The position numbers and the translations under genes are program-made. A model generated the notes under the pieces. It saw only the letters and a list, made by a program, of their open reading frames with translations, did no database searches and was not told the origin of the DNA. From positions 1 to 60,733 of the forward strand of contig MFTO01000005.1 in assembly GCA_001786835.1 (NCBI GenBank): a DNA stretch of 60,733 bases, in the 5' to 3' direction. Of this stretch, positions 1-60,733 are shown piece after piece. This DNA comes from Candidatus Nomurabacteria bacterium RIFCSPHIGHO2_01_FULL_40_20. GTDB lineage: Bacteria > Patescibacteriota > Minisyncoccia > Phycocordibacterales > UBA9973. Position 1 is the first letter of the stretch; every line of letters starts with the position of its first letter.

Positions 1-1
1 T

Positions 2-883
2 GAAATTTTGTATAAAAATCTGCAGGCGCGATATGAACGCAAATACAGAACGGCGCAAGTTTTCAATGTGAGTTCTATTTCCGGCACCGAATACATTACT
101 CGCGCGATATTGATAGACCAGTCTCCGATAGGTCGAACTCCGCGCTCAAACGTAGCGACGTACACTGGGACTTTCACTCACATCCGCGATATGTTTGCGG
201 AAACAGAAGAAGCGCGACTGCGCGGATGGAAGGCCAACAGATTTTCTTTCAATGTCAAAGGCGGACGATGCGAAGCTTGCGAAGGCAACGGCGAGATCGC
301 GGTGGAGATGCATTTCTTGCCGACGGTCTATGTGACTTGTGATGTGTGTTTAGGAAAGCGATTTGATAAAGAGACTCTTATAGTGAAATATAAGAAGAAG
401 AATGTGTACGAAGTTTTAAAAATGACCGTGGAAGAAGGACTAACTTTTTTTAAAGATATTCCAGCGATTTCAGATAGATTGCAAACGCTGATGGATGTGG
501 GGCTCGGATATTTGGAACTTGGTCAAAGCGCGACCACACTCTCCGGCGGGGAAGCACAAAGAGTAAAGATTTCTTCGGAGCTTTACCGTCCGCATTTAGA
601 GAAAACTATTTATCTTCTCGACGAACCAACTGTGGGGCTTCATTATGACGACGTGGCCAAGCTTCTAGAAGTCTTAAACAAACTTGTTTCCAAAGGCAAC
701 ACCGTAGTCCTCATTGAGCACAATCTAGATATAATAAAATGCTCCGACTACATCCTCGACTTCGGCCCCGAAGGCGGAGTGCATGGAGGCAATCTCGTTG
801 CTAAAGGAACCCCCGAAGAAGTCGCGAATAATGCTAAAAGTTATACGGGGCATTATCTAAAGAAGGTATTAAGGAAGAAATAA
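2..883 (+). CDS. uvrA: Excinuclease ABC subunit A (UvrA), C-terminal part; the 5' end lies outside the window
   Basis: Frame is open from the window edge. Motifs [13 protein letters not shown], zinc module CEACEGNG...[12 protein letters not shown] signature LSGGEAQR, Walker B LLDEPT, IEHNLD. Confidence 0.95.
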
Positions 884-886
884 TCT

Positions 887-2194
887 ATGCAAATACAGAA
901 TCTAAAAAAAATTAAGATTCCAGATAAGCCGGGGGTTTATATTTTCAAACACAAAAGGGAGATACTCTATATCGGCAAGGCGACTTCACTTAAGAACCGA
1001 GTGCGGAGTTATTTTGGGAAAGATTTGATTGCAACGAGGGGGCCACTCATCTTAGATATGGTGACCAAAGCGAAAAGCATAAAATGGGAAGAGACGGATT
1101 CGGTGCTGGAAGCGTTAATGCTGGAAGCGAATCTCATCAAGAAGCACCAACCCTATTACAACACCAAAGAAAAAGATGATAAGAGCTTTTTATGTGTCGT
1201 AATTACAAAAGAAGCGATGCCTCAAGTTCTCACTATCCGCGCTCGCGAGCTAAAAGAACACCCTTACAAACTGGAGTTTGTAAGGGTGTTGAAAGTGTAT
1301 GGACCGTTTACGAATGGCAGGCAGTTACAGGAGGCAATGAAAATTATCCGCCGAATTTTTCCGTATCGTGATGATAAATCCAGCAAGCGGGACAATTATG
1401 AATTTTACAAGCAGTTGGGGCTTACACCGGACATAAATATTCCAAACGAGGAATATAAAAAAACTATCAGAAATATAAAACTTTTTTTTGAAGGCAAGAA
1501 AAAAAAAGTTCTCCAAAACTTAAAGAAGGAAATGAATGCGCTCGCCAAAGCGCACAAATTTGAAAAAGCGGGAGAAGTCAAAAGGCAAATTTTTGCTTTA
1601 CAACATATAAATGACGTTGCTTTAATTAAAGAAGACAACGCGAACCTGAATAATTTTCGCGCCTTCGCCCTCGGAGACAAAGGACAGGGGACCCACGACG
1701 CTTCAAATCATTCAGGTTCGCTTTTTAGAATTGAAGCGTATGATATTGCTCACATGAGTGGCAAAAATATGGTTGGAGTTATGACGGTGGTGGAAGCTGG
1801 CCTGCCTGCGCAGGCAGGCGAAATAGAAAAGAGTGAGTATAAAAAATTTAAGATTCGCACCCAAGCCGGCTCAAATGACACAGGAGCGCTTCGGGAAATT
1901 CTGGAACGCAGGTTTGCGCATAGTGAATGGACGTTTCCGAATTTGATAGTAGTAGACGGTAGCACGGCGCAAATAAATACAGCAAAAAAAGTTTTGGGTA
2001 AAATGGGTCTCCATATTCCCGTGGTTTCTGTGGTAAAAGATGAAAGGCATAGACCTACGGGTATAAAAGGGGATGCAGAACTGGGGAGGAAATATGAGCG
2101 GGAGATATTGCTTGCCAACAGCGAAGCGCATAGGTTTGCGGTAAGTTATCATAAGAAGATGCGAGGAAAGAATTTTTTAGGTTTACGTAAGTAA
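887..2194 (+). CDS. uvrC: Excinuclease ABC subunit C (UvrC), short form of 435 aa without a C-terminal (HhH)2 domain
   Basis: GIY-YIG N-terminus (PGVYIFKHKREILYIGKA...NRVRSYF), UVR motif (FEKAGEVKRQIFALQHI), endonuclease region ending SEAHRFAVSYHKK. Starts 4 nt after the uvrA stop. Confidence 0.9.
   Translation: MQIQNLKKIKIPDKPGVYIFKHKREILYIGKATSLKNRVRSYFGKDLIATRGPLILDMVTKAKSIKWEETDSVLEALMLEANLIKKHQPYYNTKEKDDKSFLCVVITKEAMPQVLTIRARELKEHPYKLEFVRVLKVYGPFTNGRQLQEAMKIIRRIFPYRDDKSSKRDNYEFYKQLGLTPDINIPNEEYKKTIRNIKLFFEGKKKKVLQNLKKEMNALAKAHKFEKAGEVKRQIFALQHINDVALIKEDNANLNNFRAFALGDKGQGTHDASNHSGSLFRIEAYDIAHMSGKNMVGVMTVVEAGLPAQAGEIEKSEYKKFKIRTQAGSNDTGALREILERRFAHSEWTFPNLIVVDGSTAQINTAKKVLGKMGLHIPVVSVVKDERHRPTGIKGDAELGRKYEREILLANSEAHRFAVSYHKKMRGKNFLGLRK
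1800..1819. repeat. Perfect 20-nt GC-rich palindrome GCCTGCCTGCGCAGGCAGGC inside uvrC, encoding LPAQAG
   Basis: Read directly; related copies at 6578-6595 and 40812-40829. Confidence 0.9.
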
Positions 2195-2263
2195 TAAAAT
2201 TTTTCGTTCTGTGTGCTTTAGTATGATTGTATCAGTTTTAGACGGCCGTCAGAAAGTGGTACG

Positions 2264-2758
2264 ATGGAAAATAAAAGTATGAAACAAAAAAGAGAAAATA
2301 TTTTAATATTAAATAATATCCGAAGCGTGGAGAATGTGGGCGCGATGTTTCGGACTGCGGACGCTGTGGGGATAGATAAAATTTATTTGGTGGGTTATAC
2401 GTCAGCGCCAGTTGATCGCTTTGGCAGAAAGCGGAAAGACTTAGCCAAGTCTGCACTTAGAGCGGAAGAATATGTGCCTTGGGAATCTGTAAAAACAATT
2501 CTGCCCTTGATAAAAAAATTAAAGAAAGATGGATTTCAAATTATTGCGATCGAGCAGGATGAAAAATCAGTGGACTATAAAAAAGTAAAAGCAAAAGCTA
2601 AGAATGCTTTTATTGTAGGCGCGGAAGTTACTGGTATCCCCAAAAATGTTCTCAAAAACTGTGACATTACCGCTGAAATCCCAATGCGAGGCAAAAAAGA
2701 ATCTCTGAATGTTTCTGTTTCTTTAGGAATAGTTCTTTTTAGAATACTTGATATCTAG
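2264..2758 (+). CDS. SpoU/TrmH-family RNA 2'-O-methyltransferase
   Basis: NIRSVENVGAMFRTADAVGIDKIYLVGYT and C-terminal SLNVSVSLGIVLF, typical of the SPOUT knot. Confidence 0.8.
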   Translation: MENKSMKQKRENILILNNIRSVENVGAMFRTADAVGIDKIYLVGYTSAPVDRFGRKRKDLAKSALRAEEYVPWESVKTILPLIKKLKKDGFQIIAIEQDEKSVDYKKVKAKAKNAFIVGAEVTGIPKNVLKNCDITAEIPMRGKKESLNVSVSLGIVLFRILDI

Positions 2759-2798
2759 TTTAGCAATAAGAAGCGGTCGCTGGTTATTGCTGAATAAT

Positions 2799-3728
2799 TT
2801 ATTTTTGACACCTAGGGCAGAAGATTGTGGTGCGGGTTTGGATTAGGATTTTTTGGAGAGGCTTACCACAACGGGAGCAGGGGAGGCCGGCTTTGCCGTA
2901 GACTTTGTGCTCGCGGGCGTAGTTGCCACGAGTTTCATCAAGCAGGCGATAGGTGGCGACAGAGGATCCACCGGCACGGATGGCTCGTTTCATGATATCT
3001 ATTATTACATCATGTAATTTTTCAACTTCTTTTGGTCTAAGTGTGTTCGAACTTCGGCGCGGATCAATACGAGCTTCAAACAAACTTTCATCAGCATAAA
3101 TATTTCCGACACCAGTAACTACATCTTGGCTCATAATCACAGATTTTATTTTACCTTTTTTATTTTTCAAAGATTCTGCAAAATACTTTGCGGTAAAAAT
3201 TTTGTCCAAGGGCTCTACTCCTAGTTTTATAAAGTGATTTTCTTTTTCAAATTCTTTTTCGTTTGGATAATATAAAACGTAGCCGAACATGCGAGTGTCG
3301 TTGTAATAAAGTGCGCCCTTTTCTAAGTGAAAAATAATATGAGTGTGTTTATTAGGCAAAGTGGATTCGGAGAGCTCGATAGGATGGCCACCCATAACTT
3401 TTTTGTCCCGATTTTTGCGCGCTTGCCTTGCCGAAGCCTTGCGCGAAGGCAGGTACGCGAACTGCCCGGTCATTTTCATGTGAGCGAGAATTATTTTATC
3501 GTGGTTTAGTTTGAAAATTAAATTTTTTGCCCGCCGTTCCACAGCAACAAATTTTTCACCCGTAAGTCCGTTTGTAAACTCTTGTTTCTTCTTTTTGGAA
3601 GCTGAACGCAAAGTGCCTTTACCTGAAACCAGTTTCGGTTTATTTACCTCTACCTTCAATATTATCTGTCCAAGGATTGATTTCTCCAATCCTCGGCGTA
3701 AATTTTCCACTTCTGGTAATTCCGGCAT
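2799..3728 (-). CDS. mutM: Formamidopyrimidine-DNA glycosylase (Fpg/MutM)
   Basis: N-terminal MPELPEVE, C-terminal zinc finger CSRCGKPL...FCPRCQ. Contains a basic insertion (SRKASARQARKNRDKK) encoded by a GC-rich patch at about 3410-3470. Confidence 0.92.
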   Translation of the reverse strand: MPELPEVENLRRGLEKSILGQIILKVEVNKPKLVSGKGTLRSASKKKKQEFTNGLTGEKFVAVERRAKNLIFKLNHDKIILAHMKMTGQFAYLPSRKASARQARKNRDKKVMGGHPIELSESTLPNKHTHIIFHLEKGALYYNDTRMFGYVLYYPNEKEFEKENHFIKLGVEPLDKIFTAKYFAESLKNKKGKIKSVIMSQDVVTGVGNIYADESLFEARIDPRRSSNTLRPKEVEKLHDVIIDIMKRAIRAGGSSVATYRLLDETRGNYAREHKVYGKAGLPCSRCGKPLQKILIQTRTTIFCPRCQK

Positions 3729-3734
3729 GTGTGG

Positions 3735-3743
3735 ATTATAGCA
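3735..3743 (-). promoter_or_regulatory. Extended -10 box TGCTATAAT, 6 nt upstream of the mutM ATG (leaderless-type)
   Basis: The reverse complement of 3729-3743 reads TGCTATAAT-CCACAC-ATG. Confidence 0.6.
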
Positions 3744-3809
3744 TTTGTGTTTCTATATGGCGGGAGAGTATAATGAGTGCAATATAATTATTAATCAATA
3801 ATTAAATTT

Positions 3810-5714
3810 ATGAAAAAATCAATAATATCCTTTATAGTTTTGGGTGCTTTAGTTTTCAGTGTTTTACAGATTAATCCTGCCAAAACAGTTGTTGCAGCCG
3901 GGTGTGTTGCTAATACTTGGGTAGAGAAAGCTTATTTTGGAGGACCGATCGGTTCATCAGAGAGAACAGAAGCTGCTGGTTTTTCGATTGGCACGACAGG
4001 TTATATAGGCACAGGAGTCAGGGAGTTAACTGGAATAGATTACAAAAAGAACTTTTGGGCTTGGGATCAAACGACGGACACCTGGACCCAAAAGGCGGAC
4101 TTTGGAGGAGTGGCCAGATCAGGCGCTGTTGGGTTCTCAATTAATGGAAAAGGGTATATGGGTATTGGTTATAATTCTTTATTGGCACAGAGTTTACTGA
4201 AAGATTTTTGGGAATACAATCCTACGACAAATATTTGGACTCAAAAAACAGATTTCGGCGGAGGCGTAAGGGCATATGCCACAGGTTTTGCAATCGGCGC
4301 TATGGGATATATCGGGACGGGCTGGAGTGGACCCGGTGGAACAGAAAAAGACTTTTGGCAGTATGATCCTGCAACAGATAAGTGGACTCAAAAGACTAAT
4401 TTCGGTGGCATAGAGCGAAGAGGAGCAACGGGTTTTTCAATTACTACTAGTGGTAGAGGATATATTGGCACTGGCTCCGATAGTATGGAAATAAATTTAT
4501 ATAAAGATTTTTGGGAATACAATCCTACTACTGATGCTTGGACCCAAAAAACAGATTTCGGCGGAGTGGCTAGGAATTTAGCAACAAGTTTTGCAATCGG
4601 GAGCAAGGGATACCTAGGGACAGGTCAAGGTGCATCTTCTTTGTTAAGAGATTTTTGGACATACGATTCTACGACAGATAAGTGGACTCAAAAGGCGGAC
4701 TTTGGCGGAACAGCTAGAAAAGGCGCTGTTGGATTTTCTATTGATGATAGAGGATATACCGGTACTGGGTCAAATACTAGAGATTTTTGGGAATATTGTG
4801 GAGAGGAAGATAATTGTACCCCAAATACCTGGACTCAGAAGGCGGATTTCGGTGGGGTGGAGAGGAGTTATGCCACTGGTTTTTCAGTCGGGGGTAAGGG
4901 GTATATGGGTACCGGCAGATATGGCTCTACAAATCAGTTTTTTGAAGATTTCTGGGAATATAATCCGCTTGCAAATACTTGGACTCAAAAAGCGGATTAT
5001 GGTGGAGATTTAGTGGGAAGTGCCACTAGTTTTTCAATAGGCAGTAAAGGGTATACAGGTACAGGTACAGGGGGAGGATCTAATTATCGTAAAGATTTCT
5101 GGCAGTATGACCCCGTCATTAATTATTGGAACCAAAAGGCGGACTTTGGTGGGGTAGGGAGATTTGGAGCTGTTAGCTTTTCTATAGATTCAAAAGGGTA
5201 TATTGGTACTGGTTTATGGCTTCAAACCAGAAAAGATTTCTGGGAATATGATTCTTTAGCTAATACTTGGACTCAAAAGGCGGACTTTGGCGGAACTGCT
5301 AGATTAAGCGCTGTCAGCTTTTCTCTAGCGAATAAAGGCTATATAGGTACGGGTGATGATTTTTCAGGGCAATACCAAAAAGATTTTTGGGAATGGAATC
5401 AAGCAACAAACACTTGGGTAGAGAAAGCAGATTTTGGTGGGGGAGACAGAAGTTATGCCACAAGTTTTTCAATAAGCGGTAAAGGTTATGCAGGTTTAGG
5501 ACAGAAAAATTATGGTAATGCTGTGATTATGAAAGATTTTTGGCAGTATGACCCAGCTACAGACGCCTGGACTCAAAAGGCGGACTTTGGCGGAGTAGCG
5601 AGGTATGGCGCTACTGGTTTTTCAGTCGGAGATAGGGGCTATATCGGGACAGGACGTATAAATTTATTCTCTCAAAGTTTAGTGAAGGATTTCTGGGAAT
5701 ATTGTCCGGACTAA
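3810..5714 (+). CDS. Secreted repeat protein with 12 Kelch-like beta-propeller blades, apparently two six-bladed units
   Basis: Signal peptide. Twelve repeats of about 47 aa (DFWEYNPxTNTWTQKADFGG..R..A.GFSI..KGYIGTG). Cys-containing junctions at AAGC, EYCGEEDNC and EYCPD. Confidence 0.75.
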   Translation: MKKSIISFIVLGALVFSVLQINPAKTVVAAGCVANTWVEKAYFGGPIGSSERTEAAGFSIGTTGYIGTGVRELTGIDYKKNFWAWDQTTDTWTQKADFGGVARSGAVGFSINGKGYMGIGYNSLLAQSLLKDFWEYNPTTNIWTQKTDFGGGVRAYATGFAIGAMGYIGTGWSGPGGTEKDFWQYDPATDKWTQKTNFGGIERRGATGFSITTSGRGYIGTGSDSMEINLYKDFWEYNPTTDAWTQKTDFGGVARNLATSFAIGSKGYLGTGQGASSLLRDFWTYDSTTDKWTQKADFGGTARKGAVGFSIDDRGYTGTGSNTRDFWEYCGEEDNCTPNTWTQKADFGGVERSYATGFSVGGKGYMGTGRYGSTNQFFEDFWEYNPLANTWTQKADYGGDLVGSATSFSIGSKGYTGTGTGGGSNYRKDFWQYDPVINYWNQKADFGGVGRFGAVSFSIDSKGYIGTGLWLQTRKDFWEYDSLANTWTQKADFGGTARLSAVSFSLANKGYIGTGDDFSGQYQKDFWEWNQATNTWVEKADFGGGDRSYATSFSISGKGYAGLGQKNYGNAVIMKDFWQYDPATDAWTQKADFGGVARYGATGFSVGDRGYIGTGRINLFSQSLVKDFWEYCPD

Positions 5715-5724
5715 ATAAATAGCT

Positions 5725-6069
5725 ATGCAAAAAAATAAAAAAATTCTAATAGGTTTTGTTTTGGTGGTGGCGGTTTTGATTGTTCTTTTCTCTGTAGGTA
5801 AAAATAGTCCAAAAGAAGAGAACCCTTATGAAAATTCAATAATCAGAATAGAGACTTTTGAAGGAGAGGCTGGTTGGGGATATGACATATTTATAGACGA
5901 AGTGAAATATATTCATCAAGCAAATATTCCGGCGTTACCCGGAGTTAAGGGCTTTGAAAGTGAGAGAGATGCGCGAGCTGTGGCGGAGTTAATGGTGCAA
6001 AAAATCAAAAATAATATCTTGCCTCCGGGAGTGACAGCGGAAGAAGTGAATGAGATAATAAATAATTAA
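5725..6069 (+). CDS. Hypothetical membrane-anchored protein (114 aa)
   Basis: N-terminal TM helix ILIGFVLVVAVLIVLF; no recognisable motif. Confidence 0.5.
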   Translation: MQKNKKILIGFVLVVAVLIVLFSVGKNSPKEENPYENSIIRIETFEGEAGWGYDIFIDEVKYIHQANIPALPGVKGFESERDARAVAELMVQKIKNNILPPGVTAEEVNEIINN

Positions 6070-6078
6070 TTTTATTTT

Positions 6079-6660
6079 TTATTTACTTTTCCCTAAAATC
6101 TTTAGCGCTTCGCGGACTTTGGTGTTGGTGTCTGTGTCGGCAGGAATCTTTTTGAGCGCATCGCGAGCTTCATTTTGCGAGTAGCCGAGGGATTTGAGGG
6201 CTTCGAGCGCGTCTAATTCGCCTTGGAGTGAACCTTGTGTTTCCTCGCCGACTTTGTCGCGAAGTTCAAGCAGGATTTTCTCTGCAGTCTTTCGACCGAT
6301 GCCGGAGATTTTAGTGAGGTAGGCGAGGTCGCCCGAGCTTATTGCTTTTTTTAGGGTTTCAATTGTTGCCACACTCAAAATCACCAGCGCGCCTTTTGGT
6401 CCGATACCCGAGACTCCGATTAGCAACTCAAAAAATTCCAATTCTTCGTAATCTAGAAATCCATAAAGGTCCAAAATATCTTCGCGCACATGAGTATGAA
6501 TAAAAAGCATAGTTTCGCCACCCTCTTTTATTTTAGAAAGAGAGTCTGGCGGGACGCTTATTTTATAGCCCACCCCACCTGCCTGCGCAGGCAGGCCAGT
6601 CTCCACAATCACAAACTTTTCTGTTTTCTTGATGACTTTACCTTTTATACTGCCAATCAT
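6079..6660 (-). CDS. ruvA: Holliday junction DNA helicase subunit RuvA
   Basis: MIGSIKGKV...GVGYKISVP, HhH motifs (GVSGIGPKGAL, ISGIGRKTAEKI), domain III. Confidence 0.92.
   Translation of the reverse strand: MIGSIKGKVIKKTEKFVIVETGLPAQAGGVGYKISVPPDSLSKIKEGGETMLFIHTHVREDILDLYGFLDYEELEFFELLIGVSGIGPKGALVILSVATIETLKKAISSGDLAYLTKISGIGRKTAEKILLELRDKVGEETQGSLQGELDALEALKSLGYSQNEARDALKKIPADTDTNTKVREALKILGKSK
6578..6595. repeat. 18-nt palindrome CCTGCCTGCGCAGGCAGG inside ruvA, encoding LPAQAG
   Basis: Read directly; lies just before the codons of the conserved GVGY motif. Confidence 0.9.
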
Positions 6661-6666
6661 GATTAA

Positions 6667-6675
6667 ATCATAGCA
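6667..6675 (-). promoter_or_regulatory. Extended -10 box TGCTATGAT, 6 nt upstream of the ruvA ATG
   Basis: The reverse complement of 6661-6675 reads TGCTATGAT-TTAATC-ATG. Confidence 0.55.
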
Positions 6676-6724
6676 TATGTTGCGATTTTTAAAGATTTCT
6701 GCTAAATTACACCTATGCCAATTA

Positions 6725-6773
6725 CCCCAGTACTACATTAATTTGCCGAATGCGCAAATTACTGAGTACGGGG
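6725..6773. repeat. Imperfect hairpin CCCCAGTACT...AGTACGGGG with inner stem AATTTGC/GCAAATT
   Basis: Read directly in the ruvA/rpsT divergent spacer. Same clamp type as 42373-42402 and 59106-59169. Confidence 0.7.
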
Positions 6774-6836
6774 CGGGGAGTAAGAGTTTCGATTTATTAC
6801 CATTTATAATTTTATTTTAATTTCGATTTAAAGACT

Positions 6837-7088
6837 ATGCCGATTACAAAATCAGCTAAAAAAGCAATAAGAGTCTCCGCTCGCAAGAAGAGTTATAATG
6901 ATTCCCGCAAGCGCGCGATGAAAGACGCGATGAAGAAATTTGAAAGGGTTGCCAAGACCGACAAAAAAGAGGCCGAAAAAATGCTTCCAGTTGTTTACGC
7001 TACTATTGATAAAGCAGCGAAAAAGGGAGTCATAAAGAAGAATAACGCTTCTCGGAAAAAATCTCGGTTAACAAAATTAATCAAGTAA
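6837..7088 (+). CDS. rpsT: 30S ribosomal protein S20
   Basis: MPITKSAKKAIRVSARKKSYNDSRK...; basic, 83 aa. Confidence 0.9.
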   Translation: MPITKSAKKAIRVSARKKSYNDSRKRAMKDAMKKFERVAKTDKKEAEKMLPVVYATIDKAAKKGVIKKNNASRKKSRLTKLIK

Positions 7089-7197
7089 AAAGTTCAGGAT
7101 TTTCGTTTTTAGGGTACGGATATTTTTTTGCTAAAAAATTCCTCGTGCTCGCGCCGGTCGCGCTCTCAAGCCCCTAAAAACAAAAAATCCGAACTTT
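7089..7197. repeat. About 109-nt element with 26-nt imperfect terminal inverted repeats
   Basis: AAAGTTCAGGATTTTCGTTTTTAGGG (7089-7114) against CCCTAAAAACAAAAAATCCGAACTTT (7172-7197). GC-rich core between the arms. Confidence 0.7.
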
Positions 7198-7226
7198 CTT
7201 AGAAACAAATTTTATTTTTTATAATT

Positions 7227-7508
7227 ATGAGTCACTTACTAGAATTTTTTGGAACCGAATGTCCGCATTGTGTGCGGATGCATACGCTTGTGGAGCAGAT
7301 AGAAAAAGAAGAAGGGGTAAAAGTAGACGCGTTTGAAGTTTGGCACAACAAAGAAAACGAAAAGAAATTACTTGAGATAGATAAAGATATGTGCGGAGGA
7401 GTGCCGTTTTTTTATAACGAACAGACTAAAAAATTTATTTGTGGCGAAGCGCCATATGAGACTCTAAAAGCTTGGGCTTTGGGTGAGCCGTTCACCCAAG
7501 AAGAATAA
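7227..7508 (+). CDS. Thioredoxin-fold (glutaredoxin-like) small protein
   Basis: CPHC redox motif near the N-terminus; GGVPFF motif; 93 aa. Confidence 0.7.
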   Translation: MSHLLEFFGTECPHCVRMHTLVEQIEKEEGVKVDAFEVWHNKENEKKLLEIDKDMCGGVPFFYNEQTKKFICGEAPYETLKAWALGEPFTQEE

Positions 7509-7530
7509 AGATACAAGTTGCCCTAATTTT

Positions 7531-9816
7531 TTAAGGCACTACGTTTACAGTAATTATCTCCCAATCAAGAAATTGGTTATTTTCCACATTATAAGCCTGT
7601 ATTAGAAACATATAAGTTCCAGGAGCCATATCATCCAAGATTGGACTTTCCCAAGCAAAAGTCATTTCTTCCCCAGGGCCTATTAATTCATAAAATGAAG
7701 GTAGGTTTTCTACTCCATTTAATCCAATCCCATGAGCACGAAACTCCGATGGACCACATGTCAATTCGTCCGTATTTTCCACTTTTATTTCTATCCGATT
7801 ATCGTTTTCACTTATATCGTAAGTGTATGGAGAGTAGGTAGTAAGAATGGGATCATCTTGGGAGCAATCTGGGAATGTTGCGTTCGGGTCAATTTCTACG
7901 TCGAAACTTATCCTTGAGGCGGTCAGATTAGTTATGGGACCGATGGTGATTCCCAAGGTGGAGTCTGAAAAAGTGTTTGACCCGACCAAAGCAGCATCTT
8001 CTACGTCATAAATCCACCACGTTTCTTCGTCTGGCGTTGTATCAAATAAAAAGGTTTGTGGTAAACCGGAAGGAAAATCATAGAATCCATGAACCAACAG
8101 ACCGTTTTGATTTTCGGAAATTTCTTCGTGCAATCCCAGTCCGGCATCGAGACCGATAGCCCTTCTATTATCCACAGAGTATTTCAAACCTAATGCCCCA
8201 CTGATTCCTGCTGGATTAAAAATTCTGGCGAATTTAATTCCTGCTTTGGTTTCTAACGGGTTGATAGTGTAATGACCGGAAGAAGTGATGTCTAAAATCT
8301 GATTTGGGTTAATCCACCCAAGATTTTTTTTATACATTCCATTGAAGTGTAAAGAAAACACAGGATTTCCCATTACGTCAAAATAGTTTCCATATTCTAT
8401 AAAACAGTGTTGAGCGGAGCTGATAGGTAGAGAGTTGCAGTCTAGGCCATCTGCGTGGAGGACTCCGAAAGAGTGACCCAATTCGTGAGTTATAAGGTGG
8501 TCGAATATCCTCCATGAAAATGGCGGGGGATAGATTGAAGTGGCCGGAGTTCCAGAAAATATGTTATCGTCAAAAATAATTCTAGCCCTTGAAGCGGTAT
8601 AATTTATTCCATTAAAATTTAAAGTTATCTGCCCTAAAGAGGATAGTCCAAAATTAGAATTACTATCTGGACAATTTACGATAAAAAGAAAGTGATTGTA
8701 AGATTGCAGAGGCACAGAATTTTGTATTATGTACTCGTCAATTTCTTCAATACCAATACCGAATTCTTCTTTTGGCATAGTTCCCGAACAAGCTTGGTTT
8801 TCGTCTTCGGTCTCAATCCATCCATAAATATCTCCATCCAGATATCTTTTCCCATAAGAATTTTCTTTGAAAAAATCGTTTATAATTCCATCGAAAATAA
8901 GGTTCTCTCCCTCACTGGCCTCAAACGGTAAGTTTTCTCCTTCTGGGTTAACCAAAAAAATCCCAATTTTATAAGGCTCTGGTTCAAGTGTTTCAGGGTT
9001 ATATACTGTCATTATATTGTTAATATAATAAGCAGGGTTTGGGGCGACATGGACTGTTATTGAATCCGATACTTCTCCTTGTGCATTTTCACAAGTTATA
9101 GAAAATATTACTGTTTGAGTTAACGGTGTAGTTATGAAAGTTCCGCCATTTATGTTTTTCGGTCCAGCCCATCCAACAGAACCACCAATGCCGGTGCAAG
9201 AGTCAGCGTTTTCTACTACCCAAGTTATCTCGCTTGTGCTGTTTGTAGCAACTACTTGTGGATGAGCGGAGATACTTACAGAGAGAGTTGAGACTGCACC
9301 GAAAAGTCCATCACCCAAAAGTTTTCCCTCTTTTACCTCAATGAGTGTTGCTGGTCGCAGAGAATATTTATTGAATGCATACAATTTATATTTAATTTCA
9401 GACGATTCTGCTAGAAAATATTCTTCTTTGTAGTTTTCCGGATTCTCAAAATCATCATAGGCTATCATCTCTAATGAACCGGTTACATTTGAAACATCGG
9501 TCTCAAAATCTATGTATCTCGCCCTTTCAAGTTTTTCAAGAGTGCTAGATGTTAGAGGATAGTCATCCACGATTCTCCTTGCATTTCCATCGGCAAGCTC
9601 TATAAGTAAAGTATCTTTGCGTTCTGTTAGGAGTTCTTGGATAGCGGGATCCACTTCTTCCTCATCAAAATTTGGAGAAGACACTAATTCTTCAATTTCC
9701 TCGTTTAGCTCAAAGACAGATGTATTAGTCGCTTTTATAATTTTTACGCTAGAGTATGCTAAGAAAAATATAACTAATAATAAAGGTAAAAACAATATTT
9801 TTAAATATTTTTTCAT
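7531..9816 (-). CDS. Secreted or anchored zinc metalloprotease-like protein (761 aa)
   Basis: N-terminal hydrophobic anchor; HELGHSFGVLHADG (HExxHxxGxxH metzincin-type zinc site). Confidence 0.7.
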   Translation of the reverse strand: MKKYLKILFLPLLLVIFFLAYSSVKIIKATNTSVFELNEEIEELVSSPNFDEEEVDPAIQELLTERKDTLLIELADGNARRIVDDYPLTSSTLEKLERARYIDFETDVSNVTGSLEMIAYDDFENPENYKEEYFLAESSEIKYKLYAFNKYSLRPATLIEVKEGKLLGDGLFGAVSTLSVSISAHPQVVATNSTSEITWVVENADSCTGIGGSVGWAGPKNINGGTFITTPLTQTVIFSITCENAQGEVSDSITVHVAPNPAYYINNIMTVYNPETLEPEPYKIGIFLVNPEGENLPFEASEGENLIFDGIINDFFKENSYGKRYLDGDIYGWIETEDENQACSGTMPKEEFGIGIEEIDEYIIQNSVPLQSYNHFLFIVNCPDSNSNFGLSSLGQITLNFNGINYTASRARIIFDDNIFSGTPATSIYPPPFSWRIFDHLITHELGHSFGVLHADGLDCNSLPISSAQHCFIEYGNYFDVMGNPVFSLHFNGMYKKNLGWINPNQILDITSSGHYTINPLETKAGIKFARIFNPAGISGALGLKYSVDNRRAIGLDAGLGLHEEISENQNGLLVHGFYDFPSGLPQTFLFDTTPDEETWWIYDVEDAALVGSNTFSDSTLGITIGPITNLTASRISFDVEIDPNATFPDCSQDDPILTTYSPYTYDISENDNRIEIKVENTDELTCGPSEFRAHGIGLNGVENLPSFYELIGPGEEMTFAWESPILDDMAPGTYMFLIQAYNVENNQFLDWEIITVNVVP

Positions 9817-9822
9817 GTCAAG

Positions 9823-9828
9823 ATTATA
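9823..9828 (-). promoter_or_regulatory. -10 box TATAAT, 6 nt upstream of the ATG of the metalloprotease gene
   Basis: The reverse complement of 9817-9828 reads TATAAT-CTTGAC-ATG. Confidence 0.55.
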
Positions 9829-9872
9829 ACTAAACTATGTATGCTTGTAAAGTTAGTAAAGTTAGAGCTTTT

Positions 9873-9946
9873 TGGTGGACCCACGGGGAGTCGCACCCCG
9901 GATTCGTCCATGCCATGAACGCGTGTTACTACTATACTATGGGCCC
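9873..9946 (-). tRNA. tRNA-Ala (anticodon GGC), CCA encoded
   Basis: Manual fold: acceptor GGGCCCA/TGGGTCC with G3:U70, anticodon arm CGTTC-ATGGCAT-GGACG. Unusual T-loop TGCGACT and a D-loop lacking GG. Confidence 0.8.
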
Positions 9947-9973
9947 TCTGCTAAAATTTAGCAGAATTATTTT

Positions 9974-10465
9974 TTATTGCAAAGCACTAGGCGTCATATG
10001 CCTGCTTAATTTGCAGAATACCCAGCCTGTCCAAAGTGAGATAAGGCCCAAGAGAAGTACTAAACCTGAGAAAACGTAGCCTACTATTCCTAAATGAAGT
10101 GCTGTAATAAGCGCGGTTGCTGTAATCCAAGTGTTGCGAGCTTCGTTTGCAGTCATTACTGGGTTGCCTTCGGCGTCCAATACCGGACTGCCAGCTTCAT
10201 CTAATTTTTGGATTTGGCGAGGCATTTCAGCATAAGTCTTGCCCCCAGCACCTTCGAGTGCATGTTCGCGGATAATATCGGCTTGAGACATCAGGGTGAA
10301 CGGTCCGCGGACTTTTGCGCTCGGAATGGAGGCGTCTGCAGGAGTTACGATATTTTCCTGCGTGACATTTTTATAAGTAAAACAAATACCCCAAATGCCG
10401 ACTACCACCATCAATATTCCCGCGATAGTAGCTAACCAGCCACTGGTCTTTAAAAATTTTTGCAT
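9974..10465 (-). CDS. Hypothetical two-TM membrane protein (163 aa)
   Basis: Hydrophobic N- and C-terminal helices; no motif recognised. Confidence 0.5.
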   Translation of the reverse strand: MQKFLKTSGWLATIAGILMVVVGIWGICFTYKNVTQENIVTPADASIPSAKVRGPFTLMSQADIIREHALEGAGGKTYAEMPRQIQKLDEAGSPVLDAEGNPVMTANEARNTWITATALITALHLGIVGYVFSGLVLLLGLISLWTGWVFCKLSRHMTPSALQ

Positions 10466-10516
10466 AATAAAAAGATTAGTTAATAAAAATTTGTATGAGT
10501 TTATTATAACACTTTG

Positions 10517-10588
10517 TGTCCCCGAGAGGAATCGAACCTCTATCGCAAACTCCGCAAGCTCGCATTCTATCCATTAAACTACGGGGAC
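10517..10588 (-). tRNA. tRNA-Arg (anticodon GCG by manual fold)
   Basis: Acceptor GTCCCCG/CGGGGAC, D-arm with AATGGATA loop, anticodon arm CGAGC-TTGCGGA-GTTTG (two G:U pairs), T-arm AGAGG-TTCGATT-CCTCT. Confidence 0.75.
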
Positions 10589-10625
10589 ATTACTTTAAGC
10601 TAACAGTTTTCATGGGAAAAATCCA

Positions 10626-11696
10626 CTAATATCGGCGTAACTCGTCGCATTTCTTTATTAAGTGTTCACCTAGAATTTTCCCTACATTCACTCCGGTATA
10701 CTTTGAAAATAGAGTGAAAGGTCCGATGTTTATTTCCCCGATGACCCACTCTTCGCCTCGGATTAGAAAATCTACACCAGCATATTCTGCTCCTACCGCA
10801 TTTTTTACCGCTATCGCGGTGGTTTTTTGGTCATTACTTAGTTCAAATTTTTTGGCGCTACCTCCGCGAGCGATATTGGAGGTTATATTTTTAAAATTAG
10901 TTCTCTTTACCGCTTCTACTACCATGTCCCCGATAACCGTGCATCTGAGGCTGGAGAATCCTTTACCGTGGTCGTTGAAGTAGGGTTCCACTAGCATTGG
11001 GTGGTATGTAAAATCAAGAAAAAGTTTTTTGAACAGTGAGCGCGGAGATTTTAGGCTGGCTCTGTGCTCTATTTTTATTTTTCTTTCTCCATTTTCTTGT
11101 TTTATTTCAACAATATCCACATTTTCCCAATGCCCGTTGTCGTAAGTAAAAAATTCTCTTTCGCATTTCTTTATTAATTTTACTCCATTTCCGGCTCCAT
11201 CGCTCGGAGGTTTTACGACGTAAAGATTATCTTCTTCTAGATATTCATTTAGTTCCTCTAGAGAATGAATAGCTTTATCGTCCAAAACCGGTATATTTTT
11301 CTCCCGTAAAACTTTTTTTGTTGCAATTTTATTATGACCCAATTCTTGGCATTTAGTGGAATTAAAAAAAGGGATATGCCTTTCCAATAATTTTACATTG
11401 TTTGAGTATTTGGAGTTTTTCCTGTAAAACTTGGAGTCGTGTTGCACTATAGCTACCAAATTATTTTTTCTTACGAAATTCTCCGCATCTTTTTCTGAAA
11501 AAATCCACAATTTCGCTAGATTCAATCGCAGTGGCCGGTACTCCCTGCTCTGCTTTATTGTCTTGATTAGTTCGTCGGTAAACATTTTATCTGATTCATC
11601 TGAATTATAAAACCAATCCGGTATATAAATACCTATAGCGAGTTTTCTTATTTTTCCATGTTCTTCCACAGTTTTTACTTTAGTATTTTCAAGCAA
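10626..11696 (-). CDS. ATP-grasp family ligase (RimK/GshB-like), TTG start
   Basis: VVKPPSDGAGNGVKLI and GVDFLIRGEEWVIGEINIGP, typical of ATP-grasp cores. Confidence 0.65.
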   Translation of the reverse strand: MLENTKVKTVEEHGKIRKLAIGIYIPDWFYNSDESDKMFTDELIKTIKQSREYRPLRLNLAKLWIFSEKDAENFVRKNNLVAIVQHDSKFYRKNSKYSNNVKLLERHIPFFNSTKCQELGHNKIATKKVLREKNIPVLDDKAIHSLEELNEYLEEDNLYVVKPPSDGAGNGVKLIKKCEREFFTYDNGHWENVDIVEIKQENGERKIKIEHRASLKSPRSLFKKLFLDFTYHPMLVEPYFNDHGKGFSSLRCTVIGDMVVEAVKRTNFKNITSNIARGGSAKKFELSNDQKTTAIAVKNAVGAEYAGVDFLIRGEEWVIGEINIGPFTLFSKYTGVNVGKILGEHLIKKCDELRRY

Positions 11697-11718
11697 AAGA
11701 CGCTATCGTTAAACGAAT

Positions 11719-12192
11719 CTAGAATCCCAGCGCGTCCATTATTTTCTCTGAAGGATGCTCTTTTATTTCTTCTTCGGCAATATTGTGAGCTAGTATCATG
11801 GCGCGGATTTTTTCTCCGTGATATGGCTCTATCGGCACAGAGAGAATAGGCATAAACATTCTGGACGAGCGGATAAAGAGAGTTGGTTTCAAATTTTTCT
11901 CGCTATCTACTTGAACCCAAAAAGATTTGATGCTCTCATAAGGGAAGAGGCGGTTTTTAATTTTAAATCCTTTTTCGTTTAGTTCATAGTCGGTAATACC
12001 CGGGGCTTTTTTTGCGAAATAACCCATCAACACTCCGCCGATGATAAGGAGCATGGCAAAAAAATAATTGCCGTAAATGAGAGACGTCAGCGCCCCAGCC
12101 ACAATAATAATCCCAAGCGCCCAAAACCAGTCGTTGTTTTTCTCCTTGTGTTCGTATTCAAATGCGGACCATGTTATCTTGTTTTCTTCCAT
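11719..12192 (-). CDS. Hypothetical membrane protein (two TM helices plus a small soluble domain)
   Basis: WFWALGIIIVAGALTSLIYGNYFFAMLLIIGGVLMGYF; no catalytic motif. Confidence 0.5.
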   Translation of the reverse strand: MEENKITWSAFEYEHKEKNNDWFWALGIIIVAGALTSLIYGNYFFAMLLIIGGVLMGYFAKKAPGITDYELNEKGFKIKNRLFPYESIKSFWVQVDSEKNLKPTLFIRSSRMFMPILSVPIEPYHGEKIRAMILAHNIAEEEIKEHPSEKIMDALGF

Positions 12193-12198
12193 GCCTAA

Positions 12199-12207
12199 AT
12201 TATATCA
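12199..12207 (-). promoter_or_regulatory. Extended -10 box TGATATAAT, 6 nt upstream of the ATG at 12192
   Basis: The reverse complement of 12193-12207 reads TGATATAAT-TTAGGC-ATG. Confidence 0.55.
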
Positions 12208-12213
12208 CAAAGC

Positions 12214-12242
12214 TTGTGAAAATATGGCAATTACAGTAATGT
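12214..12242 (+). promoter_or_regulatory. Candidate promoter TTGTGA-N17-TAATGT, placing the transcription start at about the 5' end of tRNA-Ser
   Basis: Read directly; the -10 box ends 7 nt before position 12250. Confidence 0.45.
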
Positions 12243-12249
12243 AAATGGC

Positions 12250-12334
12250 GGAGGCGTCGGATAGAGGTTTATTCCACCTGTCTTGAAAACAGGAGTGTCG
12301 CAAGGCACCGTGAGTTCGAATCTCACCGCCTCCG
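12250..12334 (+). tRNA. tRNA-Ser (anticodon TGA), class II with a long variable arm
   Basis: Acceptor GGAGGCG/CGCCTCC, D-arm GGA...TCC, anticodon arm CCTGT-CTTGAAA-ACAGG, variable arm GTGTCGCAAGGCAC, T-arm GTGAG-TTCGAAT-CTCAC. Confidence 0.85.
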
Positions 12335-12337
12335 CCC

Positions 12338-12730
12338 ATGAAATTTTTGGGCATTGATTATGGAGAAAAGAGAATTGGGCTCGCGACTTCAGACGAACGA
12401 GGGATGTTTGCTTTTCCGAAGTTGGTGGTGGAAAATGGCATCGATACTCTAGATAAAATCGGTGAAATTTTGAAAGAGAATAAAATTACAGAAATCGTAA
12501 TAGGGAAATCGCTCGATATGAAAGGCGAAGACAATCCAATAATGGAGCAGATTGAAGAATTCAGTGAGAAGCTCGGCAGGCGGTTTAGCTTGCCGGTGCA
12601 CAAGGAAAAAGAGTTTTTGACGAGTGTGGAGGCTAGGCGGTATCATGAGGGCGATGGTAGAGTAGACGCTTCGGCGGCAGCGCTGATATTACAGAGATAT
12701 TTAGACAGAAGAAGTAAGTTGGGCGACTAG
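12338..12730 (+). CDS. ruvX: YqgF/RuvX family putative pre-16S rRNA nuclease / Holliday junction resolvase-like protein
   Basis: MKFLGIDYGEKRIGLATSD N-terminus typical of YqgF. The ATG lies 3 nt after the tRNA-Ser 3' end. Confidence 0.88.
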   Translation: MKFLGIDYGEKRIGLATSDERGMFAFPKLVVENGIDTLDKIGEILKENKITEIVIGKSLDMKGEDNPIMEQIEEFSEKLGRRFSLPVHKEKEFLTSVEARRYHEGDGRVDASAAALILQRYLDRRSKLGD

Positions 12731-12829
12731 GCTCTAGGCTTTAGGAGTCTAGCTAGAGCCTAATGCCTAAAAGCTAAAGCCCAAGAAACATGATATCAAT
12801 TGAAGATTTTAAAAAAGTAGAAATAAAGG

Positions 12830-12835
12830 TATAAT
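12830..12835 (+). promoter_or_regulatory. -10 box TATAAT, 6 nt upstream of the pilM ATG
   Basis: TATAAT-GATTAC-ATG read directly. Confidence 0.55.
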
Positions 12836-12841
12836 GATTAC

Positions 12842-13936
12842 ATGCTTCGCAATTCGCATAATAGATTTTTCCCGACGCCGGACTTTTTGGAGATGCCTTC
12901 TTTTGGACTGGATATTTCGGACGAGTCGCTAAAATTTGTGGAACTTCTTACTACCAGAGGTGGCATTAGACTTGGACGATACGGTGAACGGAAAATCCCT
13001 TCAGGTATCATCGAGTCTGGAAAAATCAAAGATCCAAAAAAGTTGGAACAAATTCTATCCGCGCTCAAAAAAGAAGTCGGCATAAAATCTGTGCGGGTTT
13101 CTTTGCCGGAAGAACAAGTTTATATTTTTAGGCTTCACTTGGATAAAACTGAACTAAAAGACATCAGGGAGAGAATAGAGCTCTCTCTTGAAGACCATGT
13201 GCCCATACCGGCCGAAGAAGCTATATTTGATTATGAACTTTTAAAAGAAGACGAGCATAAGCTTGAATTACAGGTGACAGCTTTACCTCGGAGTATCGCC
13301 GAAAGCTACTTATCTATTTTTGAAAATTCTGCAATTGAAGTGCAGTCGCTCGAACTTGAAGCGCAGGCTATTTCTCGGGCGGTGATAAAGAAAGGAGATT
13401 TGGAAACTTATATGATTGTGGACTTTGGCGAGAAACGAACCGGGGTTTTTATAATTTCTAACGGAATTGTAATTTTTGCTTCTACTCTAGAGTTTGGCGG
13501 GGACACACTTACGGAGATGATAAAGAAAAGTTTCAATATTTCGTTTGAGGAGGCGGAAAAAATGAAGCAAGAATACGGGCTTCAGCGCAATCTGGAAAAT
13601 AAAGAAATATTTTCCGTGCTTTTAAACGGAGTATCAATATTGCGCGACGAGGTAGCAAAAAATCTCTTGTATTGGCAAACACACAAAGACGAAGGAGGTA
13701 ATAGCAATCCGCTGATTAAAAAAATAATTCTTTGCGGAGGCAATGCGAACATTGTGGGGCTGGCGGACTATTTTTCTGTCAGTCTAAAGAATAGGGCAGA
13801 AACAGGAGATGTATGGTGTAATATTATAGACGATATTGCGACTGGCAAAAAATATATTCCCGGGATAAGTTTGGAAGAGTCACTTTCTTATGCTACAGCT
13901 TTAGGGTTGGCATTGGGAGATTTTAGATATGATTAA
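12842..13936 (+). CDS. pilM: Type IV pilus assembly protein PilM (actin-like ATPase fold)
   Basis: FGLDISDESLKFVEL..., IVDFGEKRTGV, ILCGGNANIVGLADY; followed by pilN/pilO-like genes. Confidence 0.85.
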   Translation: MLRNSHNRFFPTPDFLEMPSFGLDISDESLKFVELLTTRGGIRLGRYGERKIPSGIIESGKIKDPKKLEQILSALKKEVGIKSVRVSLPEEQVYIFRLHLDKTELKDIRERIELSLEDHVPIPAEEAIFDYELLKEDEHKLELQVTALPRSIAESYLSIFENSAIEVQSLELEAQAISRAVIKKGDLETYMIVDFGEKRTGVFIISNGIVIFASTLEFGGDTLTEMIKKSFNISFEEAEKMKQEYGLQRNLENKEIFSVLLNGVSILRDEVAKNLLYWQTHKDEGGNSNPLIKKIILCGGNANIVGLADYFSVSLKNRAETGDVWCNIIDDIATGKKYIPGISLEESLSYATALGLALGDFRYD

Positions 13937-14468
13937 TTTAATTCCAATTGAAGAGAAACAAAAAATGACAAGGGCTTTCTATCTTAGGCTCACAGTAGTT
14001 TCCCTTTTGGTTCTAGGATGCTCTATGCTCGTTGCGGGTGTAGCGCTACTCCCTTCTTATTTCTTTGTAAAAGTTAAACAAAATCTTGTGCTTTCAAAGC
14101 TTGAAGAGCAAAAGGCGGAAACACTTTCTTCTTTAGAGTTGGAAGCAGTAACTTTGACCGGTAAACTCAATGCAAAGTTAAACTTGGTTGAGAGTTCTTC
14201 GCAGAATAAATACATAGTCTCGCAAAAAGTAATCAATGAAATTCTACTAAAAAAAATACCAGAGATTAAAATAACCAGGATATCTTACAGTAGTTCGCAG
14301 GAAGGTAGAAAAATACAGATAAGCGGTACGGCGCCCTCCAGAGACAAACTTCTTTCTTTCAATAATGCGCTTAGCAATGACCCAGCTTTCAAACAAGTCG
14401 ATCTACCGGTTTCCAATTTTGTGAAAGGTTCCAATATTAGCTTTTTTATGACAATTATCCCTAATTAA
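13929..14468 (+). CDS. pilN: PilN-like pilus assembly protein
   Basis: MINLIP N-terminus, single TM helix, coiled segment; overlaps the pilM stop by 8 nt. Confidence 0.7.
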   Translation: MINLIPIEEKQKMTRAFYLRLTVVSLLVLGCSMLVAGVALLPSYFFVKVKQNLVLSKLEEQKAETLSSLELEAVTLTGKLNAKLNLVESSSQNKYIVSQKVINEILLKKIPEIKITRISYSSSQEGRKIQISGTAPSRDKLLSFNNALSNDPAFKQVDLPVSNFVKGSNISFFMTIIPN

Positions 14469-14469
14469 A

Positions 14470-14994
14470 ATGAAGAAAAAATCCTTAAAAATCTATCTTT
14501 TTCTTTCCGTAATCTTTTTTGCGACATCTATCACGATATTTTTCTTCCTATATCAGACAGTAAAGGAGAAAAACGCAGAGGCGGAAACAAGTGAAATAGT
14601 ATGGCAGGAAGAAGAATATCAGAGAGAAAATATAGAATCTATGGAAAATTTTTTAGAAGAAGAAGCGACCAAGATAGCTTTATTGGAAAAACACTTTATT
14701 TATGGTTCGGACATTGTGCCGTTTTTAGATTTGCTTGAGAGGCTAGCGCCACAGGTAGGGGCGGACGCGGAAGTCCTTTTGGTTGATAAAGCCAAAGACG
14801 GTTCTCTTCTTTCGGTTGACGTCAGAGTTATAGGAAATTTTGAGGCCATTTATAAGTTTTTGACGTTGCTTGAAAATTCGCCCTATGAGCTCGAAATTAT
14901 TTCCGTGGATATTCAAAAAAAAGGAGGAGAGGGTGTCGAGAGTTCAAAATGGGAAGGAGTTTTCAAGGTGAAACTTTTGAGTTTTATTCCATAA
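14470..14994 (+). CDS. pilO: PilO-like pilus assembly protein
   Basis: Single N-terminal TM helix, coiled coil, position after pilN. Confidence 0.6.
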   Translation: MKKKSLKIYLFLSVIFFATSITIFFFLYQTVKEKNAEAETSEIVWQEEEYQRENIESMENFLEEEATKIALLEKHFIYGSDIVPFLDLLERLAPQVGADAEVLLVDKAKDGSLLSVDVRVIGNFEAIYKFLTLLENSPYELEIISVDIQKKGGEGVESSKWEGVFKVKLLSFIP

Positions 14995-15004
14995 TTTTGA
15001 AAAA

Positions 15005-15319
15005 ATGAAAATCACAATAAAATTTCCTAAAATTAAAAAAAGTTTCAAAAAAAGCGACCAAGGCATCAGACCTAGTTTATTTTGGAATATTATTTTATAT
15101 ACTGCTTTCGCGGTGATTCTTGCTTCTTTTGCTTTCGGCTTTTATCTTTTTCAGACTGTGAACAAAGGAACCGTCTTGTCAATCGAAGAAATGGAATCAA
15201 AAACGAATCTTATAAAAGAAGAGAGAGTTGATAGGGTATTGGAGTATTTAAAAACCCGCGCCGAGAAATCTTCTGAAATAATAAATACTCCGGCGCCTAT
15301 CGTTGACCCGTCCTTATAA
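15005..15319 (+). CDS. Hypothetical single-TM protein, last gene of the pil cluster
   Basis: TM helix LFWNIILYTAFAVILASFAFGFYLF; context only. Confidence 0.45.
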   Translation: MKITIKFPKIKKSFKKSDQGIRPSLFWNIILYTAFAVILASFAFGFYLFQTVNKGTVLSIEEMESKTNLIKEERVDRVLEYLKTRAEKSSEIINTPAPIVDPSL

Positions 15320-15352
15320 AAATGGTAATTTGACAACATGCGCCTTACTCAG

Positions 15353-15390
15353 CCCCGACGGTAAGTCGGGGAGCCGACAGAGTCGTCGGC
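15353..15390. repeat. Tandem double hairpin of the CCGAC/GTCGG family
   Basis: CCCCGAC-ggtaa-GTCGGGG followed by GCCGAC-agagtc-GTCGGC. Confidence 0.85.
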
Positions 15391-15420
15391 TTTGGTAGAG
15401 ACGCTTTGATAAAATTATTT

Positions 15421-15493
15421 GCGCGGTTAGCTCAGTTGGTAGAGCGCGTCATTTACACTGACGATGCCGGGGGTTCGAGCCCTCCACCGCGCA
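15421..15493 (+). tRNA. tRNA-Val (anticodon TAC)
   Basis: Acceptor GCGCGGT/ACCGCGC, D-arm GCTC-AGTTGGTA-GAGC, anticodon arm CGTCA-TTTACAC-TGACG, T-loop TTCGAGC. Confidence 0.9.
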
Positions 15494-15498
15494 CCGTT

Positions 15499-15570
15499 GC
15501 CTTCGTAGTTCAATGGATAGAACAGGGCTCTTCTAAGGCCTTGATGTAGGTTCGATTCCTACCGAAGGCA
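15499..15570 (+). tRNA. tRNA-Arg (anticodon TCT)
   Basis: Acceptor GCCTTCG/CGAAGGC, D-arm GTTC-AATGGATA-GAAC, anticodon loop CTTCTAA, T-arm GTAGG-TTCGATT-CCTAC. Confidence 0.88.
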
Positions 15571-15572
15571 CA

Positions 15573-16283
15573 ATGGAAATCAAAATTCTATATGAAGATG
15601 AAAACATTTTGGGCATCGATAAACCCTCGGGTATTTTGGTGCACTCTGACGAGCGAAGCAAAGAAGAAACAATTCAAGATTTATTTTTGAAAAAATATCC
15701 AAAACTGGAATTGGTGCACCGGCTAGATAAAGAGACTTCCGGAGTTTTACTTTTGGCCAAAAATCAAAAGGCGCATGAAGCACTAAAAAATCAGTTTTCC
15801 GCCCCCGCTCTTGGATTAAAAACTAAAAGCGGGTTGGCGGACAGGCAAGACAGGGTTAGTAAGATATACATTGCGGTTGTAAATGGCTGGGTAAAAAAAG
15901 ACCACGATATTATAAATGAGCCTATAGGCAGAAGTCCAACGGATTTTCGTCGTAGACTCTCCGGTCGGGGAGCGCGCGGAGAGATGCGAGAAGCGATTAC
16001 AGAATACAATGTTCTAAAAAAATTCGAGGATGGAACAGGCAATAGGTTTTCTTGTCTAGAAATAAAACCAAAAACCGGACGGACGCACCAGATTCGCGTG
16101 CATATGAAGTACATAAATCATCCCATAGTTTGCGACAAGCTTTATGCGCCAAAAAATCCGTGCCCGGAATTTATAAATCGCCTAGCTCTGCACGCCAAGT
16201 CGATAGAATTCAAAAATTTAAACGGTGAGGTTGTAAAATTAGAATCGCCTTTGCCAAAAGAATTCTCAAAAATAACTTTTTAA
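15573..16283 (+). CDS. RluA-family pseudouridine synthase
   Basis: ILYEDENILGIDKPSGILVH, catalytic HRLDKETSGVLLLAKN, GRTHQIRVH. The ATG lies 2 nt after tRNA-Arg. Confidence 0.88.
   Translation: MEIKILYEDENILGIDKPSGILVHSDERSKEETIQDLFLKKYPKLELVHRLDKETSGVLLLAKNQKAHEALKNQFSAPALGLKTKSGLADRQDRVSKIYIAVVNGWVKKDHDIINEPIGRSPTDFRRRLSGRGARGEMREAITEYNVLKKFEDGTGNRFSCLEIKPKTGRTHQIRVHMKYINHPIVCDKLYAPKNPCPEFINRLALHAKSIEFKNLNGEVVKLESPLPKEFSKITF
15799..15840. repeat. GC-rich hairpin inside the pseudouridine synthase gene
   Basis: CCGCCCCCGCT-(18 nt)-AGCGGGttGGCGG; encodes an extra segment APALGLKTKSGLAD. Confidence 0.7.
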
Positions 16284-16335
16284 TTTTCAAATCTGATTAG
16301 CAAAGAGCCCAAAACTTTGCTATATTTTATAGATT

Positions 16336-18156
16336 ATGTGTGGCATTGTTGGATATATTGGTAAAAAAGAAGCCTTACCGATCCTCTTAGAAGGACTGCG
16401 GGATTTGGAGTATCGCGGGTATGATAGCGCAGGCATAGCGATTTTAAATCAGGGTAAAATAGAAAGAATTAGAGAAGTAGGCAAGGTGGATATGTTGGTA
16501 AAGAAAATTGCCGGTAAAAAATTTCCGGGCTCCATCGGAATTGCCCACACTCGCTGGGCGACCCATGGAGGAGTGACAGAGGAAAATGCGCATCCGCACC
16601 TTGCAGGCAATGGTAAATTGGTTTTAGCCCACAACGGTATAATAGAAAACTATCGGGAGTTAAAAAAAGAGATTAAAGATCAAAATTTTGAATCAGAAAC
16701 TGATTCGGAAATCTTAGCGAAACTAATTTTTCAAAATTACTCCGGCGACCTCCTGAAAGCGGTAAAAATGACATTGCCGAGAGTTCGAGGCACCTATGGA
16801 CTTGCGATAATGCATGCTGACCATCCGGATGAGATAGTTGTGGCGCGTTTGGGGAGCCCGCTGGTGGTGGGTGTGGGTGAAGACGAATATTATTTAGCCT
16901 CGGATGTTACGCCGATATTGCCTTTTACCAAGCAGGTGACATTTCTGGACGATGGTGAAGTGGCATTAATTAATCGGCAAGAATTTAAAATTTTTAATTT
17001 AAAGGATGAGCAAATCATAAAGGGTGTAACTCAAATTGACTGGGACATAGAAACAGCGCAGAAGGGTGGCTTTGAAAATTTTATGTTGAAAGAAATTTTT
17101 GACCAGCCCACTGTGTTTGAAGATGCAATTCGCGGACGTATCGATATGTCCGAAGGCACAGCCAAGCTGGGAGGGCTTAATATGAACCTAGAAGAAATGC
17201 GAGCAATCAAGCGAATTATTTTAATCGCTTGTGGTACCGCCTCTTATGCTTGTCTTGCCGCCAAGTATGCTTTTGAAAGACTCTCTGGTATCCCGACCGA
17301 GGTAGATGTGTCTAGTGAGTTTCGTTACCGAGACCCGATAGTTGACGAGCATACGTTAATTTTTGCCGTGTCACAGTCCGGCGAGACAGCCGATACCATC
17401 ATGGCCCTGCGAGAAGCAAAACGGAAAGGGGGGGTCGTGAGAGGGATTGTGAATGTTGTCGGTTCAACCATTGCCCGCGAGACCGGCGCCGGCACATATA
17501 TACACGCGGGGCCCGAACTCGCTGTCGCTTCAACCAAGGCCTATACAAATATGGTTGCGATTCTTTTACTATACGCGCTGGAGTTTGGTCGCTTGCATCA
17601 CACTACTCCCGCTACCGGGCAGAGGATTTTACAGAGCTTGCTCCAGATTCCAGAGAAGATGAATGAAATTTTAAAGCAGTCGGAGCAAATAAAAATTTTA
17701 GCGGACAAATACAAAGATTATAACGACTTCCTTTTTCTTGGTCGCGGGATAAATTATTCTGTCGCCTTGGAAGGTTCGCACAAGTTAAAAGAAATTAGCT
17801 ATATTCATAGCGAAGCTTATCCAGCGGGGGAGATGAAGCACGGCATGAACGCGCTTCTGACTCCTGACTTTCCGGTCTTGGCTATTCTGACCCAGAATCA
17901 ACTTTATGAAAAAATGAAAAGTAGCATAGAGGAAGTCCGAGCTAGGAAGAGTAAAACGATTATAATAGCGTCAGTCGGCGACGAAGAAGCGAAAGAGCTT
18001 GCCGACGATATAGTTTACGTTCCCAAGACCATGGAGCTACTTGAGCCACTTTTAAACACTATACCGCTACAATTATTTGCGTATCACACTGCGGTAGCGC
18101 TTGGGCGAGATGTGGATCGGCCGAGAAATTTAGCCAAGTCGGTGACTGTAGAGTAA
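16336..18156 (+). CDS. glmS: Glutamine--fructose-6-phosphate aminotransferase
   Basis: MCGIVGYIG N-terminal nucleophile, two SIS domains, C-terminal DRPRNLAKSVTVE. Confidence 0.97.
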   Translation: MCGIVGYIGKKEALPILLEGLRDLEYRGYDSAGIAILNQGKIERIREVGKVDMLVKKIAGKKFPGSIGIAHTRWATHGGVTEENAHPHLAGNGKLVLAHNGIIENYRELKKEIKDQNFESETDSEILAKLIFQNYSGDLLKAVKMTLPRVRGTYGLAIMHADHPDEIVVARLGSPLVVGVGEDEYYLASDVTPILPFTKQVTFLDDGEVALINRQEFKIFNLKDEQIIKGVTQIDWDIETAQKGGFENFMLKEIFDQPTVFEDAIRGRIDMSEGTAKLGGLNMNLEEMRAIKRIILIACGTASYACLAAKYAFERLSGIPTEVDVSSEFRYRDPIVDEHTLIFAVSQSGETADTIMALREAKRKGGVVRGIVNVVGSTIARETGAGTYIHAGPELAVASTKAYTNMVAILLLYALEFGRLHHTTPATGQRILQSLLQIPEKMNEILKQSEQIKILADKYKDYNDFLFLGRGINYSVALEGSHKLKEISYIHSEAYPAGEMKHGMNALLTPDFPVLAILTQNQLYEKMKSSIEEVRARKSKTIIIASVGDEEAKELADDIVYVPKTMELLEPLLNTIPLQLFAYHTAVALGRDVDRPRNLAKSVTVE

Positions 18157-18160
18157 AACC

Positions 18161-18958
18161 ATGAAAGAAGAAAAAAATTTTAAAAAAATTGTGAAAGAAA
18201 TAATTTCACTAAAGAAAAATCTAAAGACAAAGTTACCTCTTTTTACAAAAGGTAAAAAAGAAATACAAAAAGGTGTATATGTGGGTAAGGGTGTAAAAAT
18301 AGAACCAAATGTATTTTTTGATACCAGTGCTGGAGAAATAGTTGTGGGTGATGATACAAGAATAAAAGCAAATGCCGTGCTTCGCGGTCCACTTATTATC
18401 GGTCAAGATTGTGTGATAAATAGTTTTGCGGAGGTATCGCATTCACAAATTAGTGACGTCTGTAAAGTCGGTGGAGAGGTAGAGGAGTGCATAATACAGA
18501 GCTACACCAATAAACAGCATTATGGATTTTTAGGGCATAGCTATATAGGAAGCTGGGTAAATATTGGCGGAGGGACAAGTGTTTCAAATCTGAAAAATAC
18601 CTACAGTTCCATAAAAGTGAAAGGAGTAGACACGGGCAGTATTTTTTTTGGTTGCATTATGGGGGACTATTGTAAAACAGCTGTTAATACAACAATATTT
18701 TGTGGTAAAGTTATTGGAGAGTCTGCGCACTTATACGGTATGGTCACGAGGGATGTGCCAGCGTTCACGAGCCATGTCTCTTCATCCCAGATGTATGAAT
18801 TACCGCTTGCTCTCGCAGAGAGAATCCAGAAAACAATGATGCAAAGGAGAGGACTCAATTTTACTAAAAGAAATCACGAGAACTTTAAGAAATTATTTAA
18901 GGAAACAGCGGGCGATAGAAAAGGGGCAAAAGTTAAAAAAGGAAAGTTAAAATTCTGA
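18161..18958 (+). CDS. Left-handed beta-helix (hexapeptide repeat) transferase, similar to the GlmU C-terminal domain
   Basis: Hexapeptide periodicity (VGDDTRIKANAVLRGPLIIGQDCVINSFAEV...); adjacent to glmS; no nucleotidyltransferase domain. Confidence 0.6.
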   Translation: MKEEKNFKKIVKEIISLKKNLKTKLPLFTKGKKEIQKGVYVGKGVKIEPNVFFDTSAGEIVVGDDTRIKANAVLRGPLIIGQDCVINSFAEVSHSQISDVCKVGGEVEECIIQSYTNKQHYGFLGHSYIGSWVNIGGGTSVSNLKNTYSSIKVKGVDTGSIFFGCIMGDYCKTAVNTTIFCGKVIGESAHLYGMVTRDVPAFTSHVSSSQMYELPLALAERIQKTMMQRRGLNFTKRNHENFKKLFKETAGDRKGAKVKKGKLKF

Positions 18959-18975
18959 AAAAATTTTGTAAAAAT

Positions 18976-19920
18976 ATGGAGAAAATTTTAGTAATAGGAG
19001 CCTGCGGGCAAATAGGAGGAGAATTAACTCTGGCGTTGCGTCAAAAATATGGCGCGGGTAATGTCATAGCGAGCGACATAAAGGAAGAGGCTGAAATTCT
19101 CAAAGGCACAGGACCATTTTTAAAACTTGATATTATGAATGCGGAGGCGACTCGCGATTTGGTAAAAAAAGAAAATATTAAAGAGATATACCTCTTAGCA
19201 GCTCTACTTTCCGCAACCGGAGAAAAGAATCCGAAGCTCGCTTGGGAGCTTAATCTGGGAAGTCTAAGGCAGATTCTCCACCTTTGTGTGGACGAAAAGA
19301 TAAAACTATTTTGGCCGAGCTCTATTGCCGTTTTTGGTAAAACTACTCCCCGCGAGAATACTCCCCAAAAAACAATCATAGAACCAAGCACCATGTATGG
19401 AATCACAAAGTATACCGGAGAGCTTCTGTGTGATTATTACAATAAAAAGTTTGGTCTGGACGTGCGTTCTGTGCGCTATCCGGGGCTCATTAGTTGGAAG
19501 AGTGAACCGGGAGGAGGGACGACGGACTATGCGGTGGAAATATTTTATGAAGCTATCAAAAAAGGTGAGTACATTTGTTTTCTTTCAGAAAATACCTACC
19601 TTCCGATGATGTATATGGATGATGCTATCCGAGCGACGCTTGAAATAATGCAAGTGTCAAGAAAAAAAATAAAAACCAGCATGGGATACAATTTGTCTGC
19701 CATTAGTTTTTCTCCCAAAGAAATAGGAGATGAAATAAAAAAGTATATTCCCGATTTTAAAATCTCTTACGCGCCCGACCACCGCCAAGCCATTGCCGAC
19801 TCTTGGCCGGCTAGCATTGATGACAGCGTGGCGCGCGCCGACTGGGACTGGAAACCAGAATTTGATTTGCCAAAAATGACGCAAGTGATGTTAGAGAATT
19901 TAAAAGAGAAATTAAAGTAA
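18976..19920 (+). CDS. tdh: NAD-dependent epimerase/dehydratase-fold L-threonine 3-dehydrogenase
   Basis: Rossmann motif VIGACGQIGGEL, YGITK active-site motif; immediately upstream of kbl. Confidence 0.75.
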   Translation: MEKILVIGACGQIGGELTLALRQKYGAGNVIASDIKEEAEILKGTGPFLKLDIMNAEATRDLVKKENIKEIYLLAALLSATGEKNPKLAWELNLGSLRQILHLCVDEKIKLFWPSSIAVFGKTTPRENTPQKTIIEPSTMYGITKYTGELLCDYYNKKFGLDVRSVRYPGLISWKSEPGGGTTDYAVEIFYEAIKKGEYICFLSENTYLPMMYMDDAIRATLEIMQVSRKKIKTSMGYNLSAISFSPKEIGDEIKKYIPDFKISYAPDHRQAIADSWPASIDDSVARADWDWKPEFDLPKMTQVMLENLKEKLK

Positions 19921-19921
19921 T

Positions 19922-21163
19922 ATGTATTCCAAAAAATTAAAAGAAAATATCGAAAAAGAGCTAGAAAACCTTAAGCTACAAGGGAAGTTTAAGGTGGAAC
20001 GAGAACTTGAGGGAGCGCAGGGTCCGGAGGTGGAGATTGGAGGCAAGAGAGTTTTAATGTTTGCTTCCAATAATTACTTAGGACTAGCAAATCATCCGGA
20101 AATTGTTAAGAGCGCCAGAGAAGCGATAGATAAGTATGGCTTTGGGCTTTCATCTGTGCGCTTTATTTCCGGAACAGAGACTATTCACAAACAACTTGAA
20201 AAAAAGCTGGCAAAATTTCTAGGAGTGGAAGATGCGATTCTATATTCCACAAATTTTATGTCTAACCTAGGATTTTTTGCCAGCATCACCAATGAAGCTT
20301 TTGGAGGAGATGGAAGCCATATGGATGCTATTTATAGCGATGAACTCAATCACGCTAGTATTATTGACGCATTTAAACTTTGTAAAAAAGAAAACATACA
20401 AAAAAGAATTTATCCGCATGGAGATGTTTCGGCGCTTGAGAAAATGTTGGAAGAAGATAGGCTAAATCCGCCAGCTGGCGGATATCGCTTCAAAATAATC
20501 GTAACTGACGGAGTTTTTTCCATGGAAGGGTATTTGGCGGACTTGCCTAAGTTAAAAGAACTTTCGGAAAAATATGAAGCCCTGCTTTTTGTGGATGACG
20601 CGCATGCGGTTGGGGTTTTGGGTAAAACCGGAGCAGGCACACCGGAGCATTTTGGATTTCAAGGCAAGATTGATATTTTATCTGGCACTTTTGGCAAAGC
20701 GCTTGGTGGAGCAGTGGGCGGATATGTCGCGGGGCGCGCCGACATCATAGAGCTTCTTCGTCAAAAGTCTCGCACTTATCTTTTTTCAAATTCTGTGCCC
20801 CCCTCTGTGGTCATGGCCTCCATGAGAGCCCTTGAATTACTAGAAGAAAAACCGGAACTTCTTAAAAAAGTGCGCGAGAACAGCGATTACTTTAGGAAAG
20901 AAGTTAAAAAAATGGGATTTGATGTTTTAGAAGGGGAGCATCCGATAGTTCCAGTAATGCTCGGCGACGCGAGTCTTACTCAGGAATTTAGCAAGAAACT
21001 TTTAGAGCGGGGACTTTTTGTGGTGGGACTTTGGTTTCCCGTGGTGCCTGAAGGCACGGCTCGACTTCGTTTTCAAATATCTTCAGCTCACACCAAAGAC
21101 CAGATTGACCGCGCCCTCTCTATACTTTTGGAAGTAGGTAAAGAAATGGCTATTTTAAAGTAA
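19922..21163 (+). CDS. kbl: 2-amino-3-ketobutyrate CoA ligase (glycine C-acetyltransferase)
   Basis: PLP-dependent alpha-oxoamine synthase motifs (DGVFSMEG, DDAHAVG, SGTFGKALGG). Confidence 0.9.
   Translation: MYSKKLKENIEKELENLKLQGKFKVERELEGAQGPEVEIGGKRVLMFASNNYLGLANHPEIVKSAREAIDKYGFGLSSVRFISGTETIHKQLEKKLAKFLGVEDAILYSTNFMSNLGFFASITNEAFGGDGSHMDAIYSDELNHASIIDAFKLCKKENIQKRIYPHGDVSALEKMLEEDRLNPPAGGYRFKIIVTDGVFSMEGYLADLPKLKELSEKYEALLFVDDAHAVGVLGKTGAGTPEHFGFQGKIDILSGTFGKALGGAVGGYVAGRADIIELLRQKSRTYLFSNSVPPSVVMASMRALELLEEKPELLKKVRENSDYFRKEVKKMGFDVLEGEHPIVPVMLGDASLTQEFSKKLLERGLFVVGLWFPVVPEGTARLRFQISSAHTKDQIDRALSILLEVGKEMAILK
20467..20482. repeat. 16-nt perfect palindrome TCCGCCAGCTGGCGGA inside kbl, encoding (N)PPAGG
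   Basis: Read directly; identical 18-mer AATCCGCCAGCTGGCGGA at 43198-43215. Confidence 0.9.
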
Positions 21164-21239
21164 AGTGTTTGCCATAAAGAATTTTTTATGCTAAAGTAGC
21201 TTTCACTACTTGTCCCGTTAGAAAATCAGTATTATTCTT

Positions 21240-21728
21240 ATGGGCACTTTTAGTTTAATAGTTAAATTTTCTAATGGGATGGCAGGAAATATAGTAAGCA
21301 AAATAAAGTTTTCTCCAGTAGATATAGAAGAGCGCAAGGCACTTGTGTTTAATTCTGGGGATACAGTCAAAGTCTGGTCCAAAGTTTTAGATGAAAAAGG
21401 CAAGTCTCGTCTTCAGGCATTTGAAGGTATTGTGCTTGCACGCAAGCATGGGAGAGAGAATGGCGCGACTTTTACGGTGCGACGTGTGGCTTCTGGTGTA
21501 GGAGTAGAGAGAATTTTCCCGCTTTATTCTCCTATGATTGATAAAATTGAAATTACCAAGAAATCTCGCGCTCGCAGGAGCAAGCTTTATTATGTTCGTG
21601 AAAAAGCGGTCAAAGATGTGCGCCGAAAACTTCGCTCAAATGTTTCTATGGCGGACGCCGAGGATGCAGTTGAAGCCCCAACGCCCGAAGGGGCCGGGGT
21701 CCCGACTGAAAACGTCGGGAAAGAATAA
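21240..21728 (+). CDS. rplS: 50S ribosomal protein L19 (an alternative start at 21279 is possible), with an acidic C-terminal tail
   Basis: GDTVKVWSKV...RLQAFEGIVLARKHG...TFTVRRVASGVGVERIFPLYSP...SKLYYVR. Confidence 0.9.
   Translation: MGTFSLIVKFSNGMAGNIVSKIKFSPVDIEERKALVFNSGDTVKVWSKVLDEKGKSRLQAFEGIVLARKHGRENGATFTVRRVASGVGVERIFPLYSPMIDKIEITKKSRARRSKLYYVREKAVKDVRRKLRSNVSMADAEDAVEAPTPEGAGVPTENVGKE
21700..21720. repeat. CCGAC-family hairpin TCCCGAC-tgaaaac-GTCGGGA within the last codons of rplS
   Basis: Read directly; preceded by GCCCC-N10-GGGGC (21675-21694). Confidence 0.8.
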
Positions 21729-21731
21729 AAC

Positions 21732-21815
21732 GCGCGGGTGTCGTAACAGTAGCCGAGCAAGATTGAGGTTCTTGTGCCCGTTTAGGGCGTGGAGGTGCGA
21801 TTCCTCTCCCGCGCA
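21732..21815 (+). tRNA. tRNA-Leu (anticodon GAG), class II
   Basis: Acceptor GCGCGGG/CCCGCGC, anticodon arm CAAGA-TTGAGGT-TCTTG, long variable arm, T-arm GGAGG-TGCGATT-CCTCT (unusual T-loop). Confidence 0.8.
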
Positions 21816-21868
21816 CTTTTTGTCACTTTTATGTTTTAATTTTGTAAATTTTGTTTTTTATTTTTGTA

Positions 21869-21877
21869 TGCTAAAAT
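21869..21877 (+). promoter_or_regulatory. Extended -10 box TGCTAAAAT, 6 nt upstream of the GTG start of the VKOR-like gene
   Basis: TGCTAAAAT-GGTCTT-GTG read directly. Confidence 0.5.
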
Positions 21878-21883
21878 GGTCTT

Positions 21884-22363
21884 GTGGAATTACCAGAAGA
21901 TATTTTAGCGAGAGTTATATTGTTTGTCCTGGGAGCCTTTGGTTTTTGGGTGGCTAGGCATATTTATATTCATAAAAGGTCCGAAGAGAATCCGTTGGTT
22001 TGCATGATTGGTTTTGATTGTCATAATGTGGTGCATAGTGATTATGCAAAATTCTTTGGGATTCACGTGGAAGTTTTGGGAATGTTTTATTATGGAGCAA
22101 TTGCGCTTTTTTATTTTTTCTTGCTTTTCATTGCAAATATTCTGCCAGTGATACTGGTTGATTTTATGGTCCTACTTTCTTTTACCGCCTTTTTCTTTTC
22201 AGCCTATCTAATAGCCGTGCAATTGTTTATTTTAAAGAAGTTTTGTTCTTGGTGCATTGTTTCCGCTTTAGTTTCAACCGGAATATTTCTTGTTACCATA
22301 CATGTTTATAATTTAAGTGAAATTTTCAACCCAAGCCTGATTTTTCAGTCCTTCATTTTATAG
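21884..22363 (+). CDS. Vitamin K epoxide reductase (VKOR) family membrane protein
   Basis: Loop cysteines (VCMIGFDC), CSWC redox motif in a TM helix, 4-5 TM segments. Confidence 0.75.
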   Translation: MELPEDILARVILFVLGAFGFWVARHIYIHKRSEENPLVCMIGFDCHNVVHSDYAKFFGIHVEVLGMFYYGAIALFYFFLLFIANILPVILVDFMVLLSFTAFFFSAYLIAVQLFILKKFCSWCIVSALVSTGIFLVTIHVYNLSEIFNPSLIFQSFIL

Positions 22364-22376
22364 GTTTTAATAAATC

Positions 22377-25040
22377 ATGCAAATTCCCAAACAACCCTGG
22401 TCTCTGTCTGCCTCGGAAGCGGTTTCTCTCTTAGAGACATCCCTAAAAGGGCTCTCCTTTTCCGTGGCGCAAAAGCGCTTGGCAGAATTTGGGGACAATA
22501 CTTTTCACAATAAAGAAAAAAAAAGCGCAGTTTCTATTTTCCTAAAACAATTTAAAAGTCCGCTGATATTTCTGCTTGTTGGCGCCTCAATACTCACAAT
22601 TGTTTTACATGAATGGATAGATACGGCCGTCATTTTATTTGCGGTATTGCTCAATGTTATCTTGGGATTTTATCATGAGTATGGCGCGGAGAGCACTTTA
22701 GAGAAATTAAAAACTTTTATCAAAGACAGAGCAAAAGTAGTGCGTGACGGCAGGGAACAAGAAGTGGATTCGTCCACTATCGTGCCGGGCGACATCATCA
22801 AGCTCTCTTATGGTTCTCGGGTGCCGGCGGATGCGCGGATTATAAATGAGAACAATTTGCGTATTGACGAAGCGATTTTAACCGGAGAGTCAATGCCGAT
22901 AGAAAAAGGTGATGCGCCGGTGCCACTCACTGCTATAATTGCCGAACAGAAAAATATTACTCATGCAGGGACTTTGGTTGTGGAAGGATACGCGAGCGCG
23001 GTTGTTTTTGCCACCGGCAACAGTACGGAAATTGGTAAAATCGCAGGTATCGTATCTAAGATAGAAAGAGTAGAAACACCACTCCAAAGGGGAGTGGGTA
23101 AATTGGCCTGGCTTATATTTTTTGTGGTCTTGATAATAGTTCTCGGTATACTTATTTTAGGAATTTCCCGCGGGGGGGACTTGATACCGATGCTTCTTCT
23201 CTCGGGGGCGGTTGCGGTAGGCGCGGTACCGGAGGCGCTTCCCATAGCGCTTACTGTGATTTTAGCCATAGGAGCCAAAAAGATAGCGGACAAGAAGGGA
23301 ATTATTAGAAAATTAACTGCGGCTGAAACATTGGGCTCTGCCACTATCGTTTTGACCGACAAGACCGGGACACTGACTCTCGCCGATATGCAACTCGTGG
23401 GAATTCACGGAACTGGAGCTTTAGTATCCGAATCCAAAGAAAGCACCAAAAATCTCCCCCAAACTTTTTCTTCCGAACAAAAAAAGTTACTTGAGCTGGC
23501 GCTTCTCAATGTAGATATTTATATTGAAAATCAAAATGAAGAAATGAAAAATTGGACTTTCAAGGGGCGACCTTTTGAAGTCAATATTGCCAAATCAGGG
23601 CTTTTACATGGTGTTTCGCTTGACGGTATCTCCGGGGATACTTCGTCTTTGATTTTGCCTTTTAATTCAAGTAATAAATTTTCTATAGCCCAAGTTGGTA
23701 ATAAATATATAGCTATGGGCGCGCCAGAGATTTTACTGAAGAAATCAAAAATTGGGAAAGAAGATTATTTAAAAATAGAATCTTGGATTGAGAAAACAAG
23801 TCGCGAAGGGAAAAGACTGATTGGACTCGGGAGTTTCCCAAAAGAGACAAAGGGAGAAAATGGACATTTTGATTTAGGTCAAGTAGAAAATTTGGAATTT
23901 TTAGGAGTGCTTACGTTTTACGACCCTATCAGACCGGAAGTGCCGGAGGCAATAAAAAATATACAATCGCATGAGATGAAAGTGGTGCTAGTGACAGGGG
24001 ACCTGGCGGGGACTGCGGTATCTGTCGCGAGTGGGCTTGGCTGGGAGGTGACGGACGAAGAAGTGGTTACTGGTGGTGAATTGCGCGTGCTCACGGATGA
24101 TGAATTGACTGCGCTTGTGCCCAAGATAAAAATATTTGCGCGGGTGACCCCGGAAGACAAACTCCGTATCGGGCAAGCCTATCAGAGATTGGGTGAAGTA
24201 GTGGCAATGACAGGAGACGGGGTGAATGATGCGCCGGTCTTGAAAGCGATGGATATTGGCATCTCGCTCGGATCGGGGAGTGATGTGGCAAAGTCGGCGG
24301 CGGACTTGGTGCTACTTGACGATAATTTTCAAACGATCTCTCTTGCCATAGATGAGGGGCGAAAAATTTTATCTAATATTCGCAAAAGTTTTGTGTATCT
24401 GATGTCAAACTCGCTGGATGAGGTTTTTGTGATCGGGGGAAGTCTCTTGGTGGCCTTACCACTACCTATCACCGCGCTTCAGATAATCTGGGTGAACCTT
24501 TTTACCGGTTCTCTACCGGCGCTTGCTTTTGCCTTTGAGGAAAATATGGATAAAGAAAAATATAGGGGGAAAGACCTTCGACTTATTTTTACCAAAGAAG
24601 TTAAAGTGCTTACTTTTGGTATAGGTGTCTTGAGTTCATTTTTTCTTTTTCTATTATATTTTTTCTTACTGAAGACAGGTCTTGAAGTCCATATTGCGCG
24701 GTCAATATTCTTTGTGTGTTTCTCTTCTTATATTTTGGCGGTGACTTTTTCTTTCCGAAGTCTGCATCGCCCGCTTTTTTCTTATCCGATTTTTGGTAAC
24801 CGCAAGTTAAATTATAGCATCATCATTGCAACGGTTATTTTGATATTTACTATGACTGCGCCATTTATGAGGCAAATTTTTGATATCGCTCCGCTCCCCT
24901 ATGTGTGGCTTCCATTTATCGCCGTTTGGCTTGTGCTCAATGTTCTTCTGGTAGAGGGGGCGAAATATTTGATGCGTACACATGGACATCTCTTGCATAA
25001 ATTACCGCATTTTAAATTTTTCCGTGAAAGAGGCAAATAA
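22377..25040 (+). CDS. P-type cation-transporting ATPase (type II, Ca2+/Mg2+-like)
   Basis: TGES, phosphorylation site DKTGTLT, TGDGVNDAP, about 10 TM helices. Confidence 0.92.
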   Translation: MQIPKQPWSLSASEAVSLLETSLKGLSFSVAQKRLAEFGDNTFHNKEKKSAVSIFLKQFKSPLIFLLVGASILTIVLHEWIDTAVILFAVLLNVILGFYHEYGAESTLEKLKTFIKDRAKVVRDGREQEVDSSTIVPGDIIKLSYGSRVPADARIINENNLRIDEAILTGESMPIEKGDAPVPLTAIIAEQKNITHAGTLVVEGYASAVVFATGNSTEIGKIAGIVSKIERVETPLQRGVGKLAWLIFFVVLIIVLGILILGISRGGDLIPMLLLSGAVAVGAVPEALPIALTVILAIGAKKIADKKGIIRKLTAAETLGSATIVLTDKTGTLTLADMQLVGIHGTGALVSESKESTKNLPQTFSSEQKKLLELALLNVDIYIENQNEEMKNWTFKGRPFEVNIAKSGLLHGVSLDGISGDTSSLILPFNSSNKFSIAQVGNKYIAMGAPEILLKKSKIGKEDYLKIESWIEKTSREGKRLIGLGSFPKETKGENGHFDLGQVENLEFLGVLTFYDPIRPEVPEAIKNIQSHEMKVVLVTGDLAGTAVSVASGLGWEVTDEEVVTGGELRVLTDDELTALVPKIKIFARVTPEDKLRIGQAYQRLGEVVAMTGDGVNDAPVLKAMDIGISLGSGSDVAKSAADLVLLDDNFQTISLAIDEGRKILSNIRKSFVYLMSNSLDEVFVIGGSLLVALPLPITALQIIWVNLFTGSLPALAFAFEENMDKEKYRGKDLRLIFTKEVKVLTFGIGVLSSFFLFLLYFFLLKTGLEVHIARSIFFVCFSSYILAVTFSFRSLHRPLFSYPIFGNRKLNYSIIIATVILIFTMTAPFMRQIFDIAPLPYVWLPFIAVWLVLNVLLVEGAKYLMRTHGHLLHKLPHFKFFRERGK

Positions 25041-25083
25041 ACTTGCTTATACTCCTCATTTATTGGTATAACTAGCAATACAT

Positions 25084-25121
25084 GGAGGCTATGGTGTAAT
25101 GGTAGCACACGAGCTTGTGGT
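25084..25121 (+). pseudogene. Orphan or decayed tRNA-His-like gene: an intact 5' half up to the anticodon loop; the downstream sequence to about 25155 is degenerate
   Basis: G(-1)-GAGGCTA-TG-GTGT-AATGGTA-GCAC-A-CGAGC-TTGTGGT matches tRNA-His arm for arm. No GCTCG or TAGCCTC partner strand was seen in 25100-25800. Confidence 0.6.
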
Positions 25122-25161
25122 TATATTCAGAGTTGTTTTTGTTTACGGATGTCTCTTTTTT

Positions 25162-25170
25162 TGGTATAAT
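25162..25170 (+). promoter_or_regulatory. Extended -10 box TGGTATAAT, 6 nt upstream of the HNH gene ATG
   Basis: TGGTATAAT-GCAACT-ATG read directly. Confidence 0.55.
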
Positions 25171-25176
25171 GCAACT

Positions 25177-25698
25177 ATGCCAATAGTTAAATGTAATTTA
25201 TGCTCAAAGAGTTTTTTTGGGAAACTTTCTGCTATTAAGAAAGGATGGGCAAAATATTGTTCCTCCTTCTGTCAGTACGAAGCAAGAAAAAAAGGTAAAA
25301 CTTTACCTTGTCATATTTGTGGTAAAAAAACTTACAAACAAGTAAAACAACTGACAAAGTCAAAAAGTGGCAAATTTTTTTGTGGTAAATCTTGTCAGAC
25401 AGTTTGGAGGAATCAATATTTTGTTGGAATTAAACATCATAATTGGAAAACTGGGTTATTTGTTTACAGGAGTCTATTAACAAGGCATAAAACTCCTAAA
25501 ATTTGTATCTTATGTAAAAGTCGAGACCGTAGAGTTCTAGCTGTTCATCATATTGATAAAAATAGAAAAAATAATAAAGTATCAAACTTAGCATGGCTTT
25601 GCAATAATTGCCATTTTTTAGTTCATCACTATAAAGACGAGTCCTTGAAATTTAAAAAAAATCTGTCATTATATAGGACACGGAGCAAATCTTCGTAA
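25177..25698 (+). CDS. HNH endonuclease with N-terminal Cys-rich (zinc-ribbon-like) repeats
   Basis: CNLC...CSSFC, CHIC...CGKSC, then HNH core VLAVHHIDKNRKNNKVSNLAWLCNNCHFLVHH. The longer ORF start at 25099 overlaps the tRNA-like fragment and is rejected. Confidence 0.8.
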   Translation: MPIVKCNLCSKSFFGKLSAIKKGWAKYCSSFCQYEARKKGKTLPCHICGKKTYKQVKQLTKSKSGKFFCGKSCQTVWRNQYFVGIKHHNWKTGLFVYRSLLTRHKTPKICILCKSRDRRVLAVHHIDKNRKNNKVSNLAWLCNNCHFLVHHYKDESLKFKKNLSLYRTRSKSS

Positions 25699-25701
25699 TA
25701 T

Positions 25702-25773
25702 GGTGCCCGTAGTTTAGTGGTAAAACTTCGGCTTGTGGAGCCGATATCGAGAGTTCAATTCTCTCCGGGCACC
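25702..25773 (+). tRNA. tRNA-His (anticodon GTG) with encoded G(-1)
   Basis: G-GTGCCCG...TCGGC-TTGTGGA-GCCGA...GAGAG-TTCAATT-CTCTC-CGGGCAC-C. Confidence 0.9.
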
Positions 25774-25795
25774 CAAAAATTATTTTTTTCTTTAT

Positions 25796-26380
25796 ATGCA
25801 ATTCCCTCAAACAATTTGGCAAGATGACAAATTAATTCAAACTCTAACGAATGGCGGAGTGGCCGTTATGCCGACGGATACGATTTATGGAATAGTCGGC
25901 TGTGCGCTCCGGCAGGAGACGGTGGAGCGAATTTATAAAATAAAAAATAGAAATGAAGATAGCCCTTTTATTATCTTGGTAGGCAGTATGGAGGAGCTTG
26001 AAAAACTAGCTCTAGAGTTAGCTCTAGAGTTAACTAACGACGAGAAAAATGTAATTTCAAAATTTGAGAAACCGACAAGTTTTATTTTACCTGTCAGAGA
26101 AAAAAAAGAAAAATATAAATACTTATACCAAGGTCAAGATAGTTTAACTTTTAGAATCCCAATAGAAAATGGCCTTTGTGAATTACTAAGACAGGCCGGT
26201 CCCTTAGTAGCGCCTTCAGCGAACCCAAAAGGGTTGACTCCGGCGAAAAATATTAAAGAAGCCCAAAAATATTTTGGCGACGAAGTTGATTTATATATAG
26301 ATGACGGAGAAATGGTAAGTGAACCATCTCGCATAGTTCGTTTGTATCCTGACGGCAAAGTCTCTATAATTAGGGAATGA
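25796..26380 (+). CDS. tsaC: L-threonylcarbamoyladenylate synthase (TsaC/YrdC family)
   Basis: GGVAVMPTDTIYGIVGCA, SANPKGLTPA. The start was moved to 25796 because the longer ORF overlaps tRNA-His. Confidence 0.85.
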   Translation: MQFPQTIWQDDKLIQTLTNGGVAVMPTDTIYGIVGCALRQETVERIYKIKNRNEDSPFIILVGSMEELEKLALELALELTNDEKNVISKFEKPTSFILPVREKKEKYKYLYQGQDSLTFRIPIENGLCELLRQAGPLVAPSANPKGLTPAKNIKEAQKYFGDEVDLYIDDGEMVSEPSRIVRLYPDGKVSIIRE

Positions 26381-27390
26381 AAATTCTACGAGATTTTGAC
26401 TTAAAACCCTTAAATACCTTTGGTATTTCTGCCAAAGCGAGGTTTTTTGTCGAGATTAGGGCGGAGGCAGAGTTCAAAGAACTCTCTTCACTACCAGAAT
26501 TCAAGGAGAATGAAAAACTTTTTCTAGGTAGTGGAAGCAATGTTTTGTTCACTAAAGATTTTAGTGGTATTGTAGTTTTAAATAAGTTGACGGGGGTAGA
26601 GGTTCTCCATGAAGACAATGAAAATACTTTAGTTAGGGCAATGAGCGGGGAAGTATGGCACGATTTGGTTTGTTTTGCGGTAGAGCGGGGACTTTGGGGA
26701 ATTGAAAATTTGTCGCTTATTCCCGGCACGGTGGGCGCGGCGCCGATGCAAAACATCGGAGCGTATGGAGCGGAACTCAAAAATACACTTGAGAGTGTAG
26801 AAGCATATAATGTAAAAACCGGCGAGAAAAGAATTTTCGCGCGAGACGAATGTGGTTTGGGTTACCGGGATAGCATTTTTAAAAATGAATTAAAGGATAA
26901 ATATTTTATAACGGCGATAACTTTAAGGCTTAGCAAAATTCCCAAAAAGAATTTGGAGTATAAGATTTTAAAAAATTATTTAACAGAGAAAAACATAATA
27001 AATCCGAACTTAAAAGAAATTAGTGAAGCGGTTTGCAGTATTCGCAGGAGTAAACTTCCGGACCCGAAAGTTATCGGCAACGCCGGCAGTTTTTTTAAAA
27101 ATGTTTTTGTGAATGAAGAGAAACAACAAGAGCTCCTAAAGCAGTATCCCGATATGCCTTTCTTTAAAGAGGGAGGAGTGGTTAAAATTCCCGCCGGTTG
27201 GTTGATTGAAAAGTGTGGATGGAAAGGTAAACGAGTTGGCAACACTGGCGTGCATGAGCGTCAGGCCTTAGTTGTAGTGAACCACGGTGGCGCGACCGGA
27301 GCGGAAATAAAGTCTCTAGCAGAGCGAATAATCGCTTCCGTTCATACAAAATTTGACCTCATCTTGACTCCCGAAGTCAATTTGATATAG
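26377..27390 (+). CDS. murB: UDP-N-acetylenolpyruvoylglucosamine reductase
   Basis: NTFGISAKA..., FAD-binding LGSGSNVLF, GNAGSFFKN, GWLIEKCGWKGKRVG. Confidence 0.92.
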   Translation: MKILRDFDLKPLNTFGISAKARFFVEIRAEAEFKELSSLPEFKENEKLFLGSGSNVLFTKDFSGIVVLNKLTGVEVLHEDNENTLVRAMSGEVWHDLVCFAVERGLWGIENLSLIPGTVGAAPMQNIGAYGAELKNTLESVEAYNVKTGEKRIFARDECGLGYRDSIFKNELKDKYFITAITLRLSKIPKKNLEYKILKNYLTEKNIINPNLKEISEAVCSIRRSKLPDPKVIGNAGSFFKNVFVNEEKQQELLKQYPDMPFFKEGGVVKIPAGWLIEKCGWKGKRVGNTGVHERQALVVVNHGGATGAEIKSLAERIIASVHTKFDLILTPEVNLI

Positions 27391-27404
27391 CTCTGATTTT
27401 GGTA

Positions 27405-27410
27405 TATAAT
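27405..27410 (+). promoter_or_regulatory. -10 box TATAAT, 6 nt upstream of the ATG at 27417
   Basis: TATAAT-ATGCTC-ATG read directly. Confidence 0.5.
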
Positions 27411-27416
27411 ATGCTC

Positions 27417-27923
27417 ATGCAAAATAAAAATCATGTGGTTATTTGGTTTTTGGTGGTATTGGCTGTAGTGGGGATTTTAATATTTATTAGTAAAGATAGC
27501 AGAGAAGATTCTCTCGAAAATGAGTCAAATTCTATGGAAAATGAAAATAAAGAAGAAAGTACTCAAAATGCGGTTAGCCCAATAGAGGGCGTGAAAGTAA
27601 CGGTTTTACAAGCGGGCTCGGGCGAAGAAGCAAAAGCGGGTGATATGGTATCTGTAAATTACACAGGTAAATTTGTTGACGGCACTCCGTTTGATTCGAA
27701 CATTTTACCCGAATTTCGCCACGTACTTCCTTTTGAGTTCTCGCTTGGCGCAGGGGCAGTTATTCGAGGCTGGGATATTGGAGTCGCTGGAATGAAAATT
27801 GGAGAGAAAAGAATTTTAGAAATCGCGCCGGAATATGCTTATGGAGCGAATGGATATCCTCCAGTAATACCTCCGAATGCGACATTAATTTTTGAAGTCG
27901 AACTTGTTAATATTAATAAATAA
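27417..27923 (+). CDS. Membrane-anchored FKBP-type peptidyl-prolyl cis-trans isomerase (the ORF could start as early as 27399)
   Basis: TM helix, then GDMVSVNYTGKFVDGTPFDSN...GAVIRGWDIGVAGMKIGEKR...LIFEVELV. Confidence 0.88.
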   Translation: MQNKNHVVIWFLVVLAVVGILIFISKDSREDSLENESNSMENENKEESTQNAVSPIEGVKVTVLQAGSGEEAKAGDMVSVNYTGKFVDGTPFDSNILPEFRHVLPFEFSLGAGAVIRGWDIGVAGMKIGEKRILEIAPEYAYGANGYPPVIPPNATLIFEVELVNINK

Positions 27924-27928
27924 TTTTT

Positions 27929-28750
27929 ATGAATCATATGATGGAAGTTAAAAACGAGGATAGAAAAAATTTATACGGAGCGATTACGCTCTTGGTCTTG
28001 ATATTATCTGTTTTCTTTATTATAAAGATTGTTCTTCAATTCACAGACAAGGGAAGTTTAGGAATGGGTGAAATTCGCACCATTACTCTTTCAGGTCACG
28101 GCGAAGTGCAGGCAGTGCCGGATATTGCAAATATTTATTTCTCAATTACCAAAGAAGCAAAAACCGCCAAAGAAGCGCAGGATGCCGTGGCGAAAATTGA
28201 GAATGACGCAATTTTGTCCTTAACAGAAAATAAAGTTGAAAGCAAAGATATAAAAACAGAGAATGCTTCCTTCAATCCTAAATACGAATGGCAATCAGAA
28301 GTTGGAATGCGACTCCCTTGCAACGAGTGGGGTTGTCCGCCCTCTTATGGCAAGAGCGTGATAGTAGGTTATGAGGCAAGTGAGAGTATAACAGTAAAGG
28401 TAAGAAATATAGATGATGTCGGAGTTATCATGCAAGATTTGGGAACAGTCGAGGTGACGAATTTAAGCGGTCCGGATTTCTCAATCGATGATGAAGACGC
28501 GCTAAAGACGGAAGCTCGCAGACTTGCTATTATGGAAGCGAAAGAAAAAGCCGGAGTGTTGGCGGATGACTTGGGAGTCCGCTTGGGTAAAATCACAAGC
28601 TTCAGTGAAGGAGCAGGCGGTTTCTATCCTGTGTTTGGGAAAGAAATGCTTATGAGCGCCGACGGAGCGAGTTCTACTCCTAGGGCGCAACTACCAACCG
28701 GTGAGCAAACTATCAACTCGGACGTGACTATTACTTACGAGATAAAATAA
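27929..28750 (+). CDS. SIMPL/DUF541-family secreted protein
   Basis: TM anchor; I recognise the overall pattern (ITLSGHGEVQAVPDIA...SGPDFSIDD...EARRLAIMEAKEKA) as the SIMPL family. Confidence 0.65.
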   Translation: MNHMMEVKNEDRKNLYGAITLLVLILSVFFIIKIVLQFTDKGSLGMGEIRTITLSGHGEVQAVPDIANIYFSITKEAKTAKEAQDAVAKIENDAILSLTENKVESKDIKTENASFNPKYEWQSEVGMRLPCNEWGCPPSYGKSVIVGYEASESITVKVRNIDDVGVIMQDLGTVEVTNLSGPDFSIDDEDALKTEARRLAIMEAKEKAGVLADDLGVRLGKITSFSEGAGGFYPVFGKEMLMSADGASSTPRAQLPTGEQTINSDVTITYEIK

Positions 28751-28763
28751 ATATCTCCGAAAA

Positions 28764-28772
28764 TGTTATAAT
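28764..28772 (+). promoter_or_regulatory. Extended -10 box TGTTATAAT, 6 nt upstream of the ATG at 28779
   Basis: TGTTATAAT-GAGGTA-ATG read directly. Confidence 0.55.
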
Positions 28773-28778
28773 GAGGTA

Positions 28779-30488
28779 ATGAATTTTCAGGCGCGGAACA
28801 CTATTTTTCTTGTTTTCTTGTTTTTTTCTGTCTTTAGTTTTACTTTGGCGAATATCGGAACCATAGATACGTCCGCCACAAACCAAGCGAAAGTGTGTCA
28901 CAATGTCGCTTGTGATGATTTTGGCATAATTAATTTTGAGTTATCGAGTGAGCCCTATATCGTAATTGAAAATAACAATGGTATTAGCGGGAAAGTTTGG
29001 GGTGATGAACTCGGTTGGATTTTCATGAATCCAACCGGGCAGGGTGTCACTTTTATGAACGAAGAGACGGGGCTCCTGACTGGCTATGCCTGGAGTCAAG
29101 TTTCAGGTTGGATAGATTTTTCTCCAACCGGACAATCTGTAACTATAGACCCAGTAAGTGGAGAATTTAGCGGTTATGCTTGGACAGGTGGCGCTTACGG
29201 CGGATGGATAAAATTTGATTGCACTGACGCTTCTACTTGCGTACGCACGACTTGGCGGAAGAATGATGGAGGTGGTTCTAGTGGTAGTGGAGGCGATGGG
29301 GGTGGAGTTACAGTTATTGATGACGGGGGTGGGGTGGTGACTCCTCCACCTGATATACCGACAAATGTAAATCCACCCTCTCCACCTCCTCCTCCAGGTG
29401 AACCAATTTTGCCCGACTTACCGCCTTCTCTTCCTCCTCCGGATGGCCCCGGCGGGCCGGGAGATGGTGGAGGAGGAGGTTTTGTGTCTGATGTTATAAC
29501 CGCGGTGCAAGTTGGTTTTTTGAATTTAATTGATAAACTTTTTTATTTAATAAAAAGTCCGGTTGGTAATTTGATAAGTAGAATTGTCACAATTCTAGGT
29601 TTACTTTCCGGAGTTTTTGCTCTCTTTGGTTTAGGAGATATTGGTTTAAATCTGCTTAGACTTTGGTCTTTCTTTTTATATGGGATGGGTTTCAAAAAAC
29701 GCAATCGTCCTTGGGGGGTGGTATATGACAGTATTACCAAACAACCACTGGACCCCGCTTATGTTGTTTTAAATGACATGGAGGGTCGTGAAATAGGAAG
29801 TTCTATTACAGATTTGGATGGCAGATATGGATTTTTGGTTTCGCCGGGAACTTATCGAATTGTGGCAAGTAAGACTAACTACACCTATCCTTCGCTAAAA
29901 CTTACAGGTCGGACCAGCGATGAACTCTACAATGATTTGTATTTTGGAGAACAGATTGAAATAAAAGAAGAAGGAGAAATCATTGCTAAAAATATTCCGC
30001 TTGACCAGATTGGCTTTGATTGGAATGAGTTTGCCAAGAAAGAGCAAAGAAGAATGAAATTTTATCATACAAGAGATGTTCTACTCGCCAGGTTTTCCGA
30101 TTTTATGTTTTTTCTAGGTTTTGTTGTGTCTATTATTGTTCTTTTTGTGGTGCCGAAGCCTTATAATATCATTATCTTTTGTTTATATATTGTGCTCTTG
30201 TTTCTTAGACGCACTACAATCAGAAGAAATAAAAAAGGACGGGTAGTTTATAAAGTCGACAACACTCCGCTCTCTTATGGAGTCTTACGTGTTCGTTTGG
30301 CTACAACCGGACAAGAAGTTGCTCGTCGAGTGCTAGACGAAACAGGGAACTATTACTGTCTTGTACCGAATGGTGTTTATAATGTAAGTATAGAAAAGAA
30401 AAATGATGATTCCTCTTATACAAATATTTTCACGTCTCCTGCTCTGGAAGTGAAAGAAGGTATCTTGAAAAAAGATTTTAAAATTTGA
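28779..30488 (+). CDS. Large membrane protein: signal peptide, GW-repeat region, Gly/Pro-rich linker, TM segments and two carboxypeptidase-regulatory-like beta-sandwich motifs
   Basis: GYAWSQVSGWIDF-type repeats, GGGSSGSGGDGGG...PPSPPPPPGEP linker, DLDGRYGFLVSPGTYRI and DETGNYYCLVPNGVYNV. Confidence 0.6.
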   Translation: MNFQARNTIFLVFLFFSVFSFTLANIGTIDTSATNQAKVCHNVACDDFGIINFELSSEPYIVIENNNGISGKVWGDELGWIFMNPTGQGVTFMNEETGLLTGYAWSQVSGWIDFSPTGQSVTIDPVSGEFSGYAWTGGAYGGWIKFDCTDASTCVRTTWRKNDGGGSSGSGGDGGGVTVIDDGGGVVTPPPDIPTNVNPPSPPPPPGEPILPDLPPSLPPPDGPGGPGDGGGGGFVSDVITAVQVGFLNLIDKLFYLIKSPVGNLISRIVTILGLLSGVFALFGLGDIGLNLLRLWSFFLYGMGFKKRNRPWGVVYDSITKQPLDPAYVVLNDMEGREIGSSITDLDGRYGFLVSPGTYRIVASKTNYTYPSLKLTGRTSDELYNDLYFGEQIEIKEEGEIIAKNIPLDQIGFDWNEFAKKEQRRMKFYHTRDVLLARFSDFMFFLGFVVSIIVLFVVPKPYNIIIFCLYIVLLFLRRTTIRRNKKGRVVYKVDNTPLSYGVLRVRLATTGQEVARRVLDETGNYYCLVPNGVYNVSIEKKNDDSSYTNIFTSPALEVKEGILKKDFKI

Positions 30489-30514
30489 CTTTTTTAGTAA
30501 AAAGAGTATTCTCT

Positions 30515-30539
30515 AAAAGCCCCCTTTGGGGCTTTTTTA
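30515..30539 (+). terminator. Rho-independent terminator
   Basis: AAAAGCCCC-ttt-GGGGCTTTTTT. Confidence 0.8.
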
Positions 30540-30558
30540 TAAACAATATTTTTCAATT

Positions 30559-30744
30559 ATGTCAAAAGTAACCGAATATTTAAAAGAAACAAAGACAGAG
30601 TTAAAACACGTGATTTGGCCCTCCAGAAAGCAAACTGTGTATTTTACACTTATAGTTATCGCACTTTCTATCCTAGTCGCTTATTTTCTAGGAGTTTTTG
30701 ACTTTCTTTTCAGTAGAGGCTTGGAGAAAATAATTTCCCTTTAA
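30559..30744 (+). CDS. secE: Preprotein translocase subunit SecE
   Basis: MSKVTEYLKETKTELKHVIWPSRKQT followed by a single TM helix; precedes nusG. The longer ORF start at 30526 lies inside the terminator. Confidence 0.88.
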   Translation: MSKVTEYLKETKTELKHVIWPSRKQTVYFTLIVIALSILVAYFLGVFDFLFSRGLEKIISL

Positions 30745-30751
30745 TTTTTTT

Positions 30752-31297
30752 ATGTCTAAACAAGAAACACAAGGAGCAAGAAATTGGTATGCGATTCATA
30801 CCTATGCGGGATATGAGAATGTCGTGCTTCGCAATTTAAAACAGCGCATTGATAGTTTGGGTATGCATGAAAAGATTTTTAACGTGATTGTGCCGGTGGA
30901 AAAGAAAATAAAAATAAAAGCTGGCAAACGAGTGGAAGTGGAAGAAAAAATTTATCCGGGCTATGTGCTGGTGGACATGATTGTGACGGATGATTCTTGG
31001 TATGTAGTGCGCAATACTCCGAGAGTGACGGGGTTCGTCGGAGCCGGAGTAAACCCAGTGCCCTTAAAAAAAGAAGAAGTAGATTATTTGTTTAAGAAGA
31101 TGGACGCCACGACCGCGAAACACAACATTGACCTTGCGATAGGCGAGGGGGTGATGATTGTGGATGGACCATTTAAAGATTTGGAAGGCAAGGTAAACTC
31201 TGTGGACCAAGAGCGAGGCAAGATAAAAGTCTTGGTTTCAATGTTTGGTCGTGAGACACCCGTGGAATTAGATTTTCTTCAGGTGAAGAAAATCTAA
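30752..31297 (+). CDS. nusG: Transcription termination/antitermination protein NusG
   Basis: WYAIHTYAGYENVV (NGN domain), KOW motif GEGVMIVDGPFKDLEGKV. Confidence 0.95.
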   Translation: MSKQETQGARNWYAIHTYAGYENVVLRNLKQRIDSLGMHEKIFNVIVPVEKKIKIKAGKRVEVEEKIYPGYVLVDMIVTDDSWYVVRNTPRVTGFVGAGVNPVPLKKEEVDYLFKKMDATTAKHNIDLAIGEGVMIVDGPFKDLEGKVNSVDQERGKIKVLVSMFGRETPVELDFLQVKKI

Positions 31298-31307
31298 GAC
31301 TTGCAAA

Positions 31308-31346
31308 GCCGACGTTTTAGTCGGCTCCCCGACAGTACGTCGGGGG
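31308..31346. repeat. Tandem double hairpin of the CCGAC/GTCGG family
   Basis: GCCGAC-gtttta-GTCGGC then CCCCGAC-agtac-GTCGGGG. Confidence 0.85.
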
Positions 31347-31397
31347 TCATAAGCAAATTGCAATTATAAAAAGAGTATAGTAAGGTAACAATATTGT

Positions 31398-31823
31398 ATG
31401 GCAAAAAACATAATCAAAAAAGTAAAATTACGTGCGCCAGCAGGGCGAGCAACCCCAGCTCCACCGCTTGGACCTGCGCTCGGACAAGCGGGGATAAACA
31501 TTGGCGACTTTGTCACCAAATTCAATGCGGCCACAAAAGATATGGCGGGAGATGTTGTAGGAGTTTCTATTGTCGTGTATGAAGACCGCAGTTATGATTT
31601 TACCGTGAAGACTCCACCGGCCTCCGGTTTAATTCTAAAAGTAGCCGGCATAGAGAAAGGTTCCGGTAAAAATGCCTCAACCAAGGTTGGGAAAATAACC
31701 CGCGCCCAAGCTCTTGAAATCGCTAAAAAGAAGATGAAAGACTTGAATTCCAAAGACGATGAAGGGGCGATTGCTATCATCGCCGGCTCTGCCCGCTCTA
31801 TGGGGATAGAAGTCGTCAAATAG
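31398..31823 (+). CDS. rplK: 50S ribosomal protein L11
   Basis: KLRAPAGRATPAPPLGPALGQAGINIGDFVTKFN. Confidence 0.97.
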   Translation: MAKNIIKKVKLRAPAGRATPAPPLGPALGQAGINIGDFVTKFNAATKDMAGDVVGVSIVVYEDRSYDFTVKTPPASGLILKVAGIEKGSGKNASTKVGKITRAQALEIAKKKMKDLNSKDDEGAIAIIAGSARSMGIEVVK

Positions 31824-31896
31824 TAGAAAGTTCATAAAGTAATCAAGTTCATCAAGTAGAATTCTTTATAACTTTATAACTTTTAACTAATTCATT

Positions 31897-32559
31897 ATGC
31901 AAACACTAACTGAAAAGGATTATAAGAAAATTCTGATTTGTTTAACCCTTTATCTTACCTCGATTTTTGCAGCCAATACACTAGGCATAAAGTTAATGCC
32001 CTTTTTATTTGGCACTCATCTTTCGGTAGCAGTTTTTTGTTTTCCGGTTGTTTTTATAATGACTGATGTAATTGGGGAGGTTTATGGTAAGAAAATGGCA
32101 AAGAATTTTGTTCTGGCAGGAGTAATCTCTATAATTCTTTTTCTTCTTTATTCTTTTATCTCTACGATTACTCCGTGGGCAGAGAGCAGTCTTTGGGTAA
32201 AGGGAAGCTACAACCAAATATTTGGTCTCTCTGCTCGTTTTGCTATAGCCTCACTCGTCGCTTTCTTTATTGCAGAGTATCAAGATGTTATTTCTTTTTT
32301 CTTTTTTAAAAAACGTACTGGAAAAAAAATGTTTTGGCTTCGGTCCAATCTCTCCAATATTTGGTCTCAATTTTTAGATACAGTTATCTTTATGTTTATC
32401 GCTTTTCTGGGAGTGTATCCGGTAGCTACAATTATAGCTATCATAATTCCGTGGTGGATTTTTAAAGTTCTTATGGGTTTTGCCTATACTCCGCTTTCTT
32501 ACTTTGGAATTTATCTTTTAAGGGGAAAAAATAATGCCAACAATGTTCCCGCGAACTAA
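31897..32559 (+). CDS. Queuosine precursor transporter (YhhQ/DUF165 family)
   Basis: Multi-TM protein; FPVVFIMTDVIGEVYGKK and SQFLDTVIF motifs. Confidence 0.75.
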   Translation: MQTLTEKDYKKILICLTLYLTSIFAANTLGIKLMPFLFGTHLSVAVFCFPVVFIMTDVIGEVYGKKMAKNFVLAGVISIILFLLYSFISTITPWAESSLWVKGSYNQIFGLSARFAIASLVAFFIAEYQDVISFFFFKKRTGKKMFWLRSNLSNIWSQFLDTVIFMFIAFLGVYPVATIIAIIIPWWIFKVLMGFAYTPLSYFGIYLLRGKNNANNVPAN

Positions 32560-33070
32560 ATTTACGGCTTTTGTCGCAACGAGTATCGACGGTCGCATAG
32601 CTAAAAACCCCAAAGAACTTTCGAGTACTTGGACCAGCAAAGAAGATTGGGTTTTCTTTCAAAAATCGCTTCCCGGGTTTGATGCGGTGGTTGTGGGATT
32701 CAATACTTATAAAGTTTCCGAAAACAGGTTGAAAAAAAGAAATACAATAGTTTTTACTTCCAAAGTTAAAAAGCCAAAGAAAGTCGGCAGTGTCACATTT
32801 CTAAATGTGAATAATTCGGATGTTTTTGATTTTATAAAAAAAATGAACTATAAAAAAGTGGCTATTTTAGGAGGTCCCAGAGTTTATGATTTTTTTCTGA
32901 AGAATAAAATGCTTCATGAGTTATCTGTTACCATTGAGCCTTTAGTTTTTGGGGCGGGAGTTCCGATGTTTACTGGAGAAAAATTTACAAAATACAATTT
33001 TGAACTCCAATCTGCAAAAAGGCTCAACAAAAAAGGGACAATCCTGTTAAAATATAAATATGCAAGTTAG
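32534..33070 (+). CDS. RibD C-terminal domain / dihydrofolate reductase-like reductase
   Basis: FVATSIDGRIA N-terminal motif, GGPRVYDFFL; overlaps both neighbouring genes. Confidence 0.65.
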   Translation: MPTMFPRTKFTAFVATSIDGRIAKNPKELSSTWTSKEDWVFFQKSLPGFDAVVVGFNTYKVSENRLKKRNTIVFTSKVKKPKKVGSVTFLNVNNSDVFDFIKKMNYKKVAILGGPRVYDFFLKNKMLHELSVTIEPLVFGAGVPMFTGEKFTKYNFELQSAKRLNKKGTILLKYKYAS

Positions 33071-33797
33071 GACCATTAAAACCAGAGTATTTAAAGAGAG
33101 AGAAGGTTTACTGTCTTTTGTTCTTAAGTATGTCAAAAAATTGCCCGAGAAATCTATTTTAGTTGTTACCTCAAAAATAGTTTCCCTTTCAGAGGGGAGG
33201 GTTGTCGTGTTTAAAAATAAGAATGAAAAAATTAAAATAATAAAGCGTGAAAGCGATGTAGCTTTAAAAACCAAATTAGTTTGGCTTACCATAAAAGATG
33301 GTATGGTTATGGCATCTGCTGGAGTAGATGAATCAAATGCAAAGGGTAAATTGATACTTTTACCCAAAAATAGTTTCAGGTCTGCGTATATTTTAAGAAA
33401 AAAACTTCAAAAAATATTAAAATTAAAAAAATTAGGAGTAATCATTACCGATAGCAGAACTTTTCCACTGCGCGCAGGTATTGTCGGCGTTGCGCTTGGA
33501 TATGCCGGGTTTAAAGGAGTAAGGGATTATCGCGGGAAAGGAGATATTTTTGGAAGGATTTTAAAATTTTCCAGGACAGATGTAGCCGATAGTTTGGCGA
33601 CGTCTGCAGTATTGTGTATGGGAGAAGGCAAAGAACAGCAACCGCTTGCGCTCATTACCGATGCGATAGTTGAATTTACCGAAAAAGTTAATAAAAAAGA
33701 GTTGTTGATTGACCCAAAGGAAGACCTGTATCTGCCTCTTTTTGAGAAGATAAAGAAGATAAAAGGATTAAATTTAAAAAATTATCATAAATTTTAA
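33060..33797 (+). CDS. CofE-like (F420-0:gamma-glutamyl ligase family) protein
   Basis: VVTSKIVSLSEGR, ASAGVDESN, ITDSRTFPLRAGIVGVALGYAG, ADSLATSAVLCMGEG. Confidence 0.7.
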   Translation: MQVRTIKTRVFKEREGLLSFVLKYVKKLPEKSILVVTSKIVSLSEGRVVVFKNKNEKIKIIKRESDVALKTKLVWLTIKDGMVMASAGVDESNAKGKLILLPKNSFRSAYILRKKLQKILKLKKLGVIITDSRTFPLRAGIVGVALGYAGFKGVRDYRGKGDIFGRILKFSRTDVADSLATSAVLCMGEGKEQQPLALITDAIVEFTEKVNKKELLIDPKEDLYLPLFEKIKKIKGLNLKNYHKF

Positions 33798-33836
33798 ACG
33801 TTGGCTTTTTGATCTTTGAGGAGGTATATTATAAGT

Positions 33837-34343
33837 ATGGCGAAAATCTCTAAAAATACCAAAGACTACCCCAGACCTTCTTGGGACGAGTATTTCCTTG
33901 AGGTAATGTACACTATAGGCAAGCGCTCCTCTTGCGACAGGGGGAGGAGCGGTTGTGTTATTACCAAAGACAATAGAATCTTGGCGACTGGTTATGCTGG
34001 GTCTCCTATAGGCACCAAGCACTGCGACGATGTTGGCCATGAACTGCAAGGGACTTTATATCAAGACGGCACCAAGTCTATGCACTGCATACGCACTGCT
34101 CATGCAGAACAAAATGCTATTGTGCATGCGGCGCGCGTAGGTACCTCTCTTTTGGATAGTACGATATATTGCAATATGATACCCTGCTATGCTTGCGCCA
34201 AAATGATAATTAACGCTGGTGTAGTAAAATTAGTATCTAAAAAGGATTACCATGCCAGCAAGCGAACCAAAGAAATTTTTAGAGAAGCAGGAATAAAATT
34301 TAAGATTATCAACAAGGAAGTTACTAAATATAAAGATCAGTAA
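33837..34343 (+). CDS. dCMP deaminase (ComEB family)
   Basis: Zinc motifs HAEQNAI and PCYACAKMI. TATATT-N6-ATG supports the start at 33837 rather than the TTG at 33816. Confidence 0.85.
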   Translation: MAKISKNTKDYPRPSWDEYFLEVMYTIGKRSSCDRGRSGCVITKDNRILATGYAGSPIGTKHCDDVGHELQGTLYQDGTKSMHCIRTAHAEQNAIVHAARVGTSLLDSTIYCNMIPCYACAKMIINAGVVKLVSKKDYHASKRTKEIFREAGIKFKIINKEVTKYKDQ

Positions 34344-34344
34344 A

Positions 34345-34674
34345 ATGATTGATTTAAAGGAACTGCAGAAGGAAGTGATGCGGAATAAACTCGACAAAGG
34401 TTTTAACACCACCGATGTTGCTCTTGAGTTTTGCCGAGCACACGAGGAACTCTCCGAAGCTTTTTCAAAGTTCAGTAAGGGTCAAGCTGGAGTAGCCGAG
34501 GAGTTTGCCGATGTGGCGATATTTCTACTTGGTATGTCTGAAATCTTGGGTTTTGATTTAGAAAAGGAGTTGATAGAGAAAATAGAAAAAAACAAACGTC
34601 GTCAGTATAAAAAAATAAAATCCCCGGACGGGAAAGATATTTTCATTAGGATTAAAACTTCCGAAGATCCTTAA
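34345..34674 (+). CDS. MazG-like nucleoside triphosphate pyrophosphohydrolase
   Basis: EELSEA...EEFADVAIFLL all-alpha EExxE/D pattern; 109 aa. Confidence 0.65.
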   Translation: MIDLKELQKEVMRNKLDKGFNTTDVALEFCRAHEELSEAFSKFSKGQAGVAEEFADVAIFLLGMSEILGFDLEKELIEKIEKNKRRQYKKIKSPDGKDIFIRIKTSEDP

Positions 34675-34724
34675 TCCTCTTTTTTCTCAAATTTACCATA
34701 CTGACGGCCATCGAGATAGTAAAC

Positions 34725-35243
34725 TTATATTTTTTCATAGATTGAGAAAGTGTAGTCGTGTGGATTTTTTTCGTCCGCTTTATGCTCTTTGCGTGAAATT
34801 TCATTCCAAAGTATCGGAATAATTTCCGGAAAAAAAGTATCGGCATCTTTTTCTTCCGCGTCCACATGGGTAATGTAAAGTTTATCGGCATATTGCATTG
34901 CTTGCTTGTAAATTTCTCCTCCGCCGATAACAAATATTTCATCACTGCTCTCTTTAAACAAAGCGATAGCTTCCTCGAGTGAATGTACCACATCTACGCC
35001 ACCCGCCTGCAAATTGTCGGGCAGGTGGCGTAGATACGTTTTGTCACGGGTTATTACCATGTTTCTACGCTTTGGGAGCGGACCACCTGGTAGGGATTCA
35101 AAAGTTTTACGTCCCATGATAACCGCGTGACCCCTAGTAATTTCCCTAAAATATTTCATATCTTCCGGCATATGCCAGAGCAAGGTATTATTCTTGCCGA
35201 GTTCATTATTTTTTCCGATAGCTGCGATAAGTGATAATTTCAT
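34725..35243 (-). CDS. folA: Dihydrofolate reductase
   Basis: LIAAIGKNNELGKNNTLLWHMPEDMKYFREIT, GRKTFES, VIGGGEIY. Confidence 0.93.
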   Translation of the reverse strand: MKLSLIAAIGKNNELGKNNTLLWHMPEDMKYFREITRGHAVIMGRKTFESLPGGPLPKRRNMVITRDKTYLRHLPDNLQAGGVDVVHSLEEAIALFKESSDEIFVIGGGEIYKQAMQYADKLYITHVDAEEKDADTFFPEIIPILWNEISRKEHKADEKNPHDYTFSIYEKI

Positions 35244-35283
35244 ATTTTGTCATTCTAACATTCTATAGAACATTGGAATGATA

Positions 35284-36156
35284 TTATATTGCTATTTCAA
35301 AAGGAATTCTAGGATAACTTTCGTAATTTAATAATTTTGTATCTTCGTATTTCCAGTCAAAAATAGACTTCCAGTTTTCAGTTTCTATTTTTGGAAGAGG
35401 GTATTTATTTACGTCTCTCCCGAGCTGTTCCTTGGCTCCCTCTACATGATTTTCAAAAAGATGAACATCAGCAAGAAATCCAACCAGTTTTCCTTCTTTC
35501 AGTCCAGACTCTTTTGCAAGCAGATGAAGTAGTAGAGCGTAGCTTGCAATGTTAAATGGAAGACCAAGCATGGTATCTACCGAACGTTGATTCCACATTA
35601 AGTTTAGTTTACCGTTTATAGTGGTTACTTGAAAAGAATAATGACAAGGAGGAAGACCCATTTCATCTAATTGCGCTGGGTTCCACGCATTCACAATCAT
35701 TCGTCGGTCTCGCGGATTTGTTTTCAAAATCTCTATCAATCTTTTCAGCTGGTCTATACCTTGACCCCCGTAATCTGAGTCATAACTTTCATATAGAGCA
35801 TTGAAATGTCTCCATTGGAATCCGTATATCGGACCCAAGTCTCTCTCTTCCAGCATTCTTTTCTTTGAGATTTCATCGTGACCGTAGGGCGCTTTCTTGG
35901 GGCTTGCCCATTCATCCCAAATGTGATTATTTCGCTCTATCAACCATTGTTTGTCGGTAATTCCGTTTATGAAAAATTCTAGCTCTGAAGCTATGAGTCG
36001 CAGTGGCATTTTTTTTGTTGTTAAGAGCGGGAACCCTTTTGACATATCGTGTTCAAAGAAAGCTCCGGCGATTGTGTAAGCGGGAGGTCCTTGTCTAGTA
36101 GAAACCTTCTCTCCTTTTTCCAAAACATTTTTCACTATATCTAAATAAGCTTTCAT
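35284..36156 (-). CDS. thyA: Thymidylate synthase (ThyA)
   Basis: FQWRHF, active-site LPPCHYSFQ, DVHLFENH. Confidence 0.95.
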   Translation of the reverse strand: MKAYLDIVKNVLEKGEKVSTRQGPPAYTIAGAFFEHDMSKGFPLLTTKKMPLRLIASELEFFINGITDKQWLIERNNHIWDEWASPKKAPYGHDEISKKRMLEERDLGPIYGFQWRHFNALYESYDSDYGGQGIDQLKRLIEILKTNPRDRRMIVNAWNPAQLDEMGLPPCHYSFQVTTINGKLNLMWNQRSVDTMLGLPFNIASYALLLHLLAKESGLKEGKLVGFLADVHLFENHVEGAKEQLGRDVNKYPLPKIETENWKSIFDWKYEDTKLLNYESYPRIPFEIAI

Positions 36157-36291
36157 ACTATTCAGTATAGCTTTTATTTACTTTTTCACAAAAATTGACA
36201 AAAGAAAGTAATAATGCTACTCTTTTTACATCATTCTCATCTTTTGCGTCTCTTGTGACATATTGGGAGTGACCCCCAATATAACAATCAG

Positions 36292-37566
36292 ATGTACAAA
36301 TCTCATTTAAAAGGACCAAAGAAATTTGGTCGTTCAGTTTCGTCTTTTAGAACACCTACCCGCACAGGTGGGAAACCTCGCCGTGGTGGTGGTTTTTCTC
36401 GTGGCAGTGGCAAAAAGAAATTTAGTGGTGCAGGAAGAGGAAGAAGAGGAGACAGAATAGACGTTTCTCGTTTTATAAAGAAAGGGGAACATAGAGAAGA
36501 AAAGCCGTATGCGCACAAACATACTTTTTCGGATTTTCCTTTTAATCCACAGCTTCATAAAAATATCACTAAGGCGGGATACGTTTATCCGCGCCCGATT
36601 CAAGACCAGTCTATTCATGCAATACTTGAAGGCAAAGACGTTTTCGGTATGGCCAATACTGGTACAGGGAAGACCGCGGCATTTTTGCTTCCGCTCATTG
36701 AGAAAATTGCAAAAACAAAAGGTAAAAACAAAAGAGAAACTGTTTTAATAATGGCGCCGACTCGCGAGCTGGCGCTCCAGATAGAAAGTGATTTCAAAAA
36801 TCTTGCTTTCGGGTTCGGGATGTTTTCAGTTGCTTGTGTAGGAGGGTTGCCATTGGGCAAGCAAATTAGAGAAATAAAAATGGGAGTGTCCTTTGTGATA
36901 GGCACACCGGGGAGATTACGCGATTTAATCAACCAGAAAGTTCTGGATTTATCCAATTGCCATTCCGTGGTGTTGGACGAAGCCGACCGGATGCTGGATA
37001 TGGGTTTCCGCGACGACATGCTCTATATCATCGGCAAAACTCCAAAGGAAAGGCAAACACTTTTTTTCTCGGCGACACTTTCACCTGAAGTTAAAAAAAT
37101 AACCAGCGAGTATCTCAAAGACCCAGTTTTTATTTCCGTCATTTCTGGCGAAACGGCAAAAAATATTGACCAAGATGTGGTACGTTTTAAAACCAAAGAA
37201 GAAAAATTAACCAAACTCCATGAAGTGCTAAAAAAAGACGGCTCCGACAAAGTTCTAATTTTTCGCGAGATGAAGCACAGTGTAGATACACTAGCCAAAG
37301 AGCTCGCGCATGCGGGATTTAAAGTGGGTGGAATTCACGGCGACAAGAGAAGTCGAGAACGAATTCGCATTCTAGACTCTTTCAAACAAGACAAAATAAA
37401 TATTTTAATCGCGACCGACGTCGCAGCGAGGGGCTTGGATATTCCAGACGTGACTCACGTCATCAACTTTGACGTGCCTCAAACTTACGAAATCTACGTG
37501 CACCGTATCGGCCGAACCGGTAGGTCCGGCAAGAAGGGTACAGCTCTTACTTTCATACCAGCGTAA
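36292..37566 (+). CDS. DEAD-box ATP-dependent RNA helicase with an Arg/Gly-rich N-terminal tail
   Basis: Q-motif region, ANTGTGKT, DEAD (VVLDEADRM), SAT, HRIGRTGR. Confidence 0.93.
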   Translation: MYKSHLKGPKKFGRSVSSFRTPTRTGGKPRRGGGFSRGSGKKKFSGAGRGRRGDRIDVSRFIKKGEHREEKPYAHKHTFSDFPFNPQLHKNITKAGYVYPRPIQDQSIHAILEGKDVFGMANTGTGKTAAFLLPLIEKIAKTKGKNKRETVLIMAPTRELALQIESDFKNLAFGFGMFSVACVGGLPLGKQIREIKMGVSFVIGTPGRLRDLINQKVLDLSNCHSVVLDEADRMLDMGFRDDMLYIIGKTPKERQTLFFSATLSPEVKKITSEYLKDPVFISVISGETAKNIDQDVVRFKTKEEKLTKLHEVLKKDGSDKVLIFREMKHSVDTLAKELAHAGFKVGGIHGDKRSRERIRILDSFKQDKINILIATDVAARGLDIPDVTHVINFDVPQTYEIYVHRIGRTGRSGKKGTALTFIPA

Positions 37567-37568
37567 GC

Positions 37569-37606
37569 AAAATAAAAACCTAGATTTTAGTCGAGGTTTT
37601 TATTTT
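37569..37606. terminator. Perfect 13-bp hairpin flanked by A and T runs (bidirectional terminator candidate)
   Basis: AAAATAAAAACCT-(12 nt)-AGGTTTTTATTTT. Confidence 0.75.
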
Positions 37607-37655
37607 GCCTTTATTAGTCTGGCCTTGAAGAGAGTGGCGTAGGCGTCGTTTGGGT
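37600..37655 (-). pseudogene. Degenerate duplicate of the 3' end of rpmB (L28)
   Basis: Aligns to 38263-38320 with most positions identical by eye. The reverse strand reads ...NDAYATLFKARLIKAK* against the genuine ...NGAYATLLKAGLIKAK*. Confidence 0.75.
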
Positions 37656-37669
37656 TGTGGATAACTCAC

Positions 37670-37699
37670 TTGACAAGTGTATATACCACACGCTACAAT
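37670..37699 (+). promoter_or_regulatory. Promoter TTGACA-N18-TACAAT for brnTA, followed by the SD-like GAGGG
   Basis: Read directly. Confidence 0.6.
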
Positions 37700-37709
37700 A
37701 GAGGGTATT

Positions 37710-38012
37710 ATGAATAGTAAGATTTTTGAGAAAATTGTTGGTTTTGAGTGGGACGAGGGAAATAAAATTAAAAATCTAACTAAACATAAAGTAAGTCAAG
37801 ACGAATGTGAAGAAACCTTTTTTGACCCCAGTAGAGAAGTACAGAAAGATTTATTGCATTCGATTGGTGAGGAACGTTATATACTTCTTGGTTATACTAA
37901 GTATAAGAGATTATTATATATAGTGTTTACCATAAGGAATACAAAAATAAGAGTCATTTCTGCTAGAGATATTAATAAAAAAGAACGTAAACTATATGAA
38001 GAAAAAAATTAA
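37710..38012 (+). CDS. brnT: BrnT-family (DUF497) toxin
   Basis: FEWDEGNKIKNLTKHKVSQDECEETFFD...RVISARDINKKERKLY. Confidence 0.8.
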   Translation: MNSKIFEKIVGFEWDEGNKIKNLTKHKVSQDECEETFFDPSREVQKDLLHSIGEERYILLGYTKYKRLLYIVFTIRNTKIRVISARDINKKERKLYEEKN

Positions 38013-38259
38013 AATTCCAAAATTTAAGAACGAGGCAGAAGAAAGAGCGTTTTGGTTAAAGTTGGATTTATCAAAACATTTTAACCCTTCTGATTTTCAA
38101 AAAGTGTCTTTCCCCAATCTGAAACCTTCTTCACGGCCTATTTCGCTACGTCTGCCATCCTACCTTCTCACTAGAGTCAAAGAGCATGCCAATGAATTAG
38201 ACATGCCATATCAATCGCTCATTAAGCAATATATAGCAAAGGGAGTCTCGGCAAAGTAA
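37996..38259 (+). CDS. brnA: BrnA-family antitoxin
   Basis: Overlaps brnT by 17 nt; EAEERAFW...ISLRLPSYLLTRVKEHANELDMPYQSLIKQYI (RHH-like C-terminus). Confidence 0.75.
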   Translation: MKKKIKIPKFKNEAEERAFWLKLDLSKHFNPSDFQKVSFPNLKPSSRPISLRLPSYLLTRVKEHANELDMPYQSLIKQYIAKGVSAK

Positions 38260-38262
38260 GAA

Positions 38263-38514
38263 TTATTTTGCCTTGATTAGTCCAGCTTTGAGGAGGGTGG
38301 CGTAGGCGCCGTTTTTTTTGATAGTGCGCATTCCGCGAGAGGAGACTTCAATGTTTACAGATTTTCCGAGTTCCACCACAAAAATCTTCTTCTTTTGAAG
38401 ATTTGGGTATTTGCGGGACTTGCCGGTAGGGTTAAATTTGGTCGCGCGAGTCCTGTTGGAGTATCCGCCTCCGACAATTGAACCCTTTTTTGTAATTTCA
38501 CATATTTTCGCCAT
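38263..38514 (-). CDS. rpmB: 50S ribosomal protein L28
   Basis: MAKICEITKKGSIVGGGYSNRTRATKFNPTGKSRKYPNLQKKKI. Confidence 0.9.
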   Translation of the reverse strand: MAKICEITKKGSIVGGGYSNRTRATKFNPTGKSRKYPNLQKKKIFVVELGKSVNIEVSSRGMRTIKKNGAYATLLKAGLIKAK

Positions 38515-38542
38515 TGCCGTTCCATGCTATCATAGAATTTAT

Positions 38543-39160
38543 ATGGGCGCAACCGACGCATTTTTTTATATAGCGATTCTTATCATGTCTGTAGTGATTC
38601 ACGAAGTCTCGCACGGATTCGTGGCGCTTTATTTTGGAGATCAGACCGCGAAATACGTCGGGCGATTGACCTTAAATCCACTCAAGCATTTAGACCTGTT
38701 CGGCTCGGTGATACTACCACTTTTACTTTACATCTCCGCCGGGTTTGCTTTCGGTTGGGCTCGGCCGGTGCCTTACAATCCGGATAATTTAAGGAATAAA
38801 AAGTGGGGGACATTTTTTGTCGCTTCCGCCGGAGTCTTAGCAAATCTTCTAATTGCCGTTATTTTTGGATTGATAATGCGTTTTTCTCCCGCTTTTTCTC
38901 CGCCGGAGAGTTTCTATTTTATAGTCTCCACAATCGTAATCATAAATATAGCCTTGGCGGTCTTTAACCTAGTACCCATTCCTCCGCTCGATGGCTCTAA
39001 AATACTATTCACCTTGCTACCAGCCTCTTTTAACTCTTTCACTGCTTTTCTCGAGCAATATTCCCTGATACTCCTCATTGCCTTTATATTTTTCTTTTCC
39101 GGCATTTTGTTTCCTGTATTATCCTTCCTTTTTAGTTTTATTACCGGCTTTTCTCTTTGA
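38543..39160 (+). CDS. Site-2 protease (peptidase M50) family membrane metalloprotease
   Basis: HEVSHG zinc motif in TM1, NLVPIPPLDGSK. The start was moved to 38543 because the longer ORF overlaps rpmB. Confidence 0.8.
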   Translation: MGATDAFFYIAILIMSVVIHEVSHGFVALYFGDQTAKYVGRLTLNPLKHLDLFGSVILPLLLYISAGFAFGWARPVPYNPDNLRNKKWGTFFVASAGVLANLLIAVIFGLIMRFSPAFSPPESFYFIVSTIVIINIALAVFNLVPIPPLDGSKILFTLLPASFNSFTAFLEQYSLILLIAFIFFFSGILFPVLSFLFSFITGFSL

Positions 39161-39199
39161 CGGTTGCATTTTAAGGAGGGTTGTAGTAAACTTTCGCTT

Positions 39200-39222
39200 G
39201 AGTCTTCGGACTCTTTTGTTTT
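39200..39222 (+). terminator. Rho-independent terminator with a UUCG tetraloop
   Basis: GAGTC-ttcg-GACTC followed by TTTTGTTTT. Confidence 0.8.
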
Positions 39223-39239
39223 AATAAAGAGAATTATAG

Positions 39240-39665
39240 ATGCCTACAATTAATCAGTTAATAAATAAAAAAAGAGTAAAAGTGCGCCGAAAAGCCAAGA
39301 CGGTGGCGCTGGAACGTGGTTTTAACGTCCTAAAAAACAGACCGGTTTTTTACCCTGCGCCTTTCAAGCGTGGTGTGTGTACTAAGGTTTCCACTACTAC
39401 TCCCAAGAAGCCAAATTCTGCACTCCGAAAAATCGCTCGTGTTCGCCTTACAAACGGTATGGAGGTGACGGCCTATATCCCCGGCGAAGGGCACAATCTA
39501 CAAGAACACTCAGTGGTAATGCTCCGCGGGGGTCGGGTAAAAGATTTGATTGGAGTTCGGTATCACATCGTGCGAGGAGTGCTTGACACTCAAGGAGTTG
39601 AAAAAAGACGACAAGGACGGTCTTTGTATGGGAACAAAAAGCCAAGAGCAGATGGGAAGAAGTAG
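39240..39665 (+). CDS. rpsL: 30S ribosomal protein S12
   Basis: MPTINQLI..., [23 protein letters not shown]. Confidence 0.98.
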
Positions 39666-39702
39666 AAAGTTTTTAAAGTTATAAAGTTCATAAAGTAAAA
39701 AA

Positions 39703-40173
39703 ATGAGAAGAAAAGTAAAAAATCGAAATATTGTTCAGCCGGACTTCATGTACAACTCCCAAAAATTAGAGAAGTTTATCAACTACATCATGTGGTCTGG
39801 CAAGAAAGAAACTTCCCGAAAAGTGATGTATCAAGCTTTTGAAGTTATCAAAGAAAAAACTGGCAATCCAAATCCACTTGAGGTTTTTGACCTTGCGCTC
39901 AAAAATGCTGGTCCCTTAACCGAAGTGCGCTCAAAGAGAATCGGAGGCGCTAATTATCAAGTACCAAGAGAAGTGCGCCCGGAACGCCGACTCGCGCTCG
40001 CGATGCGCTGGATTCGCGACGCTGCTCGCAGTAAAAAAGGACAACCGATGCATCTGAAACTTGCCGAAGAGTTAATCCTTGCCTCTAAAAACGAAGGCTC
40101 GGCTATTAAAAAGAAAGAAGATACCCACAAAATGGCAGAAGCCAACAAAGCTTTTGCTCACTTTGCTTGGTAG
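39703..40173 (+). CDS. rpsG: 30S ribosomal protein S7
   Basis: Position after rpsL; GANYQVPREVRPERR, AFAHFAW C-terminus. Confidence 0.97.
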   Translation: MRRKVKNRNIVQPDFMYNSQKLEKFINYIMWSGKKETSRKVMYQAFEVIKEKTGNPNPLEVFDLALKNAGPLTEVRSKRIGGANYQVPREVRPERRLALAMRWIRDAARSKKGQPMHLKLAEELILASKNEGSAIKKKEDTHKMAEANKAFAHFAW

Positions 40174-40188
40174 GCTTATTTATTTTTT

Positions 40189-42354
40189 ATGGAACGAGAT
40201 TACCCATTAGAGAAAGTTAGAAATTTTGGAATTATCGCTCACATTGATGCGGGCAAGACTACCACGACCGAGCGCGTGCTTTTTTATACTGGTGTTTCTC
40301 ACAAAATAGGCGAGGTGCATGATGGCGAAACCACGACCGACTGGATGGAGCAAGAGCGCGAGCGGGGGATTACTATCACTTCTGCGGCAGTTACTTGTTT
40401 CTGGACGCCTACTTATGATTTGACCAACAAGGCACTCAAGCATCGTTTTAATATTATTGATACCCCAGGGCACATTGATTTTACAGTGGAAGTAAAACGC
40501 TCACTCCGTGTGCTCGACGGCGCGGTGGTGGTGTTTGACGGCGTGGCCGGAGTAGAACCGCAATCAGAAACCAACTGGCGCTATGCGGATGAAGCGAGTG
40601 TGCCGAGAATATGTTTTATCAACAAGCTCGACCGCACTGGCGCATCTTTTGAACATTCCTACAAAACTATTTTAGAGCGTCTTTCCAAAAAAGCAGTCCG
40701 GGTGCAAATACCTATCGGGCTTGAAGAGCATTTTGAAGGAGTAGTGGACCTACTTCGGATGAAGGCGTACTATTTTGAAGGGGATATGGGGAATCTTGTG
40801 ATAGAGAAAGACCTGACTGCGCAGGCAGGAATTCCTGAAAATATAATAAAAGACGCGGAAAAATATCACAACGAATTAATTGAAAAAATTGTGGAACAAG
40901 ATGATACGTTGATGACCGAATACTTGGATGGTAAAATTCCTGATTTTGATACTTTAAAGAAATTATTGCGCAAGGGAGTGATAACCAATGAAATTTTTCC
41001 GGTCTTTGCGGGCTCGGCGCTAAAAAATAAAGGAGTCCAGCTTGTGCTCGACGCTGTGGTGGACTATTTACCGGCGCCGACCGATATTCCTCCGATTACT
41101 GGCATTGACCCAAATACTGATGCTCCGGTGGTGCGCCATGCGTCAGACACGGAGCCATTTTCCGCGCTTGCTTTCAAGGTAGCGACCGACCCATTCGTGG
41201 GTCAACTAATTTTCTTTCGAGTTTATTCCGGAACACTGGAAGCCGGAAGCTATGTTTATAATCCTCGCACAAGAAGCAAAGAGAGAATCGGGCGAATACT
41301 TCGTATGCATGCCAACGACCGCGAAGAAGTGAAAAAAGTTTTCGCCGGAGAAATTGCCGCAGCCGTGGGACTCAAAGAAACTATTACTTCCGACACTCTT
41401 TGTGATGAAGCGCATGAGGTAGAGTTAGACCGAATAGTTTTCCCGGAACCGGTCATCTCGTTACGTATTGAACCAAAGACAAAAGCCGACCAAGAGAAAA
41501 TGGGTATGGCGCTCAACCGTCTTGCCCAAGAAGACCCTACCTTTAAAGTCTCAACCGACCAAGAAACAGGCGAGACTATTATTGCCGGCATGGGAGAGCT
41601 TCACTTGGAAATTATTGTAGACCGTATGAAGAGAGAATTCACGGTGGAAGCAAACGTAGGCAAACCGCAAGTGGCGTACCGAGAAACCATTACAGGGTCT
41701 GCGGATGCCGAAGGCAAATATATCAAACAGTCCGGCGGACGTGGAAACTACGGGCACGTGAAGATAAAAGTAAAACCAATGACAATTTTGACTAAAGAAG
41801 AAATAGAAGACTTGCCGAAGAATACCAAACGCTCTCTAGGTTTTGAGTTCATTAACAACATCAAAGGAGGTGTCATTCCACAAGAATACATCGCTCCTTG
41901 TGAAAAAGGATTCAAGGAAGGACTGGACCGCGGAATTTTGGCTGGATTCAAAATGGTAAATGTATCTGTTGACCTATGGGACGGAAGTTATCACGAAGTG
42001 GACTCAAATGAAATGGCATTCAAGATTGCAGCTTCTATGGCGGTGCAAGATGCATGTCGAAATGCAAAACCCGTGATACTTGAGCCGATGATGAAAGTGG
42101 AAGTAGTGACACCGGACAAATTTATGGGAGACGTAACTGGAAACCTTTCATCTAAGCGCGGACTTATTGACGGCATGGAAGAGCGGGGAATGAATAAAGT
42201 AATCAAAGCTATTGTTCCGCTATCAGAAATGTTTGGCTACATGACTGGACTGCGCTCTATGACCGAAGGTCGTGCGTCTTTCACTATGGAATTCTTGCGC
42301 TACGATATAGTACCCCAGAATGTTGCGGAGACGATAATATCGGCGCGAAAGTAA
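40189..42354 (+). CDS. fusA: Elongation factor G
   Basis: [34 protein letters not shown]; 721 aa. Confidence 0.98.
40812..40829. repeat. Near-palindrome CCTGACTGCGCAGGCAGG inside fusA, encoding LTAQAG
   Basis: One mismatch relative to the copies in uvrC and ruvA. Confidence 0.85.
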
Positions 42355-42372
42355 CTAGCCTAAAAATGCCTG

Positions 42373-42402
42373 CCCCGTAGCGAGCTTGCTCTGTTACTGG
42401 GG
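42373..42402. repeat. Imperfect hairpin CCCCGTAGCGAGC-tt-GCTCTGTTACTGGGG between the fusA stop and the duplicated fusA end
   Basis: Read directly; same CCCC..GTA/TAC..GGGG clamp as 6725-6773. Confidence 0.7.
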
Positions 42403-42434
42403 TGGCTGAAACCATCATCTCTGCGAGGAAGTAA
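42402..42434 (+). pseudogene. Second, out-of-frame copy of the last 10 codons plus stop of fusA ([10 protein letters not shown])
   Basis: GTGGCTGAAACCATCATCTCTGCGAGGAAGTAA against 42322-42354 GTTGCGGAGACGATAATATCGGCGCGAAAGTAA: 9 nt differences, all synonymous. Confidence 0.8.
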
Positions 42435-42477
42435 TTTTTTAATTTACTATACTAGGAAATAGTGATAAGCTTTTTAT

Positions 42478-43506
42478 ATGTCGCTTATTAAACTCCCAGG
42501 GCTTATTGATGTGCATGTGCACTTGCGCGAGCCGGGGGCTACTCATAAAGAAGATTTTTATACGGGCAGTCGCGCGGCGCTTGCCGGGGGGTTTACTTAT
42601 ATTTTGGATATGCCGAACAACCTTATTCCTACCATAACAGCCGAGCTTTTGGAAGAAAAAATTTCTCTTTCAAAAGAAAAATCTGTCTGCGATATTGGAT
42701 TTCATTTTGGCACTAACGGAGAAAATACAGAAGAGTTTGAAAAAGTAAAAAACAATCCAAAAGTTTTTGGCTTGAAAATTTATTGCAATCACACTACCGG
42801 CGAGATGCTGATTGAGAATTTAGAATTGCTTGAAAAAGTTTTCTCCGCTTGGGATTCACCCAAGCCAATTTTGGTACATGCTGAAGGAGAACAGTTGGTA
42901 ACTACTCTCGCTCTCGCTCTTAAATATGAAAGAGTGCTTCATGTGTGTCACATTTCACAGAAGAGCGAAGTAGAACTAATTAGAAAAGCAAAAGCAAGTT
43001 CTCAAAAAGTTTCAGCCGGAGTTTGCCCACACCATTTATATTTTACCAAAGATGCAGTTTCAAAAATGAAAGGTTATGCCATGATGAAACCCCCCCTAGG
43101 TACTCAGGAAGACCAAGATGCGCTTTGGGCAGGACTTTCTGATGGAACAATTGATCTTATTGAATCCGACCATGCTCCGCATGTAAAACTTGAAAAGAAT
43201 CCGCCAGCTGGCGGACAGCCAGCGTTTGGTGTGCCGGGTCTTGAAACTACTTTAGGACTTATGTTCAAAGCAGTTCACGACGGGCGAATTAGCAAAGAAG
43301 ATGTGGTAAGACTTTTATACACTAATCCGAAAAAGATTTTCAACATTCCCGACCAACCGGACACTTATATAGAATTAGATCCTGATTTAGCTTATGTTGT
43401 TCCACAAAAAGGTTTTGAGACGAAATGTGATTGGTCGCCATTTTCGGGGATGACGCTTTATGGTAAAGTGCAAGCAGTGGTATTGCGAGGCAAAAAAGTT
43501 TTATGA
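42478..43506 (+). CDS. pyrC: Dihydroorotase (short form)
   Basis: GLIDVHVHLREPG, ESDHAPH; followed by pyrD/E/F. Confidence 0.85.
   Translation: MSLIKLPGLIDVHVHLREPGATHKEDFYTGSRAALAGGFTYILDMPNNLIPTITAELLEEKISLSKEKSVCDIGFHFGTNGENTEEFEKVKNNPKVFGLKIYCNHTTGEMLIENLELLEKVFSAWDSPKPILVHAEGEQLVTTLALALKYERVLHVCHISQKSEVELIRKAKASSQKVSAGVCPHHLYFTKDAVSKMKGYAMMKPPLGTQEDQDALWAGLSDGTIDLIESDHAPHVKLEKNPPAGGQPAFGVPGLETTLGLMFKAVHDGRISKEDVVRLLYTNPKKIFNIPDQPDTYIELDPDLAYVVPQKGFETKCDWSPFSGMTLYGKVQAVVLRGKKVL
43200..43215. repeat. 16-nt perfect palindrome TCCGCCAGCTGGCGGA inside pyrC, encoding (N)PPAGG
   Basis: Identical to 20467-20482. Confidence 0.9.
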
Positions 43507-44576
43507 AATACGAACCATTTTACAATCCGGAAATTTCTTACGAAGAGAATTTTGAGAAAGGTCCATATGGAGTTTTTGCCGATGGAGAAATATTGTCAAC
43601 CTCGCAGGTTGACAAGTTTTATGATTTTTTGGGTTTAAAAGTAAATTCACTTTTTGGGATTCCGGCGGGACCGTTAATCAACAGTAATTTTTGCAAAAGC
43701 GCATTTCAAAAAAGTTTTGATATTTGTGTATATAAAACAGTTCGCTCCGCTATTTTCCCATGTCATCCGTTCCCAAATGTTTTGGCGGTAAAAGTTGAAG
43801 GCGATTTAACCTATGAAAAAGCGCAAAATAAATTAGTGGCTGATAATAATTATTCCGAACCAATTTCCATTACCAACTCCTTCGGTGTGCCTTCTAGAGA
43901 CCCAAAAATTTGGCAGGAAGATGTAAAGAAAGCAATTTCGTATGCAAGTGTGGGGCAGATACTTGTTTTGAGTTTCATGGGGACAGTGCGAGAACATCAA
44001 ACCAAAGAAGAGTTTATTGCCGACTATGCGCTTACGGCCAAGCAGGCGATTGCGACAGGAGCGAAAATTTTAGAAACCAATTTATCTTGTCCCAACATCG
44101 GCAACGAGGGGTTGGTTTGTTACGATTTAGAAATGACTGAAAAAGTTTGTAAAGCTATCAGAGACGAAATAGGAAACACCCCTCTTGTTTTGAAAGTCGG
44201 TTATTATAAAGAAGACAGCGACATAAAAAAATTAGCAGAAATTGCAGAAAAATATGCGCAGGCAATATCATCTATAAATACAATATCCGCAGAAGTAGTG
44301 GATAAAAACGGGAATCAAGCCTTGCCCGGCAAAAACAGACTTCGTTCCGGAGTTTGTGGAGCGGGAATCAAATGGGCGGGCTTGGATATGGTGAAGAGAC
44401 TAAAGCAGGCTAGAGAAGAAGCAGGAGGAAATTTCCGAATAATAGGAGTGGGTGGAGTTATGACGGCAGAAGACTATGAAGAATACAAAGACGCTGGCGC
44501 AGATGTTGTGATGTCGGCAACAGGTGCCATGTGGAACCCTTATCTTGCGAAGGAGATAAAGGAAAAGCTATCATAA
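43503..44576 (+). CDS. pyrD: Dihydroorotate dehydrogenase-like flavoprotein
   Basis: TIM-barrel DHOD motifs (FGIPAGP, NLSCPN, GVGGV); position in the pyr cluster. Confidence 0.75.
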   Translation: MKYEPFYNPEISYEENFEKGPYGVFADGEILSTSQVDKFYDFLGLKVNSLFGIPAGPLINSNFCKSAFQKSFDICVYKTVRSAIFPCHPFPNVLAVKVEGDLTYEKAQNKLVADNNYSEPISITNSFGVPSRDPKIWQEDVKKAISYASVGQILVLSFMGTVREHQTKEEFIADYALTAKQAIATGAKILETNLSCPNIGNEGLVCYDLEMTEKVCKAIRDEIGNTPLVLKVGYYKEDSDIKKLAEIAEKYAQAISSINTISAEVVDKNGNQALPGKNRLRSGVCGAGIKWAGLDMVKRLKQAREEAGGNFRIIGVGGVMTAEDYEEYKDAGADVVMSATGAMWNPYLAKEIKEKLS

Positions 44577-44581
44577 CTTAC

Positions 44582-45211
44582 ATGAGCGAAGTATTAGATA
44601 TTTTAAAAAAAGTGGGTGCAGTTCTCACAAACGATCATTTTGTGGGCACATCTGGACTCCATTTTGATACTTATGTGAACAAAGATTTTTTATATCCACA
44701 CACAGCAGAAACTTCGGAAATATGCAGACTTTACGCAGAAAAATATAAAGATAAAGATATTGAGGTTGTAGTAGGTCCAGCTCTCGGCGGGATAATTCTT
44801 TCCCAATGGGTGGCATACCATTTGAGCGAGATTTATGAAAAAGAAGTATTGGGGATATATACGGAGAAAAATTCGGAAGGCAACCAATTTTTTAACAGAG
44901 GTTATGATTCTTATGTAAAAGGCAAAAGGGTGCTTGTAGTGGAAGACAATGCGGTTACTGGTGGCTCGGTGATGAAGGTTATTAACGCAGTGAAGGGTGC
45001 AGGGGGAGAAATAGTTGGAGCGTGCGTAATGGTTAATAAAGATACGGAAAAAGTAAATTCTGAAACCCTGGGAGTGCCTTTTGAAGCCTTAAGTGAATTG
45101 CCGGTAACTGTTTATTCAGCGGAAGATTGTCCACTTTGCAAAAATGGAGTTCCCATTAACACAAAAATAGGTCACGGAAAGAAATTTCTAGAATCAAGAG
45201 CCGCGCTTTAG
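44582..45211 (+). CDS. pyrE: Orotate phosphoribosyltransferase
   Basis: PRPP-binding VLVVEDNAVTGGS. Start chosen at 44582, just after the pyrD stop. Confidence 0.85.
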   Translation: MSEVLDILKKVGAVLTNDHFVGTSGLHFDTYVNKDFLYPHTAETSEICRLYAEKYKDKDIEVVVGPALGGIILSQWVAYHLSEIYEKEVLGIYTEKNSEGNQFFNRGYDSYVKGKRVLVVEDNAVTGGSVMKVINAVKGAGGEIVGACVMVNKDTEKVNSETLGVPFEALSELPVTVYSAEDCPLCKNGVPINTKIGHGKKFLESRAAL

Positions 45212-45247
45212 TGGACGGTTGCGCGGCATGATTTCGCTAAATCAAAT
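45200..45247 (+). promoter_or_regulatory. Conserved module: 7-bp GC stem (GCCGCGC/GCGCGGC) plus ATGATTTCGCTAAATCAAAT, immediately upstream of pyrF
   Basis: Second copy at 51178-51222 with compensatory stem changes (ATCGCGC/GCGCGAT). Confidence 0.65.
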
Positions 45248-45250
45248 AAA

Positions 45251-46054
45251 ATGAGTATTATAGATAAATACAACAAAAGAGCGAAAGTTATAAATTCACT
45301 TTTGTGCGTGGGGCTGGACGCAGATTTTGAAAAAATTCCAAAAAAGTTTTTGGATATGGGAAATCCCCAATTTGAATTCAATAAGTGGATTATAGAGGAG
45401 ACGTACGAATATGCTTCTGCATTTAAGCCAAACATTGCATTCTACGAAGCGCGGGGCGACCAAGGAATCCGTGAACTAAAGATGACGATGGAGTATTTGA
45501 TAAAAAACCATCCGGATATTTTTACTATCTGCGATTGCAAGCGAGCCGATATCGGCAACACTAATCAGGGTTATGTTGACTCTTTGTTTGATTGGTTTGG
45601 TTTTGATGCCATAACAATCCATCCATACTTAGGCAGTGAAACGCTCAAGCCATTTTTGGAACGGACAGACAAAGGTTCTATTATTTTATGCCGGACATCA
45701 AATCCCGGTGCGGGGGAATTACAAGATTTATTGGTTGACGGGAAACCACTTTGGCAAATTGTGGCAGAAAAAGTTTCAAATGAGTGGAATAAAAATAATA
45801 ATTGTATGCTGGTAGTTGGGGCAACGTATCCCGAAGAAATGAAAAAGATTCGTGCCATCGTAGGCGACATGACTTTTCTAGTCCCCGGCATCGGTGCCCA
45901 AGGCGGAAGTGTGGAAGAAATAATGAAAGTTGGACTAAACAGCCAAGGTCTAGGACTTATCATCAGTTCTTCCCGAGGAATTATTTTTTCCGAGAATCCC
46001 AAAGAAGAGGCCAAAAAACTCTGCGAAGAGATAAGAAGAAATAGGGGAGTTTGA
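45251..46054 (+). CDS. pyrF: Orotidine 5'-phosphate decarboxylase
   Basis: LCVGLD, DCKRADIGNT, PGIGAQGG. Confidence 0.9.
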   Translation: MSIIDKYNKRAKVINSLLCVGLDADFEKIPKKFLDMGNPQFEFNKWIIEETYEYASAFKPNIAFYEARGDQGIRELKMTMEYLIKNHPDIFTICDCKRADIGNTNQGYVDSLFDWFGFDAITIHPYLGSETLKPFLERTDKGSIILCRTSNPGAGELQDLLVDGKPLWQIVAEKVSNEWNKNNNCMLVVGATYPEEMKKIRAIVGDMTFLVPGIGAQGGSVEEIMKVGLNSQGLGLIISSSRGIIFSENPKEEAKKLCEEIRRNRGV

Positions 46055-46078
46055 CAAAAAAATTCAATCTGCTATTAT
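46051..46078 (+). promoter_or_regulatory. Promoter TTGACA-N16-TATTAT upstream of tuf, implying a leader of about 180 nt
   Basis: Read directly; overlaps the pyrF stop codon. Confidence 0.55.
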
Positions 46079-46138
46079 CTAAATAACTGCACTTTGGCAG
46101 TTTTTCTGTTGCCAAATCAGCATTTTATTAAAAGTTTA

Positions 46139-46178
46139 TCCCGACGCGAAGTCGGGACTCCGACCGGAAGCGTCGGAG
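46139..46178. repeat. Tandem double hairpin of the CCGAC/GTCGG family in the tuf leader
   Basis: TCCCGAC-gcgaa-GTCGGGA then CTCCGAC-cggaagc-GTCGGAG. Confidence 0.85.
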
Positions 46179-46239
46179 CTAATCAATTAGTATTTAGGCC
46201 TTAGCAACTGGTTCTCGTATGCTGGGTCTTAGATAGTAA

Positions 46240-46255
46240 TCCGCCAACTGGCGGA
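46240..46255. repeat. Intergenic copy (one mismatch) of the CCGCCAGCTGGCGG palindrome: TCCGCCAACTGGCGGA
   Basis: Ends 6 nt before the tuf ATG. Confidence 0.8.
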
Positions 46256-46261
46256 AAAAAT

Positions 46262-47455
46262 ATGGCAGAAGAATTTAAGAGAGACAAGCCACATATAAAC
46301 GTAGGAACTATTGGTCATGTGGACCACGGTAAGACTACGCTTACGGCGGCTATTTTACACGTGCTTAACCTAGCAGGAAAGACAGTTCGTCTTCGCGATG
46401 TTGGCCAAATCGACAACGCACCCGAAGAAAAAGCTCGTGGAATCACTATTAACATTTCGCACAACGAGTATGCGACTGACGCTCGACACTACGCGCACAT
46501 CGATGCTCCGGGTCACGCGGACTACATCAAGAACATGATTACCGGTGCCGCTCAGATGGATGGCGCAATTCTCGTAGTTGCGGCGACAGACGGCGCGATG
46601 CCACAGACTCGCGAGCACGTGCTCTTGGCAAAACAAGTTGGTGTGCCGAAGATTATCGTTTTTCTAAACAAGTGCGACATGGTGGACGATAAAGACATGA
46701 TTGACCTCGTGGAAGAGGAAATCCGCGAACTTCTAACCAAGCAAGGTTTTGACGGCGCCGGCGCTCCGGTTATCCGCGGTTCCGGACTCAAGGGTCTTGA
46801 AGCGAAATCAGTCGACGATCCTTGGGCAGTAAAAATCTTGGAACTTGTAAATGCGCTTGATACCTATATCCCAATTCCAGAGCGAGACATTTCCAAGCCA
46901 TTTCTTATGCCGGTAGAAGATATATTCTCAATCGAAGGACGAGGAACTGTGGTAACCGGAAAAATTGAGCGAGGAGTAGTAAAAGTAGGGGAAGAAGTAG
47001 AAGTTGTTGGTATCAAGCCGACTGCTAAGACTGTGGTGACTGGAATTGAAATGTTTAACAAGAATCTACAAGAAGGTATGGCCGGAGACAACGCTGGAGT
47101 ATTGCTACGAGGTCTAAAGAAAGAAGATATCACTCGCGGGCAAGTTCTTGCCAAGCCGGGCACAGTCACCCCGCATGATAATTTCACCGCAGAAATTTAT
47201 GTTTTGAAAAAGGAAGAAGGTGGACGACATACTCCGTTTTTCAAAGGTTATAAGCCACAATTCTATATCCGAACCACAGACGTGACTGGTGAAGTAATTT
47301 TGGAAGAAGGAAAAGAAATGGTAATGCCGGGAGATACAGTTAAAATCACAGTTAAATTGGTCACTCCGGTTGCGCTCGAGGAAGCGCAAAGGTTCGCAAT
47401 TCGTGAAGGAGGCAAGACTGTGGGCGCAGGAGTGGTGGTAAAAATTCTAGGATAA
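46262..47455 (+). CDS. tuf: Elongation factor Tu
   Basis: [35 protein letters not shown]. Confidence 0.99.
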
Positions 47456-47465
47456 GGTAAATTAC

Positions 47466-47921
47466 ATGGCCGTCAAAGAAACAAAAACAAAGAAAACAGT
47501 CTCAACCAAGACGAAGACTTTAAAAGTTGGGGTAAAAGTTCTCAAAGAACCGAAGTCTGCCGAACAGCAAGAGAAAAAAGAAAAAAAATCTGCTCGCGCG
47601 GGAGGGGAAGTGGGAGAAGTGGTTTTGCGCATACGTGTACGAGCGTATGAAAGTAAAATTCTAGACGCTTCTGTAAAACAAATAATTGATACCGCGCTTC
47701 GCTATGACGCCAAGATTGTTGGTCCTACTCCGCTTCCAACCGAGATAAAAAAATACACGGTCAATCGCGCATCTTTTGTTTACAAAAACACTCGAGAACA
47801 ATTTGAAATCAGAGTGCACAAAAGGTTGATTGATATCATTAATCCAAACGCCAAAACTGTGGAAGCGCTTACAAATATGTCTTTGCCTTCTGGAGTGGAT
47901 ATTGATGTAAAAATGTTATGA
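47466..47921 (+). CDS. rpsJ: 30S ribosomal protein S10 with a Lys-rich N-terminal extension of about 50 aa
   Basis: Core LRIRVRAYESKILDASVKQI...GPTPLPTEIKKYTVNRASFVYKNTREQFE. Confidence 0.93.
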   Translation: MAVKETKTKKTVSTKTKTLKVGVKVLKEPKSAEQQEKKEKKSARAGGEVGEVVLRIRVRAYESKILDASVKQIIDTALRYDAKIVGPTPLPTEIKKYTVNRASFVYKNTREQFEIRVHKRLIDIINPNAKTVEALTNMSLPSGVDIDVKML

Positions 47922-47924
47922 GAA

Positions 47925-48046
47925 ATTAATGAGTGAAACGAATATAATTTCCATACCCTGTTAAATAACTTTTGCAAAGCAAAAGTTGGAATCAAAAGAT
48001 TTCATTTAACAGGGTGTAGATTTTAAAAAACTTCACTTCGTTCAGT
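47925..48046 (+). repeat. Structured inverted-repeat element, copy 1, in the rpsJ-rplC spacer
   Basis: P1 ACCCTGTTAAAT/ATTTAACAGGGT, P2 AACTTTTGC-aaa-GCAAAAGTT, P3 GGAATC-aaaa-GATTTC; homologous to 56903-57105. Confidence 0.8.
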
Positions 48047-48059
48047 TAAAAAAATCAAC

Positions 48060-48674
48060 ATGAAATTCATTCTTGGTACAAAAGAGAATATGATGGAGTA
48101 TTTTTCTCCCGAGGGCAAAGTTATTCCGGTGACTGTGGTTTCAGCAGGTCCGGTGACTGTCACTCGAGTTTTTGAAAAATCCAAGGATGGTTACGATGCT
48201 ATCCAAGTAGGGTTTGGCACACAGAAAAAAGAGAGGATAAATAAAGCTCAAATTGGGTCTATGAAGGGAGCGAACTATAAAGTGGTAAAAGAATTCAGAC
48301 TGAAATCTGGCGAAACCAGCGAAGCCAAAGAAGGCGATGTTATTGATGCGTCTTCATTTACTCCGGGCGATAAACTTCAAGTCTCCGGCACTTCCAAAGG
48401 TAAAGGTTTTCAAGGCGTAGTCAAAAGACATGGTTTTAAAGGAGGTCCTCGCACTCACGGGCAAAAACATTCCGAACGAGAACCGGGCTCTATCGGCGGA
48501 GGGCTTCGCACTCACGTCCCGAAAGGCATGCGCATGGCAGGTCGGATGGGTGGAGACAGAATTACAGAGAAGAATTTGAAGGTCGTGTTGGTGGATAAAG
48601 AGAACAACCTCTTGCTTGTACAAGGTGCGTTACCCGGGGTGAAGGGCAGTTTAATTGAGATAGTATCAAAGTAA
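48060..48674 (+). CDS. rplC: 50S ribosomal protein L3
   Basis: S10-operon order; GTSKGKGFQGVVKRHGFKGGPRTHG. Confidence 0.97.
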   Translation: MKFILGTKENMMEYFSPEGKVIPVTVVSAGPVTVTRVFEKSKDGYDAIQVGFGTQKKERINKAQIGSMKGANYKVVKEFRLKSGETSEAKEGDVIDASSFTPGDKLQVSGTSKGKGFQGVVKRHGFKGGPRTHGQKHSEREPGSIGGGLRTHVPKGMRMAGRMGGDRITEKNLKVVLVDKENNLLLVQGALPGVKGSLIEIVSK

Positions 48675-48684
48675 TCACAAAGAC

Positions 48685-49344
48685 ATGGAAGCAAAAATTT
48701 ATGACCAAAAAGGCGCAGACGTGGGAGTTATAAGTCTTCCAGAGAAAGTTTTTGGCGTCCGATGGCGCGCAGATTTGGTGCATCAAGTAGTAGAGAGTAT
48801 GCGCAGTAACTCGCGTGCGGGCACTGCAGATACCAAAGGCCGAGGTGAAGTGCGAGGCGGAGGCAAGAAGCCTTGGAAGCAAAAAGGCACAGGGCGCGCT
48901 CGCCATGGTTCTTCAAGGAGCCCCATCTGGGTAGGCGGAGGCGTGACTCACGGACCGCTTGCGGAGAAGAATTATAAAAGAAAAATTTCAAAGAAAATGC
49001 GAGCGCAAGCGCTATTTTCTGTTTTATCAAAAAAGTTTAAAGACGATGAAATTGTTTTTGTGGATTCATTCGCTATGTCTAAAATGAAAACAAAGGACGC
49101 GGTAGAGGTGATGAAGAATTTATCAAAAGCCACCGGCTTTAAACCGCTTGCAGACTCAAAAAAGCCGAGAGTTTTGACCGCTTTATTCACCAAGAACGAA
49201 AACACCCTAAAGAGTTTTAGAAATTTACCACAAATAGAAATTGTCTTTTTAAAAAATTTAAATCCGCTCGATGTTCTCAACCACAAATATCTTTTAATAG
49301 AAAATGGGGCGGAAAGTGTGAAATTTTTAGAATCAAGAATTTAA
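48685..49344 (+). CDS. rplD: 50S ribosomal protein L4
   Basis: [34 protein letters not shown]. Confidence 0.97.
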
Positions 49345-49347
49345 CAA

Positions 49348-49626
49348 ATGAAACCAATTATAAAAATTTTAAAGAATCCTAGAATTACCGAAAAAGCATC
49401 CTTTCACTATGAACAAAATGTTTACACTTTTGATGTTGCGGATTCTGCCAACAAAACGGAAATTAAAAAAGCTATTTTTGAACTTTATAAAGTGCATCCG
49501 GTAAAAGTAAATATTTTGGCGGTGCCGGAGAGAAGAATAACTTTGCGTGGCAGACAGAATCAGAAAGGCGGGGGGAAAAAAGCGCTGGTGTATTTAAAAG
49601 CGGGTGACAAGATAGAATTTTTATAA
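49348..49626 (+). CDS. rplW: 50S ribosomal protein L23
   Basis: Operon position; PRITEKA...YTFDV...NKTEIKKAIFELY. Confidence 0.93.
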   Translation: MKPIIKILKNPRITEKASFHYEQNVYTFDVADSANKTEIKKAIFELYKVHPVKVNILAVPERRITLRGRQNQKGGGKKALVYLKAGDKIEFL

Positions 49627-49627
49627 A

Positions 49628-50479
49628 ATGAAAAAATATAAACCAACAAGTAAATCACGAAGACAAATGACCCATGTTTCTTACCGGGATATTTTAACTC
49701 CCTCCAAAAAGCCGGAAAAATCTTTGACTTATGGGTTCAAGCGCGCCGTGGGGCGAAATAGCCAAGGGCGGATAACTATGCGTCACAAAGGAGGTGGACA
49801 CAAAAGACTTTTTCGTGAGGTGGACTTTATGTATGACAAAAAAGAAATTCCTGCAAAAATTGTATCAGTGGAATATGATCCCAACCGCTCTGCGTTTATC
49901 GGACTTGCGGTTTATAAAGATGGAGAAAAAAGGTACGTGGTATTACCAAAATCAGTGAAGGCAGGGGATTCTTTTATTGTATCTGCGAAAGCGTCGCTTG
50001 ATGTCGGCAATAGATTGCCGTTAAAAAATATTCCAGTCGGAACTTTTGTTTACAATGTAGAGCTCAAACAAGGAGGTGGCGCAAAAATCGGACGTTCCGC
50101 GGGAATTTTTGCACAGGTGGTGGCGAATGCCGACGGCAATACGAATTTAAAAATGCCTTCTACAGAGGTGCGTAAGGTTAGCGAAGAATGCTGGGCATCT
50201 ATTGGCTCTGTTTCAAACGAAGAACATCATTTGGAAAATTATGGCAAAGCGGGACGAAGTCGCTGGAAAGGTATTCGCCCGACAGTGCGAGGTACTGCCA
50301 TGAACCCAGTAGACCACCCATATGGTGGAGGTGAAGGCAGACAAGGGCGAGGCACTAAACGCCCAAAGACTATGTGGGGTAAAGTTACCGGCGGACGCAA
50401 ATCTCGCACTCCGAAGAAATATTCCAACGTGTTCATCGTTTCTCGTCGAAAGACTGGGAAATCTAGGAAAGCGCAATAA
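49628..50479 (+). CDS. rplB: 50S ribosomal protein L2
   Basis: GRNSQGRITMRHKGGGHKR, RGTAMNPVDHPYGGGEGR. Confidence 0.98.
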   Translation: MKKYKPTSKSRRQMTHVSYRDILTPSKKPEKSLTYGFKRAVGRNSQGRITMRHKGGGHKRLFREVDFMYDKKEIPAKIVSVEYDPNRSAFIGLAVYKDGEKRYVVLPKSVKAGDSFIVSAKASLDVGNRLPLKNIPVGTFVYNVELKQGGGAKIGRSAGIFAQVVANADGNTNLKMPSTEVRKVSEECWASIGSVSNEEHHLENYGKAGRSRWKGIRPTVRGTAMNPVDHPYGGGEGRQGRGTKRPKTMWGKVTGGRKSRTPKKYSNVFIVSRRKTGKSRKAQ

Positions 50480-50496
50480 AAATCTATTTTCAAAAA

Positions 50497-50523
50497 ACGC
50501 CTTACAAATTAAGGTGTTTTTTG
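50497..50523 (+). terminator. Rho-independent terminator-like hairpin directly after rplB
   Basis: ACGCCTTA-caaat-TAAGGTGT followed by a T-run. Confidence 0.65.
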
Positions 50524-50586
50524 ATGTTTTTGTTTTTCACAATCTTGACTCTTGACTTGAAGTTTAACTTTAGATAAACTTGGGTT

Positions 50587-50844
50587 ATGAATACAAAAGT
50601 TATTAAATCAAACTTGATAGGTTTTAAAGAGCTTCGCGAAAATGCTGATAAATATATTGATGCTGTCTCGAGAGGCAAATCTTTTACAGTTCTTCGTCGT
50701 TCCAAGCCAATTTTTAATATTACCCCTGTTGATGAATGGGGCGATGAAGGCTTATGGGAAACTGTTGTTGATTTTCGAGATAAAAAAGGCCGGGGGATAA
50801 AGTCCGGAGATCTTTTAAAGATGTTAAAGAAAATCAGTCAGTGA
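50587..50844 (+). CDS. Phd/YefM-type antitoxin-like protein
   Basis: 85 aa; N-terminal pattern (FKELRENADKYIDAVSRGKSFTVLRRSKPIFNITPV) resembles Phd/YefM; precedes a RelE-like gene by 4 nt. Confidence 0.6.
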   Translation: MNTKVIKSNLIGFKELRENADKYIDAVSRGKSFTVLRRSKPIFNITPVDEWGDEGLWETVVDFRDKKGRGIKSGDLLKMLKKISQ

Positions 50845-50848
50845 TGTT

Positions 50849-51082
50849 ATGGACAAGAACGAGAAGTTACTACGAAAACTTTCTAAGGAAGATAGGGATA
50901 GAATAATCCTCGCGGTTGCTCTTATTCATAGTAATGATTTTCAAATGCTAGATTTTAAAAAGTTATCAGGGGTAAAAGATCTGTACAGAGTACGTGTTGG
51001 TAAATTCAGAATTAAATTTAGAACTCATACGACCTATAACGAAATTATAGAAATTGTTCGTCGGAATGATAATACATATTAA
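50849..51082 (+). CDS. RelE/ParE-superfamily toxin-like protein
   Basis: 77 aa; KKLSGVKDLYRVRVGKFRIKFRTH...IIEIVRRNDNTY resembles the RelE core (YRIRVGDYRIIY-type motif). Confidence 0.6.
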   Translation: MDKNEKLLRKLSKEDRDRIILAVALIHSNDFQMLDFKKLSGVKDLYRVRVGKFRIKFRTHTTYNEIIEIVRRNDNTY

Positions 51083-51112
51083 AAGCAGAAAAGTCATAAT
51101 TGGCAAGCAGAT

Positions 51113-51143
51113 TTGACAATATCCATATATTTGCTAGTATAAT
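51113..51143 (+). promoter_or_regulatory. Promoter TTGACA-N16-TAGTAT (TG-extended; alternatively N19-TATAAT) restarting transcription toward rpsS
   Basis: Read directly. Followed by hairpin AAGCTC-gattgg-GAGCTT plus a T-run (51147-51170). Confidence 0.6.
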
Positions 51144-51177
51144 TGCAAGCTCGATTGGGAGCTTTTTGTTTAATTAA

Positions 51178-51222
51178 ATCGCGCTTATAGGACGGTTGCG
51201 CGATATGATTTCGCTAAATCAA
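51178..51222 (+). promoter_or_regulatory. Second copy of the stem plus ATGATTTCGCTAAATCAA module, directly upstream of and in frame with rpsS
   Basis: ATCGCGC-(13 nt)-GCGCGAT then ATGATTTCGCTAAATCAA-ATG. Confidence 0.65.
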
Positions 51223-51576
51223 ATGACAAGATCAATCAAAAAAGGTATATATGTGGATGAACGCTTGCTTGCAAAGATAGCGGGCAAAAATCCGCTTTCA
51301 ACTCCAATGGTAAAAACTTGGAAAAGAGCGTCAGTTATTTCGCCTGAAATGGTTGGTTTCACTTTTGGCGTTTACAATGGCAGAGTGCATGTAGAAGTCT
51401 TGGCCACCGAGGATATGGTAGGTCACCGATTGGGAGAATTTTCACCAACCAAGAAATTCATCAAGCACGGAGGTAAGATGCAGAAAGAGCTTGAGCAAAA
51501 GAAAAAAGAAGCCGAAATAACTCAAGCTAAAACAGCAACGGCTGTAGCGACGGATGCAGGCGTCAAGAAGAAATAA
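51223..51576 (+). CDS. rpsS: 30S ribosomal protein S19 with a C-terminal extension (possible upstream in-frame starts at 51205 and 51196)
   Basis: [16 protein letters not shown]...[23 protein letters not shown]...[10 protein letters not shown]. Confidence 0.95.
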
Positions 51577-51585
51577 AAAAAACAT

Positions 51586-51975
51586 ATGAAAGCATTTTTA
51601 AAAAATTACAGACAATCTCCCAGAAAAGTTCGCCTAGTTGCAGGTTTGGTTAGAGGTAAAAATATAGAGGAAGCTTTGGTTTCACTCGATATGCTCGCAA
51701 AACGCGCGAGTACTCCAATCAAAAAACTTTTACTCTCGGCTGTCGCGAATGCCAAACAAATCGGCGCAGAGGCGAATAGTTTATTTATAAAAGAGCTCCG
51801 AGTAGACAAAGGGATAGTAATGAAGCGAATGATGCCGGCTGCGATGGGTAGTGGACACCGTATAAATAAAAGGACAAGTCACGTCACGCTTGTTTTGGAA
51901 GAGAAAGAAGGTAAAAAAGAAAAAAACCCCCGACCAAAGTCGGGGTCCCGACCTAAAAGCGTCGGGGAAAAATAA
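51586..51975 (+). CDS. rplV: 50S ribosomal protein L22 with a basic C-terminal tail
   Basis: YRQSPRKVRLVAGLVRGK..., RMMPAAMGSGHRINKRTSHVT. Confidence 0.95.
   Translation: MKAFLKNYRQSPRKVRLVAGLVRGKNIEEALVSLDMLAKRASTPIKKLLLSAVANAKQIGAEANSLFIKELRVDKGIVMKRMMPAAMGSGHRINKRTSHVTLVLEEKEGKKEKNPRPKSGSRPKSVGEK
51928..51968. repeat. Tandem CCGAC-family double hairpin forming the last codons of rplV
   Basis: CCCCGAC-caaa-GTCGGGG then TCCCGAC-ctaaaagc-GTCGGGGA; encodes NPRPKSGSRPKSVGE. Confidence 0.85.
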
Positions 51976-51980
51976 GTATT

Positions 51981-52652
51981 ATGTCAAAAATAGTTCACCC
52001 ATATGCCCATAGATTGATAATGCTTCGAGATTGGAAATCTCGTTGGTTTGCCGACCCTAAAAAATACGTAGCATATTTAAAGGGTGATGTGCTTTTGCGT
52101 GAATACTTGGAAAAGAAATTGCGCGGAATGTATATCTCTTCGATTGAAATTGAACGCAATCAAAAAATGACTCGCTTTATCATCAAGACTTCTCGTCCGG
52201 GACTTATCATTGGGCGCTCTGGCGAGGGGGCGACAAAACTCAAAGAAGATATTTTAAAGAAAATGGAGAGCTTAAAACTCTCTAAGACTGAAGATTTTAA
52301 ATTAGAAATTGTGGAGGTAGCAAATCCAGAGGCGGATGCTGCTATTGTGGCTTATATGATTGCCGAAGGACTAGAAAAAAGAATGCCTTATAGGAGAGTG
52401 ATAAAGCAAATAATCGAAAAAGTTATGGCAGCGCCGGGCGTGCAGGGGGCGAGAATAGTGTTAGGCGGAAGATTGGGGGGAGCCGAAATCGCTCGTATGG
52501 AAGAACTCAAGCGTGGCTCCATTCCACTTCAGACGCTTCGCGCGGATATTGATTTCAAGCGTGAGCGCGCGACGCTTACCTACGGAGTGATAGGCATTAA
52601 GGTGTGGATTTACCGCGGGAAAATTTTTTCTAAAAAACCAAACACTAACTAA
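51981..52652 (+). CDS. rpsC: 30S ribosomal protein S3
   Basis: KH domain, GRLGGAEIARME, operon order. Confidence 0.97.
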   Translation: MSKIVHPYAHRLIMLRDWKSRWFADPKKYVAYLKGDVLLREYLEKKLRGMYISSIEIERNQKMTRFIIKTSRPGLIIGRSGEGATKLKEDILKKMESLKLSKTEDFKLEIVEVANPEADAAIVAYMIAEGLEKRMPYRRVIKQIIEKVMAAPGVQGARIVLGGRLGGAEIARMEELKRGSIPLQTLRADIDFKRERATLTYGVIGIKVWIYRGKIFSKKPNTN

Positions 52653-52661
52653 TATAAATTT

Positions 52662-53087
52662 ATGTTAATACCAAAAAAAGTAAAATTTAGAAAATGGCAG
52701 ACAATGCGGACAAACAAAAAGTCCATTACGCCGGAGACGCGTGGCACCAAAATTTCTTTTGGCTCTTTTGGACTTAAGGCAGAAACCCAAGCGCGTATCA
52801 AGTCAAACCAGATTGAATCTGCTCGAAAAGTGATTTCTCGCACCCTCACCAAGGCTGGCAAATATTGGATTCGCATTTTCCCTGATAGGCCTTATACTCA
52901 AAAGGCAGCGCAGATGGGAATGGGAAAGGGAAAAGGAGATCCACAGGGGTATTGTGTGGACGTGTCGCCCGGACGGATATTGTTTGAAGTAGATGGCGCA
53001 GAAGAGAGTATCGCCCGCGAAGCGCTTCGTAAAGCTGGGACCAAACTGCCTGTAAAATCAAGAGTAGTGGCAAGAGTAGAGAAGTAA
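52662..53087 (+). CDS. rplP: 50S ribosomal protein L16
   Basis: MLIPKKVKFRKWQ..., MGKGKGDPQGY. Confidence 0.97.
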   Translation: MLIPKKVKFRKWQTMRTNKKSITPETRGTKISFGSFGLKAETQARIKSNQIESARKVISRTLTKAGKYWIRIFPDRPYTQKAAQMGMGKGKGDPQGYCVDVSPGRILFEVDGAEESIAREALRKAGTKLPVKSRVVARVEK

Positions 53088-53096
53088 AATAATAAA

Positions 53097-53297
53097 ATGG
53101 CCAAGAAAAATAAAAATTTAAAAGGTGAGAATGTAGAAGATTTGAAAAAGAAACTTGAAGCATTGCGCGAAGAAGTCCGAGTTTTGAAATTCAAAATGGA
53201 AGGCGCTAAATCAAAAAATGTCAAAGAACTTTCCGTGTTACGCAAAGATATCGCGAGAATATTGACAGAGTTAAATAGAAATTCTAAAAAGAATTAA
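53097..53297 (+). CDS. rpmC: 50S ribosomal protein L29
   Basis: 66 aa coiled protein; operon order after rplP. Confidence 0.9.
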   Translation: MAKKNKNLKGENVEDLKKKLEALREEVRVLKFKMEGAKSKNVKELSVLRKDIARILTELNRNSKKN

Positions 53298-53300
53298 TAT

Positions 53301-53552
53301 ATGGCAACAAACACAACAACACAAAAAACGAAGAGCATCCTAAAAGGTATTGTAGTGGGGGATAAAATGAACAAAACGATCGTCGTTTCAGTGACGCGTT
53401 TTGTGAAGCATCCGAAATACGGCAAGTATTATAAGGTGAGTAAAAAATACAAAGCGCATGACGAGGCGAATAAATATAAAATTGGTGATACGGTAGAGAT
53501 AGTCGAAACCAGACCGATTTCGAGAGATAAAAAGTTTAAAGTTATCAGTTAA
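53301..53552 (+). CDS. rpsQ: 30S ribosomal protein S17
   Basis: [17 protein letters not shown]...[10 protein letters not shown]...YKAHDE...[16 protein letters not shown]. Confidence 0.96.
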
Positions 53553-53578
53553 TAATTTCCCGCCCTAGGCGGACAAGT

Positions 53579-53950
53579 ATGATTCAAGACGGAAGTTTAG
53601 TAAAAATAACAGACAATGCCGGTGGTATCATCGGGAAAGTTTTCAAAGTGCCGGGTAGCGCGGCTAAAAGATACGCAACACTCGGCGAGATTGTTATTAT
53701 CTCAGTGAAAACCGCAAGCCCTAGAAAGGGAGTTAAGAAGAAAGATGTGCATCAGGCCGTCGTCGTTCGAACTCGTAATGCATATCGTAGGCGCGATGGG
53801 TCTTATATTCGTTTTGATGACAATGCTGTAGTGATACTCGAAAAAGACAAGCTTGACCCTAAGGCTGGACGTGTTTTCGGACCAATCCCGAGGGAGCTTG
53901 CGGAGAAAGGATTTCAAAAGATTATTTCTTTAGCGCCCGAAGTAATATAA
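53579..53950 (+). CDS. rplN: 50S ribosomal protein L14
   Basis: MIQDGSLVKITDNAG...AVVVRTR...IRFDDNAVV. Confidence 0.97.
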   Translation: MIQDGSLVKITDNAGGIIGKVFKVPGSAAKRYATLGEIVIISVKTASPRKGVKKKDVHQAVVVRTRNAYRRRDGSYIRFDDNAVVILEKDKLDPKAGRVFGPIPRELAEKGFQKIISLAPEVI

Positions 53951-54023
53951 TAGTTAACAGATTAGAGATTAAAGTTGGCAGAATTTTGTATAAACTTAAA
54001 TCTTAAATCTAATATCTTACAAT

Positions 54024-54239
54024 ATGAAATTAAAAAAAGGGGACAATATAATAGTGCTTACTGGGAAAGAGAAAGGTAAAAAGGGTAAAGTTATCCGTTC
54101 TTTGCCGAAGGAGAACAAAGTGGTGGTGGAAGGATTAAACACGGTAAAAAAACACCAACGTCCTAGAAAGTCGAACGAAAAGGGTAGTGTGATAGACGTC
54201 GCTATGCCGATACATGTTTCCAATGTTAAGAAAGTTTAA
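54024..54239 (+). CDS. rplX: 50S ribosomal protein L24, unusually short (71 aa)
   Basis: KOW motif MKLKKGDNIIVLTGKEKGKKGKV...VEGLNTVKKHQRP...IHVSNV; ends soon afterwards. Confidence 0.92.
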   Translation: MKLKKGDNIIVLTGKEKGKKGKVIRSLPKENKVVVEGLNTVKKHQRPRKSNEKGSVIDVAMPIHVSNVKKV

Positions 54240-54250
54240 AAGATACTAAG

Positions 54251-54817
54251 ATGAAAAATCTAACTGTAAAAGAAAAAGAATCGGAAGCGTTTGAAAAAAT
54301 GAAAGGCGTTTTCGGCTACAAAAATAAAATGGCTTCGCCCAAGCTAAAGAAAGCGGTGTTAAACGTGGGCACCGGCACAGCTATCAAAAAAGACAAAAAT
54401 AAGAATGACACTATAGGAGAGCGCTTGGTAAAAATTACCGGACAAAAGCCGGTTCTTAAGGGTGCCAAGAAATCCATTGCTTCTTTCAAAGTTCGTCAAG
54501 GAGACCCAATCGGGGTAGTGGTGACCATCCGCGGAGCGCGGATGTATGCTTTCTTGGAAAAACTTTTAAACGTTGCGCTTCCTCGTACCAAAGACTTTCG
54601 TGGTATCAACCGCTCTGCGGTGGACAGCATTGGCAACCTTACCTTAGGCATCAAAGAGCACACTATTTTCCCAGAAACCGCGGACGAAGACATCAAAGAT
54701 GTTTTTGGACTCGCTATCACTATCGTCTCAACTGCTAAAAACAAAAAAGAAGGCATGGTCTTCTTTGAACTCCTCGGCGTCCCATTCAAAAAGGAGGAAG
54801 AAAAGAAGAAGAAATAA
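54251..54817 (+). CDS. rplE: 50S ribosomal protein L5
   Basis: Operon order; TGQKPVLKGAKKSIASFKVRQGDPIG, FRGIN, GIKEHTIFPE. Confidence 0.97.
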   Translation: MKNLTVKEKESEAFEKMKGVFGYKNKMASPKLKKAVLNVGTGTAIKKDKNKNDTIGERLVKITGQKPVLKGAKKSIASFKVRQGDPIGVVVTIRGARMYAFLEKLLNVALPRTKDFRGINRSAVDSIGNLTLGIKEHTIFPETADEDIKDVFGLAITIVSTAKNKKEGMVFFELLGVPFKKEEEKKKK

Positions 54818-54855
54818 AATCTAGCTCTTTGTTTTTACTTTTTTAATCTATGTAG

Positions 54856-54861
54856 TATAAT
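54856..54861 (+). promoter_or_regulatory. -10 box TATAAT, 6 nt upstream of the first gene of the inserted island
   Basis: TAGTATAAT-AAATTC-ATG read directly. Confidence 0.55.
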
Positions 54862-54867
54862 AAATTC

Positions 54868-55365
54868 ATGAAAAATCCATTTGAGGGTATGGGCAGGAAG
54901 ATGCGCAATACATTAGTTGGGGTAGTCGCCTTAGGCGCTACGGCAGGGACTATAGAAGCTCAAACCACTTTGCCGAACAAAGAAGGGATGGAGATAAATG
55001 TGACTGAGAAAACTTCTTGGGCGAAAGATGTCTTAGTAAGTGCGCAGTCTGAGATAAAACATATATCCACGAAAGAAGATTTAATAGCTTTCCAAACTAA
55101 ACATCTAAAACCTTATTTAGATAAAATCGGTATGCTTTCAAGTGGTGCGGAAGAGAAAGCTCACTATTCTATTGAAGACTACAAAGCGATTCTAGAACAG
55201 CTTAAAGCTTTAGGGGAAATATTTAATGGACTAGAAAGCAATATACCAAATTCACAAAGAAACAAAAATTACGATTACTTGATAAGACAACTGACTAGCA
55301 AATCTTCCTACAAGGGTCATAACGACTCAGAGAAGATTTATAACTATTTTGATAATAAGGAATAG
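54868..55365 (+). CDS. Hypothetical secreted protein (165 aa), island gene A
   Basis: Signal-like RNTLVGVVALGATAGTIEAQ, then a predicted helical Lys/Glu-rich body; no motif recognised. Confidence 0.55.
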   Translation: MKNPFEGMGRKMRNTLVGVVALGATAGTIEAQTTLPNKEGMEINVTEKTSWAKDVLVSAQSEIKHISTKEDLIAFQTKHLKPYLDKIGMLSSGAEEKAHYSIEDYKAILEQLKALGEIFNGLESNIPNSQRNKNYDYLIRQLTSKSSYKGHNDSEKIYNYFDNKE

Positions 55366-55479
55366 AGTCTATTGGATTTGTGTTTTTTATGATATAATTA
55401 AAGCGTAAAAAAGAACGAAGGTTTTTATTAAAGTTTGCTATAATAAACGTTATTAACGTATGTGGTCACTATATAAAAT

Positions 55480-55665
55480 ATGGATAAAAAGGCTCTTTTT
55501 TTAAAGACATATGCTAATTTACCACAAGCGTCACGAGAAGAAATTGTCGCTGTGGTGGGTGGTGAACCGTATACTTGGCAATCTGCAAAGCTAGAGATAG
55601 AGCATGATACTTCTATTGGGAAAGGCATTTTAGAACTTTTGGTAAATTTAAAGATACTATCATGA
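55480..55665 (+). CDS. Hypothetical small protein (61 aa), island gene B
   Basis: ORF with ATGA stop/start overlap to gene C; weak similarity to gene C. Confidence 0.45.
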   Translation: MDKKALFLKTYANLPQASREEIVAVVGGEPYTWQSAKLEIEHDTSIGKGILELLVNLKILS

Positions 55666-55919
55666 ATGATAAAAAAGAAAATTCTATAGAAGATATTATT
55701 TTAGATCCAGAACTTAGTGAACAATTAAAAAATCTAGTTCTTGAGCGTGTTAGCATAATGCCAGATACATTACGAATGTCTGTTGGTTCAGATGAACTTA
55801 CAAAAAATGATGTATTAAAACACGTTAAAGAGGGTGATGATATTGGTAATCAGATAATGGAGATGGAACTAGGATTTCTCCGTGATTTAGCAAGTGGCGC
55901 AGTGTATTCTTATGAGTAA
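55662..55919 (+). CDS. Hypothetical small acidic protein (85 aa), island gene C
   Basis: Overlaps gene B (4 nt) and gene D (8 nt), implying translational coupling. Confidence 0.5.
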   Translation: MNDKKENSIEDIILDPELSEQLKNLVLERVSIMPDTLRMSVGSDELTKNDVLKHVKEGDDIGNQIMEMELGFLRDLASGAVYSYE

Positions 55920-56517
55920 ATCAATTCTTGTTACACGTCCAGACCATGACCTTATAACAAAATATTTTTATATTTGGAGTCAGGAAATTGTTGATTTAGC
56001 TAAAAGTAAGAATATAGAAGTTTACGATCTAAAAGGTAAAAAATCAAACGAAAAAGAATTTATCAGCTATATGAGTATTCATTGTCCTTCAATTGTTTTT
56101 TTGAATGGGCATGGTAGTGCGAACATTTTTACTGGATATGACAATCAACCAATAATTGATTCAGATTCTATTTTAAAGGATGCCATAATATATGCTCGAA
56201 GTTGTGAAGTAGGACAAAATCTTGGCTTCAAACTTATAAAGAACGGCGCAAAGACGTTTATTGGCTATAAAAGAAAATTTTTTTGTGGATATACACCCGA
56301 AAAAATAACAAAACCACTCGAAGACAATATTGCCGGTCTTTTTCTAAAACCATCAAACTTAGTTGTGTCAACACTTCTGAAAAATAATAACGCTGAAGAA
56401 GCACATAATCGATCAAGAGGGCAAATGTATAAGAATTTTAGAAGAATGGTTTCAAGTACTGCGACATTTGAAGAATGGAGAACCCATTTTCGGTGGGTTT
56501 TCTATTTATTTATTTGA
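55912..56517 (+). CDS. Hypothetical protein with a caspase/legumain-like His...Cys arrangement (about 201 aa), island gene D
   Basis: Alternating beta/alpha pattern with IVFLNGHGS and IIYARSCEVG after consecutive predicted strands. Start chosen at 55912 (MSKSILV) rather than 55894. Confidence 0.5.
   Translation: MSKSILVTRPDHDLITKYFYIWSQEIVDLAKSKNIEVYDLKGKKSNEKEFISYMSIHCPSIVFLNGHGSANIFTGYDNQPIIDSDSILKDAIIYARSCEVGQNLGFKLIKNGAKTFIGYKRKFFCGYTPEKITKPLEDNIAGLFLKPSNLVVSTLLKNNNAEEAHNRSRGQMYKNFRRMVSSTATFEEWRTHFRWVFYLFI
56481..56512 (+). terminator. Rho-independent terminator at the 3' end of island gene D
   Basis: AACCCA-ttttcgg-TGGGTT followed by TTCTATTTATTTATTT. Confidence 0.65.
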
Positions 56518-56540
56518 CTATTTAGCTTAGATTTGATAAG

Positions 56541-56686
56541 ATGAGCAAGTCCTAGAAATGGAGCTGATCTGTGTTTCTCCTCCGACGCTCTGCAAAAGCC
56601 AGAGGATCGGAGCAAATACATAAGATATCGCCCATAAGGACAGAATCTAAGGTATGGCGCCCCGACGCAAAAGTCGGGATGCTCAT
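56541..56686. ncRNA. Candidate structured RNA or long leader upstream of rpsN (function unknown)
   Basis: Closing helix ATGAGCA/TGCTCAT, GTCCT/AGGAC, nested hairpin CTCCGA-cg-CTCTG-caaaagc-CAGAG-ga-TCGGAG (56580-56612), hairpin CCCGAC-gcaaaa-GTCGGG (56661-56678). Looks more GC-rich than its flanks by eye. Confidence 0.35.
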
Positions 56687-56715
56687 AAATTATAGTCATT
56701 AACATTCCTTAATTT

Positions 56716-56901
56716 ATGGCAAAAACATCAGTCATAGCGCGAAACAATAAGAAAAAGAAATTTTCTACTCGGAAGAAGAACCGCTGTTTTCGTTGTGCCC
56801 GAGGGAAAGGTTATATGCGCGACTTTGGTCTTTGTCGCATCTGTTTTAGAGAATTAGCCAATGAAGGCAATCTGCCGGGAGTTAGAAAATCAAGCTGGTA
56901 A
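56716..56901 (+). CDS. rpsN: 30S ribosomal protein S14, zinc-binding type Z (61 aa)
   Basis: [25 protein letters not shown]...LPGVRKSSW. Confidence 0.95.
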
Positions 56902-56902
56902 G

Positions 56903-57105
56903 TGAAATTTAATGAGTGAAACGAATATAAATTTCCTTACCTTGTTAAATAAATTTTTCAAAGAAAAATTTGTCATGTGGAAGAAATAAATAGAGATATA
57001 GAAAATAATATAAAGTATGAAAAAATTATCAACAAATAAAAAAGAACAGATAGACCACATGACATTTAACAGGGTGTCTGTTTTAATAGTCGCTTCGCTT
57101 CTTTA
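56903..57105 (+). repeat. Structured inverted-repeat element, copy 2, in the rpsN-rpsH spacer, with an expanded third helix
   Basis: P1 ACCTTGTTAAAT/ATTTAACAGGGT (one G:U pair), P2 AAATTTTTC-aaa-GAAAAATTT, P3 TGTCATGTGG...CCACATGACA (56971-57064). Confidence 0.8.
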
Positions 57106-57114
57106 AAACTAGCC

Positions 57115-57501
57115 ATGGATCCAATTTCAAACATGATAATAATGATAAAAAACGGTTCTACCGCAGGCAAAGCGACAGTATCTTTTCCATACTCAAAAAT
57201 TAAAAACGCGGTAGCCTTATGTCTTCAAAAAGAAGGGTATGTCAAAGACGTCGCAAAAAAAGTTAAAAAAGACCATCCGGTTTTAGAAATTGAATTGGTA
57301 TATACAGACAAGAAGCCAAAAATTTCCGGCGTAGAAAGAATTTCAAAACAATCCAGACGTGTTTATTTCGGGATGCGCGATATCCATACAGTTCTAGGTG
57401 GTAAAGGCGTTCTTGTGCTCTCAACTCCAAAGGGGATACTCTCGGGGCGCGACGCAAGGCGCGAACAAGTTGGAGGCGAAGCATTGTTTAAAATTTGGTA
57501 G
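57115..57501 (+). CDS. rpsH: 30S ribosomal protein S8
   Basis: MDPISNMIIMIKNG...; GGEALFKIW C-terminus. Confidence 0.96.
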   Translation: MDPISNMIIMIKNGSTAGKATVSFPYSKIKNAVALCLQKEGYVKDVAKKVKKDHPVLEIELVYTDKKPKISGVERISKQSRRVYFGMRDIHTVLGGKGVLVLSTPKGILSGRDARREQVGGEALFKIW

Positions 57502-57562
57502 AGAAGTTAGTTATAAAGTTGAAAGTTATAAAGTTTATAAAGAAAATTAGAAATCAAAATAC

Positions 57563-58096
57563 ATGTCAAGAATCGGCAAAAAAGAAATAACAATACCTAA
57601 AGGCGTGACCGTCATGAAAGACGGTGGCAGTTTAAAGGTGACAGGTCCAAAAGGAACCCTATCAAAAGTTTTCCGTGATGATGTAGTGTTCAATATAGGC
57701 GCTGACTTGATAACCCTAAGCATAAAGCGCAACGATAAATTTTCCAAAGCTCTTTGGGGTACTTATGCTTCCCACATTGTAAATATGATAAAGGGCGTAG
57801 AGACCCCCTATGTAAAAAAACTTATTTTAGAAGGAGTTGGGTTCAAGTCTGATGTGAAAGGCAAAGAACTTCAACTGGCGCTTGGATTTTCTCATCCAGT
57901 TGTGGTTAAAATTCCTGAAACGATTACAGTTACCGCAGAGAAAAACAATATTACAGTCATAGGTATTGATAAAGAGTTGGTTGGAAGTTTTACGGCGGGA
58001 ATTCGCGCGCTCAAGAAGCCAGAGCCTTACAAAGGTAAAGGTTTTCGTTATGAAGGCGAAGTTATCAGACGTAAACAGGGTAAGAAAACTGTTTAG
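57563..58096 (+). CDS. rplF: 50S ribosomal protein L6
   Basis: MSRIGKKEITIPKGVTV...; KKPEPYKGKGFRYEGE. Confidence 0.97.
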   Translation: MSRIGKKEITIPKGVTVMKDGGSLKVTGPKGTLSKVFRDDVVFNIGADLITLSIKRNDKFSKALWGTYASHIVNMIKGVETPYVKKLILEGVGFKSDVKGKELQLALGFSHPVVVKIPETITVTAEKNNITVIGIDKELVGSFTAGIRALKKPEPYKGKGFRYEGEVIRRKQGKKTV

Positions 58097-58145
58097 AGTT
58101 AGGTTCTAGGGACTAGTTGCTAGGTTCTAGAAATATAAAAATACA

Positions 58146-58487
58146 ATGCAAAACAAACAAGACAAAAGAATAAGACTCAAGAAAAAAATCAGAGCGAAAA
58201 TGGAGGGCACTAAAGAGCAACCACGACTTTCCGTCTTCCGTTCAAACAAATTTATTTATGCGCAAATCATAGATGATATGAGTGGTAAGACTTTAGCGCA
58301 AACAAATGACATCAAGGTCACAAAAGGCACAAAAGGAGAACGCGCCAAGGAGGTAGGCAATAAAATTGCGGAAGTTTGCAAGGGGCTCAAAATAAGCAAA
58401 GTGGTTTTTGACAGAAATGGATTTAAATACACCGGTCGGATAAAGCTGGTTGCAGACAGCGCGCGCGAAGGAGGGCTTAAGTTCTAA
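58146..58487 (+). CDS. rplR: 50S ribosomal protein L18
   Basis: [19 protein letters not shown]...[28 protein letters not shown]. Confidence 0.96.
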
Positions 58488-58540
58488 TAGTTATAAAGTT
58501 GAAAGTTATAAAGTTGAAAAAGTAAAATCAAAAAATAAAA

Positions 58541-59095
58541 ATGGAAAAAGGAAACGAAAAAAAGAATAGCAGAAGGTCATCGTCATTTAGCCGACCGAAG
58601 CCTGAATTTGAACAAAAAATCGTGAGTATTCGTCGCGTGACCCGCGTGGTGGCGGGTGGACGCCGGTTCTCTTTCTCGGTGGCACTGGTGGCCGGAGACA
58701 AAAAGGGGGGAGTAGGACTCGGGCTTGGTAAAGCCGGAGACACTTCGCTTGCTATCAACAAAGCGTTCCGAGCGGCCAAGAAAAATATGGTAAAACTAAA
58801 CCTTACAAAAACTTTGTCTATTCCTCATAATGTTTCCGCTAAATACGCGAGTTCTCGAGTTTTGATTATGCCGAATAAGGGTCGCGGGTTAGTAGCGGGC
58901 ACGGTGCTTCGCGACATTCTAAAATTGGCGGGAGTCAAAGACATAACCGGGAAAATAAATTCGGGTAGTAAAAATAAACTAAACAATGCCAAAGCGGTGA
59001 TGGAGGCGCTCAAGACAATTTCCACTAAATATTCAAAACCAATTCCAGAGGTAGCCCCCATTGAAATTAAAGAAGCTATCAAAGAGATAGATTAA
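58541..59095 (+). CDS. rpsE: 30S ribosomal protein S5
   Basis: IRRVTRVVAGGRRFSFSVALVAGDKKGGVGLGLGKAGD. Confidence 0.96.
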   Translation: MEKGNEKKNSRRSSSFSRPKPEFEQKIVSIRRVTRVVAGGRRFSFSVALVAGDKKGGVGLGLGKAGDTSLAINKAFRAAKKNMVKLNLTKTLSIPHNVSAKYASSRVLIMPNKGRGLVAGTVLRDILKLAGVKDITGKINSGSKNKLNNAKAVMEALKTISTKYSKPIPEVAPIEIKEAIKEID

Positions 59096-59105
59096 ATATA
59101 CTTGT

Positions 59106-59169
59106 CCCGTACTAAATTTTGATTATGGGACAAAAAGATTAAGATTATTAATAAAATTTTAGTACTGGG
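59106..59169. repeat. Long hairpin filling the rpsE-rplO spacer (CCCGTACTAAATTTT ... AAAATTTTAGTACTGGG), with inner stem TTGTCCC/GGGACAA
   Basis: Read directly; the 3' arm ends at the rplO ATG. Confidence 0.7.
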
Positions 59170-59481
59170 ATGCAAATACATAATTTAAAAAGACAAAATA
59201 AAAATAAAAAGGACCGCATGGTAGGGCGCGGTGGCAAACATGCCAAAACATCCGGTCGCGGAGGCAAGGGACAGACCGCGCGCGCCGGAAACAAGCGCCG
59301 ACCGGAGTTGCGTGATATCATAAAGAAACTTCCAAAACTGCGAGGGTATAGATTTAAACCGGTTCGCTCTGTACGGCTAGTTTCTCCCGATAAGGTTTTA
59401 ACGACTGCCGGCAAAAAAGAGACCTTTTCCGAGATTCGCAAACGTTTGAGTATCAAAGGAGGGAAGATAAAGATAAAATAA
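59170..59481 (+). CDS. rplO: 50S ribosomal protein L15, short (103 aa)
   Basis: VGRGGKHAKTSGRGGKGQTARAG...; position between rpsE and secY. Confidence 0.85.
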   Translation: MQIHNLKRQNKNKKDRMVGRGGKHAKTSGRGGKGQTARAGNKRRPELRDIIKKLPKLRGYRFKPVRSVRLVSPDKVLTTAGKKETFSEIRKRLSIKGGKIKIK

Positions 59482-59498
59482 ATTAAAATAAATATAGA

Positions 59499-60733
59499 AT
59501 GCAAAACTTTTGGCACAAAATGAAAATGATTTGGACAGACTCTTCTCTTCGAGGCAAGGTGCTTTTTGTGCTTGGCGCCTTAGTTGTCTTCAGATTGCTT
59601 TCTGCAATTCCGATTCCGGGTATTGACGCTTTTCAGCTAGAGAGTTTTCTCACAAATAACCAATTCTTCGGGATTTTAAATATTTTCTCCGGAGGCGGAC
59701 TTTCCAACTTATCTATTATCATGCTCGGTGTAGGGCCTTACATCACCGCCTCCATCATCATGCAACTTTTGACTATCATGGTTCCAGCTTTAAAAAAGCT
59801 CTATCATGAAGAAGGGGAAGCAGGTAGGAAAAAATTTACCCAATATTCCAGACTTTTGACGGTGCCACTGGCCGCTATTCAGGGGTTTTCTCTTTTGGCA
59901 ATTTTAGAGAATCAAGGAATTTTATTTGATTTAACTTCATTTGACCGCATTGTGAATCTGGTAATAGTGGTCGCCGGAGCGATGCTTATCATGTGGATAG
60001 GTGAGCTTATCTCTGAGTTTGGTATCGGCAACGGTGTCTCTATCATAATATTCGCGGGTATCGTGGCTTCAATGCCTTCGCAGGTTTCCCAACTTCTATT
60101 TACTTTCGACCAGTCTTTAATACCGACCTACGCTTTATTCTTAGTGGCGGGAATTTTAATTGTTATGGGTGTGGTGGTGGTCACGGAAGCTGAACGACCC
60201 ATACCGGTCACCTATGCCAAACGGGTGCGCGGGGCGAAAGTCTACGGCGGGGGTTCTACTTATCTGCCACTGCGGGTAAATCAAGCGGGTGTGATTCCGA
60301 TAATCTTTGCGCTTTCCCTTTTGCTTTTTCCGCAGATGATAGGAAACTTTTTAGCGAGTTCTTCTAATGCAATTTTAGCGAAAATTTCGACAATACTTCT
60401 GTCTTTTTCTCAAACTTCTATTCTCTACGCTGTGCTTTATTTTATTTTGGTATTTCTATTTACCTATTTCTATACTGCGGTCACTTTTGATCCTGAAGCG
60501 CTTTCAAATAATTTGCAGAAAAATGGGGCGTTTATTCCGGGCATTCGACCAGGAGCTTCTACTTCCACCTATATCTCCAAAGTTTTGACTCGAATTACGC
60601 TTTTAGGGGCGGTTTTTCTAGGGTTTATCGCGGTGCTTCCAATTATAATGCAATCGGTAACTGGCATTGCGACCTTGGCGCTCGGCGGTACGGCGCTTCT
60701 CATCGTCGTCTCGGTGGTTTTAGACCTCATCAA
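59499..60733 (+). CDS. secY: Preprotein translocase subunit SecY (3' end outside the window)
   Basis: My own translation: MQNFWHKMKMIWTDSSLRGKVLFVLGALVVFRLLSAIPIPGID...IFSGGGLSNLSIIMLGVGPYITASIIMQLLT. The frame is open to the window edge. Confidence 0.95.
   Translation, partial: MQNFWHKMKMIWTDSSLRGKVLFVLGALVVFRLLSAIPIPGIDAFQLESFLTNNQFFGILNIFSGGGLSNLSIIMLGVGPYITASIIMQLLTIMVPALKKLYHEEGEAGRKKFTQYSRLLTVPLAAIQGFSLLAILENQGILFDLTSFDRIVNLVIVVAGAMLIMWIGELISEFGIGNGVSIIIFAGIVASMPSQVSQLLFTFDQSLIPTYALFLVAGILIVMGVVVVTEAERPIPVTYAKRVRGAKVYGGGSTYLPLRVNQAGVIPIIFALSLLLFPQMIGNFLASSSNAILAKISTILLSFSQTSILYAVLYFILVFLFTYFYTAVTFDPEALSNNLQKNGAFIPGIRPGASTSTYISKVLTRITLLGAVFLGFIAVLPIIMQSVTGIATLALGGTALLIVVSVVLDLI

Follow-up and report, generated by a model that had tools for sequence, protein, structure and literature searches.

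The rplE-rpsN interval

In the window, a 60,733-nt stretch of contig MFTO01000005.1 from Candidatus Nomurabacteria bacterium RIFCSPHIGHO2_01_FULL_40_20, rplE and rpsN are separated by 1,898 nt that hold four intact open reading frames on one strand, designated A to D (Table 1). The original prediction, made from the letters of this stretch, had noted about 1.9 kb of extra DNA relative to the canonical spc operon, and both the length and the four frames were confirmed. The insert has a G+C content of ~0.31, against ~0.40-0.47 for the flanking ribosomal protein genes. Genes B and C overlap by the 4 nt of ATGA, and C and D by 8 nt (ATGAGTAA). The window rplE is 72-85% identical to rplE of 80 metagenome loci (individual loci carry L numbers below) and is the last gene ahead of a variable junction; rpsN identity is 82% in L001, L002 and L007.

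Table 1. Features of the rplE-rpsN region, with coordinates in the window.
Feature	Position	Strand	Basis or remark
rplE (uL5)	54251..54817	+	ORF; Pfam Ribosomal_L5 and L5_C on homologous genes of related loci
Promoter-like TTTACT-16-TATAAT	54834..54861	+	Consensus scan, 10/12 matches; 6 nt before the ATG of A
Gene A, 165-aa probable secreted protein	54868..55365	+	N-terminal hydrophobic segment, residues 13-31
Two extended -10-like elements in the A-B spacer, TGATATAAT (55390-55398) and TGCTATAAT (55436-55444)	55390..55444	+	Sequence reading
Gene B, 61 aa, most conserved trio member	55480..55665	+	ORF; homologues
Gene C, 85 aa, strongly acidic (pI 4.4)	55662..55919	+	ORF; homologues
Gene D, clan-CD (caspase/CHAT/gingipain)-like cysteine protease homologue, 3'-truncated allele	55912..56517	+	AF2 and Foldseek
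Intrinsic-terminator-like hairpin with T-rich tail	56473..56507	+	Scan; directly ahead of rpsN promoter, overlaps aberrant D end
Conserved internal promoter TTGACT-N14-TG-N-TAAGAT (extended -10; TTGACT-N17-TAAGAT) of the rpsN-rpsH... unit	56514..56542	+	Motif in relatives
Conserved structured 5' leader of rpsN, ~110 nt	56543..56656	+	Covariation; model R1
Secondary insertion of ~60 nt at the rpsN start	56657..56715	+	Duplicated TATGGC at 56653-56658 and 56715-20
rpsN (uS14, 61-aa zinc-ribbon type)	56716..56901	+	ORF
Repeated intergenic element of 213 nt, rpsN-rpsH	56902..57114	+	Separate from the island

None of the four proteins had a significant match in Pfam, NCBIfam, PADLOC (PADLOC-DB 2.0) or PHROGs, which bears out the earlier statement that no family could be recognised. 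Matches to DUF1848, LuxS, NucT and PbeC in these scans were sub-threshold noise (PbeC, E 0.015, was the one PADLOC-DB 2.0 match of A), and an aspartate aminotransferase match in PDB sequence searches of A-D was spurious. Rfam 15 at the gathering threshold returned only tRNAs across the whole window. At E <= 10 the best Rfam match within 54700-57200 had E = 1.6; it was rli52, which merely overlies the terminator, and Alpha_RBS (E 9) was noise. Between 53900 and 57600, terminator-like sites were enriched (7 against 2.2 +/- 1.5 in shuffles) and promoter-like sites were not (14 against 11.2 +/- 2.7). The segment 56510-56720 folded with z = -4.6 and -4.7 on the two strands, and none of 200 shuffles did as well.

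Gene A is confined to one population

The protein encoded by A begins with a basic stretch followed by a hydrophobic stretch and then IEA/Q, as expected of the signal-peptide protein that had been proposed. The TATAAT-N6-ATG arrangement reported ahead of it is likewise present, as part of TTTACT-16-TATAAT; sites of this kind are unenriched over shuffles, and a leaderless A transcript starting from this consensus-called promoter is possible. Exact copies of A were found on 18 contigs, all of the same population and with 100% identical proteins, and A was absent from every other locus examined, including all other loci that carry B-C-D. A PDB search with the single A sequence gave no credible match. 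Judged by this distribution, A is best read as lineage-specific cargo in the first part of the slot, outside the B-C-D trio.

A conserved promoter and a cargo hotspot at the junction

The original prediction had placed the insertion in the most conserved operon of the genome; comparison with related loci shows that it is no isolated breach of an untouched operon. In this clade rplE never directly abuts rpsN, the minimum spacer being 132 nt, and the junction always holds a promoter and a leader. The promoter motif (TTGAC-N14-TGnTAnnAT) occurs in 56/56 loci that have both rplE and rpsN, and on consensus and conservation we call it the rpsN promoter. In the proposed comparison of empty and filled junctions, 29 of 52 scored relatives were empty and 23 carried cargo. 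At the empty junctions the -35 box begins 1-77 nt past the rplE stop, and cargo, where present, always lies between the rplE stop and the promoter, that is, upstream of the latter. Inserts range from 0.3 to >4 kb and include N_methyl pilins, a HicA toxin (HicAB in L016), Asp_protease_2 with MazE, an AAA_14-DUF4143 ATPase, a surface Ig-like protein and a dUTPase. The downstream ribosomal protein genes are served by a promoter of their own, so that DNA lodged after the rplE stop and ahead of the -35 box would have no polar effect on them, and the slot could for this reason have become a parking place for accessory genes. Literature searches returned no description of cargo at the rplE-rpsN junction.

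These comparisons bear directly on the first reading of the locus, in which A-B-C-D is a single autonomous island, recently inserted whole with its promoters, terminator and structured 3' RNA. The four frames are indeed co-oriented and compact with a G+C content below that of the flanks, promoter-like motifs precede A and B, a terminator follows D, and the order A-B-C-D recurs in 18 contigs. Those contigs, however, represent one population with identical proteins, and the trio occupies the same site elsewhere with a dUTPase upstream in place of A (L001, L002 and L007) or directly 3' of rplE with nothing between (L034). The identities of rplE and D to the window (80% and 78% for L034; 74% and 73% for L002) fit co-divergence. 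Trio divergence thus tracks rplE among the three lineages that carry the trio here, which fits a long stay at the site better than a recent arrival. Relatives that lack an insert also possess the terminator, promoter and leader. The hairpin that had been assigned to the island as its own terminator (56481-56512) does exist, at 56473-56507, but L012, L019, L029 and L088 have an equivalent hairpin and T-run immediately before TTGACT, and the window terminator is best read as the pre-promoter hairpin of the clade fused to a truncated D. The single-island reading is therefore largely refuted, and we regard it as highly improbable.

A structured leader precedes rpsN

The ~200 nt of structured non-coding sequence that had been noticed after the island is structured as claimed, but it does not belong to the island: it comprises the rpsN promoter, a leader and a small secondary insertion. 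The last of these contains a GC hairpin, is common to L020 and L029 only, and is absent from other leaders. The 213-nt element behind rpsN has a second copy in the window at 47922-48059, between rpsJ and rplC, and copies 88% identical in L039 and L064.

In alignment A6 of the leader, 93.2% of cells were paired against 80.5% in shuffles, and 109 cells showed double changes against 40 in shuffles. The covariation score was 0.464 against 0.212 for shuffles and at most 0.13 for slid registers. Compensatory changes occurred in 11/19 pairs; pair 30-102 is AU in 19 sequences and GC in 17, with none broken. The bulged register, which gains this perfectly covarying pair, replaced an RNAalifold register in which AUC and GAU pair with no bulge. 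Covariance model R1 scores 69.9 bits in the window and gives one match upstream of rpsN in each of the 58/58 related spc loci that reach that far, ~22 of the 58 being outside the model seed, and it had no match in non-spc loci. A further match at 47815-47955 (E 0.94) is not a leader and adjoins the second copy of the repeated intergenic element. The leader has no Rfam match and is absent from the 20 leaders of Eckert and Weinberg 2020, literature searches found no rpsN leader described in CPR bacteria, and its distribution is so far restricted to a Nomurabacteria-like clade.

The invariant core of the leader (G56566-A-U-C56569 / G56624-A-U-A-U-C56629) consists of C-G, U-A, a bulged U-A, A-U and R-Y, and resembles the S8-binding motif of 16S helix 21 (PMC4176348). 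It matches E. coli A596 G597 U598 C599 / G639 A640 U641 A642 C643 U644 apart from an A-U pair in the place of 597-643. The base corresponding to A642 never varies, the one corresponding to U641 is kept in at least 90% of leader sequences, and the counterpart of 595 is paired. The gene for S8, rpsH, lies two genes downstream in the transcription unit behind the leader, and S8 is the known regulator of spc in E. coli (PMC4176348). By this analogy the leader core may imitate the S8 site, and S8 may bind it. There is a lesser but substantial chance that the leader is no S8 operator and instead binds S14, L6, L18 or S5, or merely stabilises or processes the internal transcript. In known complexes S8 contacts G-C at 597-643, where the leader has A-U, and a second invariant internal loop (UUUCUCCU / AGAAAA) is foreign to helix 21. 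Against this, the core keeps the C-G, U-A and bulged N-A architecture together with the invariant A642 equivalent, and rpsH is within the unit that would be controlled.

B, C and D form a fixed cassette

The trio was found together in every one of ~13 independent, unrelated contexts, in CPR bacteria, DPANN archaea (Woesearchaeota and Aenigmarchaeota) and Saprospiraceae MAGs, which answers the proposed search for co-occurrence. The coupling that had been described, with an enzyme-like gene in last place, holds in both respects, through the overlaps and the protease-like fold of D. The encoded proteins have 61, 85 and ~212 aa, and dN/dS values of 0.065-0.143 rather than ~1 indicate purifying selection on B, C and D, as expected if the genes are real. 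Between trio loci, similarity spans the distance from the ATG of B to the stop of D, and the flanks are unrelated. No integrase, transposase, terminal repeats, att site, tRNA or target-site duplication was seen at the cassette. A contig scan with two peptide patterns returned five trio loci, a figure that is not a prevalence estimate. From these boundaries and contexts we read B-C-D as a self-contained, horizontally mobile, fixed three-gene cassette, and literature searches yielded no description of it. The promoter-like spacer predicted near 55435 was recovered as TGCTATAAT, with TGATATAAT as a second element; both match the TGnTAnnAT extended -10 form of the clade's rpsN promoter and constitute a candidate promoter for B-C-D.

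Hints of a conflict role come from some trio neighbourhoods, which contain restriction-modification, RhuM/PIF1, AbiEi/Fic or Phage_rep_O genes, from the genuine toxin-antitoxin genes that relatives carry at the rplE-rpsN junction, and from a phage-borne B described below. Because about half are made up of ordinary housekeeping genes, enrichment in defence islands is not demonstrated.

D has the fold of a clan-CD cysteine protease

Checking AlphaFold models with Foldseek, as had been suggested, gave clan-CD matches for D and no fold match for B. The AF2 model of D (pLDDT 89.7, pTM 0.87) retrieved SAVED-CHAT 8tl0, RgpB 4ief/1cvr and caspase-11 at ranks 1-6 and 8-10 (prob 0.97-1.00, TMq 0.48-0.58). 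The five best matches were all clan-CD proteases, with prob 1.00 and TMq 0.57-0.58, and the best fold-level match to the clan had TM 0.58 and E 3e-4. Among 141 diverse relatives of D only His67, Gly68 and Cys98 are invariant. In the model, IVFLNG-H67-G68 follows the strand 61-65 and AIIYARS-C98 the strand 92-96; an H-G...C pattern with each element after a hydrophobic beta-strand is said to be the clan-CD signature, reportedly set out by Chen, Rawlings and Barrett in 1998. The D family comprises 2,228 representatives at 50% identity, and the best 150 of the 2,228 are standalone proteins of ~215 aa. Sequence searches of Pfam and NCBIfam placed D in no curated peptidase family (Peptidase_C14, CHAT, C25, C11 or C13 of Pfam), D profiles built from 18 and 141 sequences reached no PDB chain, and an IMG/VR scan found no D.

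On this basis D is a clan-CD-fold homologue and a predicted minimal cysteine endopeptidase that would use His67 and Cys98. We think it quite unlikely that D is no peptidase at all, being instead a flavodoxin- or Rossmann-like protein with metal- or cofactor-binding His/Cys, a transpeptidase or ligase, a deamidase or a nucleotide-modifying enzyme. The Foldseek matches further include CheY-like, flavodoxin-like and azoreductase folds (E ~1e-2), no protease family was found by sequence, and some clan-CD members are transpeptidases (legumain-type ligases, GPI8 and PorU). Yet the five best structural matches are clan-CD proteases, and the invariant H-G...C after hydrophobic strands (IVFLNGHG, AIIYARSC) is accompanied by no other invariant residue.

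The window copy of D has 201 aa instead of ~212 and has lost the conserved last 24 residues. This allele lacks its normal 3' end, and its frame consequently extends into the terminator. An intact allele is present in the same population (1 contig, against 16 with the truncated one). The truncated copy in the window may be disabled.

B and C are small, possibly paralogous proteins

B has 119 homologues, all of ~61 aa, in which F7, Y11-A-N-L-P15, R19, W33 and E39 are invariant, and its dN/dS is 0.065-0.073. Its AF2 model (pLDDT 94) has a helix-helix-hairpin-helix-helix topology with no match at E < 0.8 in the PDB or BFVD. A solitary B homologue, a single case, lies on a phage contig among replication-O, HNH and NinG genes. 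C has 28 homologues of ~85 aa, is always located between B and D, and shows a dN/dS of 0.116. Its charge of -10 is complementary to that of the basic D (+8). B, C and D have no signal peptide. Profiles of B and C had no credible match among PDB sequences. Two candidate relatives of C were discarded: sigma-70 region 4 of E. coli RpoE (hhalign E 1.6e-4, prob 50%, 36 columns), given that the model of the related B is not a helix-turn-helix, and designed double-psi beta-barrel proteins (E 4e-4), whose "GD" motif is not conserved in the family. Aligned with each other by hhalign, B and C gave E = 8e-4 at prob 24%, and C is possibly a paralogue of B.

Discussion

Rather than the one four-gene island first envisaged, with A confined to its own population and the trio at the same site elsewhere without A, we lean towards three separate things lying side by side: a junction with its promoter and leader, gene A, and a mobile B-C-D cassette. 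At the junction, S8 would most likely repress its own transcription unit via the rpsN leader. Within the cassette, translational coupling would yield B and C in a fixed ratio with D. B and C would probably be small, paralogous partner proteins of D; acidic C, with B, might restrain the basic D or serve as its substrate. Proteolysis could then be set free by a trigger, for instance stress or infection by a phage, and arrest the cell or the invader. Our best guess is that the trio may be a mobile proteolytic switch, either toxin-antitoxin-like or abortive-infection/defence-like. The toxin-antitoxin, immunity or defence layout that had been recognised in the gene order stays the best guess, but no known toxin-antitoxin or PADLOC family is involved, and the conflict function, like the parts proposed for B and C, is inferred. 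A more ambitious version strikes us as speculative and rather doubtful: B-C-D as a hitherto unrecognised protease-based conflict system shared across domains (CPR bacteria and DPANN archaea), in which latent D is held by two small paralogues with a new fold and fired by infection, with phage B homologues as decoys, together with an S8-mimic leader that, with the internal promoter, explains why the hotspot is tolerated.

A different role for the trio would be housekeeping, as a maturation system of ultra-small prokaryotes in which D matures some abundant substrate, for example a ribosomal protein or a pilin, B and C act as adaptors, and the spc location reflects co-regulation with translation genes. 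In at least three Nomurabacteria lineages the trio does sit within the spc operon, and in a Woesearchaeote it adjoins L1/L10 genes; pilins are frequent at the hotspot, purifying selection is strong, B is very highly conserved, and the D family is large. We nevertheless judge this reading unlikely. At least nine other contexts are unrelated to ribosomes or pili; the trio is also present beside phage-like genes in Saprospiraceae MAGs; the junction is empty in L012 and L019, the closest rplE relatives (84-85% identical); none of the three proteins carries a signal peptide; and dominance of the truncated D allele in its population implies that loss of the C-terminus is tolerated.

Compared with known clan-CD proteins (CHAT in SAVED-CHAT of type III CRISPR/CBASS, 8tl0, and in TPR-CHAT "Craspase"; gingipain R, C25; caspases and metacaspases, C14; C11), D has the same alpha/beta fold class and places His-Gly and Cys behind consecutive hydrophobic strands, and like CHAT and the bacterial gasdermin-activating proteases it is encoded in a small operon with dedicated partners. 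Unlike its relatives it has ~212 aa with no sensor, TPR, SAVED or pro-domain, and no Pfam or MEROPS-type sequence model recognises it. The two partner proteins (61 and 85 aa) are not gasdermin, Csx30 or another known effector, and in contrast to SAVED-CHAT the trio has no CRISPR or CBASS neighbourhood. With type II toxin-antitoxin and small abortive-infection modules the trio shares small, overlapping, coupled genes, a patchy and mobile distribution, an acidic small protein beside a basic enzyme, residence in a variable hotspot and a lone component in a phage. It differs from type II systems in having three genes, in lacking members of known toxin or antitoxin families and a recognised autoregulatory DNA-binding domain, and in that its enzyme resembles a protease and not an RNase or kinase.

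The leader, like the E. coli spc S8 operator and 16S helix 21 (595-599 / 639-644), is structured RNA upstream of genes that include rpsH. Its GAUAUY / RAUC parallels GAUACU / AGUC of E. coli helix 21 in C-G, U-A, a two-base 3' bulge U-A and two Watson-Crick pairs, and departs from it in the A-U pair at 597-643 and the extra loop. The E. coli operator lies at the rplE start, whereas here the structure precedes rpsN and, with a promoter of its own ahead of it, forms a true 5' leader. The junction as a whole resembles accessory-gene hotspots and defence islands in its conserved flanks (rplE on one side, promoter-leader-rpsN on the other) with variable cargo between them. Unlike the usual hotspots, it lies inside a ribosomal-protein super-operon, with no integrase, tRNA, att site or target duplication seen.

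A large part of microbial diversity belongs to CPR bacteria and DPANN archaea, whose small genomes abound in genes without annotation. The trio is a large family (>2,000 clusters at 50% identity) that crosses the boundary between bacteria and archaea without a database model, and the invariant His-Gly...Cys of D provides a concrete, testable handle on it. The promoter and the S8-site-like leader make up a new candidate for a ribosomal leader, from a phylum for which none has been described, and would explain how the most conserved operon cluster of bacteria came to hold a cargo hotspot, which matters wherever spc-operon synteny is used in binning or phylogeny. If the prediction for D is true, it would be the smallest clan-CD scaffold yet, and if the trio is a defence or addiction module, protease-based immunity of the kind known from CHAT/Craspase and gasdermin activators would reach the smallest known cells.

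Layout of the rplE-rpsN interval

The original prediction described A, B, C and D, the four ORFs between rplE and rpsN, as one autonomous island with its own promoters and terminator, encoding proteins without a recognised family. The ORF list, sequence, consensus scan and folding bore out the ORFs, their overlaps (ATGA for B/C and 8 nt for C/D), the promoter-like and terminator-like sites and the structured gap, and searches of Pfam, NCBIfam, PADLOC and PHROGs gave zero matches for A, B, C or D. Across the insert, G+C drops to about 0.31. The promoter-like sites were no commoner than in shuffles of this AT-rich region and taken alone are no proof, while the 198-nt gap before rpsN folded far above shuffles on both strands (z about -4.6).

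Features of the rplE-rpsN interval and its downstream flank in the window
Feature	Position	Strand	Length	Basis or remark
rplE	54251-54817	+		ORF list, raw sequence
promoter-like TTTACT-16-TATAAT	54834-54861	+		consensus scan; 6 nt 5' of A start codon
A	54868-55365	+	165 aa	
B	55480-55665	+	61 aa	
C	55662-55919	+	85 aa	
D	55912-56517	+	201 aa	counted from ATG used by homologues
terminator-like hairpin	56473-56507	+		consensus scan
TTGACT-17-TAAGAT	56514-56542	+		consensus scan; TG ahead of -10
non-coding gap D-rpsN	56518-56715		198 nt	
rpsN	56716-56901	+		
gap rpsN-rpsH	56902-57114		213 nt	
rpsH	57115-57501	+		

A Shine-Dalgarno-like purine tract was not visible 5' of rplE, B or rpsN (54240-54250, 55468-55479 and 56704-56715) or at other gene starts. 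Several homologous loci (L002, L092) carry a TATAAT-like box 4-6 nt ahead of the B ATG, which suggests that leaderless or Shine-Dalgarno-independent initiation is frequent in these organisms.

B, C and D travel together, and A does not travel with them

We looked up the contigs of D homologues and compared the window proteins with all fetched loci (L-numbers) by tblastn. For D, 47 close homologues from CPR/Patescibacteria were recovered; almost all measure about 212 aa and lack annotation. In the fetched loci a B gene (61-65 aa) and a C gene (82-85 aa) came before D without exception, and the surroundings of this trio varied from locus to locus. At the rplE|rpsN site itself, three Nomurabacteria loci (L001, L002 and L007) carry it with a dUTPase where the window has A, and in L034 it lies immediately 3' of rplE. 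Elsewhere it adjoins an N6/N4 methyltransferase and a MutH-like nuclease (L003-5, Giovannonibacteria), RhuM and PIF1 (L006), an ABC transporter and MiaB (L093), NUDIX, Rce1 and EamA with Fic and AbiEi close by (L095), DUF218 and a glycosyltransferase (L097) or, as weak Pfam matches, Phage_rep_O and AAA_22 (L092, 4569-5582 on the 2.96-Mb Saprospiraceae MAG contig JADJTC010000009.1). A scan of species representatives yielded two archaeal loci, both with recognisable B, C and D genes: one in a Woesearchaeote beside L1/L10 genes (L010) and one in an Aenigmarchaeote (L011). Similarity between loci extends from the B ATG to the D stop codon, and the comparison revealed no common flanks, repeats or integrase. 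By tblastn, A was absent from all fetched loci other than 18 contigs of the same population, whose A-B-C-D are 100% identical to the window's. Judged by these comparisons, A does not belong to B-C-D, which forms a mobile cassette of fixed composition. The reading as a single four-gene island is accordingly largely refuted, since A occurs only in the same population and other lineages have the trio at this site with a dUTPase or straight after rplE.

Between the window and L034, identity was 80% for rplE, 78% for D and 84% for B; against L002 the values were 74%, 73% and 90%. Trio divergence thus tracks rplE divergence across the three lineages with the trio at the rplE site, a parallel that fits long residence there. 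In L012 and L019, the nearest relatives by rplE (84-85%), the site is empty. Values of dN/dS against L002 (B 0.065, C 0.116, D 0.143) indicate that the trio genes are real and constrained.

Two groups of copies stood out. The Aenigmarchaeote D homologue (800-1439) is broken across two overlapping frames (800-961 and 831-1439), suggesting a frameshift or pseudogene. Saprospiraceae-labelled (Bacteroidota) megabase contigs carry a CPR-type trio 76-88% identical to the window's; besides L092, whose D is C-terminally short (193 aa), there is a second case on a 2.47-Mb contig (proteins P0203/P0228). Possible explanations are a recent transfer between phyla, a prophage and a chimeric assembly.

The window itself carries what the allele comparison identifies as a truncated D. 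After residue 188 its protein reads WRTHFRWVFYLFI and stops, where the family consensus is RYSARWLWSNLxSQVLFGD... The 212-aa homologue P0349 (contig L103, same 90% cluster) agrees with it at every position up to and including 188 and ends canonically. The DNA of the two alleles is identical to ...GACATTTGAAGAA and diverges completely beyond, the window's break point being fused directly to the hairpin and T-run ahead of the rpsN promoter; an equivalent terminator lies immediately 5' of TTGACT in relatives. Sixteen contigs have the truncated allele and 1 the intact one. Because the lost segment includes family-conserved W, N, Q and G residues, the window's copy may be impaired.

An internal promoter bounds a cargo hotspot

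Using the window rplE, we fetched 80 metagenome loci (72-85% identity) and located rpsN locus by locus. The spacer from rplE stop to rpsN ATG was never below 132 nt and measured 132-307 nt in 29 loci and 435-2,217 nt in 23, counts that omit several loci without rpsN inside the retrieved sequence. All 56 loci with both genes contained TTGAC(T/A)-N14-TGnTAnnAT followed by a 102-270-nt leader. The -35 box starts 1-77 nt 3' of the rplE stop in short-spacer loci, and in long-spacer loci the extra DNA lies wholly upstream of this box. The junction is thus built of an internal promoter and, between it and the rplE stop, a slot for accessory genes, or cargo. This slot would be transcriptionally neutral for the downstream ribosomal protein genes, which would explain why the hotspot is tolerated.

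The commonest cargo (about 19 loci, among L014-L089; e.g. L036 1660-2471, L056 4598-5403) pairs a membrane protein of about 100-120 aa (motif EI-KALKEFE...KYSGG-IK...A-YVLLG) with a type IV pilin-like protein bearing the N_methyl signal GFTLIELLVV, sometimes with a third small membrane protein (MIKFIHKK...). Other cargo comprises HicA with a HicB-like partner and an 882-aa surface protein; DUF5678 (64 aa), retropepsin-like Asp_protease_2 (107 aa) and a MazE/AbrB antitoxin-like protein (64 aa) in L020 (4697-5514); an AAA_14-DUF4143 ATPase; the dUTPase; and B-C-D. With the L020 cassette the hotspot has a second mini-module that includes a protease, in a different, small-protease-small layout.

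The rpsN leader resembles an S8 binding site

An alignment of 36 leader sequences, in two sequence variants, supported a long irregular hairpin: paired cells reached 93.2% against 80.5% in shuffles, double-change cells 109 against 40, and the covariation score was 0.464 against <=0.13 for slid registers. The covariance model scored 69.9 bits at window 56540-56656 and gave exactly one strong plus-strand match, upstream of rpsN, in 58/58 related loci (~22 outside the seed), with zero matches in non-spc loci. The stretch before rpsN is therefore structured, as originally proposed, and it does not belong to the island, since the leader is found in 58 related spc loci. Rfam 15 held no match to it, and S8 and S14 entries are absent from a published set of 20 new leaders.

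The invariant core, 5'-R-A-U-C / 5'-G-A-U-A-U-Y, forms C-G and U-A pairs, a bulged U-A, and A-U and R-Y pairs, the last being AU in 19 sequences, GC in 17 and broken in 0. It resembles the S8 site in helix 21 of E. coli 16S rRNA (A596-G597-U598-C599 / G639-A640-U641-A642-C643-U644), where C599-G639, U598-A640, G597-C643 and A596-U644 pair and U641 and A642 are bulged; the leader differs in having A-U (A56567-U56628 in the window) in place of G597-C643, and its bulged bases are U56626 and A56627. A642 is the invariant base recognised by S8, and the 596-644 pair is species-variable (PMC4176348). We describe it as a new candidate S8-type leader. Because rpsH lies inside the unit behind the rpsN promoter, the simplest interpretation is autoregulation by S8, which we consider probable.

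Other elements lie close by. A secondary insertion of about 60 nt (56657-56715), bordered by duplicated TATGGC, lies immediately ahead of rpsN and is common only to the window, L020 and L029. Its position is exactly that of the rpsN start codon (window 56653-56720; L020 5686-5726; L029 4754-4793), the duplicates being the old ATGGC and the new one. Within it lies a GC-rich hairpin, and it introduces a short, non-conserved uORF. In L014, L030, L039, L049, L064, L074 and L082 this place is taken by another optional 3' module (TACTTGTCCCGTTAGAAAATTATGGG...TTTTTAATGGGATG). A repeated intergenic element occurs in the rpsJ-rplC (47922-48059) and rpsN-rpsH (56902-57114) spacers of the window, in L039 (5000-5211) and in L064 (6167-6377); rpsN-rpsH spacing in most relatives is just 8-60 nt. 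Its copies have common ends, TTAATGAGTGAAACGAATATAA...ACCyTGTTAAAT and ATTTAACAGGGTGT...CTTCrCTTCG, which form a long-range inverted repeat enclosing a variable central part. The element may be MITE-like, or it may be an RNA structure inside the operon.

D is a predicted clan-CD-like protease and the trio a possible proteolytic switch

An exhaustive profile search (E <= 1e-3) recovered 2,228 D representatives at the 50%-identity level, the best 150 of which are nearly all standalone and about 215 aa. The AlphaFold model of D is confident (pLDDT 89.7, pTM 0.87), and among PDB structures it comes closest to cysteine proteases of clan CD, namely SAVED-CHAT 8tl0 (E 3e-4), gingipain RgpB 4ief/1cvr, caspase-11 and a C11 protease. 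The canonical clan-CD arrangement has a His-Gly and a Cys, each after a hydrophobic strand. In the D model, His67 (IVFLNGHG) follows strand 61-65 and Cys98 (AIIYARSC) follows strand 92-96, and H67, G68 and C98 are the only invariant columns among 141 aligned representatives 25-48% identical to the window protein. Since D sequence profiles reached none of the solved proteases, we assign D to a new family of its own, with a predicted clan-CD-like fold and dyad, rather than to CHAT, C14 or C25.

B has 119 homologues, all about 61 aa, with F7, Y11-A-N-L-P15, R19, W33 and E39 invariant; its very confident model (pLDDT 94; helix-helix-beta-hairpin-helix-helix) had zero fold matches in PDB and BFVD. 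C is strongly acidic (pI 4.4, charge -10) and D basic (pI 9.3, charge +8). Profile alignment of B with C is weak (E 8e-4, prob 24%) and shows a common pattern, h-P-x3-R...G...T...G; the two may be paralogues. C also gave an alignment (E 1.6e-4, prob 50%) with E. coli sigma-E region 4, which is a lead only.

B-C-D is an autonomous, horizontally moving module. Its presumed catalytic component, D, has the modelled fold and dyad of a minimal clan-CD protease, and we infer the activity. As its most likely function we tentatively propose a proteolytic switch of toxin-antitoxin or abortive-infection type, in which basic D would be held back by acidic C and/or B, or C/B would be D substrates. Circumstantial support comes from conflict-type genes in some neighbourhoods (restriction-modification, RhuM/PIF1, AbiEi/Fic, Phage_rep_O) and from toxin-antitoxin genes in the same hotspot of relatives. 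Phage contig L105 (IMG/VR UViG_3300002460_000115, 4998-5177) encodes a solitary 59-aa B homologue (42% identity) that keeps every invariant residue, among replication-initiation O-like, HNH and NinG/Rap genes and without adjacent C and D; a lone phage copy of a component is a pattern known for phage decoys of host systems. Against a switch, about half of the trio neighbourhoods are housekeeping genes, and no defence model matches the trio. A housekeeping maturation role, to which the ribosomal-operon positions in two lineages would point, appears improbable: many of the contexts are unrelated, the closest relatives have nothing at the site, and truncation of D is tolerated.

The finding is real, and more structured than could be seen at first. 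It comprises an uncharacterised cassette with a putative protease that spans bacteria and archaea, a separate gene for a probable secreted protein and a candidate S8-type leader, and the internal promoter ahead of that leader defines a cargo hotspot.
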